From NCBI GenBank assembly GCA_964556755.1, contig CAZKXI010000005.1, positions 94,762 through 158,761 of the forward strand: 64,000 nt of DNA. Reading direction: 5' to 3'. This document shows, in pieces, positions 1 to 64,000 of the stretch. This DNA is from an uncultured Eubacteriales bacterium (lineage in GTDB: Bacteria > Acidobacteriota > Aminicenantia > Aminicenantales > UBA4085). The position numbers and the translations under genes are program-made. Numbering within the stretch: position 1 is the first letter of the stretch; the number at the start of each line of letters is the position of its first letter. Below the pieces are notes generated by a model that did not search any database, had not been told where the DNA came from, and saw only the letters and a list, made by a program, of their open reading frames with translations.

Positions 1-491
1 CGGACCAGATGAACGCCATCATCGACCAGATCGACAGCCGGATCCAGAGGTACCTGGCCATCAAGACGGTCATCAGCTTCGCCTCGGGCCTGCTGACGAC
101 GGTCTTCCTGCTGATCTTCGGCGTGGATTTCGCGATCGCCTTCGGCTTCCTGACCTTCCTGCTCAACTACATCCCCAACATCGGCTCCTTCATCTCCAAG
201 CTGGCCCCCTTCCTCATCGCCGCCATCCAGTTCGGCAGCTTCTGGAAGGCGGTCTGGGTCCTGGGCATCCTGACCATCCTGGACGCCATCACTTCGATGA
301 TCCTCGAGCCGCGGCTCATGGGCCAGGGCCTGGGGCTGAGCACCCTGGGCATCCTGCTGGCCCTCTTCTTCATGGGCTGGCTGTGGGGCATCCCGGGCAT
401 GATTTTGGCCGTGCCGATCATGGCCGTGCTCAAGATCGTCTGCGGCGCCTTCCCCTCGCTGCGCTTCTTCGAAGCGCTCTTGAGCAAATAG
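1..491 (+). CDS. AI-2E family transporter (PerM/YdiK-like), C-terminal part; 5' end lies outside the window
   Basis: ORF 9..491 is the polytopic C-terminal half typical of AI-2E permeases (FLLNYIPNIGS...LGILTILD). Too short to be a full gene, so it probably continues upstream. Confidence 0.7.
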   Translation, partial: DQMNAIIDQIDSRIQRYLAIKTVISFASGLLTTVFLLIFGVDFAIAFGFLTFLLNYIPNIGSFISKLAPFLIAAIQFGSFWKAVWVLGILTILDAITSMILEPRLMGQGLGLSTLGILLALFFMGWLWGIPGMILAVPIMAVLKIVCGAFPSLRFFEALLSK

Positions 492-515
492 CCGGACGAA
501 AGCCGGGCCACGATG

Positions 516-550
516 CCCCGAACCGCGCTTCCCGGAATGGGGCGAAGAAC
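516..550. repeat. Solo terminal-inverted-repeat fragment of the MITE-like family (CCCCGAACCGCGCTTCCCGGAATGGGGCGAAGAAC)
   Basis: Matches the right TIR of the full copies at 10471-10909, 25753-26097 and 44156-44464. Lies between the convergent AI-2E and rnc 3' ends. Confidence 0.6.
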
Positions 551-555
551 TAAGA

Positions 556-1608
556 TTATTTCTCGACGATGAAGGTCTCGGGCGTCAGCGACTTGATCTT
601 GCGTCCCAGGAAGCTCTTCATGGCCGCCTCCGCCGCCCTCTGCTCGGCGGCCTTGCGCGAAGGCCCCTTGGCCCGGGCCAGGGCCGTCCGCCCGGACAGG
701 ACTTCGACGGTGAAGACCCGGTCGTGGTCGGGGCCGGTGCAGGAGACGACCTTGTAGCTGGGCGAGGCCAGGTCCTCTTTCTGGAGATATTCCTGAAGGG
801 CGGACTTGTAGTTGTCGACGGTGTAGCCGGTCGTCTGGACCTTCTGGAACGTCGACTCGACGAGGGGCAGGAAGAAGAAGCGGGCGGCCTCGAAGCCGCC
901 GTCCAGGTAGATGGCTCCGACCACCGCCTCGAAGACGTCGGCCAGGATGTTCGACTTGTGGCGCCCGCCGCTGCGCTCCTCGCCCCGGCCCAGCCGGATG
1001 TGCTTGTCCAGGTGGATCTGCTTGGCGAACTCGGACAGGGCCACGGTCGAGGAAGCGGAGGACTTGAGCTTGGACAGCTCGCCTTCCGTCGTGTCGCGGT
1101 ACGTGGTGTAGAAATAGTCGGCGGTGATCAGGCCGATGACGGAATCGCCCAGGAACTCGAGCAGCTCGTTGTCCCGGCCCCGGCCCTGGTTCTCGTAGGC
1201 GAAGGAGCTGTGGGTCAGGGCCTGCTCGCGGAGGTCCTTGTTGCGGAAGATGTAGCGGATCTGCTCTTCGAAGGGGGTGATCCGGCCGGCTTGCGGGGCG
1301 CGGGAGGGCTTGGGGCCCTGGGGCTTGGGCTGGGTCGCCGGCCCGGACGGCGGCTGGGATCCGCCCCGGCCTTGGGCCGGCTTGCCCTGCTTGGATTGCC
1401 TCGCTTGGGCTCCGCGCCGGCCCCGCGGCTGTTGATGGCGGCGTCCGGGCTGGCCCTCTCGCGGGGAGCTCCCGGCGGGAGCGCCGGCCGGCGGATTCTC
1501 CGGAAAAGGACGCGGATCCGGCAGGGCGGGCGGGGCCGGCGGCGGCTCCGGGGAAGTCGGCGACGGGGCGGAGGCGGGTTTGGTTCGGGGCTTGCGGAAG
1601 ATGCTCAT
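556..1608 (-). CDS. rnc: Ribonuclease III with ~120-aa Pro/Gln/Arg-rich N-terminal extension
   Basis: C-terminal 230 aa carry the RNase III signature (ERLEFLGDSV) and a dsRBD. ATG at 1608 overlaps the pyrC stop (ATGA), supporting this start over the longer track ORF. Confidence 0.85.
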   Translation of the reverse strand: MSIFRKPRTKPASAPSPTSPEPPPAPPALPDPRPFPENPPAGAPAGSSPREGQPGRRHQQPRGRRGAQARQSKQGKPAQGRGGSQPPSGPATQPKPQGPKPSRAPQAGRITPFEEQIRYIFRNKDLREQALTHSSFAYENQGRGRDNELLEFLGDSVIGLITADYFYTTYRDTTEGELSKLKSSASSTVALSEFAKQIHLDKHIRLGRGEERSGGRHKSNILADVFEAVVGAIYLDGGFEAARFFFLPLVESTFQKVQTTGYTVDNYKSALQEYLQKEDLASPSYKVVSCTGPDHDRVFTVEVLSGRTALARAKGPSRKAAEQRAAEAAMKSFLGRKIKSLTPETFIVEK

Positions 1609-2891
1609 GGCTGTTCCTCGGGAAAGACGATTCGGCCGCCCACGATCGTCCGCACGGCCCGGCCTCGCAGAGACCAGCCGTCGTAAGGGGTGGATCGGCC
1701 TTGCGATCGGAACGAGCCGGAGTCGATGACGATCGGGCGATCCAGGTCGAGGATCGTCAGGTCGGCGTCGGCGCCGGCGGACAGGCGGCCCTTGCCCTTC
1801 AGGCCGAAGATCGAGGCCGGGCGGGCGGAGAAGAGGGCGACGAAGCGGGCCAGGCCGAGGCGGCCGGGCCGGACAAGGCGGTCGAGGAGGACGGGCACGG
1901 CCGTCTCCAGACCGACGATGCCGAAGGGCGCGGCGGCCAGACCGGCCGCCTTCTCGGCCGCGGCGTGGGGGGCATGGTCCGTGGCCAGGGCGTCGATCGT
2001 GCCGTCGGCCAGGGCCTCGATCAGGGCCTCGACGTCCTCCTCCGCCCGCAGCGGCGGATTCATCTTGAAGCGGGGGTCTCCGCCTTCCACGTCGGCGTCG
2101 GTCAGGGTCAAATGATGGGGCGTCGCTTCCGCGGTGATGGGGACGCCGCGCCGCTTGGCCTCGCGGACGATCCGGGCCGAGCCGGCCGTGCTGAGGTGGG
2201 CGATGTGGACGGGCGCGCCCGTGGCTTCGGCCAGGATGGCGTCTCGGGCGACCATGATCTCCTCGGCGGCCGAGGGGATTCCGGGCCATCCCAGGCGGGC
2301 CGCCCGGGGCCCCTCGTGGACGATGCCCCCGGCGGCCAGGGACGCGTCCTCGCAGTGGTCGCTGATCACCCGGCCGGCCGCCCGGGCCGCCCGCATGGCC
2401 TGCCGCATCAGGGCCGCGCTCTGGATGCAGCGGCCGTCGTCGGAGAAGGCGACCGCGCCCGCCTCGGCCAGGGCGGCCAGGTCGGCCAGCTCGCCGCCGC
2501 GCTGGCCGACGGTCAGGGCGGCCACCGGAAAGACGTTGACCGCGGCCTCGGCCGCCGCTCTCTCCAGGATCATCCGGGTGATCTCCGGCCGGTCGTTGAC
2601 CGGGCTGGTGTTGGGCATGGCGCAGACCGAGGTGAAGCCCCCGGCGGCGGCGGCCCTGGTCCCGGCGGCGATGGTCTCCTTGTGCTCCTGGCCGGGCTGG
2701 CGCAGGTGGACGTGGAGATCGATGAATCCCGGCGCCACCACCAGCCCCGCGGCTTCGATGACCCGCGCCTCTCCCGCCTCGATCCGGGGGGCGACCGCGG
2801 CGATGCGGCGGCCCTCGATCAGGACGTCGCCGGCCTGGTCGAGGCCGGAGGCGGGATCGATGATCCGGCCGCCGCGGATGAGGAGCCTCAA
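1605..2891 (-). CDS. pyrC: Dihydroorotase
   Basis: Amidohydrolase metal-ligand motifs (DLHVHLR...; DHAPH) with full-length similarity to the PyrC family. TTG start overlaps the pyrR stop. Confidence 0.88.
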   Translation of the reverse strand: MRLLIRGGRIIDPASGLDQAGDVLIEGRRIAAVAPRIEAGEARVIEAAGLVVAPGFIDLHVHLRQPGQEHKETIAAGTRAAAAGGFTSVCAMPNTSPVNDRPEITRMILERAAAEAAVNVFPVAALTVGQRGGELADLAALAEAGAVAFSDDGRCIQSAALMRQAMRAARAAGRVISDHCEDASLAAGGIVHEGPRAARLGWPGIPSAAEEIMVARDAILAEATGAPVHIAHLSTAGSARIVREAKRRGVPITAEATPHHLTLTDADVEGGDPRFKMNPPLRAEEDVEALIEALADGTIDALATDHAPHAAAEKAAGLAAAPFGIVGLETAVPVLLDRLVRPGRLGLARFVALFSARPASIFGLKGKGRLSAGADADLTILDLDRPIVIDSGSFRSQGRSTPYDGWSLRGRAVRTIVGGRIVFPEEQP

Positions 2892-3481
2892 GACCGCGGC
2901 ATCCTTGTTCCCGTCCGGGACGCCTTGCGGCCGAGCCCGGCCGGCTCGGCGATCAGGACCTCATCGACCTTGTCCGCCTCGCGCAGGCGCACCTGGACGA
3001 CTTCGCGGCGGGACGTGGGCAAGACCTTGCCGACATAGTCGGCCCGGATGGGCAGCTCCCGGTGGCCGCGGTCGATGAGGACCAGCAGCTGGACGGTGGC
3101 GGCGCGGCCGAAGTCGAAGAGCGAATCCATGGCCGCCCGGATGGTCCGGCCGGTGAACAGGACGTCATCCACCAGGATGACGTCCTTCTTGGCGATGGGG
3201 AAGGGCAGGGGAGCGGCCCCGGCCGGCGCTCCGGCCCGGCTCGCGGCCCGGTCGTCGCGGTAGAGAGAGATGTCCAAGGCCGCCACCGGGATGTCGACGC
3301 CCTCCATGTCCCGGATCAGGCCGGCGATGCGGCGGGCCAGGGGCAGGCCCCGGGTGGGGATGCCGACGATGACCAGGCTGCGCAGGTCGCGGTTGCGCTC
3401 CAGAATCTCGGTGGCCAGCCTCAGCAGGACCCGCCGGATCTTGGCCGAGTCCATGATGGCGGCTTTGATCTTCTCTTTCAC
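2888..3481 (-). CDS. pyrR: Bifunctional pyrimidine operon regulator / uracil phosphoribosyltransferase PyrR
   Basis: PRTase fold with the PRPP-binding motif VILVDDVLFTGRT, ~180 aa. GTG start preceded by GGAGG. Confidence 0.85.
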   Translation of the reverse strand: MKEKIKAAIMDSAKIRRVLLRLATEILERNRDLRSLVIVGIPTRGLPLARRIAGLIRDMEGVDIPVAALDISLYRDDRAASRAGAPAGAAPLPFPIAKKDVILVDDVLFTGRTIRAAMDSLFDFGRAATVQLLVLIDRGHRELPIRADYVGKVLPTSRREVVQVRLREADKVDEVLIAEPAGLGRKASRTGTRMPRS

Positions 3482-3524
3482 GTCGGCCTCCAGGCTCTCT
3501 TATACCATCGAAGGGGGGGCGGCC

Positions 3525-4463
3525 TCAAATGCCGTGGCCCAGCTCGCGGCGCCGGAAGTAGGCCCGGGCCGCCGCGGCGTCGCGGCCGATCTGGGCCCGG
3601 AGCGCGGCGGCGTCGTCGAAGCGGGCCTCGTCGCGCAGCTTGCTCAGGAAGGCCAGCCGGGCGCCGGCTCCGTAGAGGTCGCCGCAGTAGTCCAGGACGT
3701 GGGTCTCGACGGTCCATTCGTGGCTGTGGAAGGTCGGACGGACTCCGACGCTGGTCACCGACGGCAGGACCCTCTCCTCGACCGCCAGCAGGGTCACGTA
3801 GACGCCCCGCGGGACGAGCTCGTTGGGGGTGATCAGGTTGGCCGTGGGGAAGCCGATGCGCCGCCCGCGGCTGGCCCCGGCCACGACGTCGCCCTCCACG
3901 GCGTAGGGCCGGCCGAGCAGGGCGTTGGCGGTCTCGATGCGCCCGCTGAGGAGAAGGTCGCGGATGCGGCTGGAGCGGACGATGCGGCCGGCCCGCTTGA
4001 CGTGGGGGATCGTCCGCACGGCCAGCCCGCCCCGCCGTCCCCAGCGGCGCAGCTCCTCGACTCCCGCGCCCCGCTCGGCCCCGAAGCGGAAGTCGGCGCC
4101 CACGACGACGACCCGGGCGGCGAGGCCGGCCAGGAGGACGTCGCGGACGAAGGCCTCGCCGGGCAAGCGGGCGAATTCCAGGCTGAAGGGCAGGACGACG
4201 ACCGCGTCCAGGCCCATCTCCGAGAGGCCTTCCAAACGCTGCTCGACCGTCTGGAGCATGCACAGCCGGTGGGGGCCGAAGACCTTCTCGGGGTGGGGCG
4301 CGAACGTCACCGCCGCGGCCGGCAGACCGCGCCGGGCGGCCTCGGCTTTGAGCCGGGCGAGGATGCGGCGGTGCCCCAGGTGGAGGCCGTCGAAGTTGCC
4401 GATGGCCACGGCCAGGGGGGGCTTGGAGAGAGGGAGGCCGGCTAGGGAGCGGAAGATCTGCAT
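3525..4463 (-). CDS. ribF: Bifunctional riboflavin kinase / FMN adenylyltransferase
   Basis: N-terminal FAD synthetase motifs (GNFDGLHLGH) and a C-terminal riboflavin kinase domain. Confidence 0.88.
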   Translation of the reverse strand: MQIFRSLAGLPLSKPPLAVAIGNFDGLHLGHRRILARLKAEAARRGLPAAAVTFAPHPEKVFGPHRLCMLQTVEQRLEGLSEMGLDAVVVLPFSLEFARLPGEAFVRDVLLAGLAARVVVVGADFRFGAERGAGVEELRRWGRRGGLAVRTIPHVKRAGRIVRSSRIRDLLLSGRIETANALLGRPYAVEGDVVAGASRGRRIGFPTANLITPNELVPRGVYVTLLAVEERVLPSVTSVGVRPTFHSHEWTVETHVLDYCGDLYGAGARLAFLSKLRDEARFDDAAALRAQIGRDAAAARAYFRRRELGHGI

Positions 4464-4475
4464 GGCGGCCGCCGG

Positions 4476-4805
4476 TCAGACCTTGAGGATCTCCGCCTTC
4501 TGCATATAGCGCATCTTCAGCTCGCTCAGGCCGGCGTCGAGGAAGTCGTACTCCGGCGGCTTGAGGCGGCCTTGGGTCCGGTCCTTGAGCAGGTCCAGCA
4601 GGTCGATCAGCCGCTTGGCGAACTCGAGGCTCTCGGCCGGCCCGCCCTTGATCGGATCCTCCAGGACGCCCAGCTTGACCAGGGCCTGGCTGTAGAACGG
4701 GAAGACCAGCGAGCTGAAGTCCAAGGGGGGAAGAAACTCCTGCGGCTCTCCGCCGGCGGGCTTGCCCTCCCCGCCGGCCGCCTTCTCGTCGCGATCCTCG
4801 TCCAT
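4476..4805 (-). CDS. DUF1844 domain protein
   Basis: The 109-aa C-terminal part of the track ORF (MDEDRDEK...) carries the conserved DUF1844 pattern (FSSLV.PFY..AL..LG....P..G....LE.AK..IDLLD.L..KT.G.L). ATG at 4805; the upstream extension of the ORF is low-complexity. Confidence 0.65.
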   Translation of the reverse strand: MDEDRDEKAAGGEGKPAGGEPQEFLPPLDFSSLVFPFYSQALVKLGVLEDPIKGGPAESLEFAKRLIDLLDLLKDRTQGRLKPPEYDFLDAGLSELKMRYMQKAEILKV

Positions 4806-4904
4806 GGCGGCGGTCTCCTTTTCCTCAGGCCAGGGACAGGATACACGAAGCGGATCGGCGCGTCCAGACTTGGCCGGGCCGATGAGCCGTGCTATAAGGG
4901 GGCC

Positions 4905-5720
4905 ATGGACGCCAACGACCGCGAGACCGCGGGAGCGAAATTCCAGCGCCTGGTCGACATCCTCGGCGCGCTGCGGGGCCCCGGCGGGTGCCCCTGGGAC
5001 CGGGAGCAGGACGCCCGCTCCATCGCCGGCTATTTCCTGGAGGAGGTCTACGAGGCGGTCGACGCCCTGTCGCGCGGCGACGACAAGGCGCTGGCCGAGG
5101 AGCTGGGCGATGTCCTGATGGAGGTCGTCTTCCTGGCCCGCATCTTCGAGGAGAGGGGGGCCTTCGACGCGGCCGCGGCCCTGGACGGCATCAACGCCAA
5201 GATGATCCGCCGCCATCCCCACGTCTTCGGCGGGGAGAGGATCGAGAGCGCGGCCCGGGTCCTGGACGAGTGGGCCCGGAGGAAGAAGGAGGAGAAGAGG
5301 CGCACGTCGCCTTTCGAGGGGCTGCCGGAGTCGGCCCCGGCGCTCTTGGGCGCCTTCCTCATGGGCCAGCGGGCCGCCCAGGACGCCTTCGATTGGCCGG
5401 CGGCGGCCGCCGCCCTGGCCAAGGTCCGCGAGGAGCTGACCGAGATCGAAGCCGCCCTGGCCGGCGGCGATCCGTCCCGGATCGAAGAGGAGATCGGCGA
5501 CGCTCTCTTCGCCCTGGCCCAGGCGGCCCGGCTGGCCCGGACCCATCCGGAGATCGCCCTGCGCCGGGCCAACGCCAAGTTCGCCGTCCGCTACGAGGCG
5601 CTGAAGGCGGACTTCGCGTCCCGCGGCTTGGAGCTGAAGGACGCCTCCCCGGCCGAGATGGACGCGGCTTGGGAGAGGATCAAGCGCCGGGATTGCGGCG
5701 GAGGAACAGGGCCGACTTGA
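4905..5720 (+). CDS. mazG: Nucleoside triphosphate pyrophosphohydrolase MazG
   Basis: Two tandem MazG/EEEVxE-type motifs (EEVYEAVDAL; EEIGDALFAL). ATG at 4905. Its 3' end overlaps prfB convergently by ~41 nt. Confidence 0.85.
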   Translation: MDANDRETAGAKFQRLVDILGALRGPGGCPWDREQDARSIAGYFLEEVYEAVDALSRGDDKALAEELGDVLMEVVFLARIFEERGAFDAAAALDGINAKMIRRHPHVFGGERIESAARVLDEWARRKKEEKRRTSPFEGLPESAPALLGAFLMGQRAAQDAFDWPAAAAALAKVREELTEIEAALAGGDPSRIEEEIGDALFALAQAARLARTHPEIALRRANAKFAVRYEALKADFASRGLELKDASPAEMDAAWERIKRRDCGGGTGPT

Positions 5721-6810
5721 CGAACTCGTCCAGGCCGCCGTCCAGGACGCGCTCCGTATCCCCGGTCTCGAGACGGGTCCGCAGATCCTTGATCATGCGG
5801 TAGGGGTGGAGGACGTAGGACCGGATCTGGTTGCCCCAGGCGATCTCGGTCTTGGCGTCCTCGAGCTTGTCGATCTTCTCCCGCTTCTTGCGCTGCTCCA
5901 GCTCGTAGAGGCGGGCCTTGAGGACCTTCATGGCCGCGGCCTTGTTCTTGTGCTGGGAGCGCTCGTTCTGGCATTGGACGACGATGCCGGTCGGCAGGTG
6001 GGTGATGCGGACGGCCGAGTCCGTGGTGTTGACGTGCTGGCCGCCCTTGCCGCCGGACCGGTAGGTGTCGATCTTGAGGTCCTCGGGGTTGACGGCCACC
6101 TCGACGTCGTCGTCGATCTCGGGGTAGACGAAGACCGCGGCGAAGGACGTGTGGCGCCGCTTGGCCGCGTCGTAGGGGGAGATGCGGACCAGCCGGTGGA
6201 CGCCGTTCTCCTGGCTCAGGCGGCCGAAGGCATAGTCGCCCTCGATGCGGATCGTGGCGCTCTTGATGCCCGCCTCCTCGCCCGGCGTCACGTCCAGCGA
6301 CTCGGTCTTCCAGCCCATCAGCTCGGCGTAGCGCAGGTACATCCGCAGCAGCATCGAGGCCCAGTCCTGCGACTCCGTGCCGCCGGCGCCCGGGTGGATG
6401 GTCAGGATGGCGTTGCGGGGATCGTCCACTTCCGTGAACAGGGCCTGCAGCTCGGCCTCGTCCAGGCTCTTGGCGAAGTCGCCCAGGGCCAGCTCGACGT
6501 CCTTGGCCACCGGCTCGCCCTCGCGGGCCAGCTCCAGGAGGGTGTCGAGGTCGTCCTTCTTGCCGTAGAGGCGATCCAGGAAGGCGATCTCGCGCTCCAG
6601 CCGCTTCTTGCCTTGCTGCAGGGTCATGGACCGCTTCTGGTCCTGCCAGACCGCCGGGTCCGAGAGCTCCTTGGTCAAGGCGTCCATCTCGGCCCGCCGG
6701 GCCGTCAGGTCGAGAAAGCCGCGCAGCTCCTCGAACTTGGCGAACAGGCCGCGGGCCTTGGCTTCCAGGTCGGTGAATTGTCCGGTCGTCGTCTCGTTTT
6801 GGGGGCTCAT
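5680..6810 (-). CDS. prfB: Peptide chain release factor 2, single continuous ORF with no programmed frameshift
   Basis: GGQ and SPF motifs present. The start MSPQNETT reads through LRGFLDL without the CUU-UGA-C shifty site. ATG at 6810 overlaps the lnt stop. Confidence 0.88.
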
Positions 6811-8348
6811 GGGCGTCTCTTCATCAGGGCCAGGATGAGGAAGGCGGCGGCCAGGGCGGCCGACGCCGCCGCGAACAGGTCGCCGAAGCGGGCGTAGAAG
6901 GTCAGGGCGCCGGAAGGCGTCACGTCGCCGGCGATAAGGGTGGCCTCCTCCAGCCGGCTCTGCCGGACGATCCGGCCGTAGGGGTCGATGAGGCCGCTGA
7001 TCCCGGTCGTGGCGGCCCTCAGGACGAAGCGGCGGTTCTCCACCGCCCGCAGGACGGCCTGGGCGAAGTGCTGATGGGGAGCGGCGGACGTCCCGTACCA
7101 GCCATCGTTGGTGATCGTGACCAGGAAGCGGGCGCCCCTCTTGACGAAGCGGCGGACCTCGTCCGGGAAGATGATCTCGTAGCAGATGGGCGAGGCATAG
7201 GGGATGTTCTGGAAGGAATGAAGGGTGCGCCCGCGGCCCGGGACGAGGCTCCCGACGGCCGGGACCATCCTCTCGACGAAGCCCAGCACGGACCGGTAGG
7301 GGATGTACTCGCCGAAGGGGACCAAGTGCATCTTGGCGTAGCGCGAGACGGCTCCGTCGGGGGAGATCTGGAGGGCCGTGTTGCGGTAGCCCGGCCGGGT
7401 CCCGTCCGGGGAGGTCTCGATGGTTCCCAGGAGCAAGCTGGCGCCCGACTCCCAGGCCAATCCGGCCAGGGCGTTCTCGAACCGCCGGCTGGCTTCGTCC
7501 CCGCAGCTGAAGCACATCGGGACGCTCAGCTCCGGCCAGGCGATCAGCCGGGCGCCTTGGCCGAGGGCCTGGCGGGTCAGGCTCACATGCCGGTCGAAGA
7601 CGGCTTGGGCCTTGTCCGCGCCGGCCCGGCTCCAGTCGATGTCCGGATCGACGTTGCCCTGGATCGCGGCCGCCTTGAAGGTCTCCGGACCGGGGACGAC
7701 CTTGTGCAGGGCCAGGAAGCCCGAGATGTGGATGGCGGCCAGGGCGATCGTGCCGATGGCGAAGGGCAGCCTCTTCATGTGGGTGACCGAGCCGGCAAAC
7801 AGCGACTGGAAGAGGACCAGAAGGAAGGAGATGCCGTAGACGCCGGTCACGGCCGCCACTTGGATGAAGGCGGTGTTCTTGAACTGGCTCAGGCCGAGAA
7901 GGCCCCAGGGGAAGCCGGTCAGGGCGTGGGTCAGGCCATATTCCAAGGCCACCCAGAGGAAGGGCGCGACGTAAAAAGCCGCCTCGCCCATCTTGCGCCG
8001 CAGGATGGCAAAGCCGAGTCCGAAGAGGGCCCAGCTGAGCCCCAGGACGAGGATGAACAGCAGGTAGATGAGGAGGCTCCCGACGAGCGGCAAGCCTCCG
8101 TAGTGGCGGGGCACATTGGGGATCCAGGCCAGCAGGATGCCGTAGAAGACGAGGCCGGCCGTCCAGCCCAGAAGGAAGCCCTGCCGCGGCCTGGCCCGGA
8201 CCAGCAGGAAGAGCAGCGGCAGGAGGGAGATCCAGGCGAAGAACATCAGATTCAGCTTGGGGAAGGCGATGGCCGTCAAGGCGCCGGAGAAGGCCGCCCC
8301 GAGCAGGTCGAGCCCCGTCAGCCGTCTGGAAGTGGCATCATGCGACAT
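6807..8348 (-). CDS. lnt: Apolipoprotein N-acyltransferase
   Basis: N-terminal multi-TM region plus a C-terminal CN-hydrolase domain containing the PICYE motif. Confidence 0.85.
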   Translation of the reverse strand: MSHDATSRRLTGLDLLGAAFSGALTAIAFPKLNLMFFAWISLLPLLFLLVRARPRQGFLLGWTAGLVFYGILLAWIPNVPRHYGGLPLVGSLLIYLLFILVLGLSWALFGLGFAILRRKMGEAAFYVAPFLWVALEYGLTHALTGFPWGLLGLSQFKNTAFIQVAAVTGVYGISFLLVLFQSLFAGSVTHMKRLPFAIGTIALAAIHISGFLALHKVVPGPETFKAAAIQGNVDPDIDWSRAGADKAQAVFDRHVSLTRQALGQGARLIAWPELSVPMCFSCGDEASRRFENALAGLAWESGASLLLGTIETSPDGTRPGYRNTALQISPDGAVSRYAKMHLVPFGEYIPYRSVLGFVERMVPAVGSLVPGRGRTLHSFQNIPYASPICYEIIFPDEVRRFVKRGARFLVTITNDGWYGTSAAPHQHFAQAVLRAVENRRFVLRAATTGISGLIDPYGRIVRQSRLEEATLIAGDVTPSGALTFYARFGDLFAAASAALAAAFLILALMKRRP

Positions 8349-8381
8349 GGGAGATTCCTCTCGGGAGCGGGGGATGGGCGG

Positions 8382-9050
8382 TCAGCCCTTGACCAGGAAG
8401 TAATCGACGGTCTTCTTCTTGGCCGCCGCGGCCAGCCTGGCCTTGGCTTCCTCGGCCAGGGCCTTGCTCTCGTAGGGGCCGACGCGGACCCGATAGACGG
8501 CCTTCTTGTCCCTGGTCAGGGGATCCATGACCAGGACCGGGTACCCGTCCTTCTCCAGTCTGCCGGCCAGCGTCTCGGCATCCGGCTTCTTGTCGCTGGC
8601 CGCGACCTGGACGTACCACCCGGCGGCCGACGCGGACGGCTTGGCCTTGGTCTCCGGCTTGTCCGCCGGGGCTTTGACGGCCGGCTTATCAGAGGGCTTG
8701 GCGGCGGGCTTGTCGGCCGGTCTTTCCGTCGGCTTGGCCACGGTGGGCGCCGCGGCTTGGCTCTCGCGCTGAGCGGCGGGCTTTTCCGTCGGCTTCGCCT
8801 TGGCCGGGACCGGCTCGGCCGGCCGAGCTCCCGCCGCGTCGAGGGCCCCGGTGTCCGCCCCCGCCCGGGCGGATCCGGCCGGCGTCTCGATCCGGACCGC
8901 CTTCTCGCCGGCCTTGGCCGCCAAGGCCGTCTTCTTGCTGCCCATGGAGATGCCCAGCAGGAAGACGAAGACGCACAGGCCGATCAGGCCCAGAAAGACG
9001 ACCACGAGCTGGTGCGTGGCGACCTGGAGCTCACGCTCGCCTTTGGCCAT
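8382..9050 (-). CDS. SPOR domain cell-division protein (DedD/FtsN-like)
   Basis: N-terminal TM helix, a Pro/Ala/Lys-rich linker, and a C-terminal SPOR domain (WYVQVAA...RVRVGPY). Confidence 0.75.
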   Translation of the reverse strand: MAKGERELQVATHQLVVVFLGLIGLCVFVFLLGISMGSKKTALAAKAGEKAVRIETPAGSARAGADTGALDAAGARPAEPVPAKAKPTEKPAAQRESQAAAPTVAKPTERPADKPAAKPSDKPAVKAPADKPETKAKPSASAAGWYVQVAASDKKPDAETLAGRLEKDGYPVLVMDPLTRDKKAVYRVRVGPYESKALAEEAKARLAAAAKKKTVDYFLVKG

Positions 9051-9133
9051 GTCCTCGCTCTCGTCGGGAATTCTTCATACTGATTCCATTATAGAAAGGG
9101 CTCTCGGGGAAGTCAACCGAAGACCGGGCCGGC

Positions 9134-9162
9134 TTGACTTTTGGGGGGCGAAAAACTAAAGT
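9134..9162 (+). promoter_or_regulatory. Sigma-70-like promoter TTGACT-17-TAAAGT upstream of the HU gene
   Basis: -35 at 9134-9139 and -10 at 9157-9162 with a 17-nt spacer, inside a 137-bp divergent intergenic region. Confidence 0.45.
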
Positions 9163-9187
9163 AAGCCTTTCCTCGCAGGAGACTTTC

Positions 9188-9463
9188 ATGATCAAGAACG
9201 ATATCGCCTTGGCCATCGAGAAGAAGTCGACCTTCAACGCGGCCAAATCCCTGCTGATCGTGGAAGCCGTCCTCGACGCCCTCAAGGACGCCCTGGCCAA
9301 GAAGGAAAAAGTGGAGATCCGCGGCTTCGGCAGCTTCAAGGTCATGGCCAAGAAGACCGGCTACGGCCGCGACATCCGCCGCAAGAAGCAGATCCACATC
9401 ACCGAAGGCAAGCGGATCAAGTTCCGCAGCGGCCAGGAGCTGAAGAACATCCCGTCGGAATGA
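9188..9463 (+). CDS. HU/IHF family DNA-binding protein
   Basis: 91 aa starting MIKNDIALAIEKK, with the arm motif (RGFGSF...GR..RRK..I....RI.F..GQ.LK). ATG at 9188; the longer track ORF begins upstream. Confidence 0.8.
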   Translation: MIKNDIALAIEKKSTFNAAKSLLIVEAVLDALKDALAKKEKVEIRGFGSFKVMAKKTGYGRDIRRKKQIHITEGKRIKFRSGQELKNIPSE

Positions 9464-9515
9464 CCGGGGACCGCCCCGGGCCGACGACGGCCGCCATCCG
9501 CCGCAGGAGCGTTCC

Positions 9516-10466
9516 ATGTCCCGAACCGCCCGGCCTCTGACCCCCGACGGCCTGCCCACCTATCCCCTCCGCTCCCGCCCCAGCAAGGTCGGCTTGGCGG
9601 GCTTCGCCAAGCCGCTGGCGCCCGGAGCCTCGATCGCGGAGCTCCTCGACTCGCTGCCCGGCTTCCTGGCCGCGGCCGACCTGCGCTCCTTCGTCGCCCT
9701 CTGCCGGGCCGCCCGCGACCGCGGCAAGCCTCTCGTCTGGGGCCTGGGGGCCCATGTCATCAAGGTCGGGCTGAGCCCGATCCTCATCGATCTGATGCGC
9801 GAGGGCTGGATCGGCGGGCTGGCCTTCAACGGGGCCGGCATCATCCACGACTTCGAGATCGCCTTCGCCGGCCGGACTTCCGAAGACGTCGAAGCCCAGA
9901 TCCAGGAAGGCCGGTTCGGCCTGGCCCGGGAGACGGGCGAGTTGTTGAACCGAGCCATCACCCAAGGCGCCGCCGAAGGGATGGGGCTGGGCGAGTCGGT
10001 GGGGCGGATGATCGCCGGCTCGAAGCTCCCCCATCGCGATCTCAGCCTGCTGGGGACCGCGGCCCGCCTGAGAATCCCGGCCTCCGTCCATGTCGCCGTG
10101 GGCACCGACATCATCCACGTCCACCCCCAGGCCAGCGGTGAGGCGATCGGCCAAGCCTCTCTGCGCGACTTCTTCCGCTTGGCCGGACTGGTCCGGGAGA
10201 TGAACGGCGGCGGCGTCTATCTCAATGTCGGCTCGGCCGTGCTGCTGCCCGAGGTCTTCCTGAAGGCCGTGGCTCTCGTCCGGGCCAAGGGCCACCGTCT
10301 GGACGGATTCTCGACCGCCGTCTTCGACTTCATGCGGCACTACCGGCCGTCCGAGAACGTGACCAAGAGACCGCTGGGCCGGAAGGGGCGCGGGTTCTAC
10401 TTCGTCGGGCCGCACGAGATCCTCATCCCGCTTCTCGCCGCCGCCCTCAAAGAGTCGAAGTCGTAA
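9516..10466 (+). CDS. Conserved hypothetical protein, possibly Rossmann-like; function unknown
   Basis: 316-aa ORF with codon-biased composition and no motifs I recognise. Confidence 0.5.
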   Translation: MSRTARPLTPDGLPTYPLRSRPSKVGLAGFAKPLAPGASIAELLDSLPGFLAAADLRSFVALCRAARDRGKPLVWGLGAHVIKVGLSPILIDLMREGWIGGLAFNGAGIIHDFEIAFAGRTSEDVEAQIQEGRFGLARETGELLNRAITQGAAEGMGLGESVGRMIAGSKLPHRDLSLLGTAARLRIPASVHVAVGTDIIHVHPQASGEAIGQASLRDFFRLAGLVREMNGGGVYLNVGSAVLLPEVFLKAVALVRAKGHRLDGFSTAVFDFMRHYRPSENVTKRPLGRKGRGFYFVGPHEILIPLLAAALKESKS

Positions 10467-10470
10467 CTTT

Positions 10471-10909
10471 TTCTCCCATCTCCGGGATCAAGGGCGGTTC
10501 GGGGTATCGGCCAACGGCGATATCGCCCTGGCGGGGACAGTTGCGGCAACGTCCCAACTAGGGCTGCGCAAGCTTCGCGAGGACGCAGCCTTTTTCCACG
10601 GCACTCTGAGGGCACCCAGCCCTGGCGGGGACTATCGCAGCGACGTCCCGGCTAGGGCTACGCAAGCTCCGCGGGCGCCGAGGGATGTTTGAGCACGCGA
10701 TAATCCTACGGTACCGTGATGGAGTGGGTGGTCATCATGCTCGGTAGATCTTGAATGCGGAGTTCCGCCCTTGCGGTGACGATCGAAGCGACGTCCCGAC
10801 GAGGACTGCGAAGCGCTTGCAGGCGCCGAAGGGAGCGGTGGGAAAAGGCGGGGTTGCGTCCGAAGCCGCCGGGACGATACCCTGAACCGACCTTCCGGAG
10901 AGGGGAGAA
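10471..10909. mobile_element. MITE-like repeat copy B (~439 bp) with ~32-bp terminal inverted repeats
   Basis: Left TIR TTCTCCCATCTCCGGGATCAAGGGCGGTTCGG; right TIR CCCTGAACCGACCTTCCGGAGAGGGGAGAA. The interior has three tandem ~55-bp hairpin sub-repeats (GGGAC-N10-GTCCC followed by GGCTGCGCAAGCTYCGC). No ORF. Confidence 0.7.
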
Positions 10910-10912
10910 GAC

Positions 10913-11521
10913 TTAGGATCGGTACGACTCCTCGAGAAGGAGCGCGTAGACCGCGGCGGCGCGGGCCAGGGTCTCTTCCAGGTCGCCCGACGCGTCGATG
11001 ACGTAGTCGGCCCGGCGGGCCTTCTCGGCCGGGTCCATCTGGGCCGCCAGCCGGCGCTCGGCGTCCTCCCGGCCCAAGCCATCCCGCTTCATCAGCCTTT
11101 CGATCTGCCGGTCCCGCCCGCAGGCGACCACCACGACGCGGTCGAACCAGTCCGCCAGGCCCGTCTCGTAGATCAGGGCGGCTTCGGAGACGAAGACGGC
11201 GACGCCGTCCGCCTCGGCTTGCCGGGCCGCCGCTTTCAGGCCGGCCAGGACCAGCGGGTGGGTGACGGCCTCGAGATCCCGCCGGGCCCCCTCATCGGCG
11301 AAGACGATCCGGGCCAGCGCCGGGCGGTCGATCCTCCCGTCGGGGCGCACGATCCCGCCGCCGAAGCGTTCGACGACGGCGGCATAGGCCGGCCCGCCCG
11401 GATCCATCAGCCGGCGGGCCTCCTCGTCGGCCCGGTGCAGGCGCGCCCCCCGGGAGGCGAAGACGGAGGCGACAACGCTCTTGCCGCAGGCGATGCCGCC
11501 GGTCAGGCCGACGCGCAGCAT
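10913..11521 (-). CDS. coaE: Dephospho-CoA kinase
   Basis: P-loop (GLTGGIACGKS) with CoaE-family length and layout. Confidence 0.85.
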   Translation of the reverse strand: MLRVGLTGGIACGKSVVASVFASRGARLHRADEEARRLMDPGGPAYAAVVERFGGGIVRPDGRIDRPALARIVFADEGARRDLEAVTHPLVLAGLKAAARQAEADGVAVFVSEAALIYETGLADWFDRVVVVACGRDRQIERLMKRDGLGREDAERRLAAQMDPAEKARRADYVIDASGDLEETLARAAAVYALLLEESYRS

Positions 11522-11531
11522 GGGGGGGCCG

Positions 11532-11948
11532 TCAGGGCTTGGTGACGAACTCGAAGTCCTTGTCGAACCGGACGGCCACGCCCTGCTTCTTTTTCTTCTT
11601 ATCGGGCTTCTCCAGGCGGATGGTCAGGCCGCCGATGCGCAGCTTGACCTTCTCGCCGTCGGTGGCCTGGGGCGGGATCTCGATGACCAGGTGCAGCTTG
11701 GAGCCGACGATGAGGCCGGAGTCGAGGCAGAAGTAGGCTCCCGTGGAGCTGATGTTCTGGAGAGTGGCTTCCTCCCGGAACTTCTTGCCCTGCGGCAGGC
11801 GGCCCTCGACGACGGCCCGCAGGGGCAGCTCGAAGCGCCACTCGCGGCGGCGGTTCAGCTCCTCGGCGGTGGCGGCGGAGGCGGCGGCCTTGCGGGGTCG
11901 GGTTCGTGGCTTGGCGGCGGCTGGGGTCATGGCGGATTCCCTTGACAT
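11532..11948 (-). CDS. PilZ domain protein (canonical c-di-GMP-binding motifs)
   Basis: RxxxR (RREWR) and N-x-S-x-x-G (NISSTG) motifs. Confidence 0.75.
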   Translation of the reverse strand: MSRESAMTPAAAKPRTRPRKAAASAATAEELNRRREWRFELPLRAVVEGRLPQGKKFREEATLQNISSTGAYFCLDSGLIVGSKLHLVIEIPPQATDGEKVKLRIGGLTIRLEKPDKKKKKQGVAVRFDKDFEFVTKP

Positions 11949-11952
11949 GGGA

Positions 11953-12645
11953 TTAGAACAGGGCCGAGTTGATGGCGTAGAGGGCCAGCTGGAGCCGGCT
12001 GTGGGTGTCCAGCTTGGCGTAGATGCTCTTGATATGGGAGCGGACCGTGTTCTTGCTGATGAACAGGGTGGCGGCGATCTCGTCGTTGCTGCGGCCCTGG
12101 CCGATGAGCTTGAGGACCTGGAACTCGGTCGGGGTCAGCTGGTCGAGCGTCTTCTCCTTCATGTCCCGCCCGACCACGGCGATGATGCGGTCCATGATGC
12201 TGCTCATCTTGTCGCGGGGCAGCCAGATCTCGCCCTTGGCGATGACCCGGATGGCCTCCGGCAGCTGATGGGACTGGTCGTTGAGGTCGAAGTAGCCGCG
12301 GGCCCCGACGTTGATCAGGCCGACGATCTCCTCGTGCGAGGGGATGTTGCCCATGATCAGCATCTGGGTCTTGATGGGGTCCTGGCTGATCTCCCGGATG
12401 GCCTTGCAGATCTCCCGCATGTTGGGCAGCGCTTCGATGCTGGCGAAGAGGATGACCGAAGGCTTGACTTGGCGGAGGGCCTGCATGAACGACTCGATGG
12501 TCGTCTTCTCGATGGCCGCGACCGCGATCTCGCGGTCGGCCTCGACGGCCTTGAGGATGCCGGCCAGGATCAGGTCGGAGGGGCAATAGACCAGGACCTT
12601 GATGGTCGGGGCCGGGGCGGCCGTCTCGGGCTTCTTCTTGTTCAT
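11953..12645 (-). CDS. LuxR/FixJ-family transcriptional regulator with a degenerate, probably non-phosphorylatable, receiver domain
   Basis: C-terminal LuxR-type HTH (LTPTEFQVLKLIGQGRSNDEIA...). The N-terminal receiver-like fold lacks the acidic pocket (VLVYCPS where DD is expected) and the phospho-acceptor Asp. Confidence 0.75.
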   Translation of the reverse strand: MNKKKPETAAPAPTIKVLVYCPSDLILAGILKAVEADREIAVAAIEKTTIESFMQALRQVKPSVILFASIEALPNMREICKAIREISQDPIKTQMLIMGNIPSHEEIVGLINVGARGYFDLNDQSHQLPEAIRVIAKGEIWLPRDKMSSIMDRIIAVVGRDMKEKTLDQLTPTEFQVLKLIGQGRSNDEIAATLFISKNTVRSHIKSIYAKLDTHSRLQLALYAINSALF

Positions 12646-12683
12646 GCGGGACCCTTCCAGCGAGCGCGATCTTCTCGGTCCGT

Positions 12684-12712
12684 ATCGTAATCAAACCCTC
12701 CGGGCGTGTCAA
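12684..12712 (-). promoter_or_regulatory. Sigma-70-like promoter TTGACA-17-TACGAT for the LuxR-type regulator
   Basis: Minus-strand -35 TTGACA (12712..12707) and -10 TACGAT (12689..12684), 17-nt spacer, ~40 nt upstream of the ATG at 12645. Confidence 0.5.
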
Positions 12713-12770
12713 TGGAACGGGCCGGGCGGCGGAGGCGGGAGGACGCGGACGGAGGCCGGGCTTGCCGCGG

Positions 12771-13097
12771 TCAGAGGGCTTCGGGCGAGACGCGGAAGCC
12801 CGGGTCGAGGCGCAGGCTGACCAAGCGGCCGGGGCGGCCCGGCGCCGGCGAGGGCTGGACGTCCAGCACGGTCCCCGACAGGGCCAGGCGGAAGGGCGAG
12901 CCCAGCAGGACCGTTCGCGGCACGTTGAGGGAGAAGCGGAGCCTGGCCCCCGGCCGGACCGCGGCCTTGAGCCACAGGCAGGCCTGCTCGCTGCTGACCG
13001 AGGACAGCCGGGCCGGCTCGACGAACTCGGCCGCCCGGGCGTCGCAGCCGCGGACCATGGCCGGCAGATCGAGGTCGAAGGCCCGTTCGCGGCTCAT
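12771..13097 (-). CDS. Small PilZ-like (degenerate) protein; paralog of 13105..13464
   Basis: Shares a D-A-R-[AG]-A-E-F..E.A core with the neighbouring gene but lacks RxxxR. Confidence 0.5.
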   Translation of the reverse strand: MSRERAFDLDLPAMVRGCDARAAEFVEPARLSSVSSEQACLWLKAAVRPGARLRFSLNVPRTVLLGSPFRLALSGTVLDVQPSPAPGRPGRLVSLRLDPGFRVSPEAL

Positions 13098-13104
13098 CCT
13101 CTCC

Positions 13105-13464
13105 TCACGCCTCCGGCTTGATGATGTAGCGGCTGTCGAAGTGGACCGTGACCTTCTGGCCGGCGGCGGGCTGGCGCTTCATCTCGATCATGACCACCCG
13201 GCCCTTGATGGCCATCTTGAGGGACTTGTCCACGGACAGCTTCTCCGGCAGATCGATGATCAGCTTCAGGCGGGCGCCGATGGCCACCGGGCTCTTCAGG
13301 TTGAAGGTCGAGCCCTGGTGGTTGATGAAGGTCAGGACGGTGGCTTCGCTGAATTCGGCCCCTCGGGCGTCGACGCCCTGAACCTGGGTCGGCAGGGGGA
13401 AATGGAATCCCCGTCCGCCTCCGGTCAGAGCCGAAGTCTCGTCGACAAGACCGTTCTTCATCAT
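13105..13464 (-). CDS. Small PilZ-like (degenerate) protein
   Basis: 119 aa with a GVDARGAEF...FINHQGSTF pattern reminiscent of the PilZ beta-barrel. Non-canonical motifs. Confidence 0.5.
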   Translation of the reverse strand: MMKNGLVDETSALTGGGRGFHFPLPTQVQGVDARGAEFSEATVLTFINHQGSTFNLKSPVAIGARLKLIIDLPEKLSVDKSLKMAIKGRVVMIEMKRQPAAGQKVTVHFDSRYIIKPEA

Positions 13465-13608
13465 ATCATCGTCCTCGCGATCCTCGGTCGGATCTTTTCA
13501 TTCTGGCAGGGTCTAGGATGCCATGGCCCCCCGGGGGGGTCAATCACCCCCAAGGGTGATGAAAAGGGTGAAAAACCCCTTCCGGCCGATCCCCCCTCGC
13601 CGGCTCGG

Positions 13609-13637
13609 TTGACTTCCCGGCCCCCGGGGGCTAGAAT
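13609..13637 (+). promoter_or_regulatory. Sigma-70-like promoter TTGACT-17-TAGAAT upstream of proS
   Basis: Near-consensus hexamers with a 17-nt spacer. GGAG RBS precedes the ATG at 13666. Confidence 0.55.
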
Positions 13638-13665
13638 GACCGGGCATTTCCGCCTGGAGTCCCCC

Positions 13666-15120
13666 ATGAGCCAAGATGATCGTCTGGTCCGCCAGATCAC
13701 TCCCAAATCGGAGGATTTCTCCCGCTGGTACATCGAGATCGTCCAGAAGGCCGAGCTGGCCGACTACACCCCGATGAAGGGGATGATGGTCATCCGGCCC
13801 TACGGCTACGCGATCTGGGAGGCCGTCCAGAGCGGGCTCGACCGGCGGATCAAGGACGCCGGGCACGTCAACGCCTACTTCCCCCTCTTCATCCCGGAGG
13901 GCTTCCTGAAGAAGGAGGCCGAGCACGTCCAAGGCTTCTCGCCCGAGGTGGCCTGGGTCACCATCGGCGGCCAGGAGGAGCTGGAGGAGAGGCTGGCCGT
14001 CCGCCCGACCTCGGAGGCCATCATCGGCCACATGTATTCCAAGTGGGTCAAGTCCTGGCGCGACCTGCCCGTGCTGATCAACCAGTGGGCCAACATCGTC
14101 CGCTGGGAGAAGGTCACCCGGCCCTTCCTGCGGACGACCGAGTTCCTCTGGCAGGAAGGCCACACCTGCCACGAGACGGCCGAGGAGGGCGAGGCCGAGA
14201 CGCTCCGGATCCTGGCCCTCTACAAGGAGTTCTGCGAGACGGAGCTGGCCATCCCGGTCATCGCCGGGCGCAAGACCCTGCGGGAGAAGTTCGCCGGGGC
14301 CCAGATGACCTACGCCATCGAGGCTCTGATGTCCGACGGCAAGGCCCTCCAGATGGGCACCTCCCACAACCTCGGCCAGCACTTCTCCAAGGCCTTCGAC
14401 ATCAAGTTCGAAGACCGCAGCCAGACCCTGCAGTACGTCTGGCAGACCTCTTGGGGCATGACCACCCGGACCATCGGGGCCCTGATCATGTCCCACGGCG
14501 ACGACTCCGGCCTGCGGCTGCCGCCCCGGATCGCGCCCCAGCAGGCGGTCATCGTCACCATTCCGGCGGCCGGCTGGAGGGAGACCGTCCTGCCCGTGGC
14601 CGAGAAGGTCCGGGCGACGCTGCGGGCGGCCGGGATCCGGGTGGACCTGGACGCCCGGGAGGAATTCACTCCGGGCTGGAAGTACGCCGAGTACGAGATG
14701 CGGGGCGTCCCGGTCCGGATCGAGATCGGCCCCCGCGACGTCAAGAGCGGCCAGGCGGTCCTGGTCCGGCGCGACCTGAAGAGCAAGGAGACGGTGTCGC
14801 TGGAAGCCCTCCCCGGCCGGCTGGCGGCCCTGCTGGATGAGATCCAGGCCAGCCTCCTGGCCCAGGCCCGGGCCTTCCTGGCCGCCAACACCCGGCCGGC
14901 CTCGACCTATGACGAGTTCAAGAGCATCTTGGAAGGCCCGCGCGGCTTCGTCCAGGCTCCCTGGTGCGGAGGCGAAGCCTGCGAGGACAGGATCAAGGCG
15001 GAGACGATGGCCACCATCCGGGTTCTCCCCATGGACCTGGACGGCACGCCGGTCGGCGGCGGCTGCGTCTGCTGCGGGGAGCCCGGGAAGGCTACGGCGC
15101 TCTTCGCCCGGTCCTATTGA
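13666..15120 (+). CDS. proS: Proline--tRNA ligase, archaeal/eukaryotic-type with C-terminal Zn-binding domain
   Basis: Class II aaRS motifs plus a C-terminal CGGEAC...CVCCGEPG zinc motif. 484 aa from the ATG at 13666; the track ORF extends spuriously upstream. Confidence 0.88.
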   Translation: MSQDDRLVRQITPKSEDFSRWYIEIVQKAELADYTPMKGMMVIRPYGYAIWEAVQSGLDRRIKDAGHVNAYFPLFIPEGFLKKEAEHVQGFSPEVAWVTIGGQEELEERLAVRPTSEAIIGHMYSKWVKSWRDLPVLINQWANIVRWEKVTRPFLRTTEFLWQEGHTCHETAEEGEAETLRILALYKEFCETELAIPVIAGRKTLREKFAGAQMTYAIEALMSDGKALQMGTSHNLGQHFSKAFDIKFEDRSQTLQYVWQTSWGMTTRTIGALIMSHGDDSGLRLPPRIAPQQAVIVTIPAAGWRETVLPVAEKVRATLRAAGIRVDLDAREEFTPGWKYAEYEMRGVPVRIEIGPRDVKSGQAVLVRRDLKSKETVSLEALPGRLAALLDEIQASLLAQARAFLAANTRPASTYDEFKSILEGPRGFVQAPWCGGEACEDRIKAETMATIRVLPMDLDGTPVGGGCVCCGEPGKATALFARSY

Positions 15121-15148
15121 TCGGGCCCATCACCCAAGGAGAGTGATC

Positions 15149-16198
15149 ATGGCTCAAGAGCCGATTTTCCTCGACCGCAACGAGAACAACTACGGTCCGG
15201 CCCCGGCCTGCTACGAGGTCCTCCGCAACGCCAGCCTCGACCAGATGAGCTGGTACTCCAAGGACTTCTCGCGGGGTGTCAAGAGCGCCCTGTCGGAGCG
15301 GCTGGCCAAGGACTATGGCGTGCCCGAGTCCATCGTCCTGCTCGGCTACGGCGGCGAGGATATCCTGAAGCAGACCGTCCACTGCTACCTGGCCAAGGGC
15401 GACACGATCATGATCCCGACCCACTCCTGGTGGTACTACAAGGCCATCGCGGCCGAGAAGGGCGGGTTCACGGTCGAGTACCCCATGCTGCCCGGCCCCG
15501 ACGCCTTCGTCTACGACGTCGAGGGGCTGCTCCGGCTGGCCCGCCAGCATGGTCCCCGGGTGGTCCTCATCAGCTCGCCCAACAACCCGACCGGCAACAC
15601 CCTGGAGCCGGACGCCCTGCGCCGCGTCCTGCACGAGCTGGTCGGCAGCGTCGTGGTTTTGGACGAGGCCTACTGGGGCTTCGGCGGCGCCCGCGTCGAC
15701 GTCAAGGGGCTGATCAACGACTTCCCCAACCTGATCATCATCCGGACCTTCTCCAAGTACTTCGCCATGGCCGGCGTCCGGATCGGCTACGCCTTCATCG
15801 GGCGCGGCCTGACCCAGCTGTCGCAGTTCAGCGCCCGCTACCTGGGCTACAGCCGGCTGAACGAGCGGACGGCCCTGGCCGCCCTCGACGCGCCCGACTA
15901 CTACGCCGGCATCGCGTCCCGGATGATGGAGGATAAGGAGATGCTCTACGGGGAGATCAACCGCATCCCCGGCTTCAAGGCCTACCGTTCCGACGCCAAC
16001 TTCATCCTGGCCGACATCCCCCCGGACCACAAGGACGCCCTCAAGGACTTCCTGACCCGGCGCGGCCTGATCATCAAGTTCTTCAAGAACGAGCCCTTCC
16101 TGGACTACTGCGTCCGGATCACCATCGGCACCCGGGAGCAGAACCAAGCCCTGGCGGCGGCCCTGGCCGCCTTCGCCCAGGAGAAAGGGATCCGGTGA
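15149..16198 (+). CDS. PLP-dependent class I/II aminotransferase-fold enzyme, HisC/CobD-like (aminotransferase or phospho-amino-acid decarboxylase)
   Basis: 350 aa from an ATG preceded by AAGGAGAG. Contains an SFSKYFAMAGVRIGY Lys motif and an NPTGN motif, typical of the HisC/CobD family. Confidence 0.75.
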   Translation: MAQEPIFLDRNENNYGPAPACYEVLRNASLDQMSWYSKDFSRGVKSALSERLAKDYGVPESIVLLGYGGEDILKQTVHCYLAKGDTIMIPTHSWWYYKAIAAEKGGFTVEYPMLPGPDAFVYDVEGLLRLARQHGPRVVLISSPNNPTGNTLEPDALRRVLHELVGSVVVLDEAYWGFGGARVDVKGLINDFPNLIIIRTFSKYFAMAGVRIGYAFIGRGLTQLSQFSARYLGYSRLNERTALAALDAPDYYAGIASRMMEDKEMLYGEINRIPGFKAYRSDANFILADIPPDHKDALKDFLTRRGLIIKFFKNEPFLDYCVRITIGTREQNQALAAALAAFAQEKGIR

Positions 16199-17079
16199 GC
16201 CTCGCCGCCGAGTTCAAGCGGTCGCTGAAGCTGGTCGAGGTCGAGGAGCTCTTCGACCTCTTCCTCTTCCGCCCCCTGGCCTTCCTCCTGGTCAAGGCCA
16301 TCTACCGGACCCGCATCACGCCCAACCAGATCACCTTCTACTCCATCTCGGTGGGCGTGGGGGCCGGCATCTGCTTCGGAGTCGGCGGCCCCCGGGTGGT
16401 CACGATCGGCGTCGCCCTCTACCTCCTGTCCATCGTCCTGGACTGCGCCGACGGGCAGCTGGCCCGGCTGAAGAAGAACGGCACCCGGATGGGCCGCCTC
16501 CTCGACGGGCTGGTCGATTACATCACCGAAGCCTCCGTCATGCTCGGCCTGGCCCTGGGCCTGCGGCCCGAGGGCTGGCGGGACGACCGCTGGTGGATCG
16601 TGATCGCGGCCATGGTGGCCAGCACCATCTTCCACGCCATGCTCCTGGACTACTACCGGAACCGCTTCCTGAACGTCGTCAACGGCTTTCCGGCCTACGA
16701 GGACGAGGACTACCATACCTTCAAGCTGGAGCGGGATGAGCTGAAGGCCTCCGGCCGGCACCCCGTCCGCCGCCGCTTCATCGCCGCCTACCTCTTCTAC
16801 CTGGAGCTGCAGCGCCGATTGACCCTGCGCCGTCAGATGAGCCACACCATGCGCCAGATCGACCCGCAGGAGTACCGCCGGGCCAACCGGGTCCTCATGC
16901 GCTTCTGGACGCTCCTGGGCACCTCCACCCAGATCGTCCTGCTGAGCCTCTGCATCCTGTTCCGGCGCCTGGATATCTTCTTCTGGATGGAGATCGTCGT
17001 CCTCAACGTCCTGACGGCGGTCCTGTTCTTCATCCAGACGCGCATCGACATCCGCCTGGAGGGGAGCGTCATCGAGTGA
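16195..17079 (+). CDS. CDP-alcohol phosphatidyltransferase family protein
   Basis: Perfect D-x2-DG-x2-AR-x8-G-x3-D-x3-D motif (DCADGQLARLKKNGTRMGRLLDGLVD) and multiple TM helices. GTG start overlaps the upstream stop. Confidence 0.82.
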   Translation: MSLAAEFKRSLKLVEVEELFDLFLFRPLAFLLVKAIYRTRITPNQITFYSISVGVGAGICFGVGGPRVVTIGVALYLLSIVLDCADGQLARLKKNGTRMGRLLDGLVDYITEASVMLGLALGLRPEGWRDDRWWIVIAAMVASTIFHAMLLDYYRNRFLNVVNGFPAYEDEDYHTFKLERDELKASGRHPVRRRFIAAYLFYLELQRRLTLRRQMSHTMRQIDPQEYRRANRVLMRFWTLLGTSTQIVLLSLCILFRRLDIFFWMEIVVLNVLTAVLFFIQTRIDIRLEGSVIE

Positions 17080-17819
17080 AGGGCGTCATCCTGGCCGCCG
17101 GCCTGGCCTCGCGGCTGCGGCCCCTGACCGACTCCACGCCCAAATGCCTTCTGCCTCTGGGCGGCGGCACCCTGCTGGGCCGGACCCTCGACAATCTGGC
17201 TTCGGCCGGCCTGCGCGAGGTGGTCCTGGTCACCGGCTACCGGGAAGACCAGATCCGCGCCTACGTCGGCGGCCGCGGGACGGAGATGCGGGTGGAATTC
17301 ATCACCAATCCCGTCTACGCCTCGACCAACAACATCTATTCCCTGTGGCTGGCCCGCGACGCGGTCCGGGAGTCGGGCCTGGTGCTGCTGGACAGCGACA
17401 TCCTCTTCGACCCCGCCGTCCTGCCGAAGGTTCTCGGCGCGGGCGCTCCGGCCGCGCTGGCGGTCAAGGCCGGCTGCGAGCTGGGCGAGGAAGAGATCAA
17501 GGTCGAGGCGGACGGAGCCGGCCGGGTGCGGGCGATCGGCAAGCACGTCCCGCCGGACCGGGCCATGGGCGAATCGATCGGCATCGAGGCCTTCGCCCCG
17601 GCCGCCATGCCGGCGCTCCTGGCGGCCCTGGAAGGCAAGGTCATGGCCGAGGGGCGCCGGGATGTCTTCTACGAGGCCGCCTTCCAGGACATGATCGACC
17701 GCGGCGGCGACATCCTGGCCGTCGACATCGGCGGGTCGCTGGCCGTGGAGATCGACACCGTCGAGGACTTTCGCCGGGCCGAGCGCGACGTCCTGCCGCT
17801 GCTCCCCGAATCCCGCTGA
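17076..17819 (+). CDS. Nucleotidyltransferase (LicC/CobY/GlmU N-terminal-like; predicted CTP:phospho-alcohol cytidylyltransferase)
   Basis: Signature G-x-G-x-R (ILAAGLASRLRPLT) and an NTP_transferase fold. Start overlaps the upstream stop. Confidence 0.8.
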   Translation: MKGVILAAGLASRLRPLTDSTPKCLLPLGGGTLLGRTLDNLASAGLREVVLVTGYREDQIRAYVGGRGTEMRVEFITNPVYASTNNIYSLWLARDAVRESGLVLLDSDILFDPAVLPKVLGAGAPAALAVKAGCELGEEEIKVEADGAGRVRAIGKHVPPDRAMGESIGIEAFAPAAMPALLAALEGKVMAEGRRDVFYEAAFQDMIDRGGDILAVDIGGSLAVEIDTVEDFRRAERDVLPLLPESR

Positions 17820-17823
17820 CCGG

Positions 17824-18026
17824 CTCTCTTTCCCCTCCCGGGAAGAGCGGTCCAGAGGGTCAGCCCGGCTGCTTGGTCGAGCCTTCACCCGTGTTCGACC
17901 CGCTCCCGCAGACCGCGGCGGTATGACGATAGCGGCTCGGGCCTCGTCGGTGGCTTCACGGGCTCGCCCTGCGCTTCTCCGCCGGGCTGGCCCTCCGAAC
18001 CGCTTCTCTTCCCGGTCGGAGAGCGG
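17824..18026. mobile_element. MITE-like repeat copy D (short variant, ~203 bp)
   Basis: Degenerate left end CTCTCTTTCCCCTCCCGGGAAGAGCGGTCC and right TIR CCGAACCGCTTCTCTTCCCGGTCGGAGAGCGG. Interior GGCTGCTTGGTCGAGCC is shared with copy E. Fills the gap between the NTP-transferase stop and the lpxB stop. Confidence 0.6.
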
Positions 18027-18029
18027 GGA

Positions 18030-19187
18030 TCAGGATTTTTCGCCCTCGGAGCGGCTGCCGATGAGGGCGGCCAGCTCGCGGGCGGCGTTGAGGGAGGCCG
18101 GCTCCTCGCCCAGCCCGGCCCGGATCTCGGCGAATCGCCGCCTCATCCTGTCCCTCTCCCCGGTCGACTCAAGAAGGCGCAGGGCTTCCGCCGTCAGGCG
18201 CTCGGCCGTGAAGTCCTTCTGGATAAGCTCTGGGATGACGGGCTCTCCGGCCAGGACGTTGACGATGCTGAAGCTGCGAACGCGGACGAGATGCGAGCCG
18301 AGGGCGTAGGTCAGCGGCGAGATGCGGTAGAAGGCCGCCAGCGGGACGCCGAGAAGAGCGGCCTCGAGATTGGCCGTGCCGCAGGCGGAAAGAGCCAAGT
18401 CCGAGGCGGCCAAGGCATCGAAAGGATCCCGGTCGACGACGGTCAGGCCGTCCAGATCGGCCGGGATGAAATCCTTCAAGACATCCTCCGCCAGATTGTC
18501 CGACTTGATCAGGACGAAGCGGGCGCCCACGGCGGCCTGGATGCGGCGGGCCGATTCTATCAGCACCGGCATATGCCGGGCCACCTCGCCCGCCCGGCTG
18601 CCGGGCAGGAGGGCGATCAGCGGCTGGGATGGGGCCAGGCCCAAGCCCCGCCTGACCTCGTCGCGGCCGGCCCTGGCCCGGACGCGCTCTAAGAGCGGCT
18701 GGCCGATGTAGCGGGCCGGGATGCCCGCTTCGGCGTAGATTCTCTCCTCGAAGGGGAAGATGAGCAGCATCTTGTCGACCCGGCGGCGGATCGAGCGCAG
18801 CCGCCCCGGCCGCCAGGCCCAGACGGTCGGGCTGACGTAGAAGAGGACCGGCACGCCCAGCCTCCTGATCCGCGCCGCCAGGCGCAGGTTGAAGTCGGGC
18901 GCGTCGACCAGGACGGCCGCGTCGGGACGGCGACGGCGGACCTCCGCGGTCAACGACCGCCTCAGGCGGAGCAGGCGCGGCAGGTGGCTGACGACTTCGG
19001 CCAGGCCCATCAGGGCCAGGTCTTCCATCGGCCGCAGGCGCTCCATCCCGGCGGCCTCCAGGGCCGGCCCGCCGACGCCGAAGACGGCGGCATCCGGGTG
19101 ATCCTGACGGAAGGCCCGCCATAAGGCGGCCCCGAGGTTGTCGCCGGACTTCTCGCCGGCCACCATGAAGACGAGCGGCCCGCTCAC
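18030..19187 (-). CDS. lpxB: Lipid-A-disaccharide synthase
   Basis: N-terminal MVAGEKSGDNLGA plus GT-B fold motifs. Start is the GTG at 19187 (4-nt overlap with the upstream stop) or the ATG at 19166. Confidence 0.85.
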   Translation of the reverse strand: MSGPLVFMVAGEKSGDNLGAALWRAFRQDHPDAAVFGVGGPALEAAGMERLRPMEDLALMGLAEVVSHLPRLLRLRRSLTAEVRRRRPDAAVLVDAPDFNLRLAARIRRLGVPVLFYVSPTVWAWRPGRLRSIRRRVDKMLLIFPFEERIYAEAGIPARYIGQPLLERVRARAGRDEVRRGLGLAPSQPLIALLPGSRAGEVARHMPVLIESARRIQAAVGARFVLIKSDNLAEDVLKDFIPADLDGLTVVDRDPFDALAASDLALSACGTANLEAALLGVPLAAFYRISPLTYALGSHLVRVRSFSIVNVLAGEPVIPELIQKDFTAERLTAEALRLLESTGERDRMRRRFAEIRAGLGEEPASLNAARELAALIGSRSEGEKS

Positions 19188-19753
19188 TTGTCGGCCCTGT
19201 CGAAGCGGATGATCTCGGGGTTGGCGTCGCCGCTCTGGCCGTAGAAGAACAGCCAGGCGTCGTAGGTGTCCTGGCCGCGATAGAGCCGGAGCGAGGAGCG
19301 GGGCGAGCGGCTGACGACGCCGAGCAGGCGGGGGTTGTCGACCGAGCTCAGGGAGCCCTGGGGAACGACGAAGACGCGGGTCACGGAGACGGCCTGGGCT
19401 CCCGCCCCGGAGCGAGACGCCGCGGCCGGGCGGGCCGGCCCCCCCGTCGCGCCGCCGTCGGCGGCCAGGACGAGATCCCATTCGCCGTCCTTGGTCATGG
19501 GGTCGGGGAAGGGCCGGCGCAGGCAGCGGGCTTCCACCAGATCGTCGACCGTGGCGGGGAAGCGCCCGGGGTTCTTGCGGTTGAAAAGGCGGACCGCCTC
19601 GACGTACTGCCGGCCGCGGAAGATGAGCTCGTCTTCGGCCTCCCTCCGGATCTGGGTCTGCCAGACGGGCACGGCGGCCAGCAGCCCGATGGCCAGGATC
19701 GCGATCATGGCCATCAGGATGATGAACGTGTAGCCGTCTTGGCGCTTCATCAC
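19184..19753 (-). CDS. Prepilin-type N-terminal domain protein (minor pseudopilin-like, no Glu+5)
   Basis: Class III signal-like N-terminus DGYTFIILMAMIAILAIGL without the conserved E5. Confidence 0.6.
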   Translation of the reverse strand: MMKRQDGYTFIILMAMIAILAIGLLAAVPVWQTQIRREAEDELIFRGRQYVEAVRLFNRKNPGRFPATVDDLVEARCLRRPFPDPMTKDGEWDLVLAADGGATGGPARPAAASRSGAGAQAVSVTRVFVVPQGSLSSVDNPRLLGVVSRSPRSSLRLYRGQDTYDAWLFFYGQSGDANPEIIRFDRADK

Positions 19754-20142
19754 CAGGTGCCGTAGGGCGTGCCGTCCAAGCCGGTCCGGTCCGAGCCCGA
19801 GCGGACGTCGGTGATGCCGGGGACGTAGCCCGGCTCGATGTCGTCGGCTTGGGGCTCCTCGCGGACCTCGACCCAGGTGTCGGCGCTGCCGGTCATGGGG
19901 TCCTCGGGCTTCTTGCGCAGGTAGCCCTCGTCGACGAGGGCCTGCAGCGACAGGGGGTACTTGGACTTGTCGGTGTAGTACTGGTCGATGAGCTTGCGGA
20001 TGGTGAAGAGGCTCTCCTTGAGCGTCGACTCGCGGGCCTTGACGGCCGCGTTCTTGAATTGGGGCAAGGCCAGGCCGACCAGGATGCCGATCATGGTGAA
20101 GACGATGATCATCTCGATCAGGGTGAAGCCGCGCTCGCGCAT
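19750..20142 (-). CDS. Type II secretion/type IV pilus major pseudopilin, GspG-like
   Basis: Canonical RGFTLIEMIIV prepilin cleavage/methylation motif and a GspG-like globular domain. Confidence 0.8.
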   Translation of the reverse strand: MRERGFTLIEMIIVFTMIGILVGLALPQFKNAAVKARESTLKESLFTIRKLIDQYYTDKSKYPLSLQALVDEGYLRKKPEDPMTGSADTWVEVREEPQADDIEPGYVPGITDVRSGSDRTGLDGTPYGTW

Positions 20143-20152
20143 GGGCCCTCCG

Positions 20153-20698
20153 TCACCAGTCCCGGTATTTCGTGCCGTCGATGGCCGTGCCCCGGCTGCG
20201 GGTGTACACGTCGAAGACGTCCTCCTCGCCCCAGGAGGAGGCGTCGGGCGGGTCCTGGGACGAGAGCAGGCCCCACTCTCGGGTCCCCGTCATGGGATCG
20301 CGGGGGATGCGCCGGAGAAGCTTGATGATCCGCCCTTCGCCCCCGCCGCGGGCCGAGGAGGCCCGCTCCGGGGCCCGTCCGGACGCGCCGGCGGCGGCGG
20401 TCAGGCCGGCCGCGCCGCCGGCTTTCAGCTGGACGCCCTCGACCAGGACCTCCAAGCTCGGCGGATAGCCGCTCTCGGTGTCGTCGGCCTCGATCTTGTT
20501 CTCGTCGGCCAGCTGCTTGTAGGCGTCGATGGCCTCGCGGACCAGGCGCAGGCCGCGCCGCAGCTCGATCTCCTTCTCCCGCTTGACGGCCGTCTTGGCC
20601 AACGGCAGGGCGGCCCCGGCCAGGATGGCCAGGATGGCCGCCGCCACCGTCATCTCGGCGAGGGTGAAGCCCGCCCGCCGGCGGAAGAAGCTGCGCAT
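20153..20698 (-). CDS. GspG-like pseudopilin paralog
   Basis: AGFTLAEMTV N-terminal motif. Confidence 0.75.
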   Translation of the reverse strand: MRSFFRRRAGFTLAEMTVAAAILAILAGAALPLAKTAVKREKEIELRRGLRLVREAIDAYKQLADENKIEADDTESGYPPSLEVLVEGVQLKAGGAAGLTAAAGASGRAPERASSARGGGEGRIIKLLRRIPRDPMTGTREWGLLSSQDPPDASSWGEEDVFDVYTRSRGTAIDGTKYRDW

Positions 20699-20725
20699 GG
20701 CGCGCCCCTCCTTGGAGCGCCGAGG

Positions 20726-22915
20726 TCAGTAGCGGCTGCGGCGCCCGCCGCGATCGCCGCCGCGGTCCGAGCGGCCGCGATAGCCGCCGCCCTCGGGCCG
20801 GCCGCCCTCGGAGCGTCCGGCCTCGGGGACGAAGCCCTCGGGCGGCTCGGTCAGGGCCTTCATGCTCAGGCGGATGCGGTTGTCCTCGACGCTGAGGACC
20901 TTGACCTCGATGGTCTGGCCCAGCTGGAGGACGTCGCCGACGCTGCGGACGCGCTGGTGGCTGATCTCCGAGACGTGCATCAGCCCGACCAGGTTGGGCA
21001 TGATCTCGACGAAGGCGCCGTACTCCTCGATCCGCACCACACGGCCGGTATAGGTCTTGCCCACTTCGGCCTCGGCCGTGATGTCGCTGATCATCTGCTT
21101 GGCCCGCTCGGCCGCCTCGACGTCGTTGCTGGCGATGACGATCCGCCCGGACTCCTCGATGTCGATCTTGGCCTTGGTTGCGGCCACGATCCGCTTGATG
21201 ACCTTGCCGGCCGGTCCGATGATCTCGCCGACCTTCTCGGGGTTGACGTAGAGGAAGAAGATGCGCGGGGCGTAGGCGGAGATCTCCGGCCGCGGCGCGG
21301 GCAGGGCCTGCTTCATGGTGGCCAGGACCCGGAGCCGGGCGTCGCGGGCCTTGGCCAGCGTCTCGCGGCAGATGTCCAGGGAGATGGCCTCGATCTTCAG
21401 GTCGACCTGGATGGCGGTGATGCCCTTCTCCGTGCCGGCGACCTTGAAGTCCATGTCGCCGAAGTGGTCCTCGCCGCCGGCGATGTCGGTCAGGACGGCG
21501 TGGCGGTCGCCCTCCTTGACCAGGCCCATGGCCATGCCGGCCGGGATCATGGTCAGGGGGACGCCGGCGTCCATCAGGGCCAGGACGCCGCCGCAGACGG
21601 TGGCCATCGAGGAGGAGCCGTTGCTCTCCAGGATGTCCGAGACGATCCGGACGGTGTAGGGGAAGGTGTCGTCGCCGGGGATGCCCGGCAGGATGGCCTT
21701 CTCGGCCAGGGCGCCGTGGCCGATCTCGCGCCGGCCGGGCCCGCGCAGGAAGCCGACCTCGCCGACCGAGTAGGGCGGGAAGTTGTAGTGCAGCATGAAC
21801 CGCTTCTGGGTCTCTTCGCCCAGGCCGTCGATGCGCTGGGCGTCCTCGGTCGTGCCCAGGGTGACCGTGGCCATGGCCTGGGTCTCGCCCCGGGTGAAGA
21901 GGGCCGAGCCGTGGGTCCGGGGCAGGAAGCCGGTCTCGATGGTGATCGGCCGGATCTCGTCGAAGGCCCGGCCGTCGGCCCGGACGCCCTCGTCGATGAT
22001 CATCCGGCGGGTGATCTTCTCCTGCAGCCGCTCGAACAGGTCCTTGGCCGCCTTGCGCTCGTCCTCGTTCTCCTCGGGGATTCGGGCGAGCATGTCGTCC
22101 TTGACCTTGTCCACGGCCGCTTCCGCGTTCAGCTTGCCCTTGACCTGGATGGCGGCCTTGAGGGCCGGGCCGAAGGCGGCCTCGATCTCGGCCAGCTTGG
22201 CCTCGTCGACGGGCTTGGGCGCGAAGGGGCGCTTGACGATGGCCAGCCGGGCCATGGCGTCCTTCTGCAAGGCGATGATCTGGCGGATCGGCCCCATGGC
22301 CGCCTCGAGGGCGCCCATGACCGTGTCCTCGTCGACCTCGCGGCCCGCGGCTTCGATCATGGTGACGCCGCTCTCGGTTCCGACCACGAGCAGGTTGAGG
22401 GGGCTGCCCTCGAGCTCCTTGGCCGTGGGGTTGATGACATAGCGGCCCTCGACCCAGCCGACCTTGACGGCCCCGATGGGGGTCGTGAAGGGGATCTCGG
22501 ACAGGCACAGGGCGGAGGAGGCCCCGATCAGGGCCAGGGTGTCGGGCTCGTTCTCCAGATCGGCCGACAGCAGCATGGCCACGATCTGGGTCTCGTTGTG
22601 GTAGCCCTCGGGGAAGAGGGAGCGGACGGGGCGGTCGATGAGGCGCGAGACGAGGATCTCGCGCTCCGTGGGACGGCCCTCGCGCTTGAAGAAGCCGCCG
22701 GGGATCTTGCCGGCGGAGTAGGTGTTCTCGCGGTAGTCGACGACCAGGGGCAGGAAGGGCTTGTCCTCGCGGGGCTCCTTCTTGGAGGTGGCGGCCACGA
22801 AGACGACGGTGTCGCCGTAGCGGACGAAGGCCGAGCCGTCGGCCTGCCGGCCCATCTTGCCGAGCTCGATGGACAGGATCCGGCTTCCGATTTCCAGACT
22901 GAGAGTGTGAGACAT
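20726..22915 (-). CDS. pnp: Polyribonucleotide nucleotidyltransferase (PNPase) with a Gly/Arg-rich C-terminal tail
   Basis: Two RNase PH domains, KH and S1 domains. ATG (MSHTLSL) is 7 codons inside the track ORF. Confidence 0.9.
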   Translation of the reverse strand: MSHTLSLEIGSRILSIELGKMGRQADGSAFVRYGDTVVFVAATSKKEPREDKPFLPLVVDYRENTYSAGKIPGGFFKREGRPTEREILVSRLIDRPVRSLFPEGYHNETQIVAMLLSADLENEPDTLALIGASSALCLSEIPFTTPIGAVKVGWVEGRYVINPTAKELEGSPLNLLVVGTESGVTMIEAAGREVDEDTVMGALEAAMGPIRQIIALQKDAMARLAIVKRPFAPKPVDEAKLAEIEAAFGPALKAAIQVKGKLNAEAAVDKVKDDMLARIPEENEDERKAAKDLFERLQEKITRRMIIDEGVRADGRAFDEIRPITIETGFLPRTHGSALFTRGETQAMATVTLGTTEDAQRIDGLGEETQKRFMLHYNFPPYSVGEVGFLRGPGRREIGHGALAEKAILPGIPGDDTFPYTVRIVSDILESNGSSSMATVCGGVLALMDAGVPLTMIPAGMAMGLVKEGDRHAVLTDIAGGEDHFGDMDFKVAGTEKGITAIQVDLKIEAISLDICRETLAKARDARLRVLATMKQALPAPRPEISAYAPRIFFLYVNPEKVGEIIGPAGKVIKRIVAATKAKIDIEESGRIVIASNDVEAAERAKQMISDITAEAEVGKTYTGRVVRIEEYGAFVEIMPNLVGLMHVSEISHQRVRSVGDVLQLGQTIEVKVLSVEDNRIRLSMKALTEPPEGFVPEAGRSEGGRPEGGGYRGRSDRGGDRGGRRSRY

Positions 22916-22932
22916 GGAATTTCCGCCGTCCG

Positions 22933-23199
22933 TCACTTGCGCAGGCCGAGCTTGCGGATGAGCTGCTCGTAGCGCTGGACGTCCTCTCTCTTGAGGTACC
23001 CGAGCAGCCTCTTGCGCTGGCCGACCAGCCTCATCAGGCCGTTGCGGGAGCTGTGGTCCTTCTTGAAGGAGCCCAGGTGGCGCGTCAGCTGGCTGATGCG
23101 GTCGGACAGGAGGGCGATCTGGACTTCGGTGGACCCCGTGTCTTGCGGGTGGCGCTTGTGGGCGCCGACGATGGTGCTTTTCTTTTCTTTGGTTAGCAC
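22933..23199 (-). CDS. rpsO: 30S ribosomal protein S15
   Basis: 88-aa product from an internal GTG preceded by AAAGGAG (M-LTKEKKSTIVGAHKRHPQDTGSTEVQIALL...), aligning with S15. The track ORF extends further upstream. Confidence 0.85.
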   Translation of the reverse strand: MLTKEKKSTIVGAHKRHPQDTGSTEVQIALLSDRISQLTRHLGSFKKDHSSRNGLMRLVGQRKRLLGYLKREDVQRYEQLIRKLGLRK

Positions 23200-23297
23200 G
23201 GTATTCTCCTTTAAATCGTTGATAATCCTAGCAGACAAAGGAGTCCGTATCAAGATACCGACTCCTCGACGGGAAGGTTAAGGGGGGCAAAGAAGGC

Positions 23298-23459
23298 TTA
23301 TTGGCCCAGCGTTTTCTTGCGCTGGACCAGGGTCTGGGCGTACTTGGACTTCAGCCCGCCCTGGGCCGATTTCAGCTCGGCCAGCTTGGTCTCGATGTCG
23401 GCCGCCTTCATCTTGTTGATCTTCTTGTTCTTGGCGGCCTTCGGTTTCTCATCAGCCAT
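23298..23459 (-). CDS. Possible small Lys-rich protein (~53 aa), absent from the ORF track
   Basis: Minus-strand ATG...TAA ORF encoding MADEKPKAAKNKKINKMKAADIETKLAELKSAQGGLKSKYAQTLVQRKKTLGQ, directly upstream of rpsO. Coordinates +/-2 nt. Confidence 0.3.
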   Translation of the reverse strand: MADEKPKAAKNKKINKMKAADIETKLAELKSAQGGLKSKYAQTLVQRKKTLGQ

Positions 23460-23593
23460 TTCGGTCTTTCCTTTGTTTGGAGTCTTGTCGATGTTTTATT
23501 CCGATATATTCTAGCAGACTTTCCCGCCGACCGCAAACGATTTAAGCCGGGAGTTTTGTCTTGCCGGGCCGGGCGGGATTCGGTTATAGTCGG

Positions 23594-24883
23594 GTGGCCG
23601 TGTACGCCCTCTACTCGCTCCTCCTGCTGTTGGCCCTGGCCGTCATATTCCCCGCCTACGCCATCAAGCTCCGGCTGAAGCGGGGTGAGCCGCTCCGCTT
23701 CGCCGAAAGGCTTGGCCATCGGCTGCCCAAGCCCGAGCCGGGCCGGCCCTTCCTCTGGATCCATGCCGTCTCGGTCGGGGAAGTGCTCTCCCTGCAGGGG
23801 CTGACGGCGGCTATCAAAGCCCGCCATCCCGAATGGACCCTGGGCGTCTCCGTGCTGACCGAATCGGGCTATCGGATGGCTTTGGACAAGCTTGGAGCCG
23901 ACCAGGTCTTCTTCGTCCCCCTGGACTTCCGCTTCAGCCTCCGCCGGGTCCTCCGCCGCCTGGATCCATCCTGCCTGGTTCTGGCCGAGTCCGAGTTCTG
24001 GCCCCGCCTGCTGCGCGAGACGCGACGATGGGGCGTGCCCATCCTGCTCATCAACGGGCGCGTCTCGACCCGGACGGCGACCCGGATGAGGAAGATCCGC
24101 CCCCTGGTCCGCCGGGTCGTCGGGAACATCGGCCGCTTCCTCGTCCAAACCGAGAGAGACAAGGCCCGGCTGGTCGAGGCGGGTTTGGAGGCCGAGCGGA
24201 TCGAGGTGGCCGGGAACCTGAAGTGCGAGGTCCGGCTGCCGACAGTGACGGTGGAGCAAGCCGCGGCGGCCCGGGCCGAGCTCGGCGTCTCGGAGGAGGA
24301 ATCTGTCGTCGTGGCCGGATCGATCCATCCCGGAGAGGAGGGGGCGCTGCTCGATGCTCTTCTGGCGGCTCGCCGCGCGGGGCATCCCGCCCGCATGATC
24401 CTAGCCCCCCGCCATCCGGACAAGTTCGCGACTCTGGAGAAGGACCGGCCGGGGGACGGGCTCGTCTTTCAGCGGAAGTCCTCCTTCCGCCCCGGGGAGC
24501 CTTGGAACGTCCTCATCCTCGACACCATCGGCGAGCTGGCCCGCTCCTACGCCTTGGCCGACTCCGCGTTTATCGGCGGAAGCCTGATCCCTCGCGGGGG
24601 CCAGAACCTGCTCGAGCCGGCGTTCTATGGAAAGCCCGTCTTCTTCGGTCCCCACATGGACAATTTCGCCGCTCTGGCCGAGGCCTTTCTCCTTGATGGG
24701 GGAGCCCACACCGTGCGCACGGCGGAGGATCTGGAGGCGATGTTCGCCTCGGCCGGGTCCGCCTCGGGCCGGGAGGCCGGCCGCAAGGCCCGGGCCACGC
24801 TCGAATCGCTGTCGGGGGCGACGGAGCGGACGCTCTTCGCCATCGAAGAGGAGATGGCCCATGGGCGCGGCGCGGCCGCCTAG
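23594..24883 (+). CDS. waaA: 3-deoxy-D-manno-octulosonic acid (Kdo) transferase
   Basis: N-terminal signal-anchor, GT-B fold and WaaA/KdtA-family motifs (LILDTIGEL...FIGGSL). GTG start near 23594; the TTG at 23561 is also possible. Confidence 0.82.
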   Translation: MAVYALYSLLLLLALAVIFPAYAIKLRLKRGEPLRFAERLGHRLPKPEPGRPFLWIHAVSVGEVLSLQGLTAAIKARHPEWTLGVSVLTESGYRMALDKLGADQVFFVPLDFRFSLRRVLRRLDPSCLVLAESEFWPRLLRETRRWGVPILLINGRVSTRTATRMRKIRPLVRRVVGNIGRFLVQTERDKARLVEAGLEAERIEVAGNLKCEVRLPTVTVEQAAAARAELGVSEEESVVVAGSIHPGEEGALLDALLAARRAGHPARMILAPRHPDKFATLEKDRPGDGLVFQRKSSFRPGEPWNVLILDTIGELARSYALADSAFIGGSLIPRGGQNLLEPAFYGKPVFFGPHMDNFAALAEAFLLDGGAHTVRTAEDLEAMFASAGSASGREAGRKARATLESLSGATERTLFAIEEEMAHGRGAAA

Positions 24884-25724
24884 AAGATTTCCGCCCCTCC
24901 TGTCCCTCCTGCTCGTCTTAGCCGCGCTCGCGGGGCCTTTCGCTTCCCCCTTGGATGCCGGCCGGGCGGCGGCGTCCCTGAACCCTTCCTCCTATCGCCT
25001 TGATGAGGGACTTCTCCGGCGTTTCACCCTCGATGTCGGCGCCGTCATCAAGGCTCCGGCCGGCTGGAAGGGGAGCGACTGGGCCGGCTTCGGACTGGCT
25101 TCGGCCGCCTCGCTGGCCGTCCTGGTCTGGGACGACGGCCTCTACACCTTTGTCCAGGACCGCAAGACGCCTCTCTCCCGAGATGCCTTTCCCCTCATCA
25201 CCCGGGCCGGTGACGGCGGCTATGTGGCCGCCGCCCTCGGACTCTTGTATCTCGGCGGGGAAGCCTTCAACAGCGCTTCGCTGCGCCGAACCGCTTTCCT
25301 CAGCCTGGAAAGCTTCGCCGCCTCCGGCCTCATCGTCCTGGCCATCAAAACGGTGGTCGGGCGGGCTCGCCCGTACGCCGATGAGGGCCCCTCTTCCTTC
25401 CATCCTTTCAGCTTCACCGGCCGCAACGCCTCGTTCGTCTCGGGCCACTCCGCCTCCGCCTTCGCCGTCGCGGCAGTCATTGCGGAGACCTCGCGGAGCG
25501 TCCTGGTCGACGTCCTGTCCTACGGCTTGGCCGGATTGGTCGCCGTCTCGCGCGTCCACGAGAGCAAGCACTGGCCTTCCGACGTCGTGGCCGGCTCGCT
25601 GCTTGGGCTTTTTGTCGGCTGGAAGATCGCCGACCTGGACGAGAAGCGCGAGGGAGGGGGCGCCCGTTTGGCCTGGACGGCATCCGCCGGCCCCTCCGGC
25701 GTGGGGCTGAGCCTGCGATTCTGA
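24861..25724 (+). CDS. PAP2 family phosphatase (candidate lipid A/Kdo2-lipid A phosphatase, LpxE/LpxF-like)
   Basis: PAP2 motifs KxxxxxxRP (KTVVGRARP), PSGH-like (SFVSGHSAS) and SRxxxxxHxxxD (SRVHESKHWPSDV). ATG at 24861 overlaps the waaA 3' end by 23 nt. Confidence 0.8.
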   Translation: MGAARPPRRFPPLLSLLLVLAALAGPFASPLDAGRAAASLNPSSYRLDEGLLRRFTLDVGAVIKAPAGWKGSDWAGFGLASAASLAVLVWDDGLYTFVQDRKTPLSRDAFPLITRAGDGGYVAAALGLLYLGGEAFNSASLRRTAFLSLESFAASGLIVLAIKTVVGRARPYADEGPSSFHPFSFTGRNASFVSGHSASAFAVAAVIAETSRSVLVDVLSYGLAGLVAVSRVHESKHWPSDVVAGSLLGLFVGWKIADLDEKREGGGARLAWTASAGPSGVGLSLRF

Positions 25725-25752
25725 TTCCGGATTCCGGGCGACTTTTTACAGG

Positions 25753-26097
25753 GTTCTTCGCCAATTTCCGGGAAGTATAAGCGGTTCGGGGTACACCGTC
25801 GGGGGCGACGGAGCCATAGGCCGTGATCGGATCGTAATGGATCAACTGCCTCGGGGGGATAAAAACGGCCTATGGTCGGCCAACGGCGGAGAAGCGCCGG
25901 TTGAGCCCTGTCGGTTGCCCCTCGATGGAGAGCTCCTAACACGATCGAGCCGGGACTGAATGGCCCCATCTATACGCCGGCGAAGGCTCAACCAAGCCGT
26001 CCTCGCGGAGACAGATGAAGCATCCGTCTCGACGAGGGCTGCGCAAGCTCCGCCGGGCCGACACCCCGAACCGCTCTTCCCGGAATGGGGCGATGAG
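25753..26097. mobile_element. MITE-like repeat copy C (~345 bp)
   Basis: Left TIR GTTCTTCGCCAATTTCCGGGAAGTATAAGCGGTTCGGGG; right TIR CCCCGAACCGCTCTTCCCGGAATGGGGCGATGAG. Interior carries GAGAC-N-GTCTC and GGCTGCGCAAGCTCCGCC hairpin units and a TCGGCCAACGGCGGAGAAGCGCCGGTTGAGCCC block. Confidence 0.7.
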
Positions 26098-26166
26098 TCT
26101 TTTATTGAGGCCCCGCCTGGCCTCTGCTATCATGGCCGGGAAACCGGATTCGCCAAGGAGGCGCCC

Positions 26167-27870
26167 ATGTCCCGCCCCATCAGCCGCCGTCAATTCCTCA
26201 GCCGCACCGGAACCGCCGCGGCCGCCGCCACCCTGGCCGGCGCCGGCCCGCTTCTGCAAGGCTGCGCGGCCGGAAAGAAGTACGATCTCGTCATCGCCGG
26301 AGGGCTGGTCTACGACGGCTTGGGCGGCGCTCCGGTTACGGCCGACATCGGCATCGTGGGCCGGGCCATCAAGGACATCGGCCGCATCCCCGCCTCCCGC
26401 GGCCGGTCGGCGGTCGAGGCGCGCGGGCTGGCCGTCTGTCCCGGCTTCATCGATGTCCACGACCACTCCGACTACGGCCTCCTGGCCGATCCCAAGGCCG
26501 ACAGCGCGGTCCGCCAGGGCGTGACGACCCTGATCAGCGGGCAATGCGGCTCGGCGCCCTTCCCCTTGGCCGAGGCGGTCTTGGAGGAGGTCAGGTCCAA
26601 CGCCAAATCGCAGCTGGGCGTCGACGTCGACTGGCGCGATCTGAAAGGCTTTCTAGCCCGGCTGGAGAGCGGCGGCATGGCCGTCAACTACGCCACCCTG
26701 TCGGGCCACGGCTCGCTGCGCGGCGCGGCCATGGGCTTCAACGAAGGGGCCCCGACGCCGGAGCAGATGGAGAAGATGAAGGCGCTCCTGGCCGAGGAGA
26801 TGGAAGCCGGATCGCTGGGGCTTTCGACCGGATTGGAATACACTCCCAGCGGCTTCGCCGCCGCCGAGGAGATCGCCGCGCTGGCCCGGGTCGTGGCCCC
26901 CAAGGGCGGCATCTACGCCACCCATATGCGGGACGAGGGCGACAAGGTCATCGAAGCGATCGAGGAAGCCTTGGCCGCGGCCCGCGCGTCCGGAGCCGCG
27001 CTTCAGATCTCCCACTTGAAGGTCGCCTTCCCGCGCAACTGGGGCAAGCTGGACGAGGCCCTGGCCCGCATCGAAGCGGCTCGGGCCGAAGGGCTGGACG
27101 TGACGGCCGACCGCTACCCCTACATCGCCGGATCGACCGGCCTGGACATCAACTTCCCGGCCTGGGCCCGCCAGGGGACCACGGACGAGTTCCTGGCCCG
27201 GTTGAAGGACCCGGCCCAGGACAAGGCCCTGCGAGCCTATGTCGCCGAGCGCGAGGCCAAGCTCGGCTCGTGGGACAAGGTCGTCATCTCCGGCGTCTTC
27301 GAGGAGAAGAACAAGGGCTATGAGGGCCTGGACGTGCTGGAGGCCTCGCGCCGGGCCGGCAAGCCGGCCTACGAGTTCATGCGCGACCTGATCGTCGAGG
27401 AGCGCGACAACGTCGACACCGTCATCTTCATGATGACCGAGGACAACCTCCGCCGCATCCTGGCCAAGCCCTATGTCATGATCGGGGCCGACAGCTCCGT
27501 CCGTTCGACGGAGGGCCCGCTTTCCAAGGGCAAGCCGCATCCGCGCTGCTTCGGCAGCTTCGTCCGCGTCCTGGGCAAGTATGTCCGGGACGATAAGGTC
27601 CTGACCTTGGAGGAGGCCATCCGCAAGATGACCTCGGCGCCCGCGGCCAAGCTCAAGCTCGCGGGCCGCGGCGTGATCCAGGCGGGCGCTCAGGCCGACC
27701 TGGTCGTCTTCGATCCCGCGACCGTGGCGGATCGGGCGACTTGGAAGGAGCCGCACCGGTATCCCGCTGGTGTCCCCCATGTCCTGGTCAATGGCCAGCC
27801 GGTGATTACGAGAGGCGAGCACACCGGCGCCAAGCCGGGGCGCGTCCTGCGGAAAGGCTCGGCGGCGTGA
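26167..27870 (+). CDS. N-acyl-D-amino-acid deacylase (D-aminoacylase) family amidohydrolase with Tat signal
   Basis: Twin-arginine signal (SRRQFLSRTGTAAAAA), metal-binding HDHSD, and D-aminoacylase-family length. ATG after AAGGAGG. Confidence 0.82.
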   Translation: MSRPISRRQFLSRTGTAAAAATLAGAGPLLQGCAAGKKYDLVIAGGLVYDGLGGAPVTADIGIVGRAIKDIGRIPASRGRSAVEARGLAVCPGFIDVHDHSDYGLLADPKADSAVRQGVTTLISGQCGSAPFPLAEAVLEEVRSNAKSQLGVDVDWRDLKGFLARLESGGMAVNYATLSGHGSLRGAAMGFNEGAPTPEQMEKMKALLAEEMEAGSLGLSTGLEYTPSGFAAAEEIAALARVVAPKGGIYATHMRDEGDKVIEAIEEALAAARASGAALQISHLKVAFPRNWGKLDEALARIEAARAEGLDVTADRYPYIAGSTGLDINFPAWARQGTTDEFLARLKDPAQDKALRAYVAEREAKLGSWDKVVISGVFEEKNKGYEGLDVLEASRRAGKPAYEFMRDLIVEERDNVDTVIFMMTEDNLRRILAKPYVMIGADSSVRSTEGPLSKGKPHPRCFGSFVRVLGKYVRDDKVLTLEEAIRKMTSAPAAKLKLAGRGVIQAGAQADLVVFDPATVADRATWKEPHRYPAGVPHVLVNGQPVITRGEHTGAKPGRVLRKGSAA

Positions 27871-28862
27871 GGAGCGGGCTCGCAAGCCGGTGCGTGAGCT
27901 GGCGGCTAGCCGCGGCTGCCGCGGCCTGGTCGGCCGTGATTCTCCTGTCCGCGGCCCCGGTTCTGCCGGGGCAGGGGACAACGAGGCAGATAGCGGCGGC
28001 CAAGAGCGCCGAAGCCGCATCGGCATCATCCGGCCTCGTCCTCCTCGAGCCGGCCGGCGCGCCCTTCATCCTGGCCCTTCGGGCCCTGGATCCCGGCGAG
28101 GCCATTCTGGTCCGCTTGAAGAACGACTCGCCCTTCCGGCGGGTTGCCGTCAGCCTCGGCTCCTCGACCCGCGTCCTGGAAGCGGCGGAGGGCGATTCGG
28201 CGGGCTCGCCGGCGACCCTGTTGGGCATCGATCTGGGAGTCCAGCCGGGGGATCTGCCGCTAAAGGCCAAGGGCTGGCGTCCCGATGGATCGGAGTCGTC
28301 CTTCGAATGGCCCCTGACCATCGGGCGCAAGGAATTCCCTCAGACCCGGCTCCAGGTGGCTCCGGCCATGACCCATCCGCCGGCCGCGCTGCTGGAGACC
28401 ATCCGCCGCGAATCGGCGCTGGTGGCCGAGATCCTGGGCCGCGTCTCCGCCGAGTGGCTGGCCGAGGGGGCTTTCCAGTCGCCCCTTCCGGACTTCAAGC
28501 CCTTTCCCAACTTCGGCCAGCAGCGGATCTATAACAAGGCCGTTGCCTCGGTCCACTCCGGGGTCGACATCGCCGCCCCGCGGGGGACGAAGGCGACGGC
28601 GCCGAATGCGGGGCGGATCGTCCTGGCCAACAAGCTCTACTACTCCGGTTGGACGGTTATCATCGACCACGGGCAGGGCGTGTTCACCTACTGTTGCCAT
28701 TTCGACAAGGTGCTGGTTAAGCGGAACGACACGGTCAAGAAAGGCCAGGTCATCGCCGAAGTGGGCAGCACCGGGCGCTCGACCGGGCCTCACCTGCACT
28801 GGAGCGCCCGGATCCTCGCGGCCCGCGTCGATCCCTTCTCGCTCGCGGCCCTGCCGCTCTAA
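27867..28862 (+). CDS. M23 family peptidoglycan metalloendopeptidase
   Basis: HxxxD (HSGVDIAAP) and HLH (PHLHWSA) zinc motifs plus an N-terminal signal-like segment. GTG overlaps the upstream stop. Confidence 0.78.
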   Translation: MRSGLASRCVSWRLAAAAAAWSAVILLSAAPVLPGQGTTRQIAAAKSAEAASASSGLVLLEPAGAPFILALRALDPGEAILVRLKNDSPFRRVAVSLGSSTRVLEAAEGDSAGSPATLLGIDLGVQPGDLPLKAKGWRPDGSESSFEWPLTIGRKEFPQTRLQVAPAMTHPPAALLETIRRESALVAEILGRVSAEWLAEGAFQSPLPDFKPFPNFGQQRIYNKAVASVHSGVDIAAPRGTKATAPNAGRIVLANKLYYSGWTVIIDHGQGVFTYCCHFDKVLVKRNDTVKKGQVIAEVGSTGRSTGPHLHWSARILAARVDPFSLAALPL

Positions 28863-29614
28863 TCCAGCTCGATCCCGACCGGGCAGTGGTCCGAGCCGGG
28901 GATTTCGGCCCGAATGAAGGCCGCCTTCAGGCGCGGCCGCAGGGCCTTGGAGATCAGGACGTAGTCGATGCGCCAGCCCACGTTCCGGGCCCGGACCCCG
29001 CGCATCGGGCTCCACCAGGTGTAGTGGCCGCCGCCCGGCTCAAACTCGCGGAAGGTGTCCAGGAATCCCTTGCCGAGGAAGGCCTCGAAGCCGGCCCTCT
29101 CCTCGACCGTGAAGCCGTGCGTCCCCTCGTTGGCCTTGGGGTGGGCCAGGTCGATCTCCCGGTGGGCCACGTTGAAGTCGCCGCAGAAGACGACCGGCTT
29201 GCGCCGCTCCAGCTTCTTGAGAAACCGCAGGAAGACCTCGTCCCAGCGCTGCCGGAACGGCAGACGGGTCAGCTCGCGCTGGGAGTTGGGGACGTAGGCG
29301 TTGACCAGGAAGAAGTCGGCGTACTCGGCCGTCAGGACGCGGCCTTCGGCGTCGAACTCCTCCGCCCCGAGCCCGTGACGGATGCCGAGAGGGGCCGGCT
29401 TCGTGAGGATGACCGTCCCGGCATAGCCCTTCCGGAGGGCCGGGTTCCAGTGGGCCGCGTAAGAGCCCGCCCAGGCCTCGTCGACGTCGTGCGGCTCGGC
29501 CCGGGTTTCCTGGAGGCAGAGGATGTCGGGATCATCCGCGGCCAGGTAAGCCCGCAAGTCCCCGCGCCGCAGGACGGCCCGCAGGCCGTTGACGTTCCAG
29601 GAGGCGATCTTCAC
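28859..29614 (-). CDS. xth: Exodeoxyribonuclease III
   Basis: N-terminus VKIASWNVNGLR and the EEP-family catalytic residues of ExoIII. GTG start; the track ORF extends further upstream. Stop overlaps the M23 gene stop convergently. Confidence 0.85.
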   Translation of the reverse strand: MKIASWNVNGLRAVLRRGDLRAYLAADDPDILCLQETRAEPHDVDEAWAGSYAAHWNPALRKGYAGTVILTKPAPLGIRHGLGAEEFDAEGRVLTAEYADFFLVNAYVPNSQRELTRLPFRQRWDEVFLRFLKKLERRKPVVFCGDFNVAHREIDLAHPKANEGTHGFTVEERAGFEAFLGKGFLDTFREFEPGGGHYTWWSPMRGVRARNVGWRIDYVLISKALRPRLKAAFIRAEIPGSDHCPVGIELD

Positions 29615-29625
29615 GGGCCGGCCCG

Positions 29626-30903
29626 CTAGCGCTGGCGGGTCATCCTTTCCTCGACGATGGCCTTGTACTTGTCGCGCAAGCGGGTCTGGGCGCTTTCCAA
29701 GGGTATCTCCCGGCCGGCGATGAAGACCCGCTTGATCTTCGACGAGGCCTGGATGATCGGCTTGGTGCAGATGACGATGTCGGCCGACTTGCCCGGCTCG
29801 AGGGAGCCGATCCGGTCGTCGAGGCCGAAGATCTTGGCCGGGTGGAGGGTGATGGCCTTGACGGCCTCCTCCTCCGGCAGGCCGTAGGCGACCGACAGCG
29901 AGGCCGGCACCGGCAGCCTCCGGACATTGCTGCCTCCCTGGCCGGCGGATTCGCTCAAGGCGAGCAGTATCTTCTTCTCGGCCAGCACGGCCGCCGTGTG
30001 GTAGTTGAGGTCGGCCGGCTGCCAGCGGTCGGGCAGGGCGTTGGTCCCGGCCCAGATGACCGGAATCCCGCGGGCGGCGATCTCGTCGGCGTACTTGAGA
30101 ACCTCGTTGGAGGCCGTGAACAGGATGCCCTTGATCTTGAAGTCGGCCATGAGCCGCAGGGCGATGCGGATCGGGACGCCGCCCTGGGCCACGAAGACGA
30201 CCGGCCGGCCGCCGTCCAGGACGGCGGCCAAAGCCTCCATCTCGGGGTCGCGGGCGGAATCGCCGGACTTCTTCTTGGCCGCGAAGGCGCGCGCTTTCTC
30301 CAGCTTGTCGGTGAAGAAGCGGCTGACGCCTTCCAGAGTCGAGGGGTAGGCGTTGGACTGACGGGCCGAGGTGTTGAAGACCAGGGCCACATCGCGCCGC
30401 AGGACCATCTCCTCGGGCAGGTTGCCGTCGAGATGGAGGGCCATGACCCGGCCGTTGATCAGGCGGGCGGTTCCCGCCGCCGTCAGGACCGAAGTCACGC
30501 CGTCCACGCGCGCCACCGGGATCGTCTCGTCCTCCGGGTTGAGGGCTTCGAACGGATCCAGGTAGGGAGTGGACAGCCCGATCTCGTTCGTGTCGCTGCC
30601 TGCTCCGGGGTAGCCGGTCAAGCCGAGGGCCGTCAGCGGGGCGACCATCCCGGGGTAGACGAAGAGGCCGGAGGCGTCGACGACTCGGGCCCGGGCCGGG
30701 ACGGAGACCCTCGTCCCGAGCGCGGTGATCTTGCCTTTCTCGATGACCAGGCTGCCGCCGGGGATGGAAGGTCCCGAGACGGGGACGATCGTCCCGCCCT
30801 TGATGACTACGGCCTCCTGGGCCGCGGCGGGGGAGACGGAGGCGGCGAGAAGGGCGATAGCCCAGACGGCAAGGAGGGAGATACGGAAAGCAGGGCGATT
30901 CAT
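29626..30903 (-). CDS. Secreted amidohydrolase family protein (metal-dependent hydrolase)
   Basis: Signal peptide (MNRPAFRISLLAVWAIALLAASVSPAAAQE) and an amidohydrolase fold. Confidence 0.75.
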   Translation of the reverse strand: MNRPAFRISLLAVWAIALLAASVSPAAAQEAVVIKGGTIVPVSGPSIPGGSLVIEKGKITALGTRVSVPARARVVDASGLFVYPGMVAPLTALGLTGYPGAGSDTNEIGLSTPYLDPFEALNPEDETIPVARVDGVTSVLTAAGTARLINGRVMALHLDGNLPEEMVLRRDVALVFNTSARQSNAYPSTLEGVSRFFTDKLEKARAFAAKKKSGDSARDPEMEALAAVLDGGRPVVFVAQGGVPIRIALRLMADFKIKGILFTASNEVLKYADEIAARGIPVIWAGTNALPDRWQPADLNYHTAAVLAEKKILLALSESAGQGGSNVRRLPVPASLSVAYGLPEEEAVKAITLHPAKIFGLDDRIGSLEPGKSADIVICTKPIIQASSKIKRVFIAGREIPLESAQTRLRDKYKAIVEERMTRQR

Positions 30904-32165
30904 CGGGCGCCTCCCGCAACCGGGGTCACGCCCTGACGGGCGAGATCGAAGAAGACCTCGCCTTCGATGATCGTCAGCAGGCACTTGGCGGTGCTGTCCA
31001 GGGGGTACTTGTCGAAGACGGCCACGTCGCCGTCCTTGCCGGCCTCCAGGCTGCCGATGCGGCTCTCCATCTCCAGGGCCTTGGCCGCGTTGATGGTGAA
31101 CATACGCAGGACGACATCGTCGGGCAGGTCGTTGTACTTCTGGACCTTGGCCGCGTTGAGGTAGAGATAGCGGCCCTCGTCGGGGCTGTCGGAGTTGATG
31201 ACCACGTTGACCCCGGCCCGGTGGAGGATCTCGAAGCCGTAGGGGCAGCCGTCGTAGGCCTCCTCCTTGAATCCCCACCAGTCCGTCCAGCCGCCGGCGG
31301 TGGCGCCGCTGCGGGCGATGACGTCGGCCACCTTATACCCATCGACGCAATGGCTGATCTGGGAGCAGACGACGCCGAACTCCCGGCACAGGCCGAGGAA
31401 CCAGACGATCTCGTCGGACCGGTAGATGTGGCAGTCGACGGTCATCTTGCCTTCCAGGACCTGCTTGAGGGTTTCCAGCTTGTCGTCCCGGTCCGGGGGC
31501 TTGGCCTCGGCCCGGCCCGAGGCGACGGCCTTGTCGTAGGCCTCCCATTTGGCCTTGTACTCCCGGGCGTCCGTGAAGCCCTTGCGGACGACATAGGCCG
31601 TGCCCAGCCGGGTCGAGGGCGTCTTGTTCTGCCCGCCGTAGAAGCGCTTGGGGTTCTCGCCCAGGGCCATCTTCAGCTGCGGCCGGATGCCCCGGACCAG
31701 GAGATCCTCCAGGGGCCGGGCGTACTTGAGCTTGAGGACGGCGTTGACCGCGCCGAAGACGTTGGCGCTGCCGTGCATCGCCTTGACCGTGGTCACGCCG
31801 CCGGAAAGCGTGGTCAGGATCGAGGGATGGTCGGGGACGAGAACATCCTGCATCCAAAGGTGCGGGGTGGACGGATCGGTCGCCTCGTTGACGTCGCTGC
31901 CGTCCATGGCGATATGGGTATGGGTGTCGATCAGGCCGGGCAAGATGAAGCGGCCCGTCGTATCGACGACCTTGACGCCGGCCGGAACGGCCACGTCGCG
32001 GCCGACGGCGGTGATCTTGCCTCTTTGGATCAGGACGGTCCCGTTCTCGATGACGCCGCGGGTGACCGTCAGGACGGTGCCCCCGCGCAGGGCCAGGTCC
32101 TGGGCCGGCAGCGCCGGAGCCAGGAGGAGCAGGGCGAGGAATGCGGATCCGAGCCGATGATGCAT
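30900..32165 (-). CDS. Secreted amidohydrolase family protein (paralog, HxH metal site)
   Basis: Signal peptide then LIDTHTHIAMD; full-length amidohydrolase. ATG at 32165, inside the track ORF. Confidence 0.78.
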   Translation of the reverse strand: MHHRLGSAFLALLLLAPALPAQDLALRGGTVLTVTRGVIENGTVLIQRGKITAVGRDVAVPAGVKVVDTTGRFILPGLIDTHTHIAMDGSDVNEATDPSTPHLWMQDVLVPDHPSILTTLSGGVTTVKAMHGSANVFGAVNAVLKLKYARPLEDLLVRGIRPQLKMALGENPKRFYGGQNKTPSTRLGTAYVVRKGFTDAREYKAKWEAYDKAVASGRAEAKPPDRDDKLETLKQVLEGKMTVDCHIYRSDEIVWFLGLCREFGVVCSQISHCVDGYKVADVIARSGATAGGWTDWWGFKEEAYDGCPYGFEILHRAGVNVVINSDSPDEGRYLYLNAAKVQKYNDLPDDVVLRMFTINAAKALEMESRIGSLEAGKDGDVAVFDKYPLDSTAKCLLTIIEGEVFFDLARQGVTPVAGGAR

Positions 32166-32281
32166 ACGGGCCTCCGGAAGCGATCGGATTCCGGAATTAT
32201 CCCGAGCCGAGGCTCCCGCGTCAATCGCTTTCGGCGCTTGCCAAAGCCGCCCCGAACATGACACATTAGGGGCCGGATCCC

Positions 32282-32869
32282 ATGAGCGGCTTTCTCGTCT
32301 TCGACTGCGAGACCACGGGGCTGCCCGTCCGCCGCAATATCTCCTACCGGGACGTCGATGGCTGGCCGCGCCTGGTCCAGCTGGCTTGGGCGGTCTTCGA
32401 TCCTTGGGGCCGGCTTGAGGGCGCGCGGAGCCGCATCGTCCGGCCGCAGGGCTTCGTCATCCCCGAGGCTTCGGCCCTTATTCACGGCATCAGCCAGGAG
32501 CGGGCCCTCGCGGAAGGGGAGCCGGCGTCCGATGTCTTGGCGGCTTTCGTCCGCGACTTGGACGAGCCGCTCGACGCGATCATCGCCCACAATCTGGATT
32601 ACGATCGGAGCGTCACCGGAGCCGAGCTTCTGCGAGCCGGCCTGGAGAGCCGCCTCTTCGACCGGCCGGGCTACTGCACCATGAAGGGGACGACCGACTT
32701 GGTCCGCCTGCCCGGGCCTTACGGCTTCAAATGGCCGAAGCTGGACGAGCTGCACGCCTTTCTCTTCGGCGCCTCCTACGAGGGCGCCCACGACGCGGCC
32801 CGCGATGTGGAGGCCTGCGCCCGCTGCTTCTTCGAGCTCCGCCGGCGGGGGCACATCCCCTGCCCCTGA
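32282..32869 (+). CDS. DEDDh 3'-5' exonuclease (DnaQ/epsilon-like)
   Basis: Exo I motif (FDCETTGL) and exo III motif (YEGAHDAARD). Confidence 0.78.
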   Translation: MSGFLVFDCETTGLPVRRNISYRDVDGWPRLVQLAWAVFDPWGRLEGARSRIVRPQGFVIPEASALIHGISQERALAEGEPASDVLAAFVRDLDEPLDAIIAHNLDYDRSVTGAELLRAGLESRLFDRPGYCTMKGTTDLVRLPGPYGFKWPKLDELHAFLFGASYEGAHDAARDVEACARCFFELRRRGHIPCP

Positions 32870-32878
32870 TCCTCTCCC

Positions 32879-34348
32879 TTAGTCCACGACCGTGAAGTCG
32901 GTCCACTTGCCGGCCAGGAGCCGGTTGTTGGGGCCCCGGACTTCGACCGTGATCTGGAAAGATCCGGTCCGGGGCATCTTCACGTCGATGACCGGGAAGG
33001 TGTAGCTGCCTTGATCCCGCAGAGCGATGGAATCCGCCCGGCCGAGGGCGTTCGTCGTGCCTCGCTCCAGGACGACGGCCTTGAAGACGGCGCCCGGGGC
33101 GGCGATCTTCTCGTAGCGGATCGTGACGAAGATGGGGGCGATCTCGTTGAGCTTCAAGGAGCCGGACGGCTTCCGGATCTCCGTGATCTCGGCCGTCATG
33201 TCCGACGGCTTCCAGGCCGGCGCGGCGGGTCCAGAAGCGACCTGAAGGGAGAGGCGCTTGGTATAGTATGTGTTGTATTCTCCCGGGACGTCGATTCGGG
33301 GCAGCCGGATCGCGACGTCCAGGTCCCAGGTCCCGGGCCCCGGCGCGGACAGGGTGACGGGCCCGAAGTCGTAGGTGCCGTTGCCTCTGAGCGGATGCGA
33401 TTCCAGCCAGGCATTGGGGATATCCTTCCCGGTGGCCGCGTCGATGAAGAGGACCGTGGCCGTGGTGCCCGCGGGGAAGCTCTTGTAGTCGAAAGAGACG
33501 TCGAAGCGGACCTTCTCGCCCGGGCCGACCGTCTCCGGGGGCTTGGGGTAGCCGACCCGGACCGGGCCCAGCACGCGCGTCGGCGCGTCGACGACCTCGA
33601 CCTCGAAATCGAGCGGCTCGGCGACGAAGCCTTCGGTCTTGGCCTTGGCCTGCAGCTTCCAGCGCCCGGGCTGGTCGAAGACGATCTTCTGCGGCTCCGA
33701 GACGTAGCGGCTCGATCCGGACATCTGGGGCGACCGCCAGGACCAGTAGCCCGTCCCGCCCTCGACGGCCTGGATCGAGCAGAACAGGTCCGTCTGCGGG
33801 AGCATGCTGACGCATTGGACGGTCATGCGGATCGGGATCTGCTCTCCGACCTGGACGGTCTCCGGCGGCTTGGGCGCGTCGACGGACAGGACCTCCAGCC
33901 TGGTCCGGGGGATCATCTTGATCTTGAGCGTCGCGTCGGCCATGAAGTGCTGGGACTTGCGGTCCCGGGTCCTCGAGTATCCGTCGACGATGATCTGGTT
34001 CTCGGGGAAGATCTCCGTCCCGAAGGCGACCGTGAACGTCGTGTCGAGCCGGCCGGTGCATTTCTTATGTCCCGGCGTCCGGCAGGGGTCCTGCTCGCTC
34101 ACGCTGTTGTTGATGGAGACATTCCTATCCTCGAAGGGCGCGGTCAGCCGGATGCCGACGATCTTGTCGGAGTCCACGTCGGTGTAGCTGAAGATCACCC
34201 GAACTTCGAAGGAATTGCCGGCGATCGCGGTGTTCTCGGTCAGGCTTGTGGTGACGGACAAGCTGCCCCTCTCTTGGGCGATAGATGCGGCCGCGAGTCC
34301 GAGAAGTCCCACGATGAGCGCCAGCGGGCTTGCGAGGCGTCGGCTCAT
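32879..34348 (-). CDS. Secreted protein with repeated beta-sandwich (Ig/CARDB-like) domains
   Basis: Signal peptide at internal MSRRLASPLALIVGLLGLAAASIAQE, repeated PKPPETV...VG segments, and a Thr/Ser-rich beta-strand composition. Confidence 0.6.
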   Translation of the reverse strand: MSRRLASPLALIVGLLGLAAASIAQERGSLSVTTSLTENTAIAGNSFEVRVIFSYTDVDSDKIVGIRLTAPFEDRNVSINNSVSEQDPCRTPGHKKCTGRLDTTFTVAFGTEIFPENQIIVDGYSRTRDRKSQHFMADATLKIKMIPRTRLEVLSVDAPKPPETVQVGEQIPIRMTVQCVSMLPQTDLFCSIQAVEGGTGYWSWRSPQMSGSSRYVSEPQKIVFDQPGRWKLQAKAKTEGFVAEPLDFEVEVVDAPTRVLGPVRVGYPKPPETVGPGEKVRFDVSFDYKSFPAGTTATVLFIDAATGKDIPNAWLESHPLRGNGTYDFGPVTLSAPGPGTWDLDVAIRLPRIDVPGEYNTYYTKRLSLQVASGPAAPAWKPSDMTAEITEIRKPSGSLKLNEIAPIFVTIRYEKIAAPGAVFKAVVLERGTTNALGRADSIALRDQGSYTFPVIDVKMPRTGSFQITVEVRGPNNRLLAGKWTDFTVVD

Positions 34349-34493
34349 GATCCCTCCCATCGAAACCCTTCGGATGGGCCAAGCATAGAGGGATGTTCGG
34401 CGCCTTGTCAAGGCGGCGACCGGCGGCAACGGCTTGACAGGGTGGCCAAAAGAGTCTAACTTTTCCGCATCTTTTTTCGGTCCGGAGGGATTC

Positions 34494-37229
34494 ATGAGAA
34501 GAGTCGTTTGCGCCGCCGCTTTGATCCTCGCGCTGGCCGGGGGCATCCCCGCCCTGGCCCAAGTTCGGGGCGACGTCACCGGGGCCGTCAAGAACGAAGC
34601 CGGCGCTCCGCTTTCGGGCGTCGAGGTCAAGATCAGCGGAGAGTTCCTGCCCGGCGGGCGGACGTTCACCACGACCGCCGACGGGGCCTTCCGCTTCCTC
34701 AGCCTGATCCCGGGCCGCTACGTCATCGAGGCCACGGCCCCCGGCATGATCTCGCTGCAGGACAAGTACGAGTTCACCGTGGCCCTGGGCAAGGCCGTCC
34801 AGGTGCCGATCGTCCTGGTGGCGGTCGGCAAGGAGACCCGCGAGATTACCGTCCGGGCCCCTTCCCCCGAGATCGACTTGAAGTCCACCCAGGTCGCCTC
34901 CAACTGGGAGAAGGAGACCGTGGAGAAGCTGCCCCTGGGCCGATCCTACTCCTCGCTCTTCCAGCTGGCCCCCGGTGTCGCCGACAACCGCGACTTCGCT
35001 CCCAACGCCGGCGGCAACAAGCAGGACAACGTCTTCCTGTTCGACGGCTCGAACATCACCAATCCGTTCTTCGGCACCCTGGGCGCCAACTTCTCCGAGA
35101 TGGACATCGCCGAGTTCAGCATCACCCGGGGAGCCATCAGCGCCGAGTTCGGCCGGGCCGCCGGCATGGTCACCAACGCCATCACCAAGTCCGGCACCAA
35201 CACGTTCAGCGGCTCGCTCCGCTTCGTGGCCGAGCCGGCCTCCTTCACCGCGCCCAGCAATGATCCGACCCTGGTCACCAAGTACAACCGCTATAACCCG
35301 GCCGTGTCGCTGAGCGGGCCGATCATCAAGGACAAGCTGTGGTTCTACGTCTCGGCCAACCTGCCGCGCTCGACCACGACGGGACGCATCAACAACCTGG
35401 GCCCTGTGCCCGACGCCCAGTCCGTCAACAACGAGCTGTTCTTCAAGCTCAGCGCCAACCCCCATCCCAACCACTTGATCGTCGCCAGCATCCGCAACGA
35501 CGACTATAAGGACGAGAACGCCGGCGTCGGCGTCAACGACCATCCCAACGTCTCGACCACGGGCGAGGGCCTCAACCGCATCCTCTTCCTGAGCTGGTCC
35601 TGGACGATCTCGCGCAACACCTTCTTCGAGGCCAAGTACGACCACGTCATCAACGACTACTCCAGCGTGCCGAACATTGACCTGGGCTACCAGCCGACGT
35701 TCGACCCGAACAACCTGGATAGGATGGGCTACTTCCAGACGGGCGGCTCCTACATCCTGGGCGGCGCCACCACGACCGGCCAGTACGTCGGAGCGGCCTC
35801 CGAGTACAATACCCAGAACTTCTTCCGCGACGAGCTGAAGCTGGTCCTGACCCAGTACGCCAGCTTCCTCGGCACCCAGCACATGTTCAAGGCCGGCTTC
35901 GGCTTCGATGACGGCGGCGAGTACCTCGAGCGCAAGGCTAATGGCTGGGGCTCGATCATCTACTACTCGGCCCTGTCCTCTTCCGTCGATCCGCTCAAGC
36001 GGCCGGGCTTCCGGGCCCGATACTACCCCGAGCAGGCGCCCCAGGATTCGCGGGGCCGGACCTATTCGATCTTCGCCCAGGACCAGATCAGCGTCGGCGA
36101 CCGGCTGACCTTCACCCTGGGCGTGTTGGCCAACCGCGACGAGTTCAGCGTCCAGACGGCCGGCGAGAAGCTGACCTTCCTGAAGCTCGATTTCGACAAG
36201 GAGATCCAGCCGCGCCTGGGGGTGGTCTTCATCCCCAGCCTCAAGCTGGGCGACAAGATCTACGCCAACTACGGCCGCTACAACAACATGGACAACCGCA
36301 GCCTGGCCCGGGCGGCGGCGCCGCTGCGGGTCTACCGGTCGGACGCCTTCTTCCTGACCGACGGGACGCTGCTGTCCGACACGCCGCAGGCCTCGGAGAC
36401 GGGCAAGGTCATCCTGCCGGACCTCGATCCGACCTCGACCGACGAGTTCGTCCTGGGCTACAGCCGGCCGCTGTTCAAGCACTGGACGATGGAAGTCTGG
36501 GGCCAGTACCGCAACGTGTCGCACGTCATCGAGGACTACCCGACCACCAATGTCCTGACCTCGCCCGGCAAGTATGTCTACGGCAACCTGGACGGGGACC
36601 TCTATGACGTCGACGGCAACGTCGTCTTCGAGGGCGTGGTGGCCAAGCGCCAGTACACCGCCCTCAGCTTCGAGCTGAAGAAGGAGTGGTCCGACCGCTG
36701 GTCCCTGACCGCGATGTACACCTGGAGCAAGCTCTACGGCAACTGGGATCTGGACTACTCGTCCGGCGTGTCGCTGTTCTACGCCTCATCCTACATCCAG
36801 GACGCGCCCGGGCTCTATATCCAGGATCCCAACCGGACCGGCTACATGTCCGGCGACCGGACCCACGTCTTCAAGATGTTCGGGACCTGGGAGTTTCTGC
36901 CCCGGCTGACCGCGGGCGCCTACCTGCGGCTCCAGAGCGGCCGGCCTTGGGAGGCCCGGGGTCGCGACTACTACGGCAACTACTACATGTATCTCGAGCC
37001 CGCGGGCGCCAACCGGCTGAAGACGTGGACCAACCTCGACTTCCAGCTGACCTACACCATCCCGCTGGGCGGCCGGTTCCAGGGCATCCTGGAGGCCCGG
37101 GTCATGAACGTCTTCGACACCCAGACGGTCATGTCCATCGACGTGCGGCAGGACCAGCCGACCTTCATGGACGCCACGTCCTACGCCGCGCCCCGCAAGT
37201 TCGCCCTGACCTTCTACGTGAACTTCTAA
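34494..37229 (+). CDS. TonB-dependent receptor-like outer-membrane protein with N-terminal carboxypeptidase-regulatory-like domain
   Basis: Signal peptide, CarbopepD_reg-like N-terminal domain (GVEVKISGEF...TTADGAFRF), plug/barrel-type Gly-Tyr-Asn-rich sequence, and a C-terminal aromatic residue (...FYVNF). Confidence 0.78.
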   Translation: MRRVVCAAALILALAGGIPALAQVRGDVTGAVKNEAGAPLSGVEVKISGEFLPGGRTFTTTADGAFRFLSLIPGRYVIEATAPGMISLQDKYEFTVALGKAVQVPIVLVAVGKETREITVRAPSPEIDLKSTQVASNWEKETVEKLPLGRSYSSLFQLAPGVADNRDFAPNAGGNKQDNVFLFDGSNITNPFFGTLGANFSEMDIAEFSITRGAISAEFGRAAGMVTNAITKSGTNTFSGSLRFVAEPASFTAPSNDPTLVTKYNRYNPAVSLSGPIIKDKLWFYVSANLPRSTTTGRINNLGPVPDAQSVNNELFFKLSANPHPNHLIVASIRNDDYKDENAGVGVNDHPNVSTTGEGLNRILFLSWSWTISRNTFFEAKYDHVINDYSSVPNIDLGYQPTFDPNNLDRMGYFQTGGSYILGGATTTGQYVGAASEYNTQNFFRDELKLVLTQYASFLGTQHMFKAGFGFDDGGEYLERKANGWGSIIYYSALSSSVDPLKRPGFRARYYPEQAPQDSRGRTYSIFAQDQISVGDRLTFTLGVLANRDEFSVQTAGEKLTFLKLDFDKEIQPRLGVVFIPSLKLGDKIYANYGRYNNMDNRSLARAAAPLRVYRSDAFFLTDGTLLSDTPQASETGKVILPDLDPTSTDEFVLGYSRPLFKHWTMEVWGQYRNVSHVIEDYPTTNVLTSPGKYVYGNLDGDLYDVDGNVVFEGVVAKRQYTALSFELKKEWSDRWSLTAMYTWSKLYGNWDLDYSSGVSLFYASSYIQDAPGLYIQDPNRTGYMSGDRTHVFKMFGTWEFLPRLTAGAYLRLQSGRPWEARGRDYYGNYYMYLEPAGANRLKTWTNLDFQLTYTIPLGGRFQGILEARVMNVFDTQTVMSIDVRQDQPTFMDATSYAAPRKFALTFYVNF

Positions 37230-37251
37230 GCGGGAGTTCGTTCGTCTATCC

Positions 37252-37295
37252 GGGGCGGGCGGGCCCCTCTTGAGGGGGGCTGCCCGCCCCTTTTT
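37252..37295. terminator. Rho-independent terminator between convergent genes (GC-rich hairpin + T5)
   Basis: GGGGCGGGCGGGCCCCTC-TTGA-GGGGGGCTGCCCGCCCC followed by TTTTT. Confidence 0.6.
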
Positions 37296-37431
37296 CGTTT
37301 CTGCGGCGATATCCGGGACGGACGGCTCGGGGGATGCTCTCGGGGCGAGGGCCCAGGGCCCGCGTTCAGTCCGTGGCAGCTGATTCCCAGGCTCGTCTAT
37401 CGGCGGGCTCGAGTCGCTCCCCCGGGGCCGG

Positions 37432-39468
37432 TCACTTCAGCCAGGCGGCCAGCCAGTCCAGCTTGGTCTTCCACCACAGCTCGGCGTTCTGGGGCTTGCT
37501 GACGAAGTGGTCCTCGTCGGGGAAATAGAGCAGCTTGGACGGCACCTTCATCCGCTGCAGGGAGGAGAAGAGCTGCAAGCCCTGCTCCAAGGGCACTCTC
37601 AGGTCGTTCTGGCTGTGGATGACCAGGGTCGGGGTCCGGAAATTCTTGATGTAGTAGCTGGGCGACCACTTGGTGTACTGCTCGGGGTTGGTCCAGGGCG
37701 TGCCCTGCTGCTCCCACTCCGGGAACCACAGCTCCTCGGTCGATCCCCACATCGAGCGCAGGTCGAAGACGCCGTCGTGCGAGATGAGGCCCTTGAAGGC
37801 GTCGGTCTGGCCCAGGATCCAGTTGATGAGGTAGCCGCCGTAGGAGGCCCCGGCGGCGCCGGCCACGGTCTTGGAGATGAAGGGATAGGTCGCCCGCAGG
37901 TAGGCCAGGCCCTTCATGATGTCCTGGTAGGGCTTGCCGCCCCAGTCGCCGACGATGGCGTCGGAGAAAGCCTGGCCGTAGCCGGCCGAGGCATGGAAGT
38001 TGATCTCGGCCACGACCCAGCCGCGGGCCGCGTACATCTGGGTGTTCCAGCGGTAGTGGAACTCGTCCTTCCAGGGGCCGTGCGGGCCGCCGTGGATGAG
38101 CATGACCAGGGGGTAGACCTTCTTGGCGTCGAAGGCCGGCGGCTTGAGCAGCCAGCCATGGACCTTGTCCTTGCCGGCGCCCTCGAACCAGAACTCCTCG
38201 GCCGGATTCATCTCCAGCCCGGCCAGAAGCTCCTTGTTGGTCTCGGTGATCCGGCGCCAGGCGGCCGCGGCCGCGTCGAAGGCCCAGACGTCCGCCGGCC
38301 GGTCCATGGCCTGCTCGAGCATGACGAAGGTCTTGCCGTCGGGCAGGAGGCTGAGGGCCGAGAACGTCCGGCCGCCCATGATCCGCTCGACCTTGCCCCC
38401 GGGAATGGCGACCTTGTAGAGGGCGTTGCGGCCCTTCTCGTCGGCGGTGAAGTAGACGGCCGTGGAGTCGGAGGACCAGACCGTCTCGTCCACCGACACG
38501 TCCACGGCCTTGGTCAGGTTGACGGCGGTCTTGGCCGACCGGTCGTAGAGCACGAGGTCCAGCTTGTCGGACTCGTAGCCCGGGCGGGCCATGGCCTTGT
38601 AGGCCAGGTACTTGCCGTCGGGGGAGTAGCTGGGCTGGTTGTCGTTGGCCTTGTTCGCGGTGATGGCGACGGCCGGGCCGCCCGAGGCGGGAGCGACAAA
38701 GACGTCGTTGTTGGTCCCGATGCCCATCTTGAGCTCGGGATCGACGTTGCGGACGAAGGCGACTTCCTTGCCGTCGGGCGAGAGGGCGTAGTCGAGGTGG
38801 CCGCCCAGATCGAGCGGGGGGGCGTCGTAGTCGCCGGTCGTGACGTCCACGGCCTGGCCGCCCGTGGCGGGGGCCACGAAGACGTGGCTGCGGGTGCCGT
38901 CGCTCCAGGCGTTCCAATAGCGGTGGAAGAGGGTCTCGTAGATGCGGCCCTTGACCTTGCTCTTCTCCGCCGCTTCCATCATCTTCTTGTTGGACTCGTC
39001 GTCGGCCGCCCCGGGAAAGACCGAGGAGGCGAAGGCGATGCTTTGGCCGTCGGCGGACCAGACGACGCCGGTGGCGCCGCCCGAGAGGCTGGTGGCCTGC
39101 CAGGGCTCGCCGCCGTCCAGGCTGATCATCCAAACCTGGGGCGAGCCGGCGCGGGTGGAGATGAAGGCCAGCTTCCGGCCGTCGGGAGACCAGCGGGGCG
39201 TGTTGTCCCCGCCGGGAGCCGTGGTCAGGCGTCTCGGCTCGCCGCCGGTCGCGGGGACCAGCCAGATGTCGCTGTTGCTGCGGTTGGCCTCCTTGTCCAT
39301 GACCGTGACGACGTAGGCGATCCACTTGCCGTCGGGTGACGGCTGGGGATCGGTCACCCGCTGGATCCTGATGAAGTCGTCGAAGGTCAGGGGCTTACCG
39401 GCCTGGGCCAGGGCCAAGGACGCGGCCAGCGCCAAGCCTAGGATAACGAGTGGGATGCGCTTTCTCAT
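37432..39468 (-). CDS. S9 family serine peptidase (prolyl oligopeptidase/acylaminoacyl-peptidase-like) with N-terminal beta-propeller
   Basis: Signal peptide, a TolB/WD40-like propeller, and a C-terminal alpha/beta hydrolase with GxSxGG (GASYGGY) and catalytic Asp/His. Confidence 0.85.
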   Translation of the reverse strand: MRKRIPLVILGLALAASLALAQAGKPLTFDDFIRIQRVTDPQPSPDGKWIAYVVTVMDKEANRSNSDIWLVPATGGEPRRLTTAPGGDNTPRWSPDGRKLAFISTRAGSPQVWMISLDGGEPWQATSLSGGATGVVWSADGQSIAFASSVFPGAADDESNKKMMEAAEKSKVKGRIYETLFHRYWNAWSDGTRSHVFVAPATGGQAVDVTTGDYDAPPLDLGGHLDYALSPDGKEVAFVRNVDPELKMGIGTNNDVFVAPASGGPAVAITANKANDNQPSYSPDGKYLAYKAMARPGYESDKLDLVLYDRSAKTAVNLTKAVDVSVDETVWSSDSTAVYFTADEKGRNALYKVAIPGGKVERIMGGRTFSALSLLPDGKTFVMLEQAMDRPADVWAFDAAAAAWRRITETNKELLAGLEMNPAEEFWFEGAGKDKVHGWLLKPPAFDAKKVYPLVMLIHGGPHGPWKDEFHYRWNTQMYAARGWVVAEINFHASAGYGQAFSDAIVGDWGGKPYQDIMKGLAYLRATYPFISKTVAGAAGASYGGYLINWILGQTDAFKGLISHDGVFDLRSMWGSTEELWFPEWEQQGTPWTNPEQYTKWSPSYYIKNFRTPTLVIHSQNDLRVPLEQGLQLFSSLQRMKVPSKLLYFPDEDHFVSKPQNAELWWKTKLDWLAAWLK

Positions 39469-39658
39469 GGGGCTCCTCCGTGATGGGGCTGTCAGAGGCC
39501 CGATTATAGTCCAGACGGAAATAGGGGTACAGTATACGTAATTCCCGATTTCCTCTTCTGTGCCTTCGCGGCTCTTGACACGTCACGGCCCTAATTTTCT
39601 GTAGGGATTGGAAGCGTAAACAAAAAGTTCGGGAATTATGTATGGTGTCCCCCAATTA

Positions 39659-39688
39659 TTGAACTCTGGGGGCGGAAAATCGTAGATT
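39659..39688 (+). promoter_or_regulatory. Sigma-70-like promoter TTGAAC-18-TAGATT in an AT-rich divergent intergenic region
   Basis: The 246-bp region is ~45% GC. The hexamers lie 27 nt upstream of the ABC ATPase GTG, with a GAGGA RBS. Confidence 0.4.
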
Positions 39689-39714
39689 AGGGTGAACATC
39701 GAGGACTTACGCGC

Positions 39715-40644
39715 GTGACAGAGCCGACCGAGACCAACATCGAGCTCAAGGGGCTTCGCTTCCGCTACGGGGCGGTCCAGGCCCTGGACGGGGTCGATCT
39801 GACCATCGGCGGCGGCGCCTGCGGCCTGCTGGGCCCCAACGGCGCCGGCAAGAGCACCCTCCTGCGCATCCTCCTGGGCTTCCTCGTCCCCGACGCGGGC
39901 GAGGGCCGCGTCCTCGGCCGCGACATCCGCCGCGACCCCTTCGCCATCCGCCGCCTGGTCGGGTACATGCCGGAGGACGACTGCTTCCTGCCCGGCCTGG
40001 ACGCCGTCTCCTTCACAGCCTACTTTGGCGAGCTGTCGGGCATGCCCCGCCGCGAGGCGATGAAGCGGGCCCATGACGTCCTCTTCTACGTCGGCTTGGG
40101 CGAGGCTCGCTACCGCCAGCTGGAGACCTACTCGGCCGGGATGCGCCAGCGGATCAAGCTGGCCCAGGCCCTGGTCCACGACCCTCAGCTCCTCTTCCTG
40201 GACGAGCCGACCGCCAACCTCGATCCCCGCGGCCGGGCCGAGGTCCTGGACTTGATCAAGGAGATATCCTCCCGCAAGGATATCAACGTCCTGATCTCCT
40301 CGCATGTCCTCTCCGACATCGAGGCGACCTGCACCGACGTCGTCATCCTCAACAAGGGCCGGGTGGCCGCCCAGGGAAAGCTGGAGGCGCTCAAGCAGGT
40401 CGACTTCAGCCTCTTCGAGCTGAAGGTCAAAGGCGAGGCCGATCCCTTCCTGGCCGCCTTGCGCCGGGTCCGCTGCCGGATCGAGGAGACCGAGGACGGG
40501 CTATACAAGCTCTACGTGCCGCCCGAGGTGGGCCGGGGCGGAGTCTTCCGGGCGGCCGCGGCCTCCGGGGTTCAGATCCGCCACTTCGTCCAGAGCCAGA
40601 CCTCCCTGGAGGACCTCTTCGCCCGCACGGTGGGGGTGGACTGA
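39715..40644 (+). CDS. ABC transporter ATP-binding protein (ABC-2 type) with C-terminal accessory domain
   Basis: Walker A (GPNGAGKST), signature (YSAGMRQR) and Walker B (LLFLDEP) motifs. Confidence 0.85.
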   Translation: MTEPTETNIELKGLRFRYGAVQALDGVDLTIGGGACGLLGPNGAGKSTLLRILLGFLVPDAGEGRVLGRDIRRDPFAIRRLVGYMPEDDCFLPGLDAVSFTAYFGELSGMPRREAMKRAHDVLFYVGLGEARYRQLETYSAGMRQRIKLAQALVHDPQLLFLDEPTANLDPRGRAEVLDLIKEISSRKDINVLISSHVLSDIEATCTDVVILNKGRVAAQGKLEALKQVDFSLFELKVKGEADPFLAALRRVRCRIEETEDGLYKLYVPPEVGRGGVFRAAAASGVQIRHFVQSQTSLEDLFARTVGVD

Positions 40645-41509
40645 TGCCGATCGCCGAGCAGGGCTATCTCCACTGGCAAGGGCGTCCGGCCGCGACCCAG
40701 AAGCCCTGGCGGGCCATCAGCCGCCTCGGCATCCGCCTGGCTTTCCGCCGCAAGTTCTTCAAGCTGACGCTGGGCCTGGCCCTGCTCCCGGCCCTGGTCT
40801 TCTCCGTCGGCATCTACCTGGCGGAGACGATCGAGAACTTCCAGATCTCCATGGGCGGCCGCCGGCAGATTCTGAGCGTCGATCCGAAGTTCTTCCAGAC
40901 CTACTTCACCTCGGACTTCCTCTACTTCATGATCATGATGATGATGATCCTGGCCGGCTCGGGCCTCATCGCCGACGATCTCAAGTCGGGCAGCCTGCAG
41001 CTCTACTTCGCCCGGCCGCTGCGCAAGCGCGATTACCTGCTCGGCAAGCTGGGCGTGACGGGCTTCTTCGCCCTCCTGGTGACGCTCGTGCCCGGGATCG
41101 TCTTCATCCTCCTCAAGGCCATCTTCGCCGGCGGCTTGCAGCTACTGGCAGCCCATCCCTGGCTGCCCCTGTCCGTCATCCTCTACTCGCTCTTCCTGGC
41201 CGTCCTCTTCTCCCTGGCCACTCTCTTCTTCTCGGCCCTCAGCAAGAACCGCCGCTTCGCCGGCATCATGCTGTTTCTGGTCTACTTCGGCTCCCAGGTG
41301 GCCTACGCCGTCTTCGACGAGATCTTCCGCGTCCCGGAGCTCGGCTGGCTCTCCATCCAGGTCAATCTCCAGCAGGTCGGGGCGGCCCTCTTCGGCGGGA
41401 GCCCGCCGGTGAACGCCCCCTGGCCCGTCTCCGCCCTCATCCTGGCCGGGCTGGCCGGAGTGGCGATCTTCTTCCTCTTCAAGCGCATCCGCAGCGTCGA
41501 GGTGATCCG

Positions 41510-41513
<4 letters not shown>
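40644..41513 (+). CDS. ABC-2 family transporter permease
   Basis: Six predicted TM helices, downstream of the ATPase. Confidence 0.7.
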
Positions 41514-42429
<916 letters not shown>

Positions 42430-42433
<4 letters not shown>

Positions 42434-43224
42434 GCTCTTGGAGCGCGTTCCGCACCGTCTTCGGCTTCTTCTGGTTCGCCGTCCGCCGCTCCCGCCGGAC
42501 CCGGCTGATGGCCCTGGCCGGGATCCTCCCGGTCCTGGCCGCCCTGGCCATCCAGGCCGAGCGCTGGTTCCGGGGCTCGGGCGGGCCGAGCGGGCTGGCC
42601 CTCTTCTCCAACATGATCCTGGCTTTCTACCTCCAATTCCTGGTCATCATCCTGGCGGTCTTCTACGGCACCTCGGTCCTGTCCGAGGAGGTCGAGGGCA
42701 AGACCCTGGCTTACCTGACCACCCGGCCGGTGCCCAAGGCGGCCATCATCCTGGGCAAGTATGCCGCCTATGCGAGCTGGACCGGCATCCTGATCGCCGC
42801 CGGCGCGCTTCTCTCCTTCCTCGTCCTCAATGCCGACAGCCTGGCCGATCCGATGGCTTGGGCCCTGCTGGCCCGGACGGCGGCCGTCCTCGTCCTCGGC
42901 CTGTGGGCTTACTTGGCCCTCTTCACCTTGGCCGGGGCGGCCCTGAAGAAATCCATGCTCGTCGGGCTTGTCTTCGGCTTCGGCTGGGAGACGATCGTCC
43001 AGTACCTGCCGGGCTCGACCCAGAAGCTCACGGTCGTGCACTACCTCAAGTCCATCCTCCGCCCCGACACCCCCAGCCCGCAGGGCTTCAAGTCGTTCCT
43101 CTTCGTCCGGCTCGAGCCCAGCCCGCCCCTCCTGTCGATCCTCATCCTCCTCCTGATCACGGCCGCGGCCCTGGCCTTGGCCGTCCGCGTCTTCCGCCGC
43201 CGCGAGTACCAGTCCGAGGACTGA
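42430..43224 (+). CDS. ABC-2 family transporter permease
   Basis: ATG at 42430 overlaps the ATPase stop. Multi-TM hydrophobic profile. Confidence 0.7.
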
Positions 43225-43301
43225 TTCCCGCCTTGACACTCCGAAGCCGGGAAGGCTACCATCCCGGCCGAGTCCACGAGCTCTTTCGAAGGGAGATCGC
43301 C

Positions 43302-44108
43302 ATGAATCTCGGCCGCAAGCTTCTGGTCGTCGCCTGTCTCCCGCTTTTGGCCGCTCCGGCTCCGGCCGCGTCCGGGGGCCAGTACACCAGCTCGCACGGC
43401 TATAGCTTCAATAATCCCGTCTCGGCCTTCTGCAACGACCTGACTTGGAACGCCATGAACGCGCGATTGGCCTATAAGGCCATGCTCAAGCGGAAGGGCT
43501 ACTCCGATTCCCAGATCGAGGCCATGTCGACGAAGCGGATGGTCGAGATTCTGGGCGCCGAGACCGAATCCGGCCCCGTCCCGTCGCCGGCCGTCGCGGC
43601 GGCCAGCCGATTCAAGCCGTCCGGGACGAGGCTGTATCTGCCGGACCTGGCTCGAAGCCTGGCCTCCGACGCCGAAGGCCGCCGGGCCCTGCTTCAGGTC
43701 TTCGAAGCCGGTCTGAAAGCCTACGAGGAGGGCGCGGCGGAAGCGGGCTTCGTCAATGACCTGGCCGGGGCCATGGCCTACTTCATCGGGGTCTCTTATT
43801 ATCTCATCCGGGGCGAAGAGCCGGACGAGAAGGGCTTGGACGAAGTCGGCCTGGCCCTGCGCCGGTCCATGGACACGCCGCGGGTGAAAGCCATCTCCGA
43901 CTCCGAGAAGCAGAGGTTCTACGAGCTGATGATAGGCTTGGGAACGTACTTGGCGGCCGTCTACGGCCAAGCGGCGCGGGACGGGGACGAGAAGGCGGCG
44001 GAGGCGGTCCGCAAGGCCGCGGGGGAGAGCTTGAAGGGATTCCTCGGTCTCGAGCCGGCTTCGATCCGGATCACCCGCGCCGGCCTGGAGATAGCCGGCG
44101 CTCGCTGA
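43302..44108 (+). CDS. Secreted hypothetical protein
   Basis: Signal peptide (MNLGRKLLVVACLPLLAAPAPAAS), 268 aa. Possible TTGACA-18-TACCAT promoter at 43233-43262. Confidence 0.55.
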   Translation: MNLGRKLLVVACLPLLAAPAPAASGGQYTSSHGYSFNNPVSAFCNDLTWNAMNARLAYKAMLKRKGYSDSQIEAMSTKRMVEILGAETESGPVPSPAVAAASRFKPSGTRLYLPDLARSLASDAEGRRALLQVFEAGLKAYEEGAAEAGFVNDLAGAMAYFIGVSYYLIRGEEPDEKGLDEVGLALRRSMDTPRVKAISDSEKQRFYELMIGLGTYLAAVYGQAARDGDEKAAEAVRKAAGESLKGFLGLEPASIRITRAGLEIAGAR

Positions 44109-44155
44109 CGGCCGGGCTCATCACGCCGCTAAGCGGGATGAGTAGGGGAAAAAAG

Positions 44156-44464
44156 GTTCTTCTCCCATCTGCGGGAGAGAAGACGGTTCGATGTGTCGGC
44201 CAACGGCGAAATCGCGAGGGCGCAGCCTTATTCCACAGATCTCTGAGGGCACCCAGCGGGCGCCGAGGGATGTTTGAGCACGCATTAGTCCCACGGTATC
44301 GCGATGGAGTGGGGGGTCTCGAAGGACCTGATCATCAGGCATGCGGAGTTCCGTCCTCGTGGTGACACGCGAAGTGCTGTCACCGCGAGGATGGAAAAGG
44401 GCGAGTTGCGCCCGAAGCCGCCGGGACGATGCATCGAACCGTCTCCCGCGAATGGGAGAAGAAC
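44156..44464. mobile_element. MITE-like repeat copy F (~309 bp) with near-perfect 33-bp TIRs
   Basis: Left GTTCTTCTCCCATCTGCGGGAGAGAAGACGGTTCGATG; right CATCGAACCGTCTCCCGCGAATGGGAGAAGAAC. The interior shares ~150 bp with copy B (GGGCGCCGAGGGATGTTTGAGCACGC...GATGGAGTGGG...GCGGAGTTCCG...AAGCCGCCGGGACGAT). Confidence 0.75.
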
Positions 44465-44520
44465 CCAAAAAAAAGCCCCGCCCCGGATCCGGGCGGCCGG
44501 ACGCGGGACGGGGCGGAGAG
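44465..44520 (-). terminator. Rho-independent terminator for the lipoprotein gene (GC stem + U8 on minus strand)
   Basis: Minus-strand CCGCCCCG...CGGGGCGG stem followed by TTTTTTTT, abutting the MITE. Confidence 0.55.
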
Positions 44521-44540
44521 TCGGAGCCGGTCGCGCCGGG

Positions 44541-45722
44541 CTACTGCTTGATCTCTTCGGTAGCCGGAGCGGGGGTCTCCGTCGTCGGCGTCTCGTCGAT
44601 CTTCAGCTCGCCGCCGATCTTGTCCTTGACCTCGGACTCGACGATCTTGCTCAGCTTGACCAAGAGCTCCTCGGGCAGAAGGGCCTTGATGGTGACGTTG
44701 TCGGCCCCGGAGCTGATCTCGATCTTGCCCAGCAGCTCGCCGATCTCGGGCTTCTCGCCGGCGGCCAGGGCGCCCATGGACTTGAAGCCGGTCAGCATGT
44801 CGGCCAGCTCCTTGTTCTTGCCGGCGTCGGCCGTGACCGCCTTGAAGGCCAGGTCCAGCGTCTTGTTGGCATAGTCCATGTGCATGACCATGGCCTTCAG
44901 CGAGGACAGCGAGCTCAGCATGGGCGTCGACTCGACCATCTTCTTGACGTCTTCGGGCTTGAAGGGGATAACGCCCCAGATCATAGCCGTCTTCTTGGCC
45001 GTCTTCAGCAGGGCGGCCAGCTCGGGGTTGTCCTTGGCGCTGCCGGCCTTCTTCTTGACCACGTCGCAGACGGCCTTGACGTCGTCGACCGGACCGATGG
45101 CGATGTTGGAGGCGTCCAGGAAGGCGCCCATCATCGGTTTCTCGGGGGTCTCGGGGACGGACAGCTCCACTTGAGGCTCCGCCTCGGGGGCGACGTCGGT
45201 CCCTTCCACGGGGGGGGTCTGCTCGGCGGGCTTGTCCTCGCCGACCGCGGGCTCCTCGGGCTTGACTTCCTCGGCCTTCTCGATGATCTCGATGGTCGCG
45301 ATACCCTCGTACTCGCCCTCGATGAACTTGGCCTGGTTCTCCTTCATCTTGGCCAGGAGAGCCGCCTTGTCATACTTGAGGTTGATGATGCCGAAGCCGG
45401 AGGGGGAGCTTCCTTCGCCGCCCGTCAGCTTGCCGGTCATTCCCAGGGCCAGGTAGGAGATGTCCTTGCGGGGATCGAGGCCCGTCTTGGTGATGAACTC
45501 CTGCAGGCCTTCCGCGTTCTTGGGCTCGGCCAGGGCCTTGGCCACGAACTCGATGGCCATGGCCTTGTTGACGTCGATGAAGACCACGCCCGCGACGTCC
45601 TTGGGCATCAGATTCAGGATGTCCTGCACCTTGGCGGCGCCGGGTCCGCCGCCTTTCTGGCAGGCGCCCAAGCTCAGCAATCCCAAGGCCAGGACAAGCG
45701 TCCAAACAGCGGCTTTTTTCAT
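44541..45722 (-). CDS. Hypothetical lipoprotein, Glu/Lys-rich
   Basis: Lipobox LSLGAC after the signal peptide (MKKAAVWTLVLALGLLSLGAC), 393 aa. Confidence 0.6.
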   Translation of the reverse strand: MKKAAVWTLVLALGLLSLGACQKGGGPGAAKVQDILNLMPKDVAGVVFIDVNKAMAIEFVAKALAEPKNAEGLQEFITKTGLDPRKDISYLALGMTGKLTGGEGSSPSGFGIINLKYDKAALLAKMKENQAKFIEGEYEGIATIEIIEKAEEVKPEEPAVGEDKPAEQTPPVEGTDVAPEAEPQVELSVPETPEKPMMGAFLDASNIAIGPVDDVKAVCDVVKKKAGSAKDNPELAALLKTAKKTAMIWGVIPFKPEDVKKMVESTPMLSSLSSLKAMVMHMDYANKTLDLAFKAVTADAGKNKELADMLTGFKSMGALAAGEKPEIGELLGKIEISSGADNVTIKALLPEELLVKLSKIVESEVKDKIGGELKIDETPTTETPAPATEEIKQ

Positions 45723-46003
45723 GATGAATCCTCCTCTCCCTATCATACGAAATCAACCCTCTCGGGGTTCTCCCCGGAGCATAGCACAGGGCCGCCGGGG
45801 GATACAATGGCGGCGCATGCGGCCCCGGGTCCCAGCCATGGCCGCGCGAAGGCCATTTCCCTCATCCGTGGGATGGGGCCGAGGGAGCCCATCCGCGGAG
45901 AATGGCACGGGGAAGGAGAGATGGCCTTCGGGGCGGGATTGGTATATATAACCTCCGCGCCTCCGGACAGGGCTCGGCTTTGTCGGGAGGCCGGGAGGAT
46001 TCC

Positions 46004-46564
46004 ATGCCCGAGCTTTCGCCGCTGCAAGGCCTGATGGAGAGCCGCCGCAGCATCCGCCGCTACTTGGACCGGCCGATCGAGAGGGAGAAGATATTGTCGT
46101 GCCTGGAAGCGGCCCGGATCGCCCCTTCCGCCGAGAACGCCCAGACCTGGCGCTTCCTGGTCATCGACGATCCCGGGATCAAAGAGCGCTTCTCTCATGC
46201 CGCCTTCTCGGGCCTCTACCGCATGACCCGCTTCGCCGCGCAAGCCCCCGTCCTGGTCCTGATGATGTCCCGGCTCGATATCCTGGCCAACCGGCTCGGC
46301 CGCGGTGTCCAGGGCATCCCCTACCACCTGCTCGACATGGGCATCGCCGGCGAGCACTTCGTCCTGCGGGCCGAAGAGCTGGGGCTGGGGACCTGCTGGA
46401 TCGGCTGGTTCTCCGTGCGGGCCGCCCGGCGATTCTTCCGCATCCCCCGATCCTACAAGATCCTGTCCCTCATGGCCGTCGGATACCCCGCTTCGCGGCC
46501 GCCCGGCGCCCGCGTCCGCAAGGCCCTCGACGAGATCGCCCGCTTTAACGGCTTCCGGGAATAG
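46004..46564 (+). CDS. Nitroreductase family protein
   Basis: RRSIRRY FMN-binding N-terminal motif and a nitroreductase fold, 186 aa. Confidence 0.78.
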   Translation: MPELSPLQGLMESRRSIRRYLDRPIEREKILSCLEAARIAPSAENAQTWRFLVIDDPGIKERFSHAAFSGLYRMTRFAAQAPVLVLMMSRLDILANRLGRGVQGIPYHLLDMGIAGEHFVLRAEELGLGTCWIGWFSVRAARRFFRIPRSYKILSLMAVGYPASRPPGARVRKALDEIARFNGFRE

Positions 46565-46568
46565 AGCG

Positions 46569-46779
46569 GTTCTCCGCCCAATCCCGGGAAGGGCGTTTCA
46601 GGGCCCAGGCCACGGCTGCTTGGTTGAGCCTGCACCCCGGTTCGGGTCGGGCCGTGGAGTCCTGGCTCGATCATGCTCGCGGCTCTCCATCTCGCGGCGG
46701 CCGACACGGGCTCAACCGGCGCTTTTCCGCCGTTGGCCTGGACCCCGAACCGCTTGCCTTCCCGGAAATCAGGGAAGAA
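46569..46779. mobile_element. MITE-like repeat copy E (short variant, ~211 bp; partly inverted interior)
   Basis: Left TIR GTTCTCCGCCCAATCCCGGGAAGGGCG; right TIR CCCCGAACCGCTTGCCTTCCCGGAAATCAGGGAAGAA. The interior block GGGCTCAACCGGCGCTTTTCCGCCGTTGGCC is the reverse complement of the block in copy C. Confidence 0.65.
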
Positions 46780-46847
46780 AAAAGCCCCCACTTCCGGGCC
46801 GGAGGCGGCGCGGGAATGGGGGCTGAGGGGGCGGCGCCGAGGCGCCG

Positions 46848-47873
46848 TTACTTCTTCTTGTAGTCGGCCGGAACCTGAAGCGACTCGGGCGCGACCGCAG
46901 CCGCCTCGATCGACAGGACCTCCGTCCGGAAGGACAGGGCCGGGGCCTTCTCCTCCTCGGGATTGGGCTTCTTCTTCAGGAGATCCTTGCCCAGCTGGCC
47001 GAGCCGGCCGCGGATGCCGCCGGCCGCCTCCTCCTGGGCCTCGGCCGGCTTGGCCTTGGGGGCGGGGGCGTAGCGGCCGTCGATCAGGACGGGATAGCCC
47101 TTGATCTTGGCCATCTCGCGGGCCATCACCGCGGCATCGGGCTTCATCTTGGAGCCGCCGCTGACGGGATCGAGTCCGGCCAGGATGGCGATCCACTCCG
47201 TGCCGAGCACGTCGCGCTGCATCTTGTCCATGTCCAGGCCCATGGCCTTGAGGTAGGCCCGCCCGAAGGCCATCTCCTCGGCCTGGGCGCTCTTGAGGGC
47301 CGCCGTCTCCGCGGTCGTCCAGACGTCGGACTCGAGGCGGTCGGTGCCCTTGTCGCCGGTCTTGATGTTCTCCCAGTCCACGGTCCAGCGGACCTGGTGC
47401 TCGCGGCAGTCGAAGCCGTTGATGGTCTGGGACTGGCCGGTCGCGGTGACCTTGAGCTCGCTGCGGACGATGCGGATGTCCGACTCGGCCGGGGCTCCCT
47501 CGGCCGGCTTCTGGCCGGCCTCGGACAAGGCGGCGTCGCGCTCTTTGACGAACTCCTCGATCGAGCTGACGGTGTAGGTCTTGCGCTTATGGTCGATCTG
47601 CGTGATGGTCAGGGCGGGCAGATCGACCAGCTCGCCGGTCCTGCCGGAGCGGAAGATGGTCTTGCCGGCCAGGCCGCCCAGCAGGCCCTTGCCCTTGAAC
47701 TCGCTGTCCGTCTCGGTCAGCTTGCGGTCCGAGGTCAGTCTCTCGGTGGTCTGCGTGGTGAACGTGCCCAGGGTCTTGAAGGACAGGCTGGACTTGGAGG
47801 ACTTGACGACCCCGGCGAAGGCCGGAGCCAGCAGGACGAGGGCCGCCAGGGCGGCGATGGCGATGCGCTTCAT
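46848..47873 (-). CDS. Secreted hypothetical protein
   Basis: Signal peptide (MKRIAIAALAALVLLAPAFA), 341 aa. A putative intrinsic terminator lies just downstream on the minus strand (46780-46835). Confidence 0.55.
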   Translation of the reverse strand: MKRIAIAALAALVLLAPAFAGVVKSSKSSLSFKTLGTFTTQTTERLTSDRKLTETDSEFKGKGLLGGLAGKTIFRSGRTGELVDLPALTITQIDHKRKTYTVSSIEEFVKERDAALSEAGQKPAEGAPAESDIRIVRSELKVTATGQSQTINGFDCREHQVRWTVDWENIKTGDKGTDRLESDVWTTAETAALKSAQAEEMAFGRAYLKAMGLDMDKMQRDVLGTEWIAILAGLDPVSGGSKMKPDAAVMAREMAKIKGYPVLIDGRYAPAPKAKPAEAQEEAAGGIRGRLGQLGKDLLKKKPNPEEEKAPALSFRTEVLSIEAAAVAPESLQVPADYKKK

Positions 47874-48154
47874 GTTGTCTACTCCTTTCCTATAGAAACA
47901 GTATGATATAAGATCCTCCCCCCTGTCAACCCCGCGGGGACAGGGGGCCGCCGGCGCGACTCGAATCCGGAAGCCCGAGGGACGCCGGGCCGGGACGGAA
48001 GGGAATAGTGTAGTCGAGTCGGCCGGCCGGCGCAACGATCCGGGCCGCGCGCCGTTTTATGCTAAAATAGCCGTCCTTCGACCACGGAGATCGATCCATT
48101 TTCGAGCCGAGTCCGCAACCCGATCGAGCCGGCCTCCGCCGCCGGGCCGGGCTT

Positions 48155-49018
48155 TTGGCCCTCTCGGCCGTCCTCCATGGCGTGCTGATCTTCGCCGCCT
48201 TCCGGGTCAAGGGGACCTATAAGATCTTCGACTTGAGGGCCTCGGCCCGGGACGCCATCTTGGTCCCCCGTGACGCCGCCCGCTTCCCCGTCGCCGTCCG
48301 GCCGTCGCCCGATGCGGGGAGCCGTGCGGCCGGAGGGGCTCCCCCCGCCGAAAAGACGAATCCGTCGGACGCCTTGCCGGGCCGCCAAGCCTCCGCGGCA
48401 CCCGTGGACGCGGGCGCCGGGCGGCCCGTGACCTCCGGAGACGCCGCCCCGGATTCGGCCGCCGACGGAGCGGCCGGCGGCCGGGGCGTCGCCGGAAGCC
48501 TCGGATTCAAGCTGACCTATTCCGCGGCGGACGCCAAGATCAGCCTGTCCAAGCCGGCTTCCGCGATCGAGGACGTCCTCGTCCCGTCCGGGCTGTACCG
48601 GGACTATTCCGGGCTGAACCTGTCGGTGGATGGCCCCCGGGCCGGCGGCGGGGGAGCGCGCAGCGTCCGTCAAGCCGTACCGCGGGCCAAGGGTTCGGCC
48701 GGCGGGGCCGCGGTGGCCATCAAGCTTCCGAGCCTCGACTTCAAGCCCTGGGCGGGCCAGGTCCTGGAGAAGATCCAGAAGAGCTGGTCCCTGCCGGGCG
48801 GTTCGGGATCCGGATGGAAGGGAGAGGTCGGCATCCGGTTGATGGTGGCCAGGGACGGCCAGGTCCTGGGCGCCGATCTGGACGCGCCCTCCAAGATCGA
48901 CCTCCTCGACCAGGCCGCTCTCAAGGCCGTCGCCGCCGCATCGCCTTTCCCGGCCCTGCCGGACGCCTTCACCCCCACCAGCCTCGAGGTCTACCTTGTC
49001 TTCCGATACGGCGATTAA
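48155..49018 (+). CDS. Energy transducer TonB family protein
   Basis: N-terminal TM helix, a Pro/Ala/Gly-rich linker, and a C-terminal TonB_C-like fold (GEVGIRLMVARDGQV...LDQAALKAVAAASPFPALP). TTG start. Confidence 0.65.
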   Translation: MALSAVLHGVLIFAAFRVKGTYKIFDLRASARDAILVPRDAARFPVAVRPSPDAGSRAAGGAPPAEKTNPSDALPGRQASAAPVDAGAGRPVTSGDAAPDSAADGAAGGRGVAGSLGFKLTYSAADAKISLSKPASAIEDVLVPSGLYRDYSGLNLSVDGPRAGGGGARSVRQAVPRAKGSAGGAAVAIKLPSLDFKPWAGQVLEKIQKSWSLPGGSGSGWKGEVGIRLMVARDGQVLGADLDAPSKIDLLDQAALKAVAAASPFPALPDAFTPTSLEVYLVFRYGD

Positions 49019-50096
49019 GCGGCTCGTCCGGATCGCGGCCGCCCTGGCCCTGCTGGCGCCGGCTCTCGCGGCCCAGTGGAAAGGCGAGGCGGCGCGCCTG
49101 ATCGGGGTCGAGAAGAAGTACGCGGAGGCCTCGCGGATGCTGGAGGCCGGCCTGCCCGGCTATCCGGCCGCGGACAAGGCCGATGCGGCCGCCCTGCTGG
49201 CCTACTGCCACAGCCGGCTCGCGGACGAAGCCGGCGAGACGCGCTGGATGGTCGAGTTCATGGACGCCTACGGCGGCGGCGACTCGGGCTTCGTCTATAT
49301 GGGCCTCCTGCCCCAGGCGGACGTCCTCGGCTTCTTGACCCGCTGGAGGGCGCGCTACCCCCGCATCGTCGGCATCTCCCTCGTCAAGGGAGTCGGCGAG
49401 GACGTCATCATGCCCGAAGGCATCCTGCCGCTGGCCGTCGAGATGGCCGCCCCGGCCTTCTACAAGTTCTCGGGCGGCGGGGAGGCGGACAAGGCCGGGC
49501 AGCTCCTGGCCGGCTTCAACGTCATCGCCCTGGACGCCAACCGGCTGTTCCTGGCTTCCGGCCGCCATACCTACCGCCTGGAAGTCATGTCGGGCCGCCT
49601 CGTCCTCAGCCGGACGATCGACCTGGCCGTCGAGGTCGCCTCCTCGCTGCCCCAGTCCGAGGCGGCGGCACCGGGGCAGTCCGCGCGTCCCCTGGAATAC
49701 TCCTTGACCCTCTACATCGGCGGCGAGCCGGTGATGGAGAGCCGCAAGACGATCCGAACCGTGCCGATGGACCTGGGGATCATGCCGAACCAGAACCCCT
49801 TCGGCTTCAAGCCGGACTACGCCGTCCGCAAGGATGATCCGTCCCGCATCGGCGGCGTCAGCGTGCTGAATGCCATCGGCTACGTCTACGGCCTGCTGAA
49901 GGACCTGTTCGCCAAACGGGGCAAGAAGGGCGTCCCGCCGCCGAAGGTCGAGACGGTCCAGGACCTGAGCCTGACCTTCGCCTCCAAGGACGCCGACGGG
50001 ATCGACTACGAGACAAAGATCGGCCTGAAGCTCTCCTCCCGGGCCCTGCCCTACGCCCTCCGGGCGCCGAATCCCGGCTCCGTCCCGTCGCGCTGA
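48996..50096 (+). CDS. Secreted hypothetical protein
   Basis: Signal peptide (MSSDTAIKRLVRIAAALALLAPALAAQ), 366 aa. Start uncertain (TTG). Confidence 0.5.
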   Translation: MSSDTAIKRLVRIAAALALLAPALAAQWKGEAARLIGVEKKYAEASRMLEAGLPGYPAADKADAAALLAYCHSRLADEAGETRWMVEFMDAYGGGDSGFVYMGLLPQADVLGFLTRWRARYPRIVGISLVKGVGEDVIMPEGILPLAVEMAAPAFYKFSGGGEADKAGQLLAGFNVIALDANRLFLASGRHTYRLEVMSGRLVLSRTIDLAVEVASSLPQSEAAAPGQSARPLEYSLTLYIGGEPVMESRKTIRTVPMDLGIMPNQNPFGFKPDYAVRKDDPSRIGGVSVLNAIGYVYGLLKDLFAKRGKKGVPPPKVETVQDLSLTFASKDADGIDYETKIGLKLSSRALPYALRAPNPGSVPSR

Positions 50097-50140
50097 ACCG
50101 CGGGGCCCGCCCTGCGTACGTCTCAAGGGGCCGCCCGGGC

Positions 50141-50169
50141 TTGTCCGAAAGCCCCCCATCGGCCATAAT
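50141..50169 (+). promoter_or_regulatory. Sigma-70-like promoter TTGTCC-17-CATAAT upstream of the first ABC-2 permease
   Basis: Hexamers with a 17-nt spacer, 28 nt upstream of the ATG at 50197; GGGAGGG RBS. Confidence 0.4.
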
Positions 50170-50196
50170 AGAGAAGCTCGACATGGGAGGGACATC

Positions 50197-51609
50197 ATGC
50201 TGCGAGACATCATCAAGAAGGAGATCGTGGAGACGATCACCAGCCCCAAGTTCGTCTTCACCTTCCTGCTCTGCACCGTCCTGATCCTGTTGTCCGTCTA
50301 CACCGGGATCACCAACTACCAGGCGGAGAAGAAGGAGTACGACGCGGCCGTCGCCCTGAACAAGAAGAACCTGGAGAGCCAGTCCAGCTACCAGAACCTG
50401 GCCGGCCTGGGGACCAAGATCAACCGTCCGCCCCAGGTCCTCAGCACCGTCGCTTCGGGCGTCAGCGAGGCGGTCGGCCGGGTGGCCACGGTCAACGTGG
50501 CCTACGATCCCAGCCTGGTGGACAGCAAGTACGAGAGCAACCCGGTCTTCTCCATCTTCGGGGCCCTGGATCTCTCGTTCATCGTCAAGATCGTCCTCAG
50601 CCTGTTCGCCCTCCTCTTTACCTACGACGCCATCGTCGGCGAGAAGGAGCGGGGGACGCTGAAGCTGACCCTGTCCAACCGGGTGCCGCGCGACCGGCTG
50701 ATCATGGGCAAGGTCATCGGCGGCTACATCAGCCTGCTCATCCCCCTCATCATCCCGCTCATCCTCAGCCTGCTCATCATGCTCGTCTACCCCAACATCT
50801 CCCTGGCCGGGCAGGACTGGGCCCGGCTGCTGTTGATGTTCGCCCTGTTCTTCCTCTACCTCTCGGTCTTCTTCACCCTGGGCATCTTCGTCTCGGCCCG
50901 GACGAGCAAGAGCTCGACCAGCTTCCTGGTCCTGCTCTTCATCTGGGTCGTCTTCGTCACGGTCATCCCCAAGGTTGCCGTCCTGGCCGCCTCCCAGATC
51001 AAGCCCATCCCCTCGGTCCACGAGATCACGGCCAAAAAGGACGCCTTCCTGCAGCAGATCCAGGTCAGCACGCAGAAGGAGGCCATGGACTGGATCAAGG
51101 AGAACCAGCCCAAGACGCCCGGCGAGGACCCCAAGATCTTCCAGGAGAAGATCCGCAAGTACATCGAGAATCTGCAGAGCGAGGCGACCTCCAAGATCGA
51201 CGCCAACAACGCCGCCCTGGAGCGCGACTACCAGATGAGGCGGCGGGCCCAGGAGCGGCTGGCCGTCAACCTGTCGCGCGTCTCGCCCGCCTCGGCCCTG
51301 ATGTTCTCCTCGATGAGCCTGGCCCGGACCGGGCTGGAGGAGAATGACCGCTTCGCGGCCTCGATCCGAGCCTATAAGCCGATCTTCACCCAATGGGTCA
51401 ACCCCAGGATGATGCAGGCCATCGACTTCCAGAACGGCGGGACGACCGGCAAGGTCTCCCTGGCCGACATGCCCCAGCACAGGTTCGAGCCCGAATCTCT
51501 GAGCAGGTCGCTGGCCCGGGCCCTGCCGGACTTCCTGGTCATGGCCGGCTTCATCCTGGTCTTCTTTGTCGGAGCCTACGTCTCCTTCCTCAAGTACGAC
51601 GTCCGCTGA
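50197..51609 (+). CDS. ABC-2-like transporter permease paralog 1 (large periplasmic loop; C-terminal YDVR motif)
   Basis: Conserved N-terminus (M..IIKKEI...SPKF) and C-terminal ...FLKYDVR shared with four paralogs. ~6 TM helices with a ~150-aa soluble loop. Confidence 0.7.
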   Translation: MLRDIIKKEIVETITSPKFVFTFLLCTVLILLSVYTGITNYQAEKKEYDAAVALNKKNLESQSSYQNLAGLGTKINRPPQVLSTVASGVSEAVGRVATVNVAYDPSLVDSKYESNPVFSIFGALDLSFIVKIVLSLFALLFTYDAIVGEKERGTLKLTLSNRVPRDRLIMGKVIGGYISLLIPLIIPLILSLLIMLVYPNISLAGQDWARLLLMFALFFLYLSVFFTLGIFVSARTSKSSTSFLVLLFIWVVFVTVIPKVAVLAASQIKPIPSVHEITAKKDAFLQQIQVSTQKEAMDWIKENQPKTPGEDPKIFQEKIRKYIENLQSEATSKIDANNAALERDYQMRRRAQERLAVNLSRVSPASALMFSSMSLARTGLEENDRFAASIRAYKPIFTQWVNPRMMQAIDFQNGGTTGKVSLADMPQHRFEPESLSRSLARALPDFLVMAGFILVFFVGAYVSFLKYDVR

Positions 51610-51618
51610 GAGGCTGCT

Positions 51619-52335
51619 ATGCTGGAAACCATTCATCTGACCAAGCGCTACGAGGACGGCTTCCTGGCCGTGGACGACCTGAGCCTGAAGGTCGAGCCGG
51701 GCGAGATCTTCTGCATGTTCGGGGCCAACGGGGCCGGCAAGACGACGACCATCAACATGCTTTTGGGCTTCCTAACCCCGAGCTCCGGGATGGCCCTGGT
51801 CGAGGGTCTCGACGTGGCCAAGGAGCCGCTCCGGTCCAAGGACCACCTGTCCTTCGTCTCCGAGAACGTCATGCTCTACGGCAGCTTCACCGCCTTCCAG
51901 AACCTGGACTACTTCTGCAAGCTGGCCGGCAAGCGGAGCCTGACTCGGGCCGACTACGCCCGGGCCCTGGAGAGCGTCGGCCTGCAGAAGGAGGCCTTCG
52001 CCCAGCGGAGCAAGAACTACTCCAAGGGCATGCGCCAGAAGCTGGGCCTGGCCATCGCCCTGCTCAAGGACGCCCCCAATATCCTCCTCGACGAGCCGAC
52101 CTCCGGCCTCGACCCCAAGTCGGGTCAGGAGTTCCTGGAGCTCCTCGTCCGGATGCGCGACCAGGGCAAGTCGATCTTCATGTCCACCCACGACATCTTC
52201 CGGGCCAAGCTGATCGCGGACCGGGTCGGCTTCATGAAGAGAGGCCGGCTGGTCATGCTGAAGACCCGCCGCGAGCTTGAGGGCGAGGATCTGACGGAGC
52301 TCTACATCCAGTACATGGACGAGCGGGAATCCTGA
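51619..52335 (+). CDS. ABC transporter ATP-binding protein
   Basis: Walker A (GANGAGKTTT), signature (YSKGMRQK) and Walker B (ILLDEPTSGLD) motifs. Confidence 0.85.
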   Translation: MLETIHLTKRYEDGFLAVDDLSLKVEPGEIFCMFGANGAGKTTTINMLLGFLTPSSGMALVEGLDVAKEPLRSKDHLSFVSENVMLYGSFTAFQNLDYFCKLAGKRSLTRADYARALESVGLQKEAFAQRSKNYSKGMRQKLGLAIALLKDAPNILLDEPTSGLDPKSGQEFLELLVRMRDQGKSIFMSTHDIFRAKLIADRVGFMKRGRLVMLKTRRELEGEDLTELYIQYMDERES

Positions 52336-52363
52336 TCCCGGCGGGGCGAAGCGCTTCGCGGCC

Positions 52364-53797
52364 TCAGCGAGGGTCGGTGCGCAGGAACGAGGCGTAGGCG
52401 GCGGCGAAGACGGCCAGGGCCAGCCCGGTCAAGACCAGAAACGGGATCCAGACCGCCTGCCAGCGCTCCGCGGCCGTCTGCGGCCTGAAGACGAAGCGGG
52501 GCATGTCGCTGACGTCGACGGGGGTGTTCCAGGCGTCCCGGGTCGGTTCGTCTCTCTGGATCGCCTCGATCTTCTTGCCGGCGTAGTCCCTGTACTGACT
52601 CCACCAGGCCGAGGCCAGCTCCTGGAAGTGAGCTTGGCCCTTCAGCCCCGTGCCCGAGGCGTCGGCGGAGTAGTAGGTGAAGGCGGCCATGGGTGAGACC
52701 GTCGAGAGGGCTACCGCGAGATTGGTCTGGGCTTCTTCCTTGAGCCGAAGGTCGTCCTCCAGGGCGGCGGCCTTGGCGCCCTGGATCCGATTGGCCTCAT
52801 CCCAGCCGGACTGCCCGGCCTTGCGCCACAGACCGTATGCCCGGGCGAAGCCCGCGTCGCGGCCCAGGGCGGCTTCGATCTCGGCCTTGGACATCTTCTC
52901 CAGGCCGGCCAAGACCGGGTTATCCCTCAGGACGACGGCCCTCTTCTCGCCGGCCAGGCGATTCCCCAGCGCGTCCCGGTCCACGTCGGTCAGCCGTCTG
53001 ACCTCGCGGCCGACCTTGATGGCCGAAGGCGCCGGCCGAAGGAGCGATGCGGCGTAGGGGCTGAGATTGGGCAGGACGAGGACGGCCAGAACCCAGACGA
53101 ACAGGGCTGTCATGATGGAGGAGCCGCTGGCCTGGTGTCGGGCCGAGATCCAGAGACCCAGTCCGTAGAAGAGGGTCAGGTAGACGATCGATCCGGCGGC
53201 GATGAGGCCGAGGGCCGTCCAATCCGGCCCGGCCCAGCCGAGCCCCGGGCGGGCCAGAAGGAGAATCAGGCTGAGGACCAGGGAGACAAGAAAGGGGATG
53301 AGCAGGGTCGCCACCCCGCCGGCCATCTTGGCCAGGATGACGGTGGACCGCGGCATGGCGTTGGCCAGGATGAGCTTTAAGGTCCCGTCCTCACGCTCGC
53401 CGCAGACGGCGTCATAGGACAGGATCAGAGCCGCCAGGCTCATCAAGACGGCGACGATGAAAGTCAGATCGAGGAAGGGAAACATGACCGGCAGGGGATC
53501 GTTGTCGAACGATTCCAGCTGGACGTCGTCCGAGAGGCCCCGGACCAGGGCCTGGATCGGGAGCGGCGGCCGGGCCGGCGCGACGACGCCCTGCAGGCGG
53601 TTGAAGTGGGCGTAGCTGGCCAGGTAGCGCTCCACGGCGGCCCTCCGCTCGGAGAACTCGGCCTGGCGTCGGGCCGCGTCGCTGGATAAAACGAGGACGG
53701 CGGCCGGCAGCAGGGCCAGCAGCAGGACAAAGACGGCCTGGAAACGGAACGAAAGGAAGTGGTTGCGGATCTCTTTCCGGACCATCGCTCCAAACAT
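52364..53797 (-). CDS. ABC-2-like transporter permease paralog 2
   Basis: Start MFGAMVRKEIRNHFLSFRF and end ...FLRTDPR match the paralog consensus. Confidence 0.68.
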   Translation of the reverse strand: MFGAMVRKEIRNHFLSFRFQAVFVLLLALLPAAVLVLSSDAARRQAEFSERRAAVERYLASYAHFNRLQGVVAPARPPLPIQALVRGLSDDVQLESFDNDPLPVMFPFLDLTFIVAVLMSLAALILSYDAVCGEREDGTLKLILANAMPRSTVILAKMAGGVATLLIPFLVSLVLSLILLLARPGLGWAGPDWTALGLIAAGSIVYLTLFYGLGLWISARHQASGSSIMTALFVWVLAVLVLPNLSPYAASLLRPAPSAIKVGREVRRLTDVDRDALGNRLAGEKRAVVLRDNPVLAGLEKMSKAEIEAALGRDAGFARAYGLWRKAGQSGWDEANRIQGAKAAALEDDLRLKEEAQTNLAVALSTVSPMAAFTYYSADASGTGLKGQAHFQELASAWWSQYRDYAGKKIEAIQRDEPTRDAWNTPVDVSDMPRFVFRPQTAAERWQAVWIPFLVLTGLALAVFAAAYASFLRTDPR

Positions 53798-53808
53798 GCC
53801 CTCTCTCC

Positions 53809-55041
53809 TCATCGCACGTCCGCCTTGGCCACGGCCGCGTAGGCCGCGGCGAAGAGGAGCACGGTGACGGCCAGCAGCCAGGCCGTATCGACGAGACCCC
53901 CTTCGGCCAGGACTCGGCCCAGGGATCTGTACCGGTAGTCGAAAGCGGGGATGTCGGTCGAACCGGCCTCCAGGAGGGGCAGAACCCGGTTCTTGTAGCC
54001 GATGATCTCCCTCTTCAGCCGGCTCTCCTCGTCGATGCCCGTCCCGGCCGCCTCGGTCGCGGTGGAGGCGAAACCGGCCGCCGGGGAGAGGCGGTTGATC
54101 GTCTTGGCCAGCCGGACCAGGCGGCCGAAGCGGACCCTGTAGTCTTCCTCCATGCGGTCAAGCTCGTCGTTGATCGCCGCCAGGTGCGGAGCCCGCCCCT
54201 CCGGGTCCGTGTAGGAAAGGAGGATCTCGCGCGACCAGACTTGGTCCCGCTTTTCGGCCAGCGCTTTGACCGAGGGCACGTCGACGAGCTGGCGGGCGGC
54301 CAGGGTGCCCAGGTTGGGCAGAACGAAGACGAGCAGGGCCCAGGCCACGAGCAGGATGACGAGAGAGGACGAGGAGCGCCGGGTCAGGGCCGAGACGAAC
54401 AAGCCGAGGCTGAGAAAGAGGGCGATATAAGCCAGGCTGAGGCCGAGCAGAAAGGCCAGCCGAACGGCCTGGCCGCCGCTCAGTCGGAAGGACGGGGACA
54501 GGCCGAGCAAGGCGATCCCGATCATCGTGACCAGGAGGAAAGGGACGGCCAGGCTGGCCAGGCTGCCCAGCCACTTGCCGGCCATCAGCGTCGAGCGGGG
54601 CAGAGCGTTGGCCAGCTGGAGCTTTAGGGTCCCGTTCTCCCGCTCCCGGCTGACGAGATCGAAGCCGAAGAGCAGGGCCACGAGCGAGAGGACGATCTTG
54701 ACCACGTAGACGAAGTCGGGGGCCGGAAAGAAGGCGAAGACGGGATTGCCGCCGCCGCGGCCGGTCCGGGCCTCGATTCCGGTGAGCCCGACCTCGAAGG
54801 ATCGGGTCATGGCCTCGTCCAGGCCCTTGGCGAAGACCGACAGCGGATTGGGCGGCAGGACCGCGATCGGCTGGCCGGGATCGGGCCGGATCAGCTGGTA
54901 GTCGGCCTGCCGGGCCCGGAAGTCGCGGCCCATCACGAAGAGCGAGGTGAAGATCAGGACCGAGGCCAGCAGGATGACGATGAAGAACTTGTAGCTGAGG
55001 AGATTCGCGGCGATCTCTTTCCTGACGATGGTCCCGATCAT
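53809..55041 (-). CDS. ABC-2-like transporter permease paralog 3
   Basis: MIGTIVRKEIAANLLSYKF ... AKADVR. Confidence 0.7.
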   Translation of the reverse strand: MIGTIVRKEIAANLLSYKFFIVILLASVLIFTSLFVMGRDFRARQADYQLIRPDPGQPIAVLPPNPLSVFAKGLDEAMTRSFEVGLTGIEARTGRGGGNPVFAFFPAPDFVYVVKIVLSLVALLFGFDLVSRERENGTLKLQLANALPRSTLMAGKWLGSLASLAVPFLLVTMIGIALLGLSPSFRLSGGQAVRLAFLLGLSLAYIALFLSLGLFVSALTRRSSSSLVILLVAWALLVFVLPNLGTLAARQLVDVPSVKALAEKRDQVWSREILLSYTDPEGRAPHLAAINDELDRMEEDYRVRFGRLVRLAKTINRLSPAAGFASTATEAAGTGIDEESRLKREIIGYKNRVLPLLEAGSTDIPAFDYRYRSLGRVLAEGGLVDTAWLLAVTVLLFAAAYAAVAKADVR

Positions 55042-55050
55042 GGCCGCGGC

Positions 55051-55791
55051 TCAGGCCGGCAGGGGCTCGGACTTCATGTAGTCGATATAGATCTTGACCA
55101 GATCTTCGACCTGGAGCTCCTCGCGGGTCCGCTCCATGACCAGCCGGCCCTCCTTCATGATCCCGACCCGGTCGCCGATCTCCTTGGCCCGGAAGATGTC
55201 GTGGGTCGACATGAGGATGGCCTTGCCCTCGGCCTTGAGCTCGCGGAGGATGTCCTGGAACTCCTCGGCCGCCTTGGGATCGAGGCCGGAGGTCGGCTCG
55301 TCGAGCAGGATCGCCGCGGCATCCTTGATGATGGCGATGGCGATGCCCAGCTTCTGGCGCATGCCCTTGGAGAAGGTCTTGACCCGCTGCTCGAAGGCCT
55401 TCTCCTGCAGCGACACCCGGCGCATGACCTGGTAGTACTGCTCCCGGGCCAGGTGGGGCTTGCCGCCCAGCTTGGCGAAGAAGTCCAGGTTCTGGCGGGC
55501 CGTGAAGTTGCCGTAGAGCATGACGTTCTCGGAGACGAAGGCGACGTGCCTCTTGGCCTCCAGCGGGTCGCGGGCCACATCGATGCCGTTGATGAGGCAG
55601 CGTCCGGTCGTCGGCGGGATGAAGCCCAGGAAGAGGTTGATGGTCGTCGTCTTGCCGGCCCCGTTGGCGCCCAGCAGACAATAGACCTCGCCCGCCCGGA
55701 CGGTCAGGTGGAGATGGTCCAGGGCCAGGACGCCGTCCTCGTAGCGCATGGACAGGTCGTCGGCCTTGAGAATGACGGATCGTTCGGTCAT
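55051..55791 (-). CDS. ABC transporter ATP-binding protein (paralog of 51619..52335)
   Basis: ATG at 55791 (MTERSVILKADDLSMRYEDG). Walker A (GANGAGKTTT), signature (FSKGMRQK) and Walker B motifs. The upstream track extension is spurious. Confidence 0.85.
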   Translation of the reverse strand: MTERSVILKADDLSMRYEDGVLALDHLHLTVRAGEVYCLLGANGAGKTTTINLFLGFIPPTTGRCLINGIDVARDPLEAKRHVAFVSENVMLYGNFTARQNLDFFAKLGGKPHLAREQYYQVMRRVSLQEKAFEQRVKTFSKGMRQKLGIAIAIIKDAAAILLDEPTSGLDPKAAEEFQDILRELKAEGKAILMSTHDIFRAKEIGDRVGIMKEGRLVMERTREELQVEDLVKIYIDYMKSEPLPA

Positions 55792-55823
55792 GGGATGCTC
55801 CTCAGGGCGCGCGCCGGGCGGCC

Positions 55824-57305
55824 TCAGCGGCGGGTCAGCTTGATGCCGAAGACCACGACCCCGACCAGGAGGCCGACCAGGAGCAGGGCCAGCAGGACGA
55901 CGCCCAGGACGTTGGTCTTGGAGGCCACGTGGACCCGCACGATCTTGTCCTCGGACTCGACCTTGCGGTTGTCGGCGCTGCATTCGGTCTTGATCTTGGG
56001 CTCGTAGTCGCCCACGGCCACGTCGGCCGGGGGCAGGAACTGGATGCGGACGACCTCCTCCTTGCCCTGCTCCAGCGCGGCGATCAGGTCGGGGGAGATC
56101 TCGGATCGCCAGTTGAGCGGCAGGTCGGCGGCGATGTGAATGTTGTTCAGCGGCCGGGTGCCGGCGTTCTTGACCCTGACCTCCATGTCGACGCTCTGGC
56201 CGACCCGGATCTCGTGATAGAGATTGACCGCCTGGACCTCGATCTTGCCCACGCCGCGGGGGATGAGCTCCAGCTTGACGTGGCCCGCCTTGAGGGCGGC
56301 GATGTCGGCCGGCTTGACCTCGCCGCGCTCCCGGACGGCCTGCAGGCCCGCGGCTTGCTCGTTGTCCAGGGCCAGGGCGTAGAAGGCCAGGGGCTTGTCG
56401 ATGACCACTTGGGCGTCGGCGTTCTTGGGCAGATAGAGCTTCAGCTGCAGCTTCATCGAGGTGACGCCCTCGGTGAACTTGATCTGGGACAGGCGGGCCT
56501 GGGTGGTCGGGTCGGAGAACTCGTAGTTGACCGGCCGGGGCAGGTTGGCCAGCTCCAGTTTGAAGACGTTGGCCTCGCCGGAGAACTTCTCCAGCGACAG
56601 GTCGTAGGTAGCGGTGCTCTCCAGGTCGGCCTCCTGCGAGAACTGGGCCGAGTTGACGGTCACGATGTTGGCGCTGACTCCCTTCTGCAGGTAGACCGAG
56701 GTCGTCTCGGACTTGCCGGAGTAGAAGACGCTGACGTCCAGGTTCTCGACGTCCTTGAGCAGCTGGAAGGTCACGTCCCGCTCCGTCTCGAGCGGCATGG
56801 AGGAGATCGTCTTCTCGTAGGGATCAGAGATGATCTTGGCCTCCGACTTGAGCGAGACCGAGACGTCCTTGATCTCCTTCATGAAGTCGACCGGGAAGAG
56901 GTCCTCGGCCTTGATGGCCAGGTTGTCCAGCTGCTTGAGCTCCTTGGAGGAGTAGCGCAGGGTGACCCGGACGAACTTCTTGCCGCCGGCGTCCTGGAAC
57001 TTGACGGCGCTGGCCACGTTGATGCGGGCCTCGCTGCCCATGAAGGCGATCAGGGCCTGCTGGAAGTCGACCTGGGCCTGCAGGTAGGCCGTCTGGACCA
57101 GGGCGAACTCCTGCTCGGAGGTCAGGCCCTGCTCCTTGAGCTTCAGGGAGCGGTCGAAGTCGCCCTTGGTCTTCTCCTTCTGGAGCTGGGCCTTCTTCAG
57201 GGTCAGGAGCTTCATCGTCTGCGACGGCGCTTCCTGGGCGGGCAGGGCGGCGGCCGCCCCGAACAAGAGGAATCCGGCCATGATGGCCGCGGCGAGCTTT
57301 CTCAT
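55824..57305 (-). CDS. Membrane-fusion-protein-like periplasmic adaptor with inverted topology (signal peptide, HlyD-like coiled coil, beta domains, C-terminal TM anchor)
   Basis: N-terminal signal peptide, a coiled-coil heptad region (QLQKEKTKGDFDRSLKLKEQGLTSEQEFALVQTAYLQAQVDFQQA), ~350 aa of beta-rich sequence, and a C-terminal hydrophobic helix VLGVVLLALLLVGLLVGVVVFGIKLTRR. Start overlaps the TolC-like stop. Confidence 0.6.
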   Translation of the reverse strand: MRKLAAAIMAGFLLFGAAAALPAQEAPSQTMKLLTLKKAQLQKEKTKGDFDRSLKLKEQGLTSEQEFALVQTAYLQAQVDFQQALIAFMGSEARINVASAVKFQDAGGKKFVRVTLRYSSKELKQLDNLAIKAEDLFPVDFMKEIKDVSVSLKSEAKIISDPYEKTISSMPLETERDVTFQLLKDVENLDVSVFYSGKSETTSVYLQKGVSANIVTVNSAQFSQEADLESTATYDLSLEKFSGEANVFKLELANLPRPVNYEFSDPTTQARLSQIKFTEGVTSMKLQLKLYLPKNADAQVVIDKPLAFYALALDNEQAAGLQAVRERGEVKPADIAALKAGHVKLELIPRGVGKIEVQAVNLYHEIRVGQSVDMEVRVKNAGTRPLNNIHIAADLPLNWRSEISPDLIAALEQGKEEVVRIQFLPPADVAVGDYEPKIKTECSADNRKVESEDKIVRVHVASKTNVLGVVLLALLLVGLLVGVVVFGIKLTRR

Positions 57306-58921
57306 TGGTGGGCCTCCCCGGCGTCGGTGATCTTGATGGCGCGCTTGTCCAGGCTGGTGCCCGTAGCCTTGTCCAGCAGGCCGCGGGCCAGGGTATAGTC
57401 GACGAGGGCCCGCAGCTCCGCCGTCTTGGCGGCGGCCAGGTCCCTCTGGTAGGTCAGGACGTAGAAGTTGCTGCTGAGGCCGACCTTGAGCTTGGCCTCC
57501 TCGGCCTGCAGCTTCTCCTCGGCCAGCTCGCGGGCCGAGCGGCGGGCCAGGACCCGCTCGTAGTTGGTCTCGACGGCCCGCACGGCGGCCCGGATCTCGA
57601 TGACCGCGGCCTGCTGGCGCTGCTTCAGGACGGCCGTCTGCTGGTCCAGCCCGGCCTGGGCCTGGGCCCGGGCGGCCCGGGTGAAGACCGTCGACAGCGG
57701 GATGTCCAGCGACACGGCCACGGACCAGTTGTCGTACTTGAATCGGAGGGCGTCTTGGACGGCCTGTCCGGAGCCGCTGGAGACACGGCCGATGATGATG
57801 CCGGTCAGGGGATTGTCGTCCTGGAAGAGGATCCGGTCGCCGGACAATCCCGGGCTCCAGTAGCGGGTGGTCAGGTTCAGCGCCGGCAGGGTCTGGTTCT
57901 TGGCGTAGGCCAGGCTGATCTGCTTGTTGCGGATGCCGAGCGTGGCGGACTGCAGGTCGGGCCGGTTGAGGAGGGCCACGGCCAGGGCTTCCTCCAGGCC
58001 GATCTCGGCCGGGACGAGGCGGGGCGTGTCGGAGGGGACGAGATCGGCCGCATCCCGGCTGAAATCGAGGTTCAGCAGGCCGCGCAGGGTGTCGGAGGAG
58101 TCCCGGACCAGCATCTCGGCCTGCAGGATGTCGGCCTTGCGGCTGGCCACCTCGGCCTGGGCGCTGATGACCTCCTTGGGAGCCAGGGTGCCGATGGCGG
58201 CCTCCTTGCGGCTCTTGTCGAGAAGGTCCTCGGCCAGGGCCAGGGACTGGCGTTGCACGGCCAGCGACTCGATCCGGTAGACCAGCTCCCAGTAGTTGGT
58301 CTCGACGGCATAGACCGTCTCCAGCAGGGCCGCCTTGAGGTCGTTGCCGGCGATGTCCCGGTTGTTGCGGGCGATGAGGATCTCCTGGCGGCTGGTCGCC
58401 CAGCCGAAATCCTTGAGCAGGGGCTGGGTGTAGGCGAAGGAGAGGCGCCCGCTGTAATAGGGATTGATGGTCTGGAAGGCCGAGTTCGAGTTGTAGCGCT
58501 GGGTGGCCATGGACAGGGACAGCGAGCCTCCCAGCGGGGCGTTCTGGCTGATCGTGCCGGTGTAGGAACGGGACTGGTTGGCTACGACCTCGGCCGCGTC
58601 GATCCAGGAGTAGGAGGCCGAGTTCTGGCTGTCGTTGTAGTAGTCGAACGACAGCGTGGGCAGGAATTTCTCGCCGGCCTGGACCAGGCCGTGATCGGCC
58701 TGACGGAAAGTCAGGACTTGGACCGTGACGCCGAGGTTGCGCCGGACCGCTTGCGCGATGCAGTCCTCCAGGGACATGGCCTGGGTGGCTCGGGCGGACG
58801 CGGCCGGCTTGTCCTGGGGGGCCAGGAGCGCCGGCGGTCCGGCCGGCAGGAGGGCCGGCAGCAAGAGCAGGATCGCCGGCAGAGCCGGGCCGAGGCCGTG
58901 GGGCCAGCGGAATTTTTTCAT
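57302..58921 (-). CDS. TolC family outer-membrane efflux protein
   Basis: Signal peptide and two repeats of the OEP alpha-helical/beta-barrel pattern (LSLEDCIAQAVRRN...; LGLEEALAVALLNRPDLQ). Confidence 0.8.
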   Translation of the reverse strand: MKKFRWPHGLGPALPAILLLLPALLPAGPPALLAPQDKPAASARATQAMSLEDCIAQAVRRNLGVTVQVLTFRQADHGLVQAGEKFLPTLSFDYYNDSQNSASYSWIDAAEVVANQSRSYTGTISQNAPLGGSLSLSMATQRYNSNSAFQTINPYYSGRLSFAYTQPLLKDFGWATSRQEILIARNNRDIAGNDLKAALLETVYAVETNYWELVYRIESLAVQRQSLALAEDLLDKSRKEAAIGTLAPKEVISAQAEVASRKADILQAEMLVRDSSDTLRGLLNLDFSRDAADLVPSDTPRLVPAEIGLEEALAVALLNRPDLQSATLGIRNKQISLAYAKNQTLPALNLTTRYWSPGLSGDRILFQDDNPLTGIIIGRVSSGSGQAVQDALRFKYDNWSVAVSLDIPLSTVFTRAARAQAQAGLDQQTAVLKQRQQAAVIEIRAAVRAVETNYERVLARRSARELAEEKLQAEEAKLKVGLSSNFYVLTYQRDLAAAKTAELRALVDYTLARGLLDKATGTSLDKRAIKITDAGEAHQ

Positions 58922-58963
58922 GGGCGTGTCTCCGGGCTCGAGTGCTTCATCGAGCCGAACAAT

Positions 58964-58979
58964 TGCACGAATCGTGCCA
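58964..58979 (-). promoter_or_regulatory. Sigma-54 (-24/-12) promoter TGGCAC-N5-GTGCA for the TolC-MFP-ATPase-permease operon
   Basis: Minus-strand TGGCACGATTCGTGCA gives a GG-N10-GC match, ~40 nt upstream of the TolC ATG at 58921. Confidence 0.55.
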
Positions 58980-59074
58980 AGGATTCATACGGCGGGACTC
59001 GGGGGAAGTTTCCCTTCCGCCGGGAATCGCATTACCCGCCCCGGGCACACTCTTACCCGAATGACCTGAATTAG

Positions 59075-59120
59075 CAGACACAAACCGAATTCAGTTTCCA
59101 GACACATACCGAATTCGCAG
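59075..59120. repeat. Tandem 24-bp direct repeats CAGACACA(A/T)ACCGAATTC (candidate enhancer-binding-protein sites) between divergent sigma-54 promoters
   Basis: CAGACACAAACCGAATTCAG at 59075 and CAGACACATACCGAATTCGCAG at 59099, with a partial third unit (CAGACTGACAC) at 59118, in a locally AT-richer segment. Confidence 0.5.
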
Positions 59121-59200
59121 ACTGACACTTGCCCGCGTCAAGGCCCATACTCGGTCTGAAGCCGTCGCCTATTGTCTTGCTTGCCCTCGGCTCTTCCGGA

Positions 59201-59216
59201 TGGCATGTTCCTTGCA
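59201..59216 (+). promoter_or_regulatory. Sigma-54 (-24/-12) promoter TGGCAT-N5-TTGCA upstream of the permease 4/5-HK-RR operon
   Basis: TGGCATGTTCCTTGCA, ~58 nt upstream of the ATG at 59274; AAGGAG RBS. Confidence 0.6.
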
Positions 59217-59273
59217 ATTCCACTTCAAGAGGCGAAGTCGTTTGCCGCGCGCTGTTGCGCCAAGGAGCGGGTC

Positions 59274-60881
59274 ATGGTCTTTCATATCGCCAGGAAAGAG
59301 TGCCTTAACAACCTGCTTTCGGTGCGCTTCTTGATTGGCCTTCTCCTCTGTGTCGTCCTTATCCCCTTCAGCATCCTGATCAACGTGGACGACTACCGGG
59401 ACCAACTGGGACAATACAAGGTTGATAAAGACGCGGCTGACAAATCGCTGGCGGAAATTCGAACCTATTCCTATCTCAAGCCCATCGTCGTCTTTCCCCC
59501 CGAGCCGCTGGGCATCTTCGGCAAGGGCCTGAGCGCGCAGGTCGGCAACCAGGTTAAAATTCGGCTCGGGGAAGCACCCTTGCTCGCGGAGGGCAAGACC
59601 GCGGCCCGGGATAATCCGTTCCTGGCCTCGTTCTTTTCCGTCGACTTCGTCGATATCGTGGCCATCATCTTCTCGCTTCTGGCCCTGCTCTTCAGCTACG
59701 ACGCGCTGACCCGGGAGAAGGAGGACGGCACGCTCCGCCTCCAGATGGCCAACTCGCTGGGCCGCTCGAAGCTGTTGGCCGGGAAGGTGGTCGGGATTCT
59801 GCTGACGCTTCTTCCGGTCATCGTTTTCTGTTTTCTGATCGGGGGCGTCATCATCCTAGTCTCGGGCGAGCTGGCTTTTTCAGCCGGGGAATGGGGCCGC
59901 TTGGCCGTGCTGGCCCTGCTCAGCCTGGTTTATCTCGTGGTTTTCGTCTTTTTGGGGCTCCTGGTTTCTTCGCGGACCAGGGATTCGATCACCAGCCTGG
60001 TCATCTGCCTGTTTCTTTGGGTCATCCTCGTCTTTCTCGTCCCCAACCTCGCCTCGACCTTCGCCGACAGCTTCGTCCCCATCCAATCCCGCGACAACCT
60101 GACGGCCGTCATGCGGGATATGGACAAGTCCCTGCAGGAGAGGTTGGACGTCGAACGCAAGAAGCTGCCCGCGCCCGATTGGTGGATGAGCTGGTACATG
60201 AACGGCGGCGATGACGGCGCCCAGGAGCAGTACGGCTGCTCGGCCTCTTATTTCGAGCATACCCGGCAACGGATGACCATCAGCGAGCCGATGCGGATCG
60301 ACAACGCCGGCCGGAAATGGGGGCCGCAGAAGGCCTACTTGGACAGCCTGGTCTACCAGGCCAGGGCCGCGGACAACCTGGCCCTGTTGTCCCCGGCGGG
60401 CATCTTCAGGATGGTCGCCACGGCGGTCTGCGGGACCGACCACCAGGCGCAAAGGAAGCGCCTGGACGACGTCCGCCGTTACCGGGAGGACTTTATCGCT
60501 TACTTTAAAAGCAAGAAGATCTTCGAGAAGTTCGAGTACATCACCCCGGTCCCGCCAGCTTCGTTCCGCAGCGCCGACCAGCTCGTGGAGGCCCGCACCG
60601 GCGGCAAGTTCAAGTCGCTCGCGGAGTATGACGCCTGGGGGGCCACCCAGACGGATGTGAGGGCCAGATTCCAAATTCTACGGACGGTCAACGTGCGTGG
60701 AGAGCAGCCCGATGATTTTCCCTTTCTCAAGGTCACCGACATGCCCCGATTCCCCGAGCGCCCGGTTTCGGTGGCGGGGCTGCTTGAAGGCTCGGTTCTG
60801 CGGCTCGGGCTGCTGCTCTTTGAATGCCTGCTTCTCTTCGCTCTGGCCTATGTGGCCTTCATCCGCTACGACGTGAGGTGA
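59274..60881 (+). CDS. ABC-2-like transporter permease paralog 4
   Basis: MVFHIARKECLNNLLSVRF ... FIRYDVR; the largest paralog (535 aa). ATG at 59274, inside the track ORF. Confidence 0.7.
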   Translation: MVFHIARKECLNNLLSVRFLIGLLLCVVLIPFSILINVDDYRDQLGQYKVDKDAADKSLAEIRTYSYLKPIVVFPPEPLGIFGKGLSAQVGNQVKIRLGEAPLLAEGKTAARDNPFLASFFSVDFVDIVAIIFSLLALLFSYDALTREKEDGTLRLQMANSLGRSKLLAGKVVGILLTLLPVIVFCFLIGGVIILVSGELAFSAGEWGRLAVLALLSLVYLVVFVFLGLLVSSRTRDSITSLVICLFLWVILVFLVPNLASTFADSFVPIQSRDNLTAVMRDMDKSLQERLDVERKKLPAPDWWMSWYMNGGDDGAQEQYGCSASYFEHTRQRMTISEPMRIDNAGRKWGPQKAYLDSLVYQARAADNLALLSPAGIFRMVATAVCGTDHQAQRKRLDDVRRYREDFIAYFKSKKIFEKFEYITPVPPASFRSADQLVEARTGGKFKSLAEYDAWGATQTDVRARFQILRTVNVRGEQPDDFPFLKVTDMPRFPERPVSVAGLLEGSVLRLGLLLFECLLLFALAYVAFIRYDVR

Positions 60882-60884
60882 GCC

Positions 60885-62279
60885 GTGTGGAAAGCCGTCC
60901 TCAAGCGCGAAATCCAGCATAACCTCTATAGCTTCCGCTTTCTCCTGGCGCTCGTCCTGATCTTGTGCGTCTTCATCGCCGGGTCGCTGTCCTTCATCCG
61001 CTCCCACGCCGGCGCCCTGGCCAAGGACCGTGAAGCCCGCGGCATCGCGACCCGAGTCCTCGAGGAAGACGCCGCCAACGCCACCCGCCTGGCCGTGCGC
61101 CATCGTAGCTACGACTTCCGTCCCCGCGACAATGCCTTCCTGGCCGACGCCAAGGAAAAATACCTCCCCAATTCGATCGAATACAGCGCCTGGAACGTCT
61201 TCGGCTTCCAGAACAAGAGCGGCAGCGCTAATCCCTTCCTGGCCCGCTATGATGAGCTGAGCTGGGTCTTTGCCGCCGCCCTTCTGGTCAGCTTCATTTC
61301 CCTTCTCTTCACCTTCGATGCCGTCTCGGGCGAGAAAGAGACGAAAACCCTGTCCCTGGCCTTGGCCAATCCCGTGTCGCGCGGTACGCTCCTCTTCGGC
61401 AAGTACGCCAGCGCGGTCCTGTCGGTGATGGCGGCTGTTCTGCCGGGCGTCCTGGTCAGCCTGCTTATCCTGATCATCTCGGGCATCATCGGCTGGAGCT
61501 GGACCCTGGGCGCGGAGGTTGCGGCCTTCCTGCTGGCCGCGGGGCTGCTGGCCGCGTCGATGGCCGCCTTCGGTCTGCTCTGCTCGGTCCTGGCCCGCAA
61601 TTCCAACGTCAGCCTGCTGCTGGGCCTCTCGGTCTGGCTTCTCTTTGCCGTGGTCATCCCCAACTCGAGCGGATTTCTGGCCAAGAAGCTCTATCCGATC
61701 GCCAAGGCCGAAGCGGTCGGGGAGAGAGTCAACAGGGTCTACGACGACTTGACCAAGGCTGCCCCCCCGGGAAGCTGGATGTCGGATTCGTCCAACCCGT
61801 TCCTTCCTCAGCACGAATTGCGGGCCAATCTGCAGCGCAAACGGCTGCAGGCGCTCAAGTCCATCCGGGATGATTATTTCCGGACCATGTTCCGGCAGTA
61901 CGAGCGGACGAGACGGTTGACGGCGCTGTCTCCGGTGGCCGCTTTCGAATACCTGGCTGAATCCATCTCCGGCGGCGGCTACCCCCGTTTCCGGCGGGCC
62001 TGGGAAGATATCCACGTCTTCCAAGGGCAGTTCCAGGCTTTCTTCACCTCCTTCGACGCGGCGGACCCCAAAAGCCCGCATTGGTACAATCCCAACGAGG
62101 ATGTCTCTACGACCCGGCAGAAGGTCTCGGTCGACATCGTGCCCCGATTCTCCGAGCGGCCGATGGCGTTGGCCGACCGGCTCGCTCCGGCGCTGCCGCA
62201 TCTGGGCGTCCTGGCTGCGTCGGCGGGCCTGATTTTTCTGCTCAGCTTCTTTCTCTTCGTCCGCTACGACGTCCGTTGA
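60885..62279 (+). CDS. ABC-2-like transporter permease paralog 5
   Basis: MWKAVLKREIQHNLYSFRF ... FVRYDVR. Confidence 0.7.
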   Translation: MWKAVLKREIQHNLYSFRFLLALVLILCVFIAGSLSFIRSHAGALAKDREARGIATRVLEEDAANATRLAVRHRSYDFRPRDNAFLADAKEKYLPNSIEYSAWNVFGFQNKSGSANPFLARYDELSWVFAAALLVSFISLLFTFDAVSGEKETKTLSLALANPVSRGTLLFGKYASAVLSVMAAVLPGVLVSLLILIISGIIGWSWTLGAEVAAFLLAAGLLAASMAAFGLLCSVLARNSNVSLLLGLSVWLLFAVVIPNSSGFLAKKLYPIAKAEAVGERVNRVYDDLTKAAPPGSWMSDSSNPFLPQHELRANLQRKRLQALKSIRDDYFRTMFRQYERTRRLTALSPVAAFEYLAESISGGGYPRFRRAWEDIHVFQGQFQAFFTSFDAADPKSPHWYNPNEDVSTTRQKVSVDIVPRFSERPMALADRLAPALPHLGVLAASAGLIFLLSFFLFVRYDVR

Positions 62280-62318
62280 GCCAGCGTCCGCCGACGTCTA
62301 CGGAATTCCGATCCCTGT

Positions 62319-62327
62319 TGATATAAT
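62319..62327 (+). promoter_or_regulatory. Extended -10 promoter element TGaTATAAT upstream of the histidine kinase gene
   Basis: Perfect TATAAT with an upstream TG, 16 nt before the ATG at 62343; weak -35. Confidence 0.35.
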
Positions 62328-62342
62328 GGCCCTGGGCCCATC

Positions 62343-63578
62343 ATGAAGCTCTTCCACGCCCGCCGCCGCGACGAGAAGCTGCCCCTCCTCGTCTTTCGCG
62401 AGTTCGAAGCGGGCGTCAACCTGATCGAAGACTACGACCAGATCGCCCGCAACTTCCTGGGCAAGATTCGGGAGGTCTGTCCCGCCCCCAAGCTCCTCCT
62501 GCTCGTCCACGACTCCATCAGCGGGCGCTTCCAGCCGGCCGCCTCCGTGGACGTGGGCGAGGCCGAGGCCCGGGCCGCCGTCATCCCGCGCGACTCGCGG
62601 CTGGCCAAGTGGCTCAAGCTCAACGAGACCCACCTGGAGCTCAAGCGGAGTCCCGGCCTGGACGGCTATCTGAGGCCCAAGGAAGCCGGCCTCCTGGCCT
62701 CCTTGGGCATCGAGACCGCCTTCCCCCTGATCTCGATGAACCGCCTGATCGGCATCCTCCTGGTCGGCGGCAAGCCCGGCGGCGCCCCCCTGTCCCGGAC
62801 GGAGATGGCCTTCATCCGGGCCCTTCTGCCCCAGGCCGGCATCGCCCTGGAGAACGCCCTGCTCTTCAAGGAGCAGCGGGAGCGCTTCCGGCGCATGTCG
62901 CGGGCCGACCGTCTGGCCACGGTCGGCGAGCTGGCCGCGGGCGCCGCCCACGAGATCCGCAATCCCCTGACCGCCATCCGATCCACCCTTCAATACCTCG
63001 AATCCAAGGTCGCCGAGGAGGCCTCCCGGCGGCTGATCGCCTCGGCCCTGCAGGAGACCGGCCGCATCAACGACATCGTCTCGGCCCTGCTGGCCTTCTC
63101 CCGCCCGGCCGAGATCGTCCGCGAGCGCCACGATCTGCGCCAGACCCTGGCCGAGAGCTTGGAGCTGGTGGCTTTCCAGGCCCGCTCCAAGGGGGTGACG
63201 GCCCACAGCGAGCCGACGGCCGAACCGCTCCCGGTCCTGGGCGACCGCTCCCAGCTCAAGCAGCTCTTCCTGAACGTCTTCCTCAACGCCATCCAGGCCA
63301 TGCCCGCCGGAGGCGACCTGCGGATCGAGGCCTCGGCCGGGCCGCCCGGCAAGGCCCTGGTCGCCGTCAGCGACACCGGCGAGGGCATCCCCGAGGAGAA
63401 TCTGGACCGCGTCTTCGACCCCTTCTTCACGACCAAGAAAGGGGGCACGGGCCTGGGCCTGTCCATCTGCTACAACATCGTCAAGTCGCACGGCGGCGAC
63501 ATCGAGGCGCGCCGCCGGCCCGGCTCGGGCACGACGATCCTCATCCATCTGCCGCTCGACGGAAGCGAGGCGCCATGA
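62343..63578 (+). CDS. Cytoplasmic sensor histidine kinase (GAF-like N-terminus, HisKA, HATPase_c)
   Basis: No TM segments. H-box (AAGAAHEIRNPLTAI), N box, and G1/G2 motifs (DTGEGIP; GGTGLGLSI). Confidence 0.82.
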   Translation: MKLFHARRRDEKLPLLVFREFEAGVNLIEDYDQIARNFLGKIREVCPAPKLLLLVHDSISGRFQPAASVDVGEAEARAAVIPRDSRLAKWLKLNETHLELKRSPGLDGYLRPKEAGLLASLGIETAFPLISMNRLIGILLVGGKPGGAPLSRTEMAFIRALLPQAGIALENALLFKEQRERFRRMSRADRLATVGELAAGAAHEIRNPLTAIRSTLQYLESKVAEEASRRLIASALQETGRINDIVSALLAFSRPAEIVRERHDLRQTLAESLELVAFQARSKGVTAHSEPTAEPLPVLGDRSQLKQLFLNVFLNAIQAMPAGGDLRIEASAGPPGKALVAVSDTGEGIPEENLDRVFDPFFTTKKGGTGLGLSICYNIVKSHGGDIEARRRPGSGTTILIHLPLDGSEAP

Positions 63579-64000
63579 AGCTCAAGATCCTGATCGTCGA
63601 CGACGAGCAGGCCATCCGCGACATCTTCTCGCTCCTGCTGGAGGAGAAGGGCTTCGACGTCGCCACGGAGGCCAGCGGCCGCGACGGCCTGGCCCGGGCC
63701 CGCTCCTTCGTCCCGGACGTCCTGCTCCTGGACATGAACCTGCCGGACATGACCGGCCTGGACGTGCTGGCCGGAGTGAAGGACACGCTGCCCGCCTGCC
63801 GGATCATCGTCGTCACCGCCTTCGGCACGATCCGCAACGCGGTCGAGGCCACCAAGCGGGGCGCCTACGCCTATCTGGAGAAGCCGGTCGACAACGAGGA
63901 GCTGCTCCTGCTGATCGAGCGGGCCTTGGAGGTCCGCCGGCTGGAGGCCGAAGTGGCCGGCCTGAAGGCCGAGCTCAGCGCCCGCTACCGCTTCTCGGAG
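63575..64000 (+). CDS. Sigma-54-dependent (NtrC-family) response regulator, 3'-truncated by the window end
   Basis: ATG overlaps the HK stop (ATGA). Receiver domain (ILIVDDE...LLLDMNLPDM...KRGAYAYLEKP), then the start of the AAA+ sigma-54 activator domain (RYRFSE...). Not in the ORF track. Confidence 0.75.
   Translation, partial: MKLKILIVDDEQAIRDIFSLLLEEKGFDVATEASGRDGLARARSFVPDVLLLDMNLPDMTGLDVLAGVKDTLPACRIIVVTAFGTIRNAVEATKRGAYAYLEKPVDNEELLLLIERALEVRRLEAEVAGLKAELSARYRFSE

Follow-up and report, generated by a model that had tools for sequence, protein, structure and literature searches.

The 64-kb stretch of DNA analysed here (hereafter, the window) carries five full copies (B–F) and one solo end (A) of an unnamed family of short inverted-repeat elements. 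We regard these as probably non-autonomous, non-coding, MITE-like elements, of which at least the copy at the B site has apparently been exapted. The family is lineage-restricted and still differs between strains; so far, it has been seen in two sister species of uncultivated Aminicenantes only. The window is chromosomal DNA of 68% G+C that is rich in housekeeping genes. Its genes include pnp, rpsO, lpxB, proS, coaE, prfB, lnt, and those for ABC transporters and TonB-dependent receptors; no tRNA genes were found in it, and the public proteins closest to those of the window are labelled Candidatus Aminicenantes or Acidobacteriota. Elements of this kind are well known in themselves, while small mobile repeats are hardly described in Aminicenantes or Acidobacteriota, and a full-text literature search found no paper linking ‘Aminicenantes’ with ‘inverted repeat’. 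The family marks strain-level variation and also breaks short-read assemblies of this lineage, with many public contigs ending inside a copy. The B copy, which is more conserved between the two species than synonymous sites and whose arms have stayed complementary, is a candidate for a mobile element that has turned into a 3′-end structure between convergent genes.

Blastn of each copy against the 64-kb window recovered the family. All six copies proposed in the initial annotation proved to be real, and their coordinates were correct within 3 nt. The refined copies and one further candidate are located as follows:

503–550, no strand assigned: copy A, a solo right-type arm (HMM E = 3e-10)
10469–10911, + strand: copy B, type I, 443 nt (arms 10469–10519 and 10866–10911)
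17822–18026, + strand: copy C, type II, 205 nt (arms 17823–17870 and 17979–18019)
25752–26098, + strand: copy D, recombinant, 347 nt (left arm, interior, module, and right arm)
37298–37337, + strand: possible degenerate solo arm, a weak HMM match that is not secure (E = 0.13)
44155–44465, + strand: copy E, type I, 311 nt (arms 44155–44208 and 44418–44465)
46568–46781, + strand: copy F, type II, 214 nt (arms 46568–46617 and 46727–46779)

The terminal arms were aligned, and a profile HMM was built from the alignment of 15 arms. The resulting consensus is approximately 50 nt long, GGTTCTTCTCCCATCTCCGGGAAG(..)GGCGGTTCGGGGTGTCGGCC(AA)CGGCG, compared with the ~35 nt given previously, and the literal end consensus proposed at that time had no matches in the window at 3 mismatches because the arms differ by small indels (1–6 nt). 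A gapped core end motif, CCGGGAAG-N1-5-GCGGTTCGG, occurred five times in the window versus none in 100 shuffles. The profile HMM detected exactly 11 arms in the 64-kb window, corresponding to five pairs and the solo end (E = 2e-12 to 3e-5), and eight arms in three loci of the species UBA4085 (L054, L064, and L139). Seventeen of these 19 arms were detected at E ≤ 3e-8, and the weakest two at 3e-5 and 7e-5. The outermost 25 nt of each arm form a small hairpin by themselves, and left arms are closer to the left arms of other copies than to the right arms of their own copy. Across the window and UBA4085, the copies are 205–450 nt long, which is below the MITE limit of ~500 bp.

Two types of interior are carried on these common ends: type I in copies B and E, and type II in copies C and F. 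Blastn showed that B and E have nearly their whole length in common (77–89%) and that C and F have 188 nt in common (72%). The type I interior contains a core block and, in B, three hairpin modules of 52 nt:

10524–10575, + strand: 52-nt hairpin module 1 in B (direct-repeat family D5)
10619–10670, + strand: 52-nt hairpin module 2 in B (direct-repeat analysis and six-copy alignment)
10676–10698, + strand: type I core block CGCCGAGGGATGTTTGAGCACGC, also found in E at 44261–44283
10769–10820, + strand: 52-nt hairpin module 3 in B (direct-repeat analysis and six-copy alignment)

The 23-nt core block is invariant in six of six type I copies; we did not take this as special constraint on the core, the length of the invariant run being just marginally unusual (about 0.06). 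In module 1, a 14-bp stem, GCCCTGGCGGGGAC-N11-GTCCC..CTAGGGC, precedes a TGCGCAAGCT-like tail. Each module has G[C/T/G]AG in front of it on the reverse strand, in the variants GCAG, GTAG, and GGAG. Copy E retains one partial module (44355–44391), and a blastn search of the window found the modules nowhere outside the larger elements.

Copy D is a recombinant of the other interiors. Its left arm (HMM arm 25753–25802) is split by an 82-nt nested insertion at 25793–25874, which is followed by an F-type interior in inverted orientation (25878–25997; 121 nt, 79%), one B-type module at 26001–26054, and the right arm at 26050–26097. The copy is degenerate, its two arms being 61% alike. The view that the interiors are mosaic stands, while the pairings obtained by blastn differ from those first proposed: B and F, which had been said to share ~150 bp, gave arm-level matches only. 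The 82-nt insertion in D is bounded by 10-bp inverted repeats of its own (CCATAGGCCG / CGGCCTATGG) and occurs nowhere else in the window.

An alignment of the six type I copies contains no conserved reading frame, and the type II interiors are shorter than 120 nt, in agreement with the initial view that the elements are non-coding. A small peptide in the type I core (MFEHA..R.R.GVGG) was considered and set aside, since its frames end differently in each copy. The whole window contained 0 Rfam matches at the gathering score, and relaxing the threshold to E ≤ 10 or E ≤ 1 around B, D, E, and F gave chance-level matches only. No transposase domain and no Y1 (RAYT) gene were found among the window proteins scanned, and known IS ends had no match in PLSDB plasmids. 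A cognate IS or transposase with matching ends, which the idea of mobilisation in trans calls for, was likewise absent from the window proteins scanned, PLSDB plasmids, and viral contigs. With no plasmid, Rfam, or literature match, the family cannot be assigned to a named one, as had been stated at the outset. Searching 241 million metagenome records for a 19-mer of the type I core returned one match (L112). This locus was set aside as possibly a chance match because only a 20-mer is common to both, and one to a few chance matches are roughly expected for a collection of this size. Positions 283–412 of L112 (JGI contig Ga0163163_10208933) contain a 120-nt palindrome with a fold z-score of −5.7; the genes on its two sides are convergent, and the organism has a low G+C content.

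The copies had been described as lying directly after stop codons, and measurement bears this out: each starts 1–46 nt past a stop. Five copies lie between convergent genes, and D lies between co-directional genes. Copy A sits in a 64-nt gap between the stop of an AI-2E transporter gene (491) and that of the RNase III gene (556). Copy B occupies the entire gap from the stop of a 316-aa gene (10466) to the coaE stop (10913), and C fills the whole gap between the stops of an NTP-transferase gene (17819) and lpxB (18030). Copy F begins 3 nt past the nitroreductase stop and extends up to the terminator U-tract of the downstream gene, which is on the minus strand. Copy E is flanked by A-runs at 44149–44154 and 44467–44474, the right-hand one being the U-tract in the terminator of the downstream gene, also on the minus strand. 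The weak relic at 37298–37337 adjoins the terminator T-run of a TonB-dependent receptor gene. The further suggestion that the copies supply terminator-like hairpins held for E, D, and the L064 copy in a simple terminator scan and failed for B and the L054 copy; the general statement that each element supplies terminators was therefore rejected, the scan being inconsistent across copies.

Copy D begins 28 nt past the PAP2 stop, and its other end adjoins the −35-like box of the gene that follows. No promoter-like sites were found in or beside the copies, except that of the downstream gene at D. This promoter-like site of the amidohydrolase gene (26105–26133; TTGAGG, a 17-nt spacer, and TATCAT, with TG) begins in the right flank of D, which overlaps the −35-like TTGAGG, so the putative duplicated target would include the −35 box.

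Related DNA was obtained by scanning a genome collection with a 19-base core end motif and by gene-anchored look-ups, which gave syntenic DNA. The comparison covered near-identical strains (L120–L137; 99.3–99.9%), a 97% sister strain (L113 and L114), the species UBA4085 (L138–L141; 86–87% identical over 20 kb, with 77.2% at four-fold sites), and outgroups at ~70–81% (L115–L119 and L142). Among the more than 108 matches listed in the genome-collection scan, two were real type I copies (L054 and L064), both from Candidatus Aminicenantes UBA4085, and almost all of the others were chance matches in G+C-rich genomes. Beyond the element itself, neither the L054 nor the L064 locus matches the window at the nucleotide level. 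UBA4085 also has orthologous copies at the B and C sites, so the family extends beyond the window, as a mobile repeat family had been expected to do, at both orthologous and non-orthologous sites. Overall, the 85 kb of ingroup DNA contained eight copies, and no arm was detectable in the ~66 kb of DNA from outgroups (P = 0.002, Poisson).

Sites lacking the element, which had likewise been anticipated, were found in a strain or an outgroup for B, C, D, E, and F. The B site is empty in L142, where the flanking genes overlap by 20 nt. The C site is empty in L117, where 3 nt separate the two stops (TGAgccTCA), and in L142, which has a 4-nt gene overlap there. The F site is empty in L116, where the stops lie 50 nt apart, and F is present at 99% identity in L113. 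As the B and C sites are filled in both species, these insertions predate the species split. The family probably entered the ancestor shared by the window species and UBA4085 (~86% DNA identity), or expanded there, and the convergent genes would have abutted or overlapped before the insertion that now places a hairpin between them.

Copy E is absent from the 97% strain L113, where homology breaks at window position 44469, within ~4 nt of the right end of E, and where the empty allele keeps the terminator and a single A-run. In L113 (3902–4742 versus window 43226–44468), an ankyrin-repeat gene replaces the DUF6683 gene together with E; one breakpoint is where the ABC-2 permease gene ends, and the other coincides exactly with the end of E. 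Because of this DUF6683-to-ankyrin swap on its other side, the locus is not a simple empty site.

Copy D is cleanly absent from strain L120 (99.3–99.7% identical). The window has 442 nt between the PAP2 and amidohydrolase genes, and L120 has 84 nt. The sequence is CCGC-TTTCTTGAGG-CCCC at the empty site and CGAC-TTTTTACAG[D]TTTTATTGAGG-CCCC in the filled allele, and both flanks resemble the single T-rich empty site:

25742–25751, + strand: left flank of D, CTTTTTACAG, with a 7/10 match to the empty site CTTTCTTGAG; putative half of a target-site duplication
26099–26108, + strand: right flank of D, TTTTATTGAG, which differs from the empty site by one mismatch and a 1-nt gap

The indel corresponds to the element plus about 8–11 nt. 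Copy D is carried by other samples, whose contigs end inside it, and contigs from other samples also break inside B, E, and F. Of the 28 differences between the window and L120, six lie within ~25 nt of the D site (25726–25741 and 26104–26118), versus ~1 per 300 nt elsewhere, which suggests either recombinational import of an old empty allele or repair after excision. For a copy that is degenerate yet polymorphic among near-identical strains, such an import is at least as good an explanation as recent transposition or excision. As a separate observation on this region, the outgroup L117 lacks the PAP2 gene (window 24627–25724) and has the amidohydrolase gene immediately after kdtA (L117 7905–7941). 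Further differences in gene content between the window and L117 include the TonB-dependent receptor gene at 34434–37229.

Direct repeats flanking the copies had been named as a mark of insertion. AT-rich repeats (6–7/8) are present at D, E, and L064 (flanks ATAAAAAG / ATAAAAAA), though imperfectly, and none were found at B, C, F, and L054. As target-site duplications, they are imperfect and of low complexity.

The orthologous sites in UBA4085 further revealed how the copies change after insertion. The C-site copy in UBA4085 is 450 nt long, of type I, and carries all three modules, versus 205 nt and type II in the window. Both have in common a derived GCGGTCC arm beside the NTP-transferase gene, and the interior has thus been replaced at an orthologous C insertion. 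Compared with window B, the modules of this UBA4085 C-site copy are 88% identical and lie at the same three positions, while the backbone is only 78% identical. Conversely, the UBA4085 ortholog of B has no modules and a backbone that is 92% identical to that of window B. Orthologous B copies therefore differ by exactly three modules, all of which are present in a non-orthologous copy of the other species, indicating that modules move or are removed as precise 52-nt units. Together with copy D, these comparisons show that copies diversify by exchanging interiors, by taking up nested insertions, and by acquiring or losing 52-nt modules at three fixed positions.

Every copy folds as a long hairpin on either strand, with z-scores of −4 to −11. 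In the six type I copies, 93.8% of alignment cells pair, and 14 of 101 pairs have changes on both sides versus 5.7 ± 1.7 after shuffling (0/500), with slid controls giving 1–6. The orthologous B copies of the window and UBA4085 differ at 23 of 286 backbone positions, i.e., they are 92% identical with the modules excluded. In the same comparison, identity is 77.2% at four-fold sites, 83–86% in the genes flanking B, and 82% in other intergenic spacers, so that the conservation of the B copy is significant against both four-fold sites (P = 3e-11) and other spacers (P = 1e-4). At least this one copy thus looks kept, apparently under purifying selection that preserves the hairpin. The most likely reason for such selection would be that the B copy now acts as a transcribed 3′-end structure, be it a terminator, an insulator, or an RNA-stability element. 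The covariation between the arms could also reflect descent from masters with co-evolved ends.

Conservation and covariation could also mean that the copies spread and persist as selected hairpins, not as transposons. They would then be REP/BIME- or ERIC-like extragenic hairpins that are selected at mRNA 3′ ends and spread by recombination, gene conversion, or a RAYT-type single-strand transposase instead of a DDE enzyme, a scenario that we consider rather unlikely. The mosaic modular architecture, with interiors swapped between copies, would be natural under it, as would the purifying selection on the orthologous copy, the compensatory changes that preserve arm pairing, and the lack of clean target duplications at most copies. 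The 52-nt modules are small imperfect palindromes, and their reverse-strand G[C/T/G]AG recalls the REP motif GT(A/G)G, which we treat as a lead only. However, these modules are confined to the interior of larger elements that have true 50-nt inverted-repeat ends and a defined outer boundary (the break at E lies within ~4 nt), the indel at D amounts to the element plus about 8–11 nt, left arms resemble left arms as expected of an asymmetric master, and the window proteins scanned include no Y1 (RAYT) gene. A direct assignment to REP, REPIN, or BIME sequences was rejected since the whole element is a 205–450-nt palindrome of which only the modules are small, and since the tetranucleotide varies, versus GT(A/G)G. 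IS200/IS605-derived palindrome elements lack terminal inverted repeats and target duplications and have equally oriented subterminal hairpins at their two ends; an element of this kind was rejected on the grounds of the true ~50-nt inverted-repeat ends and of the D indel, which exceeds the element by about 8–11 nt. A combined scenario, in which a MITE domesticated as a convergent-gene hairpin has itself been colonised by a REP-like 52-nt module that inserts or excises precisely at three GCGGGCGCCGAGGG-like sites, would make this a two-tier system; we mention it as an improbable elaboration, prompted by the orthologous B copies described above.

Another alternative, to which we attach very little probability, holds that the copies are genes for structured non-coding RNAs, with a functional type I core and ‘inverted repeats’ that are simply its closing helix. 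The invariant 23-nt core and other conserved blocks, the 87–100% pairing of the core helices 7–10, and the conservation of the B copy are all compatible with it, but the invariant run is of marginal length (0.06), type II copies have the same ends and not the core, and even close strains differ by the gain and loss of copies. Transitions that keep G-U pairing favour the + strand at ~2:1 in all pairwise comparisons and at 10:4 in the ortholog pair, an asymmetry that is weak (P = 0.09 for the ortholog pair; 27:19 in the strand-neutral arm alignment). Strand-specific RNA was also not accepted on the basis of folding energy: the + strand is better by 13–29 kcal/mol in type I copies, yet shuffled sequences reproduce most of this gap, which is thus mostly compositional. 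The lack of promoter-like sites in or beside copies, bar that of the downstream gene at D, and the near absence of the core 19-mer from the 241 million metagenome records also speak against RNA genes.

For the MITE-like reading that we prefer, a DDE-type transposase encoded elsewhere would bind both ends and mobilise the elements in trans, and insertion at short AT-rich sequences would duplicate ~8 bp of the target. In a genome of 68% G+C, AT-rich sites are mostly terminator U-tracts and gene-end spaces, which would explain why the copies lie after stops and against terminators. A possible parent would be the ISL3 family, whose ends begin with GGYTCTTC (GGTTCTTC here; GGCTCTGC and GGCTCTC in some copies) and which has an ~8-bp AT-rich flank repeat. 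Nevertheless, no ISL3 transposase was found, PLSDB plasmids gave no IS-end match, and the resemblance covers only ~8 nt.

Compared with known systems, the family resembles MITEs in being shorter than 500 bp, bounded by terminal inverted repeats, non-coding, and multicopy, some copies varying in size and others being truncated or reduced to a solo end. Further common points are the intergenic sites 3′ of ORFs, predicted stable stem-loop transcripts, and, putatively, direct repeats that decay with age. Prokaryotic MITEs, such as Chunjie of Geobacter uraniireducens and QMITE1/2 of Coxiella burnetii, typically have ends of 4–30 bp and are AT-rich (PMC10969869). In contrast, the arms here are ~50 nt and the elements G+C-rich, the host is an uncultivated Aminicenantes, and the parent IS was not found; apart from its long arms and high G+C, the family fits the structural definition of MITEs (PMC10969869). 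Like the Correia elements of Neisseria and the ERIC/IRU elements of Enterobacteriaceae, the copies are long imperfect palindromes by gene ends that vary between strains and fall into indel size classes. Correia and ERIC/IRU elements are co-transcribed with neighbouring genes. Correia and ERIC elements are 100–200 nt long with short ends and a TA-type target, whereas the present elements are 205–450 nt, have a putative ~8-bp AT-rich duplication, and carry two unrelated interiors on the same ends. With BIMEs (REP clusters) and the pneumococcal BOX, RUP, and SPRITE repeats, the family has in common the mosaic of small palindromes, nested insertions, convergent-gene sites, and terminator-like hairpins. 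REP units are 20–40 nt long and spread singly or as REPIN pairs with a RAYT gene, whereas the 52-nt palindromes occur here only inside a larger inverted-repeat-bounded element, and no RAYT was seen in the window proteins scanned.

Two other inverted repeats were observed. A second, unrelated element of ~230 bp with perfect ~34-bp ends (AATAGGGGTACAGTATACGTAATTCCCTATTTC) is present in the 97% sister strain (L113 8383–8612 and L114 7379–7608), where it occupies the promoter region of two divergent genes, for an S9 peptidase and an ABC transporter. In the window, it is represented by a solo end at 39524–39546 and a degenerate copy at about 39640–39662, with just one end kept, and it had no matches in viral contigs. 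The window also contains a 681-nt inverted repeat (51637–52317 and 55075–55755; 76% complementary), which overlaps ABC ATPase ORFs at 51619–52335 and 55051–55983 and is probably a pair of oppositely oriented paralogs that have diverged, as opposed to a mobile element.

Follow-up and report, generated by a model that had tools for sequence, protein, structure and literature searches.

Four minus-strand genes lie at 11532-13464 of the window, the 64,000-nucleotide stretch of Aminicenantes DNA analysed here, and encode three PilZ or PilZ-like small proteins (A, B and C) arranged around a LuxR-type regulator (REG). Together they may constitute a phosphorylation-independent, c-di-GMP-linked transcription switch that is conserved across the class, a tentative reading to which we assign a probability of about 0.4. 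An earlier sequence-only reading of this DNA had described such a cluster, and the list of open reading frames gives all four genes on the minus strand at the same coordinates. The genes and the one that follows them are:

13105-13464, minus strand: gene A, a 119-residue single-domain PilZ-fold protein, a paralog predicted to be blind to c-di-GMP (ORF, BLASTP, AlphaFold/Foldseek)
12771-13097, minus strand: gene B, a 108-residue degenerate PilZ paralog (BLASTP, hhalign)
11953-12645, minus strand: REG, a 230-residue aspartate-less NarL/LuxR transcription factor of the VpsT/CsgD-like kind (Pfam GerE, alignments, AlphaFold/Foldseek)
11532-11930, minus strand: gene C, a 132-residue single-domain PilZ protein (PF07238 match, both motifs, gene calls and ortholog consensus)
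10913-11521, minus strand: coaE, dephospho-CoA kinase (Pfam CoaE, E = 2.6e-49), the last gene of the REG-C-coaE run

The A-B-REG-C-coaE order is kept in the 80 Aminicenantes species loci examined, with coaE downstream of C in 75 of them; an A ortholog was found in 80 species, and 229 species genomes contain a REG relative. B starts 7 nt past the stop codon of A, and C starts from a few to about 25 bases past the REG stop in the 80 species loci. Compared with the proteins of the window, the orthologs have median identities of 74.8% (REG), 63.5% (C), 49% (coaE), 45% (A) and 40% (B). The neighbourhood of REG also holds proS, an aminotransferase, a CDP-alcohol phosphatidyltransferase, a nucleotidyltransferase and lpxB, with proS as the divergent upstream neighbour of A in 72 loci, and no histidine kinase gene was found beside REG among the neighbouring genes checked. 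Because proS and coaE share in the conserved gene order, the neighbourhood as a whole is rigid, and this counts against reading the locus as a c-di-GMP switch.

REG has a GerE/LuxR helix-turn-helix (HTH) domain (PF00196, E = 4e-19, residues 168-224) and no Pfam Response_reg match at E <= 1. It aligns over its full length to LiaR, VraR, NarL and VpsT, the NCBIfam full-length alignments falling below the cut-offs of those models, and its AlphaFold model, which is of moderate confidence (pLDDT 71), predicts that a (beta-alpha)5 receiver fold is followed by a helix at 144-163 and then by an HTH of four helices. Foldseek with this model returned LiaR, VraR, VpsT and NarL, the matches to LiaR, VraR and NarL being full-length. 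Compared with LiaR/VraR (5hev), the residues needed for phosphorylation are replaced, the acidic DD pair by C21-P22, the acceptor Asp by A68, Thr by G99 and Lys by L121, and the four replacements hold across 55 REG orthologs. The codons at the acidic pocket and at the acceptor position are:

12577-12585, minus strand: codons C21-P22-S23, replacing the acidic DD pocket (alignment to 5hev)
12442-12444, minus strand: codon A68, at the position of the phospho-acceptor Asp (alignment to 5hev and 7ve6)

In the 55 orthologs, C21 and S23 are invariant and both P22 and A68 are at least 90% conserved, with Asp at the acceptor site in none of the orthologs listed. The earlier suggestion that the regulator lacks the acidic pocket (CPS where DD is expected) as well as the acceptor Asp is therefore borne out by the alignment to 5hev and by the orthologs, in which Ala68 stands where an intact Asp was sought. 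Phosphorylation of REG at the canonical site is precluded by these substitutions. One annotation source names REG "NarL family two-component response regulator LiaR", but the sequence excludes the dependence on phosphorylation which that label implies. At 50% identity the family falls into one cluster, and the nearest full-length relatives outside it reach 35% identity at most; a sequence taken for a 50%-identical distant member (P0165) was dropped as a frameshifted copy. Other aspartate-less or atypical NarL-family regulators likewise combine a receiver fold lacking the acidic pocket or Asp with orphan status, having no partner kinase, whereas conservation of about 75% across the class and a fixed association with PilZ genes are peculiar to the REG family.

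Moreover, residues 139-175 and the entire HTH are invariant in the 55 REG sequences, as are C21, S23, C80, H104, E105, E106, D120 and the alpha4-beta5 face. The linker at 157-167 is part of this invariant stretch, yet AlphaFold predicts it to be disordered, and such constraint on 139-175, including the predicted-disordered linker, fits a partner or ligand interface. Conservation this extreme in the pseudo-receiver and linker speaks for a sensing or docking role that has been kept, and against a passive scaffold.

Gene C encodes the canonical PilZ protein of the locus, which scores 26.8 bits against Pfam PilZ (gathering cut-off 22.5) and carries both c-di-GMP motifs:

11835-11849, minus strand: RxxxR (R34/R38 in the 138-aa frame)
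11739-11756, minus strand: NxSxxG (N65-I-S67-S-T-G70 in the 138-aa frame)

The 138-aa frame begins at the alternative start at 11948 (ORF 11532-11948), and translation probably starts at the second ATG, position 11930. Among 26 C orthologs, RRREWR is invariant and RxxxR and NxSxxG are both invariant or nearly so; the two motifs are maintained by purifying selection. C had been called a canonical PilZ protein from these motifs, and the Pfam match above the cut-off and their retention in orthologs agree with this. C is thus predicted from its motifs to bind c-di-GMP, and its family profile gave zero matches to PDB sequences at E <= 0.01. Searches of the window and of about 800 kb of flanks (80 loci) found no GG[DE]EF, EAL or HD-GYP motif, an absence which is uninformative because about 10 kb per genome was covered; with none of these motifs at hand, the conserved motifs of C are the only grounds for deducing that the organism can make c-di-GMP.

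A and B are related to C and to each other, with BLASTP E values of 5e-19 for A-B, 2e-14 for A-C and 2e-9 for B-C, and the B and C families, compared by hhalign, match with a probability of 99.3% (E = 2.8e-20). The AlphaFold model of A is a six-strand barrel (pLDDT 79), whose top PDB matches in Foldseek are the PilZ domains 4xrn, 4rt0/4rt1, 5vx6 and 5kec (E from 2.6e-4, TM about 0.5); the PilZ fold is therefore supported for A by structure prediction and for B by profile homology to C. Pfam PilZ (PF07238) matches neither A nor B of the window, and 6 of the 32 members of alignment A2, which consists of the A family together with the window's B and C, match it at E <= 0.01. RxxxR is missing in A (aligned G15/G19), in B (S2/A6) and in both ortholog families, and [D/N]xSxxG is missing in A (F46, N48, G51) and B (S33, S35, Q38). 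With both c-di-GMP motifs gone and homology to C established, the sequence-only description of A and B as degenerate PilZ paralogs stands, and both proteins are predicted to be unable to bind c-di-GMP in the canonical way. The DAR[AG]AEF core that had been proposed as their common feature is present in this genome but is not conserved among the A and B orthologs, so it is not a family signature and was dropped as a family motif.

Upstream of the genes, two promoters and a repeat element were delimited:

12684-12712, minus strand: REG promoter TTGACA-17-TACGAT (promoter scan, 10 of 12 matches)
13515-13543, minus strand: putative A-B promoter (TTGACC nearly invariant and [CGT]AnnnT at 17 nt across species)
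13544-13575, minus strand: candidate operator, which adjoins the -35 box of the A promoter (weight matrix)

The near-consensus REG promoter had already been pointed out, and its score, for which 0.3 sites are expected in the region, is accompanied by retention of TTGACA-17/18-TAnnAT upstream of REG in 51 of 54 species in otherwise divergent surrounding DNA. The A-B promoter has its -35 box TTGACC at 13543-13538, a 17-nt spacer and a weak -10 box CATCCT at 13520-13515, which is preceded by TGG. TGGCAT, which is conserved upstream of A, was rejected as a sigma-54 element because the GG-to-GC spacing is off by one base and the GG is missing in one clade.

The candidate operator consists of TCACCC at 13571-13566, TCACCC at 13559-13554 and an inverted GGGGTGA at 13550-13544, and its matrix, which corresponds to AAAWTCACCCY-N5-WTCATCC before a -35 box, exceeds 15 bits in all 75 loci that include the A-upstream region. 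A second copy lies before B in 23 loci, where B is a separate unit, and TCAYCC tandem repeats occur upstream of the REG -35 box in 17 of 53 species versus 1.9 expected, the window's own REG promoter being without them. The element occurs once in the 64-kb window (46.5 bits), and outside the locus promoters the weight matrix found no further copy, either in the window or within the 5-kb regions flanking the loci. A metagenome scan with TTCACCCCNNNNNTTCATCC for regulon members gave mostly chance matches among the matches listed; the full element was present in 1 of the 120 listed, which is another copy of the same locus. An RNA hairpin of the form TCACCCC...GGGGTGA was rejected, because the copies before B lose the 3' arm uncompensated while keeping the 5' arm and a TCATCC repeat, and because the element lies upstream of a conserved -35 box. 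Rfam gave zero RNA families in 9000-16000 (E <= 1) or in the whole window (gathering scores). The conserved candidate operator before A and B suggests that they are likely targets of REG and not merely its partners. We infer that REG is the factor which binds it, and another factor, or the basic A and B proteins themselves, could also do so.

In the switch proposed here, REG and C would be expressed together from the strong sigma-70 promoter of REG, and A and B would form a separate transcription unit with a weak promoter directly preceded by the TCAYCC repeats. C loaded with c-di-GMP would dock on the invariant surface of REG, made up of alpha4-beta5, the WLPR sequence at the base of helix 6 and the linker, and docking would alter REG dimerisation or DNA binding. 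REG would bind the TCAYCC operator and thereby control A-B and, in one clade, its own promoter as well, while A and B, independently of c-di-GMP, might compete for the C-REG contact or modulate it, closing a feedback loop. C, and possibly REG too, would sense c-di-GMP. Control of REG through contact with PilZ partners appears consistent with the gene order of 80 species and the short REG-C gap.

A precedent for such contact is provided by Pseudomonas aeruginosa, in which the small stand-alone PilZ protein TssZ binds the transcription factor HinK and alters its output, and in which the R5A/R9A variant of TssZ, which does not bind c-di-GMP, still binds and inhibits HinK (PMC10912698). By analogy, the naturally c-di-GMP-blind A and B might act like TssZ R5A/R9A. 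HapZ, a stand-alone PilZ protein of the same species, reportedly binds the receiver domain of SagS and alters its output. HinK is LysR-type, whereas REG is LuxR-type, and the present locus differs from TssZ-HinK and HapZ-SagS in having three PilZ paralogs, of which one is canonical and the other two are degenerate by nature. A literature search found nothing tying Aminicenantes to c-di-GMP or describing the A-B-REG-C module.

A rather unlikely alternative is that REG senses c-di-GMP directly, as VpsT does, and that the PilZ proteins are co-regulated outputs or independent effectors and not regulators of REG. An intercalated c-di-GMP dimer at W141/R144, the base of helix 6, would in that case drive REG dimerisation. 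The residues concerned are:

12214-12225, minus strand: codons W141-L142-P143-R144, aligned with VpsT WLTR (phmmer alignment to VpsT 3kln)

REG and VpsT of Vibrio cholerae (3kln, 3klo) share a receiver-like N-terminal domain, a LuxR HTH and an extra sixth helix, whose base is flanked by Trp and Arg in both (WLPR in REG, WLTR in VpsT), and neither is known to depend on phosphorylation. The two align with a phmmer E value of 8e-14 at about 23% identity, and c-di-GMP-bound VpsT (3klo) ranks fifth in Foldseek. M151 of REG aligns with VpsT I141, which is a residue of the c-di-GMP-dependent dimer contact. VpsT keeps its acceptor Asp, whereas REG has none, and the VpsT gene, unlike REG, has no flanking PilZ genes. 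All four residues of WLPR are invariant in the 55 REG orthologs, and since they occupy the position of the VpsT motif, REG could sense c-di-GMP itself; WLPR would then be a possible PilZ-independent input for c-di-GMP, which counts against the adaptor reading. The helix predicted at 144-163 directly follows the motif and resembles helix six of VpsT, which lies beyond the receiver fold (PMC3359988). Against direct sensing, the published c-di-GMP motif of the VpsT type is W[F/L/M][T/S]R (PMC10333796), from which REG departs by Pro in the Thr/Ser slot, with W, L and R fitting. In addition, W-x-x-R with E, P, D or G as third residue is found in 36 of the 73 nearest outgroup representatives of REG, so that it is a common feature of the branch, none of these representatives being a demonstrated c-di-GMP binder. 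CsgD, which has YFTQ where REG has WLPR, does not bind c-di-GMP (PMC10333796), and the moderate confidence of the REG model (pLDDT 71) tempers the structural argument.

CsgD of Escherichia coli and Salmonella also provides the model for an unlikely reading, in which REG is ligand-independent, constitutively competent like unphosphorylated CsgD and controlled by abundance only, with c-di-GMP acting through C on an unrelated target. CsgD is, like REG, an atypical receiver-HTH protein that is active unphosphorylated (BLASTP 7e-11, in the C-terminal half). The strong near-consensus promoter of REG and the loss of every phosphorylation residue would suit such a regulator. The CsgD box has the consensus CGGGKGAKNKA, and the promoter-proximal GGGTGATTGA presumably fits it, the pattern being so degenerate that the window holds 3 matches versus 8 expected by chance. 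CsgD is a precedent for competence without phosphorylation (PMC10333796). However, the invariance of 139-175, C21, H104 and the alpha4-beta5 face and the tight coupling of REG and C across 80 species argue against ligand independence.

It is quite unlikely that REG is the hub of an undescribed circuit, in which C and the naturally c-di-GMP-blind "decoys" A and B compete for one invariant surface of the aspartate-less receiver, the decoys are induced by REG through TCAYCC to give feedback or a threshold, and direct sensing at WLPR may be added. Improbable, too, is a pocket re-purposed for a signal other than c-di-GMP, either redox, a metal (Cys21, His104, Cys80) or a metabolite, with the PilZ genes as regulon cargo; the invariant C21, S23, C80, H104, E105, E106 and D120 do map to, or close to, the loops from which canonical receivers build their phosphorylation pocket, and proS and coaE are metabolic neighbours, but three PilZ paralogs around REG point to c-di-GMP. 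Frozen synteny of functionally unlinked genes is very improbable, for although the unrelated housekeeping genes proS and coaE are equally fixed at the locus, one regulator has three paralogs of a single signalling domain around it, the stop-to-start gaps are short and the operator is confined to the promoters of the A-B-REG-C locus.

Aminicenantes are uncultured bacteria that are abundant in anoxic sediments, and REG is among the most constrained regulators of this lineage, being better conserved than the adjacent essential enzyme coaE. The module unites elements that have been studied separately, namely a pseudo-receiver regulator resembling VpsT and CsgD, a canonical PilZ adaptor and PilZ paralogs that are degenerate by nature, and its four small proteins, together with an operator that is short and defined, make it tractable in E. 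coli. The locus may therefore reveal what degenerate PilZ proteins are used for, whether a VpsT-type site with W-x-P-R can bind c-di-GMP, and how receiver domains are controlled without phosphorylation.

The locus consists of five minus-strand genes arranged head to tail, three of them small PilZ or PilZ-like genes (A, B and C), with a LuxR-type regulator (REG) between B and C and coaE at the end.

Genes of the locus
13464..13105, minus strand: A, 119 aa
13097..12771, minus strand: B, 108 aa
12645..11953, minus strand: REG, 230 aa
11948 or 11930..11532, minus strand: C, 138 or 132 aa
11521..10913, minus strand: coaE, 202 aa
start ~13666, plus strand: proS, divergent

Many long antisense ORFs arise because the G+C content of the DNA is 66-69%; two ORFs overlapping REG in other frames, 11743-12690 (+, 315 aa) and 11927-12712 (-, 261 aa), were rejected as high-G+C by-products. 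The window is assigned to Candidatus Aminicenantes (Acidobacteriota), the name borne by the orthologs; identical proteins are found on Logan and NCBI contigs. Loci of the Aminicenantes type also occur in records titled 'uncultured Eubacteriales', 'Clostridiales bacterium' and 'Candidatus Desulfaltia' (L009, L022, L024-L026, L043, L052 and others), and these deviating titles are probably mislabelling.

When one genome per GTDB species was scanned with a pattern, a REG relative turned up in 229 genomes; the order A-B-REG-C-coaE was kept in 80/80 loci examined, and proS lay divergently next to 72 of these. Relative to the window proteins, median identity was 74.8% for REG, 63.5% for C, 49% for coaE, 45% for A and 40% for B. 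The REG family forms one cluster plus fragments in a library with a clustering threshold of 50% identity, and the nearest full-length relatives beyond it reach 35% identity at most. Library entry P0165, considered as a ~50%-identical relative of the N-terminal part, is a frameshifted copy retaining GEIWLPRDKMSSIMDRIISVV and, therefore, an assembly error or pseudogene. Among 55 orthologs, REG shows no variation in residues 139-175, in the alpha4-beta5 stretch or in the HTH, which points to conserved interfaces. Linker 157-167 (VVGRDMKEKTL, window 12145-12177) is predicted to be disordered (pLDDT <50) but is invariant or nearly so in these orthologs, a pattern typical of an interface folding on contact.

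REG carries a C-terminal GerE/LuxR HTH (Pfam, E = 4e-19) and, despite having no match to Pfam Response_reg, can be aligned over its full length with LiaR, VraR and NarL. In its model (pLDDT 71) the (beta-alpha)5 fold is followed by a long helix (144-163) and then by a four-helix HTH; Foldseek matched the model to LiaR, VraR, VpsT and NarL. The sequence-only reading had described a pseudo-receiver with CPS in place of DD and no acceptor Asp, and alignment with LiaR (5hev) bears this out: DD is replaced by C21-P22, the acceptor Asp by A68, Thr by G99 and Lys by L121. All 55 orthologs keep C21 and S23, and conservation of P22 and A68 is at least 90%. Because these phosphorylation residues are replaced throughout and no histidine kinase was found among the neighbouring genes, REG is an aspartate-less orphan, and the name that it bears in its source, 'NarL family response regulator LiaR', is misleading. 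The invariant residues C21, C80 and H104 (window 12583-12585, 12406-12408 and 12334-12336) are within or close to the loops making up the phosphorylation pocket in normal receivers, and might constitute a metal or redox site. As well, a representative library contains predicted proteins of giant size (2,800-7,700 aa) in which LuxR-type HTH repeats occur 8-18 times in tandem (P0154, P0157, P0158, P0159); they are among the top-scoring matches to the REG HTH.

C scores 26.8 bits against Pfam PilZ, above the gathering score of 22.5, and possesses both RxxxR (R34/R38) and N65-x-S67-x-x-G70 (138-aa frame). RRREWR, I-S and G show no variation among 26 orthologs and Asn is nearly invariant, in agreement with its earlier description as a canonical PilZ protein. 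Immediately ahead of RxxxR lies a basic, Lys/Ala/Pro-rich N-terminal tail (window 11850-11930), and a conserved KKKKK loop, EKPDKKxKKQG, is located at 11586-11600; the REG N-terminus is likewise Lys-rich (MNKKK). The basic tails of C and REG might contact DNA or acidic surfaces.

Neither A nor B matched Pfam. The three proteins, all basic (pI 9.8, 10.9 and 10.2), are nevertheless related by BLASTP (A-B 5e-19, A-C 2e-14, B-C 2e-9), and hhalign joined the B and C families over 110 columns (99.3% probability, E = 2.8e-20). The PilZ motif positions are occupied by G15/G19 and F46/N48/G51 in A and by S2/A6 and S33/S35/Q38 in B, and RxxxR is found in neither ortholog family. The AlphaFold model of A is a six-strand barrel (pLDDT 79, pTM 0.71) whose top PDB matches are PilZ domains (4xrn, Alg44 4rt0/4rt1, MotI, MrkH, YcgR, BcsA). 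In alignment A2, made up of the A family together with B and C of the window, 6/32 members reached Pfam PilZ at E <= 0.01, and some A orthologs are already 'PilZ domain-containing protein' in NCBI. A and B can thus be retained as degenerate PilZ-like paralogs, the fold being modelled for A and reached for B through C; the proposed 'DAR[AG]AEF' core holds in this genome and is specific to it.

The near-consensus REG promoter pointed out previously, TTGACA-17-TACGAT (12712..12684, -), recurs as TTGACA-17/18-TAnnAT in 51/54 species amid otherwise unalignable DNA. Upstream of A, a ~40-bp non-coding element, TCACCC(C)-N6-TCAYCC-N3/4-GGGGTGA (13536-13580, -), directly adjoins the TTGACC -35 box, the consensus being AAATTCACCCCT-nn-TTTCATCC-nnA-GGGGTGA-TTGACC, 17 nt, then [CGT]AnnnT.

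Candidate operator and putative promoter of A
13571-13566, minus strand: TCACCC
13559-13554, minus strand: TCACCC
13550-13544, minus strand: GGGGTGA
13543-13538, minus strand: -35 box TTGACC
13520-13515, minus strand: -10 box CATCCT

A weight matrix located the element upstream of A in 75/75 loci covering the region, where intergenic DNA is otherwise divergent; the 64-kb window contains a single instance (46.5 bits). In 23 species with A and B as separate units, a second copy and a promoter precede B (L024-L069, e.g. L025:4351, L054:4302, L066:4402); paralog and promoter were therefore duplicated together. In this copy the inverted arm is missing but the direct repeats TCACCC-N6-TCATCC are retained together with the -35 box, which speaks for a DNA site bound by protein rather than an RNA hairpin. 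Moreover, the REG -35 box is immediately preceded by CTCA[CT]CCCC repeated in tandem every 10 bp in 17/53 species vs 1.9 expected by chance (L027, L028, L031, L034, L039, L045, L048, L056, L058, L060, L065, L067, L071, L073, L074, L080, L084), suggesting autoregulation in one clade; the REG promoter of the window has no such repeats. REG, with its invariant HTH, would be the most parsimonious choice of binding factor, given that only promoters of the locus carry the element. The proximal site GGGTGATTGA fits what we take to be the CsgD box, CGGGKGAKNKA, and serves as a lead only. In E. coli, GGGTGAGTTA lies upstream of csgB; the pattern is degenerate, with 3 matches in the window vs 8 expected. 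On the divergent side, a promoter-like TTGACT-17-TAGAAT (13609-13637, +) precedes proS, and in many other species the opposite strand carries a TTGACAATT box at the equivalent site.

The locus is best read, tentatively, as a phosphorylation-independent, c-di-GMP-linked switch, with a probability of about 0.4. C, co-expressed with REG, would be the nucleotide-sensing adaptor, REG on the TCAYCC operator would control A-B, and A and B would be c-di-GMP-blind modulators. One precedent for a PilZ adaptor is TssZ: it binds the regulator HinK and inhibits it, and does so to a greater degree when it carries the non-binding R5A/R9A substitutions (PMC10912698). Another is HapZ, which acts on SagS as cited in that paper. 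No GGDEF/EAL genes were found in the window or in the flanks of the 80 loci (~10 kb per genome).

Direct sensing of c-di-GMP by REG, as in VpsT, is possible though unlikely. By phmmer, REG 116-227 aligned with VpsT 107-217, which places the invariant W141-L-P-R144, at the base of the predicted sixth helix, over VpsT WLTR, and M151 is aligned with VpsT I141. In VpsT, R134A abolishes c-di-GMP binding, I141E abolishes c-di-GMP-dependent dimerisation, and the sixth helix stabilises the dimer (PMC3359988). The reported motif W[F/L/M][T/S]R (PMC10333796) is not strictly matched in REG because Pro replaces Thr/Ser. W-x-x-R is a common feature of the branch, occurring at this position in 36/73 nearest outgroup representatives with E, P, D or G as third residue. 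CsgD has YFTQ at the WLPR position and does not bind c-di-GMP (PMC10333796); that REG is likewise a ligand-independent regulator is rather doubtful. It is improbable that the pocket has been re-purposed to sense something else via the invariant C21, H104 and C80, and very improbable that synteny alone accounts for the locus.

A literature search returned no link between Aminicenantes and c-di-GMP and no description of the A-B-REG-C module. The parts of this proposed phosphorylation-independent switch are of known kinds, and their combination, fixed in 80 loci, is new. Also new are a regulator that has lost all its phosphorylation residues and has Pro in its variant of the VpsT site, two naturally degenerate PilZ genes with a candidate operator of their own, and the exceptional conservation of the module across an uncultured class.

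Follow-up and report, generated by a model that had tools for sequence, protein, structure and literature searches.

A conserved three-gene operon of Aminicenantes and other bacteria with the predicted logic of a Kennedy-type head-group pathway

Immediately 3' of proS, the stretch of Aminicenantes DNA analyzed here (64 kb, hereafter the window) carries three translationally coupled genes for a HisC-like PLP enzyme, a CDP-alcohol phosphotransferase, and a LicC-like nucleotidyltransferase. Judging from sequence comparisons, we favor, with some reserve, a dedicated Kennedy-type pathway in which a CDP-amino-alcohol would donate the head group of a membrane lipid. The general logic proposed in the initial annotation, namely that a phospho-amino-alcohol is made, activated as a CDP or CMP derivative, and moved by a CDP-alcohol phosphotransferase, is strongly supported by comparative genomics, because the operon is kept across phyla, PLP and nucleotidyltransferase domains are fused in relatives, the transferase family is paired with CMP-2-aminoethylphosphonate (CMP-AEP) genes elsewhere, and the acidic pair of LicC and PntC is retained; we regard this pathway logic of the three genes as quite probable. 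Neither product nor pathway of the operon was found in the searchable literature.

The three reading frames lie where they had initially been placed, all on the + strand, and the locus comprises the following features:

13636..15120, + strand, proS (prolyl-tRNA synthetase), upstream neighbor, context outside the pathway
15136..15141, + strand, Shine-Dalgarno-like AAGGAG preceding the PLP gene ATG at 15149 (sequence inspection)
15149..16198, + strand, HisC-like PLP-dependent aminotransferase paralogue, 349 aa (Pfam, NCBIfam, AF2/Foldseek)
16195..17079, + strand, membrane CDP-alcohol phosphotransferase, 294 aa (PF01066, motif, AF2/Foldseek)
17076..17819, + strand, LicC/PntC-like nucleotidyltransferase, 247 aa (PF12804 and PF00483, PDB matches)

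Both junctions are 4-base GTGA overlaps, the one at 16195 as originally described and the one at 17076 in place of the ATGA-type junction noted before. Independent gene calls (L086, mapped to the window) define proS as a 494-aa ProRS with its stop codon at 15118-15120, ending 29 nt ahead of the PLP gene; the 804-aa proS frame in the ORF list is over-extended at its 5' end. Sigma-70-like sites were found, within the scanned interval 13400-18200, only upstream of proS (13442-13469 and 13609-13637). Two GTGA overlaps, a single ribosome-binding site, and promoter-like sites confined to the region upstream of proS therefore support the operon reading, and proS and the three-gene module probably share one transcript. 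Independent assemblies agree on these three genes and on their lengths.

All three genes are present in 49 of 80 species-representative loci carrying the transferase, and 38 maintain the tight order PLP enzyme, CDP-alcohol phosphotransferase, nucleotidyltransferase. Loci with the trio span at least five phylum-level groups (Acidobacteriota/Aminicenantes, Bacteroidota, Ignavibacteriota, Calditrichota, and Rhodothermaceae), with PLP enzyme identities of 49-65% across phyla. As this synteny is conserved across phyla, a chance neighborhood is excluded, and the trio is a conserved operon. At the gene level, the constituents expected of a Kennedy-type pathway, a cytidylyltransferase, a CDP-alcohol phosphotransferase, and a dedicated phospho-alcohol supply, are co-inherited. 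Housekeeping genes placed together by chance, that is hisC, a PgsA- or PIP-synthase-type enzyme using CDP-diacylglycerol, and a sugar-activating nucleotidyltransferase, would agree with the public annotations ("histidinol-phosphate aminotransferase", "phosphatidylglycerophosphate synthase"), with the hisC model being the best NCBIfam match of the PLP enzyme, and with no second hisC being seen in the 64-kb window. Such an arrangement is nevertheless extremely improbable: the trio is kept as a unit across phyla with no his genes among the recurrent neighbor families characterized around its loci, all equivalog cut-offs are missed by a wide margin, HisC-like domains occur fused to LicC-like transferases, and the PLP enzyme has lost the N-terminal Tyr arm of HisC and altered its imidazole pocket.

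The PLP enzyme matches Pfam Aminotran_1_2 above the gathering score (129 bits). Its placement relative to HisC and CobD, a check suggested in the initial annotation, came out on the side of HisC by both profile and fold, yet short of HisC proper: it scores 228 bits on TIGR01141 hisC, below the equivalog cut-off of 276.55, compared with 131.2 bits on TIGR01140 CobD (cut-off 290.55), and in a fold search with the AF2 model (pLDDT 91.8) the best matches are HISN6 and other HisC structures, with CobD structures ranking 21st or lower. Seven scanned HisC-like representatives related to the enzyme likewise remain under the hisC cut-off (201.8-242.1 bits); P0351, in which a bona fide HisC is fused to HAD, passes it with 293.6 bits. 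The alignment identifies K203 (the PLP lysine), D172, N146, Y175, and R211 as invariant counterparts of E. coli HisC K214, D184, N157, Y187, and R222, which gives the enzyme the catalytic Lys, the pyridine-N Asp, and the Asn/Tyr/Arg set on PLP O3'/phosphate of fold-type I class I/II aminotransferases. R323, which is conserved, and K310, at the position of HisC R322, are retained as phosphate/carboxylate-binding residues. The protein starts at about E. coli HisC residue 31, leaving hisC profile positions 1-19 unmatched, so that the N-terminal arm and hence the Tyr20 position are missing, and invariant E70 and W94 replace HisC D85 and Y110. In E. coli HisC, we take Tyr20 of this arm to contact the substrate, and Asp85 and Tyr110 to contact the imidazole. 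Family-specific invariants are R10, W94-W95-Y96-Y97-K98, and R230-Y-L-G, of which the cationic R10, K98, and R230 could equally bind a carboxylate, for example of phosphoserine or phosphohydroxypyruvate.

Since the PLP enzyme of the window is HisC-like, transamination appears more likely than decarboxylation as its chemistry. The analogy drawn earlier with CobD, with decarboxylation to phosphoethanolamine or aminopropanol phosphate, is not supported for this protein; it suits another variant, an NTP~CobD-like fusion encoded directly upstream of an orthologous transferase in other Aminicenantes, whose CobD-like domain scores 163 bits on TIGR01140 versus 125 on hisC and shares only ~22% identity with the PLP enzyme. 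Decarboxylation of O-phospho-L-serine or O-phospho-L-threonine, feeding a CDP-ethanolamine-type pathway toward PE-like or ceramide-phosphoethanolamine-like lipids, could draw on this sister variant, on the invariant cationic residues, on phosphoethanolamine being the phosphate analogue of 2-aminoethylphosphonate (AEP), the head group of the phosphonate variants described below, and on the precedent of the PLP enzyme Cj1436, which makes phosphoethanolamine from phosphoserine (PMC11800397). The profile scores, the fold ranking, the low identity to the CobD-like domain, and the HisC-type N-E-N-x-Y-G-P motif of the PLP enzyme all argue against it, and we consider it unlikely.

For the nucleotidyltransferase, Pfam NTP_transf_3 (PF12804, 56.8 bits) and NTP_transferase (PF00483, 47.9 bits) are both above gathering scores, and the best PDB matches are LicC (1jyk, 1e-16), the PntC of Tde1415 (6pd1, 1.5e-11), and IPCT (2xme). 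Its AGLASR-x8-PK signature (A8-G9-L-A-S12-R13-x8-P22-K23) corresponds to the LicC/PntC pattern G-x-G-(T/S)-R-x4-8-P-K with Ala for the second Gly. D106 and E200, invariant in 50 orthologues, align with PntC E104/E196 and LicC D105/D192, the match of D106 to LicC involving a 2-residue register correction made by eye; in PntC and LicC this acidic pair contacts the amine (PMC6697681). The aromatic residues Y88, W91, and Y199, which align with the amine-binding site of LicC and PntC, are kept as well. We therefore propose the protein as a putative CTP:amino-alcohol-phosphate cytidylyltransferase.

The transferase scores 52.8 bits on PF01066 CDP-OH_P_transf (gathering score 22) and contains, as previously recognized, a perfect signature motif, DCADGQLARLKKNGTRMGRLLDGLVD, reading D-x2-D-G-x2-A-R-x8-G-x3-D-x3-D. 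The defining Asp, Gly, Ala, and Arg residues (D83, D86, G87, A90, R91, G100, D104, and D108, located on transmembrane helices 2-3) are invariant in 62 homologues. The C-terminal extension, thought unusual at first, turned out to be a family feature: listed homologues are mostly 290-300 aa long, and this part has invariant residues of its own, such as D152-Y-Y-R-x-R157. The AF2 model (pLDDT 87.2) displays the polytopic membrane fold of solved CDP-alcohol phosphotransferases, with ~7 membrane helices and a helical hairpin at 169-214. Best Foldseek matches are AF2299, the PIP synthases of M. tuberculosis and M. kansasii, and IPCT-DIPPS (probability 1.00, ~145-220 aligned columns, TMq ~0.35-0.43). 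Affiliation with PgsA/PssA housekeeping enzymes, named from the start as an outcome that would count against a head-group pathway, was not observed: scores are far below the cut-offs of pgsA TIGR00560 (28.7 vs 109.1 bits), pssA TIGR00473 (23.3 vs 107), and PRK10832 (23 vs 304), and PgsA or PssA structures are absent from the significant Foldseek matches. The nearest families, archaetidylinositol-phosphate synthase (archin_ph_syn, 52.3 vs 180 bits), PIP synthase (PIPSynth, 44.7 vs 170), and IPCT-DIPPS (IPPtranDIPPsyn, 38.5 vs 580), do not include the transferase either; it falls into a family of its own, whose members measure roughly 290-300 aa.

Gene fusions and swaps of the donor genes next to this family provide further evidence. 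NTP~HisC-like fusions were identified in four proteins (P0285, P0335, P0342, and P0356), two of which were scanned (P0285 and P0342) and score ~222 bits on hisC vs ~141-145 on CobD. These fusions link PLP and nucleotidyltransferase functions. Elsewhere, members of the transferase family lie beside Ppm~NTP, Ppd, and NTP~AEP-transaminase, beside TagD-like~Ppm, Ppd, and TagD-like~AEPT, or beside a TagD-like cytidylyltransferase and a short-chain dehydrogenase (SDR); SDR and aminotransferase are alternative predicted ways to process a keto-phosphate. Complete Ppm/Ppd/AEP-transaminase/PntC clusters of the AEP/CMP-AEP pathway enclose family members at three loci (L042, L082, and L050). These clusters, together with the resemblance of the nucleotidyltransferase to PntC, might suggest that the PLP enzyme transaminates phosphonoacetaldehyde to AEP, giving a phosphonolipid via CMP-AEP. 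Neither Ppm nor Ppd is present in the 64-kb window, however; neighbor clustering recovered Ppd homologues only at L042, L050, L082, and L084, none of which has the HisC-like trio, and the transaminases of the phosphonate variants are class-V (PhnW-like), not HisC-like. We hold a phosphonate product of the trio to be very improbable.

In the pathway that we favor, the HisC-like enzyme would first transaminate a small 2-oxoalkyl phosphate to a 2-aminoalkyl phosphate. The simplest candidate substrate is dihydroxyacetone phosphate (DHAP), since it amounts to imidazole-acetol phosphate with a hydroxyl in place of the imidazole, and the product would be serinol phosphate; as the specific intermediate, serinol phosphate is a tentative choice, its chances being somewhat below even. 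The LicC/PntC-like enzyme, judging by its homology and conserved residues, would then convert the amino-alcohol phosphate and CTP to a CDP-amino-alcohol, and motif, fold, and gene context suggest that the transferase would move the phospho-amino-alcohol onto a membrane-embedded hydroxyl with release of CMP, the end product being an aminophospholipid. Candidate acceptors are diacylglycerol, ether-linked glycerol, or, in Bacteroidales with a serine palmitoyltransferase (SPT) beside the module, ceramide. It is doubtful, albeit conceivable, that the head group is phosphoserinol or another 2-amino-alkanol phosphate from a CDP-serinol-type donor, in a phospholipid or phosphosphingolipid not previously described; no report of a phosphoserinol lipid was found in the literature searched.

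Gene neighbors of the module bear on the acceptor. A bona fide SPT (697 bits vs a cut-off of 640) is encoded <5 kb from the module in five Bacteroidota loci, some of them from Bacteroidales; a LysE-type membrane protein recurs in 28 loci, and a second CDP-alcohol transferase also accompanies the module in Bacteroidota. SPT and LysE-type neighbors suggest a lipid acceptor. Neither gene occurs in the 64-kb window, where the nearest lipid genes are those of LPS, lpxB and waaA; in Aminicenantes, lpxB flanks the module with waaA nearby. This neighborhood would be in line with transfer of the CDP-activated amino-alcohol to a glycan or LPS, or else to a soluble alcohol, yielding a DIP-like phosphodiester solute; IPCT-DIPPS, one of the closest relatives with a solved structure, makes a soluble solute from a soluble acceptor, and one of the HisC-like~LicC-like fusions (P0285) adjoins LicD, a glycan-decorating transferase. 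However, lpxB/waaA synteny is confined to Aminicenantes while the module is cross-phylum, Bacteroidota modules are accompanied by the SPT, CDP-alcohol transferase, and LysE-type neighbors named above, and additional membrane helices are conserved in the transferase. Glycans are typically decorated by LicD-type enzymes and not by CDP-alcohol phosphotransferases. An acceptor other than a membrane lipid thus seems distinctly unlikely.

The usual donor for bacterial phospholipid head groups is CDP-diacylglycerol, and, to our knowledge, few bacteria are known to activate the head group instead. The operon would add a widespread, aminotransferase-fed version, with 3051 homologous proteins of the transferase at E<=1e-5 and at least 441 confirmed stretches encoding a relative when species-representative genomes were scanned. 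Since the operon is common in Aminicenantes, Ignavibacteriota, Bacteroidota, and Calditrichota, groups often encountered in anoxic sediments and digesters, it may, if the head group is indeed undescribed, explain some of their "unidentified aminophospholipids". For lipid geochemists, a new head group would also serve as a biomarker and connect genes with lipids in abundant uncultured lineages, and it would correct two pervasive mis-annotations, the histidinol-phosphate aminotransferase and phosphatidylglycerophosphate synthase quoted above. With an undescribed head group of this kind, the ~294-aa transferase family would act in bacteria generally as a "CMP-X:lipid" head-group transferase, bacterial phosphonolipids included. 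Its Ppm/Ppd-adjacent members are concrete candidates for a bacterial phosphonolipid synthase.

The bacterial Kennedy-type pathway put forward in the initial annotation thus stands as a reading, but not without precedent, and we infer that the module is a further version of such known routes, with predicted chemistry. According to PMC4587543, which describes the work of Jorge et al. 2015, Rhodothermus marinus IPCT/BEPIS joins CDP-inositol and dialkylether glycerol to an inositol ether phospholipid, a bacterial precedent in which the donor is a CDP-alcohol and the acceptor a lipid. IPCT/BEPIS and archaeal IPCT-DIPPS (PDB 4mnd) resemble the module in that a cytidylyltransferase yields a soluble CDP-alcohol, which an adjacent or fused CDP-alcohol phosphotransferase passes to an alcohol, and in their operon-like genes; for both enzymes, IPCT-DIPPS also ranks among the closest matches by fold as well as by sequence. 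Their precursor is inositol-1-phosphate from MIPS, whereas an amine-bearing phosphate would come from the HisC-like enzyme here, and the module transferase differs from IPCT-DIPPS as a separate family with a conserved inserted hairpin and the DYYRxR motif. In Bacteroides vulgatus and Prevotella, a cluster proposed as an alternative source of inositol lipids, composed of an NTP transferase, a CDP-alcohol phosphatidyltransferase, and a HAD protein (PMC9246714), is likewise a predicted Kennedy-like Bacteroidota route in which a protein with an NTP-transferase domain and a CDP-alcohol phosphotransferase are paired. The cluster shares the sphingolipid link, and function is predicted in both cases; compared by gene content, it has a MIPS (inositol) anchor and a HAD hydrolase and, unlike the module, no aminotransferase.

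LicC (CDP-choline), PntC (CMP-AEP), and the Tde1415 PntC~AEP-transaminase fusion (PMC6697681) share with the module a LicC-like cytidylyltransferase with the amine-binding acidic pair, and a PLP aminotransferase that feeds the cytidylyltransferase and is fused to it in relatives. The Pnt transaminase, however, belongs to class V and takes as its substrate a phosphonate from Ppm/Ppd, whereas that of the module is class I/II, HisC-like, and without Ppm; the acceptor enzymes described for Lic/Pnt systems, of LicD type or glycosyltransferases, modify glycans, as opposed to a membrane CDP-alcohol phosphotransferase here. Conversion of DHAP to serinol phosphate, the chemistry proposed for the first step, is carried out by the HisC/CobD-type PLP enzymes Cj1437 for the C. 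jejuni capsule (PMC11800397) and RtxA (N-domain) for rhizobitoxine (PMC3222319), a likeness in the proposed reaction. Together with the phosphoserine decarboxylase Cj1436, these enzymes exemplify how PLP enzymes provide surface structures or metabolites with small amino-alcohol phosphates (serinol and ethanolamine phosphate); unlike in our proposal, their products are not cytidylylated but directly form amides on glucuronate or are dephosphorylated.

The module also parallels the eukaryotic counterpart in its two-step logic and in the signature motif of the CDP-alcohol phosphotransferase. In the eukaryotic Kennedy pathway, ECT/CCT converts a phospho-alcohol and CTP to a CDP-alcohol, from which CEPT1/CHPT1 transfers the head group to DAG. 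There, the phospho-alcohol derives from a kinase acting on the free base rather than from a PLP enzyme, and the cytidylyltransferase has the HIGH/CTP_transf_like fold rather than a LicC-like one; CEPT1 is a marginal fold match to the module transferase (E ~1).

Directly downstream of proS, three genes on the forward strand encode a HisC-like PLP enzyme, a CDP-alcohol phosphotransferase and a LicC-like nucleotidyltransferase. The same three open reading frames, with the same lengths, were called in independent metagenome assemblies, confirming the gene order proposed in the initial annotation, and an NCBI MAG contig carries a PLP protein 100% identical to that of the window. Stop/start overlaps were likewise correctly noted at both junctions, the first being GTGA at 16195; the second, described as ATGA-type, is also GTGA. 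Promoter-like sites within 13400-18200 lie upstream of proS only, so that the module and proS are probably carried on one transcript. A terminator-like hairpin at 16237-16260, internal to the transferase gene, most likely arises by chance. The region is organized as follows:

11532-11948, 12771-13097 and 13105-13464, reverse strand: three small ORFs between coaE and proS, one with a weak PilZ match and two without Pfam match
11953-12645, reverse strand: GerE/LuxR-type regulator among these small ORFs
stop at 15120, forward strand: proS, upstream of the module
5' of the ATG at 15149, forward strand: ribosome-binding site AAGGAG, read from sequence
15149-16198, forward strand: PLP enzyme, 349 aa
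16195-17079, forward strand: transferase, 294 aa
17076-17819, forward strand: nucleotidyltransferase, 247 aa
18030-20698, reverse strand: lpxB block downstream of the module, with lpxB, a hypothetical gene (~188 aa) and two N_methyl (pseudopilin-like) genes, then pnp and rpsO
23561-24883, forward strand: waaA, beyond rpsO

The block from lpxB to rpsO, proS and the module are syntenic across Aminicenantes (loci L001-L004), and the arrangement of small ORFs and GerE/LuxR-type regulator is also kept in the relative L004. The proS frame spans 12706-15120 (804 aa) in a mechanical ORF list, and independent gene calls start near 13636 (494 aa). High G+C content (~68% in the window) gives rise to numerous long spurious ORFs on either strand, some of which overlap the module, for example 15092-16147 and 16833-17888 on the reverse strand.

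When one genome per species was scanned, transferase relatives were confirmed at no fewer than 441 places, and the best 80 were examined. These 80 loci belong to Acidobacteriota/Aminicenantes, Bacteroidota, Ignavibacteriota/Kapabacteria, Calditrichota, Rhodothermaceae and two MAGs labelled Chromatiales. Using the three window proteins as tblastn queries, all three genes were detected in 49 of the 80 loci and the tight order PLP enzyme-transferase-nucleotidyltransferase in 38, several loci outside the three-gene count ending at contig edges. Identity across phyla is higher for the PLP enzyme (49-65%) than for the transferase (33-53%), and no his genes occur among the recurrent neighbour families characterised around transferase loci. 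The operon is real and widespread, and apparently uncharacterised: no paper describing it was found in the literature searched, most subscription journals lying outside that scope. Set beside these counts, a chance neighbourhood of housekeeping genes is hardly credible. In one Aminicenantes locus (L018:5001-5852), the transferase lies between PCMT/DUF192 and lpxB with PLP and NTP-transferase genes not adjacent, indicating that some lineages retain the transferase with donor genes located elsewhere or lost. Five further loci (L048, L051, L062, L070, L078), devoid of PLP or NTP-transferase orthologues, harbor a tandem, shorter CDP-alcohol transferase paralogue directly 3' of the family member (~5950-6700).

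None of the three module proteins reaches an NCBIfam equivalog cut-off. The transferase matches Pfam CDP-OH_P_transf above the gathering score (residues 41-150) and displays the perfect motif D-x2-D-G-x2-A-R-x8-G-x3-D-x3-D, as initially annotated. It scores 52.3 bits against the archaetidylinositol-phosphate synthase model (cut-off 180), 44.7 against PIP synthase (170), 38.5 against IPCT-DIPPS (580), 28.7 against PgsA (109.1) and 23.3 against PssA (107). Its AF2 model (pLDDT 87) matches the folds of AF2299, PIP synthases and IPCT-DIPPS, with CEPT1 marginal, and no PgsA or PssA structure is among the significant matches of the structure search. A housekeeping PgsA/PssA or a PIP synthase was rejected in view of equivalog scores and fold ranking; firm clustering with PgsA/PssA, the outcome that the initial annotation had set against its own proposal, is seen neither in the low equivalog scores nor among the fold matches. 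The protein belongs to the CDP-alcohol phosphotransferase superfamily, outside the PgsA, PssA, PIP synthase and DIPPS equivalogs, and its public name, phosphatidylglycerophosphate synthase, is probably wrong. Its long C-terminal extension, first regarded as unusual, turned out to be family-wide: most of the homologues listed span 290-300 aa, D152-Y-Y-R-x-R157, Y199, Y202, Q206, W238, G242, N271 and Q281 are invariant across 62 sequences, and the model places a helical hairpin (169-214) ahead of two or three more membrane helices. This conserved part is a hallmark of a distinct transferase family rather than a single-gene anomaly.

The PLP enzyme (Pfam Aminotran_1_2, above the gathering score) reaches 228 bits against the hisC model (cut-off 276.55) and 131 against CobD (290.55), placing it outside both equivalogs. 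HisC structures are nearest to its AF2 model (pLDDT 92), Medicago HISN6 on top and CobD at rank 21. All catalytic residues of fold-type I aminotransferases are invariant (K203, D172, Y175, N146, R211), and the basic residues R322 and R335 of E. coli HisC, which hold the anionic groups of the substrate, are kept as K310 and R323. The N-terminal arm bearing Tyr20 is missing, the protein starting at approximately residue 31 of E. coli HisC, and D85 and Y110, the imidazole contacts, are replaced by E70 and W94. Trp at the Tyr110 position also occurs in NTP-transferase-fused, LicD-linked HisC-like proteins; a true HisC~HAD fusion, which scores above the hisC cut-off, lacks it. The sub-cut-off score, the missing Tyr arm and the altered pocket disfavour a true HisC, and the public name histidinol-phosphate aminotransferase is probably wrong. 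Family-specific features include invariant R10 and the motifs S-W-W-Y-Y-K and R230-Y-L-G, which the model renders as a loop of low confidence.

The nucleotidyltransferase is a member of the LicC-like nucleotidyltransferases, matching Pfam NTP_transf_3/NTP_transferase above the gathering score and carrying the signature AGLASR-x8-PK. Its best solved relatives are LicC (1jyk, 1e-16), the PntC domain of Tde1415 (6pd1, 1.5e-11) and IPCT (2xme). Among the residues invariant across 50 orthologues are D106, D108, E200 and Y199; D106 and E200 align with E104 and E196 of Tde-PntC and with D105 and D192 of Spn-LicC, acidic residues in contact with the substrate amine (PMC6697681), and Y88, W91 and Y199 coincide with aromatic positions of LicC. 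These aligned acids and aromatics make a substrate with an amine more likely than inositol phosphate or sugar phosphate, with moderate strength since the final part of the LicC alignment was brought into register by eye.

We propose that the PLP enzyme would convert a keto-phosphate into an amino-alcohol phosphate, which the LicC-like enzyme would couple to CTP, yielding a CDP-amino-alcohol, and that the membrane transferase would join the latter to a lipid alcohol, releasing an aminophospholipid and CMP. This logic of making, activating and transferring an amino-alcohol phosphate is likely, although every substrate named is one that we infer. Imidazole-acetol phosphate is DHAP with imidazole in place of a hydroxyl. 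PLP enzymes transaminating DHAP to serinol phosphate are known, namely Cj1437 (PMC11800397) and RtxA (PMC3222319). On this likeness and these precedents, DHAP to serinol phosphate is the simplest proposal, and serinol phosphate specifically is a tentative assignment; alternatively, the additional cationic side chains of the family (R10, K98, R230) may accommodate a carboxylate, for example that of phosphoserine or phosphohydroxypyruvate. In the literature searched, CDP-serinol, phosphoserinol, phosphatidylserinol, CDP-aminopropanol and CDP-histidinol led only to an unrelated serinol-biotechnology paper, and the aminopentanetetrol lipid literature found concerns archaea and Aquificae, not taxa carrying the module; an undescribed head group is possible.

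The initial annotation had envisaged a CobD-like enzyme acting with a cytidylyltransferase and a CDP-alcohol transferase. This combination is real in other Aminicenantes, where a 604-aa NTP-transferase~CobD-like PLP fusion (TIGR01140 163 bits versus hisC 125) precedes an orthologous transferase (~45% identical); it is not the variant of the window, for which a decarboxylase route to phosphoethanolamine appears unlikely. Among 1.84 billion representatives, HisC-like domains fused to NTP-transferase domains were identified in P0285, P0335, P0342 and P0356; the two scanned, P0285 and P0342, score ~222 bits for hisC versus ~141-145 for CobD. Such fusions indicate that HisC-like aminotransferases feed LicC-like cytidylyltransferases, whose CDP product would then be used by LicD, for glycans, or by a membrane transferase of the window type. 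A LicD gene lies immediately 5' of P0285, and at L089:1123-3959 and L090:187-3023 a 662-aa NTP transferase~HisC-like aminotransferase bearing a ~65-aa N-terminal leader directly follows a LicD gene, which suggests that the same kind of CDP-amino-alcohol may decorate glycans in other organisms. For the module of the window, a soluble or glycan/LPS acceptor is improbable; gene context points to lipid acceptors for the transferase family.

Other loci associate the transferase family with alternative donor genes:

L042:5001-10625 and L082:5001-10655 (Ignavibacteria): Ppm~NTP-transferase, Ppd and NTP-transferase~class-V AEP transaminase (L042 by Pfam annotation, L082 by clustering and ORF lengths)
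L050:300-5867 (Flavobacteriaceae): TagD-like~Ppm, Ppd and TagD-like~AEPT
L024: PhnW-like transaminase and NTP transferase
L031:3805-6850 and L037:3810-6847 (Bacteroidales): TagD-like cytidylyltransferase and short-chain dehydrogenase, the transferase, then a LysE-type protein

The L042, L082 and L050 clusters are candidate bacterial phosphonolipid synthase operons. An AEP phosphonate route is very improbable for the window, since Ppm and Ppd are absent from it and Ppd homologues were confined to phosphonate-variant loci in neighbour clustering; Ppm, Ppd and AEP-transaminase as tblastn queries against the window gave only weak matches, to the nucleotidyltransferase gene, and the route was rejected there. 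The L031/L037 variant may lead to a CDP-glycerol-type head group, reduced rather than aminated. Common to the variants, as read from gene content, is a small phosphate or phosphonate, mostly amine-bearing, predicted to be activated as a CMP/CDP conjugate and passed to the transferase. The module resembles, in activating the head group, IPCT-DIPPS, the Lic and Pnt systems (PMC6697681), the proposed B. vulgatus inositol cluster (PMC9246714) and IPCT/BEPIS of R. marinus, as that route is described in PMC4587543.

By gene context, the large transferase family is linked to bacterial phosphonolipids and also to sphingolipids. A LysE-type membrane protein is encoded together with the transferase in 28 loci, across all donor-gene variants. 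Serine palmitoyltransferase (SPT) lies within 5 kb of the transferase in five Bacteroidota loci, its identity being checked on L044 (NF047600, 697 bits versus a 640 cut-off), and three of these (L044, L054, L059) contain a second CDP-alcohol transferase. No SPT, LysE-type protein, GNAT, ATP-grasp protein or second transferase was found in the window. L044:328-10596 and L059:290-10742 (Bacteroidales) form a large putative lipid operon comprising SPT, two GNAT proteins, the three-gene module, the LysE-type protein, a second NTP transferase, TetR, an ATP-grasp (RimK-like) protein and the second CDP-alcohol transferase; L054, L017 and L019 are similar.
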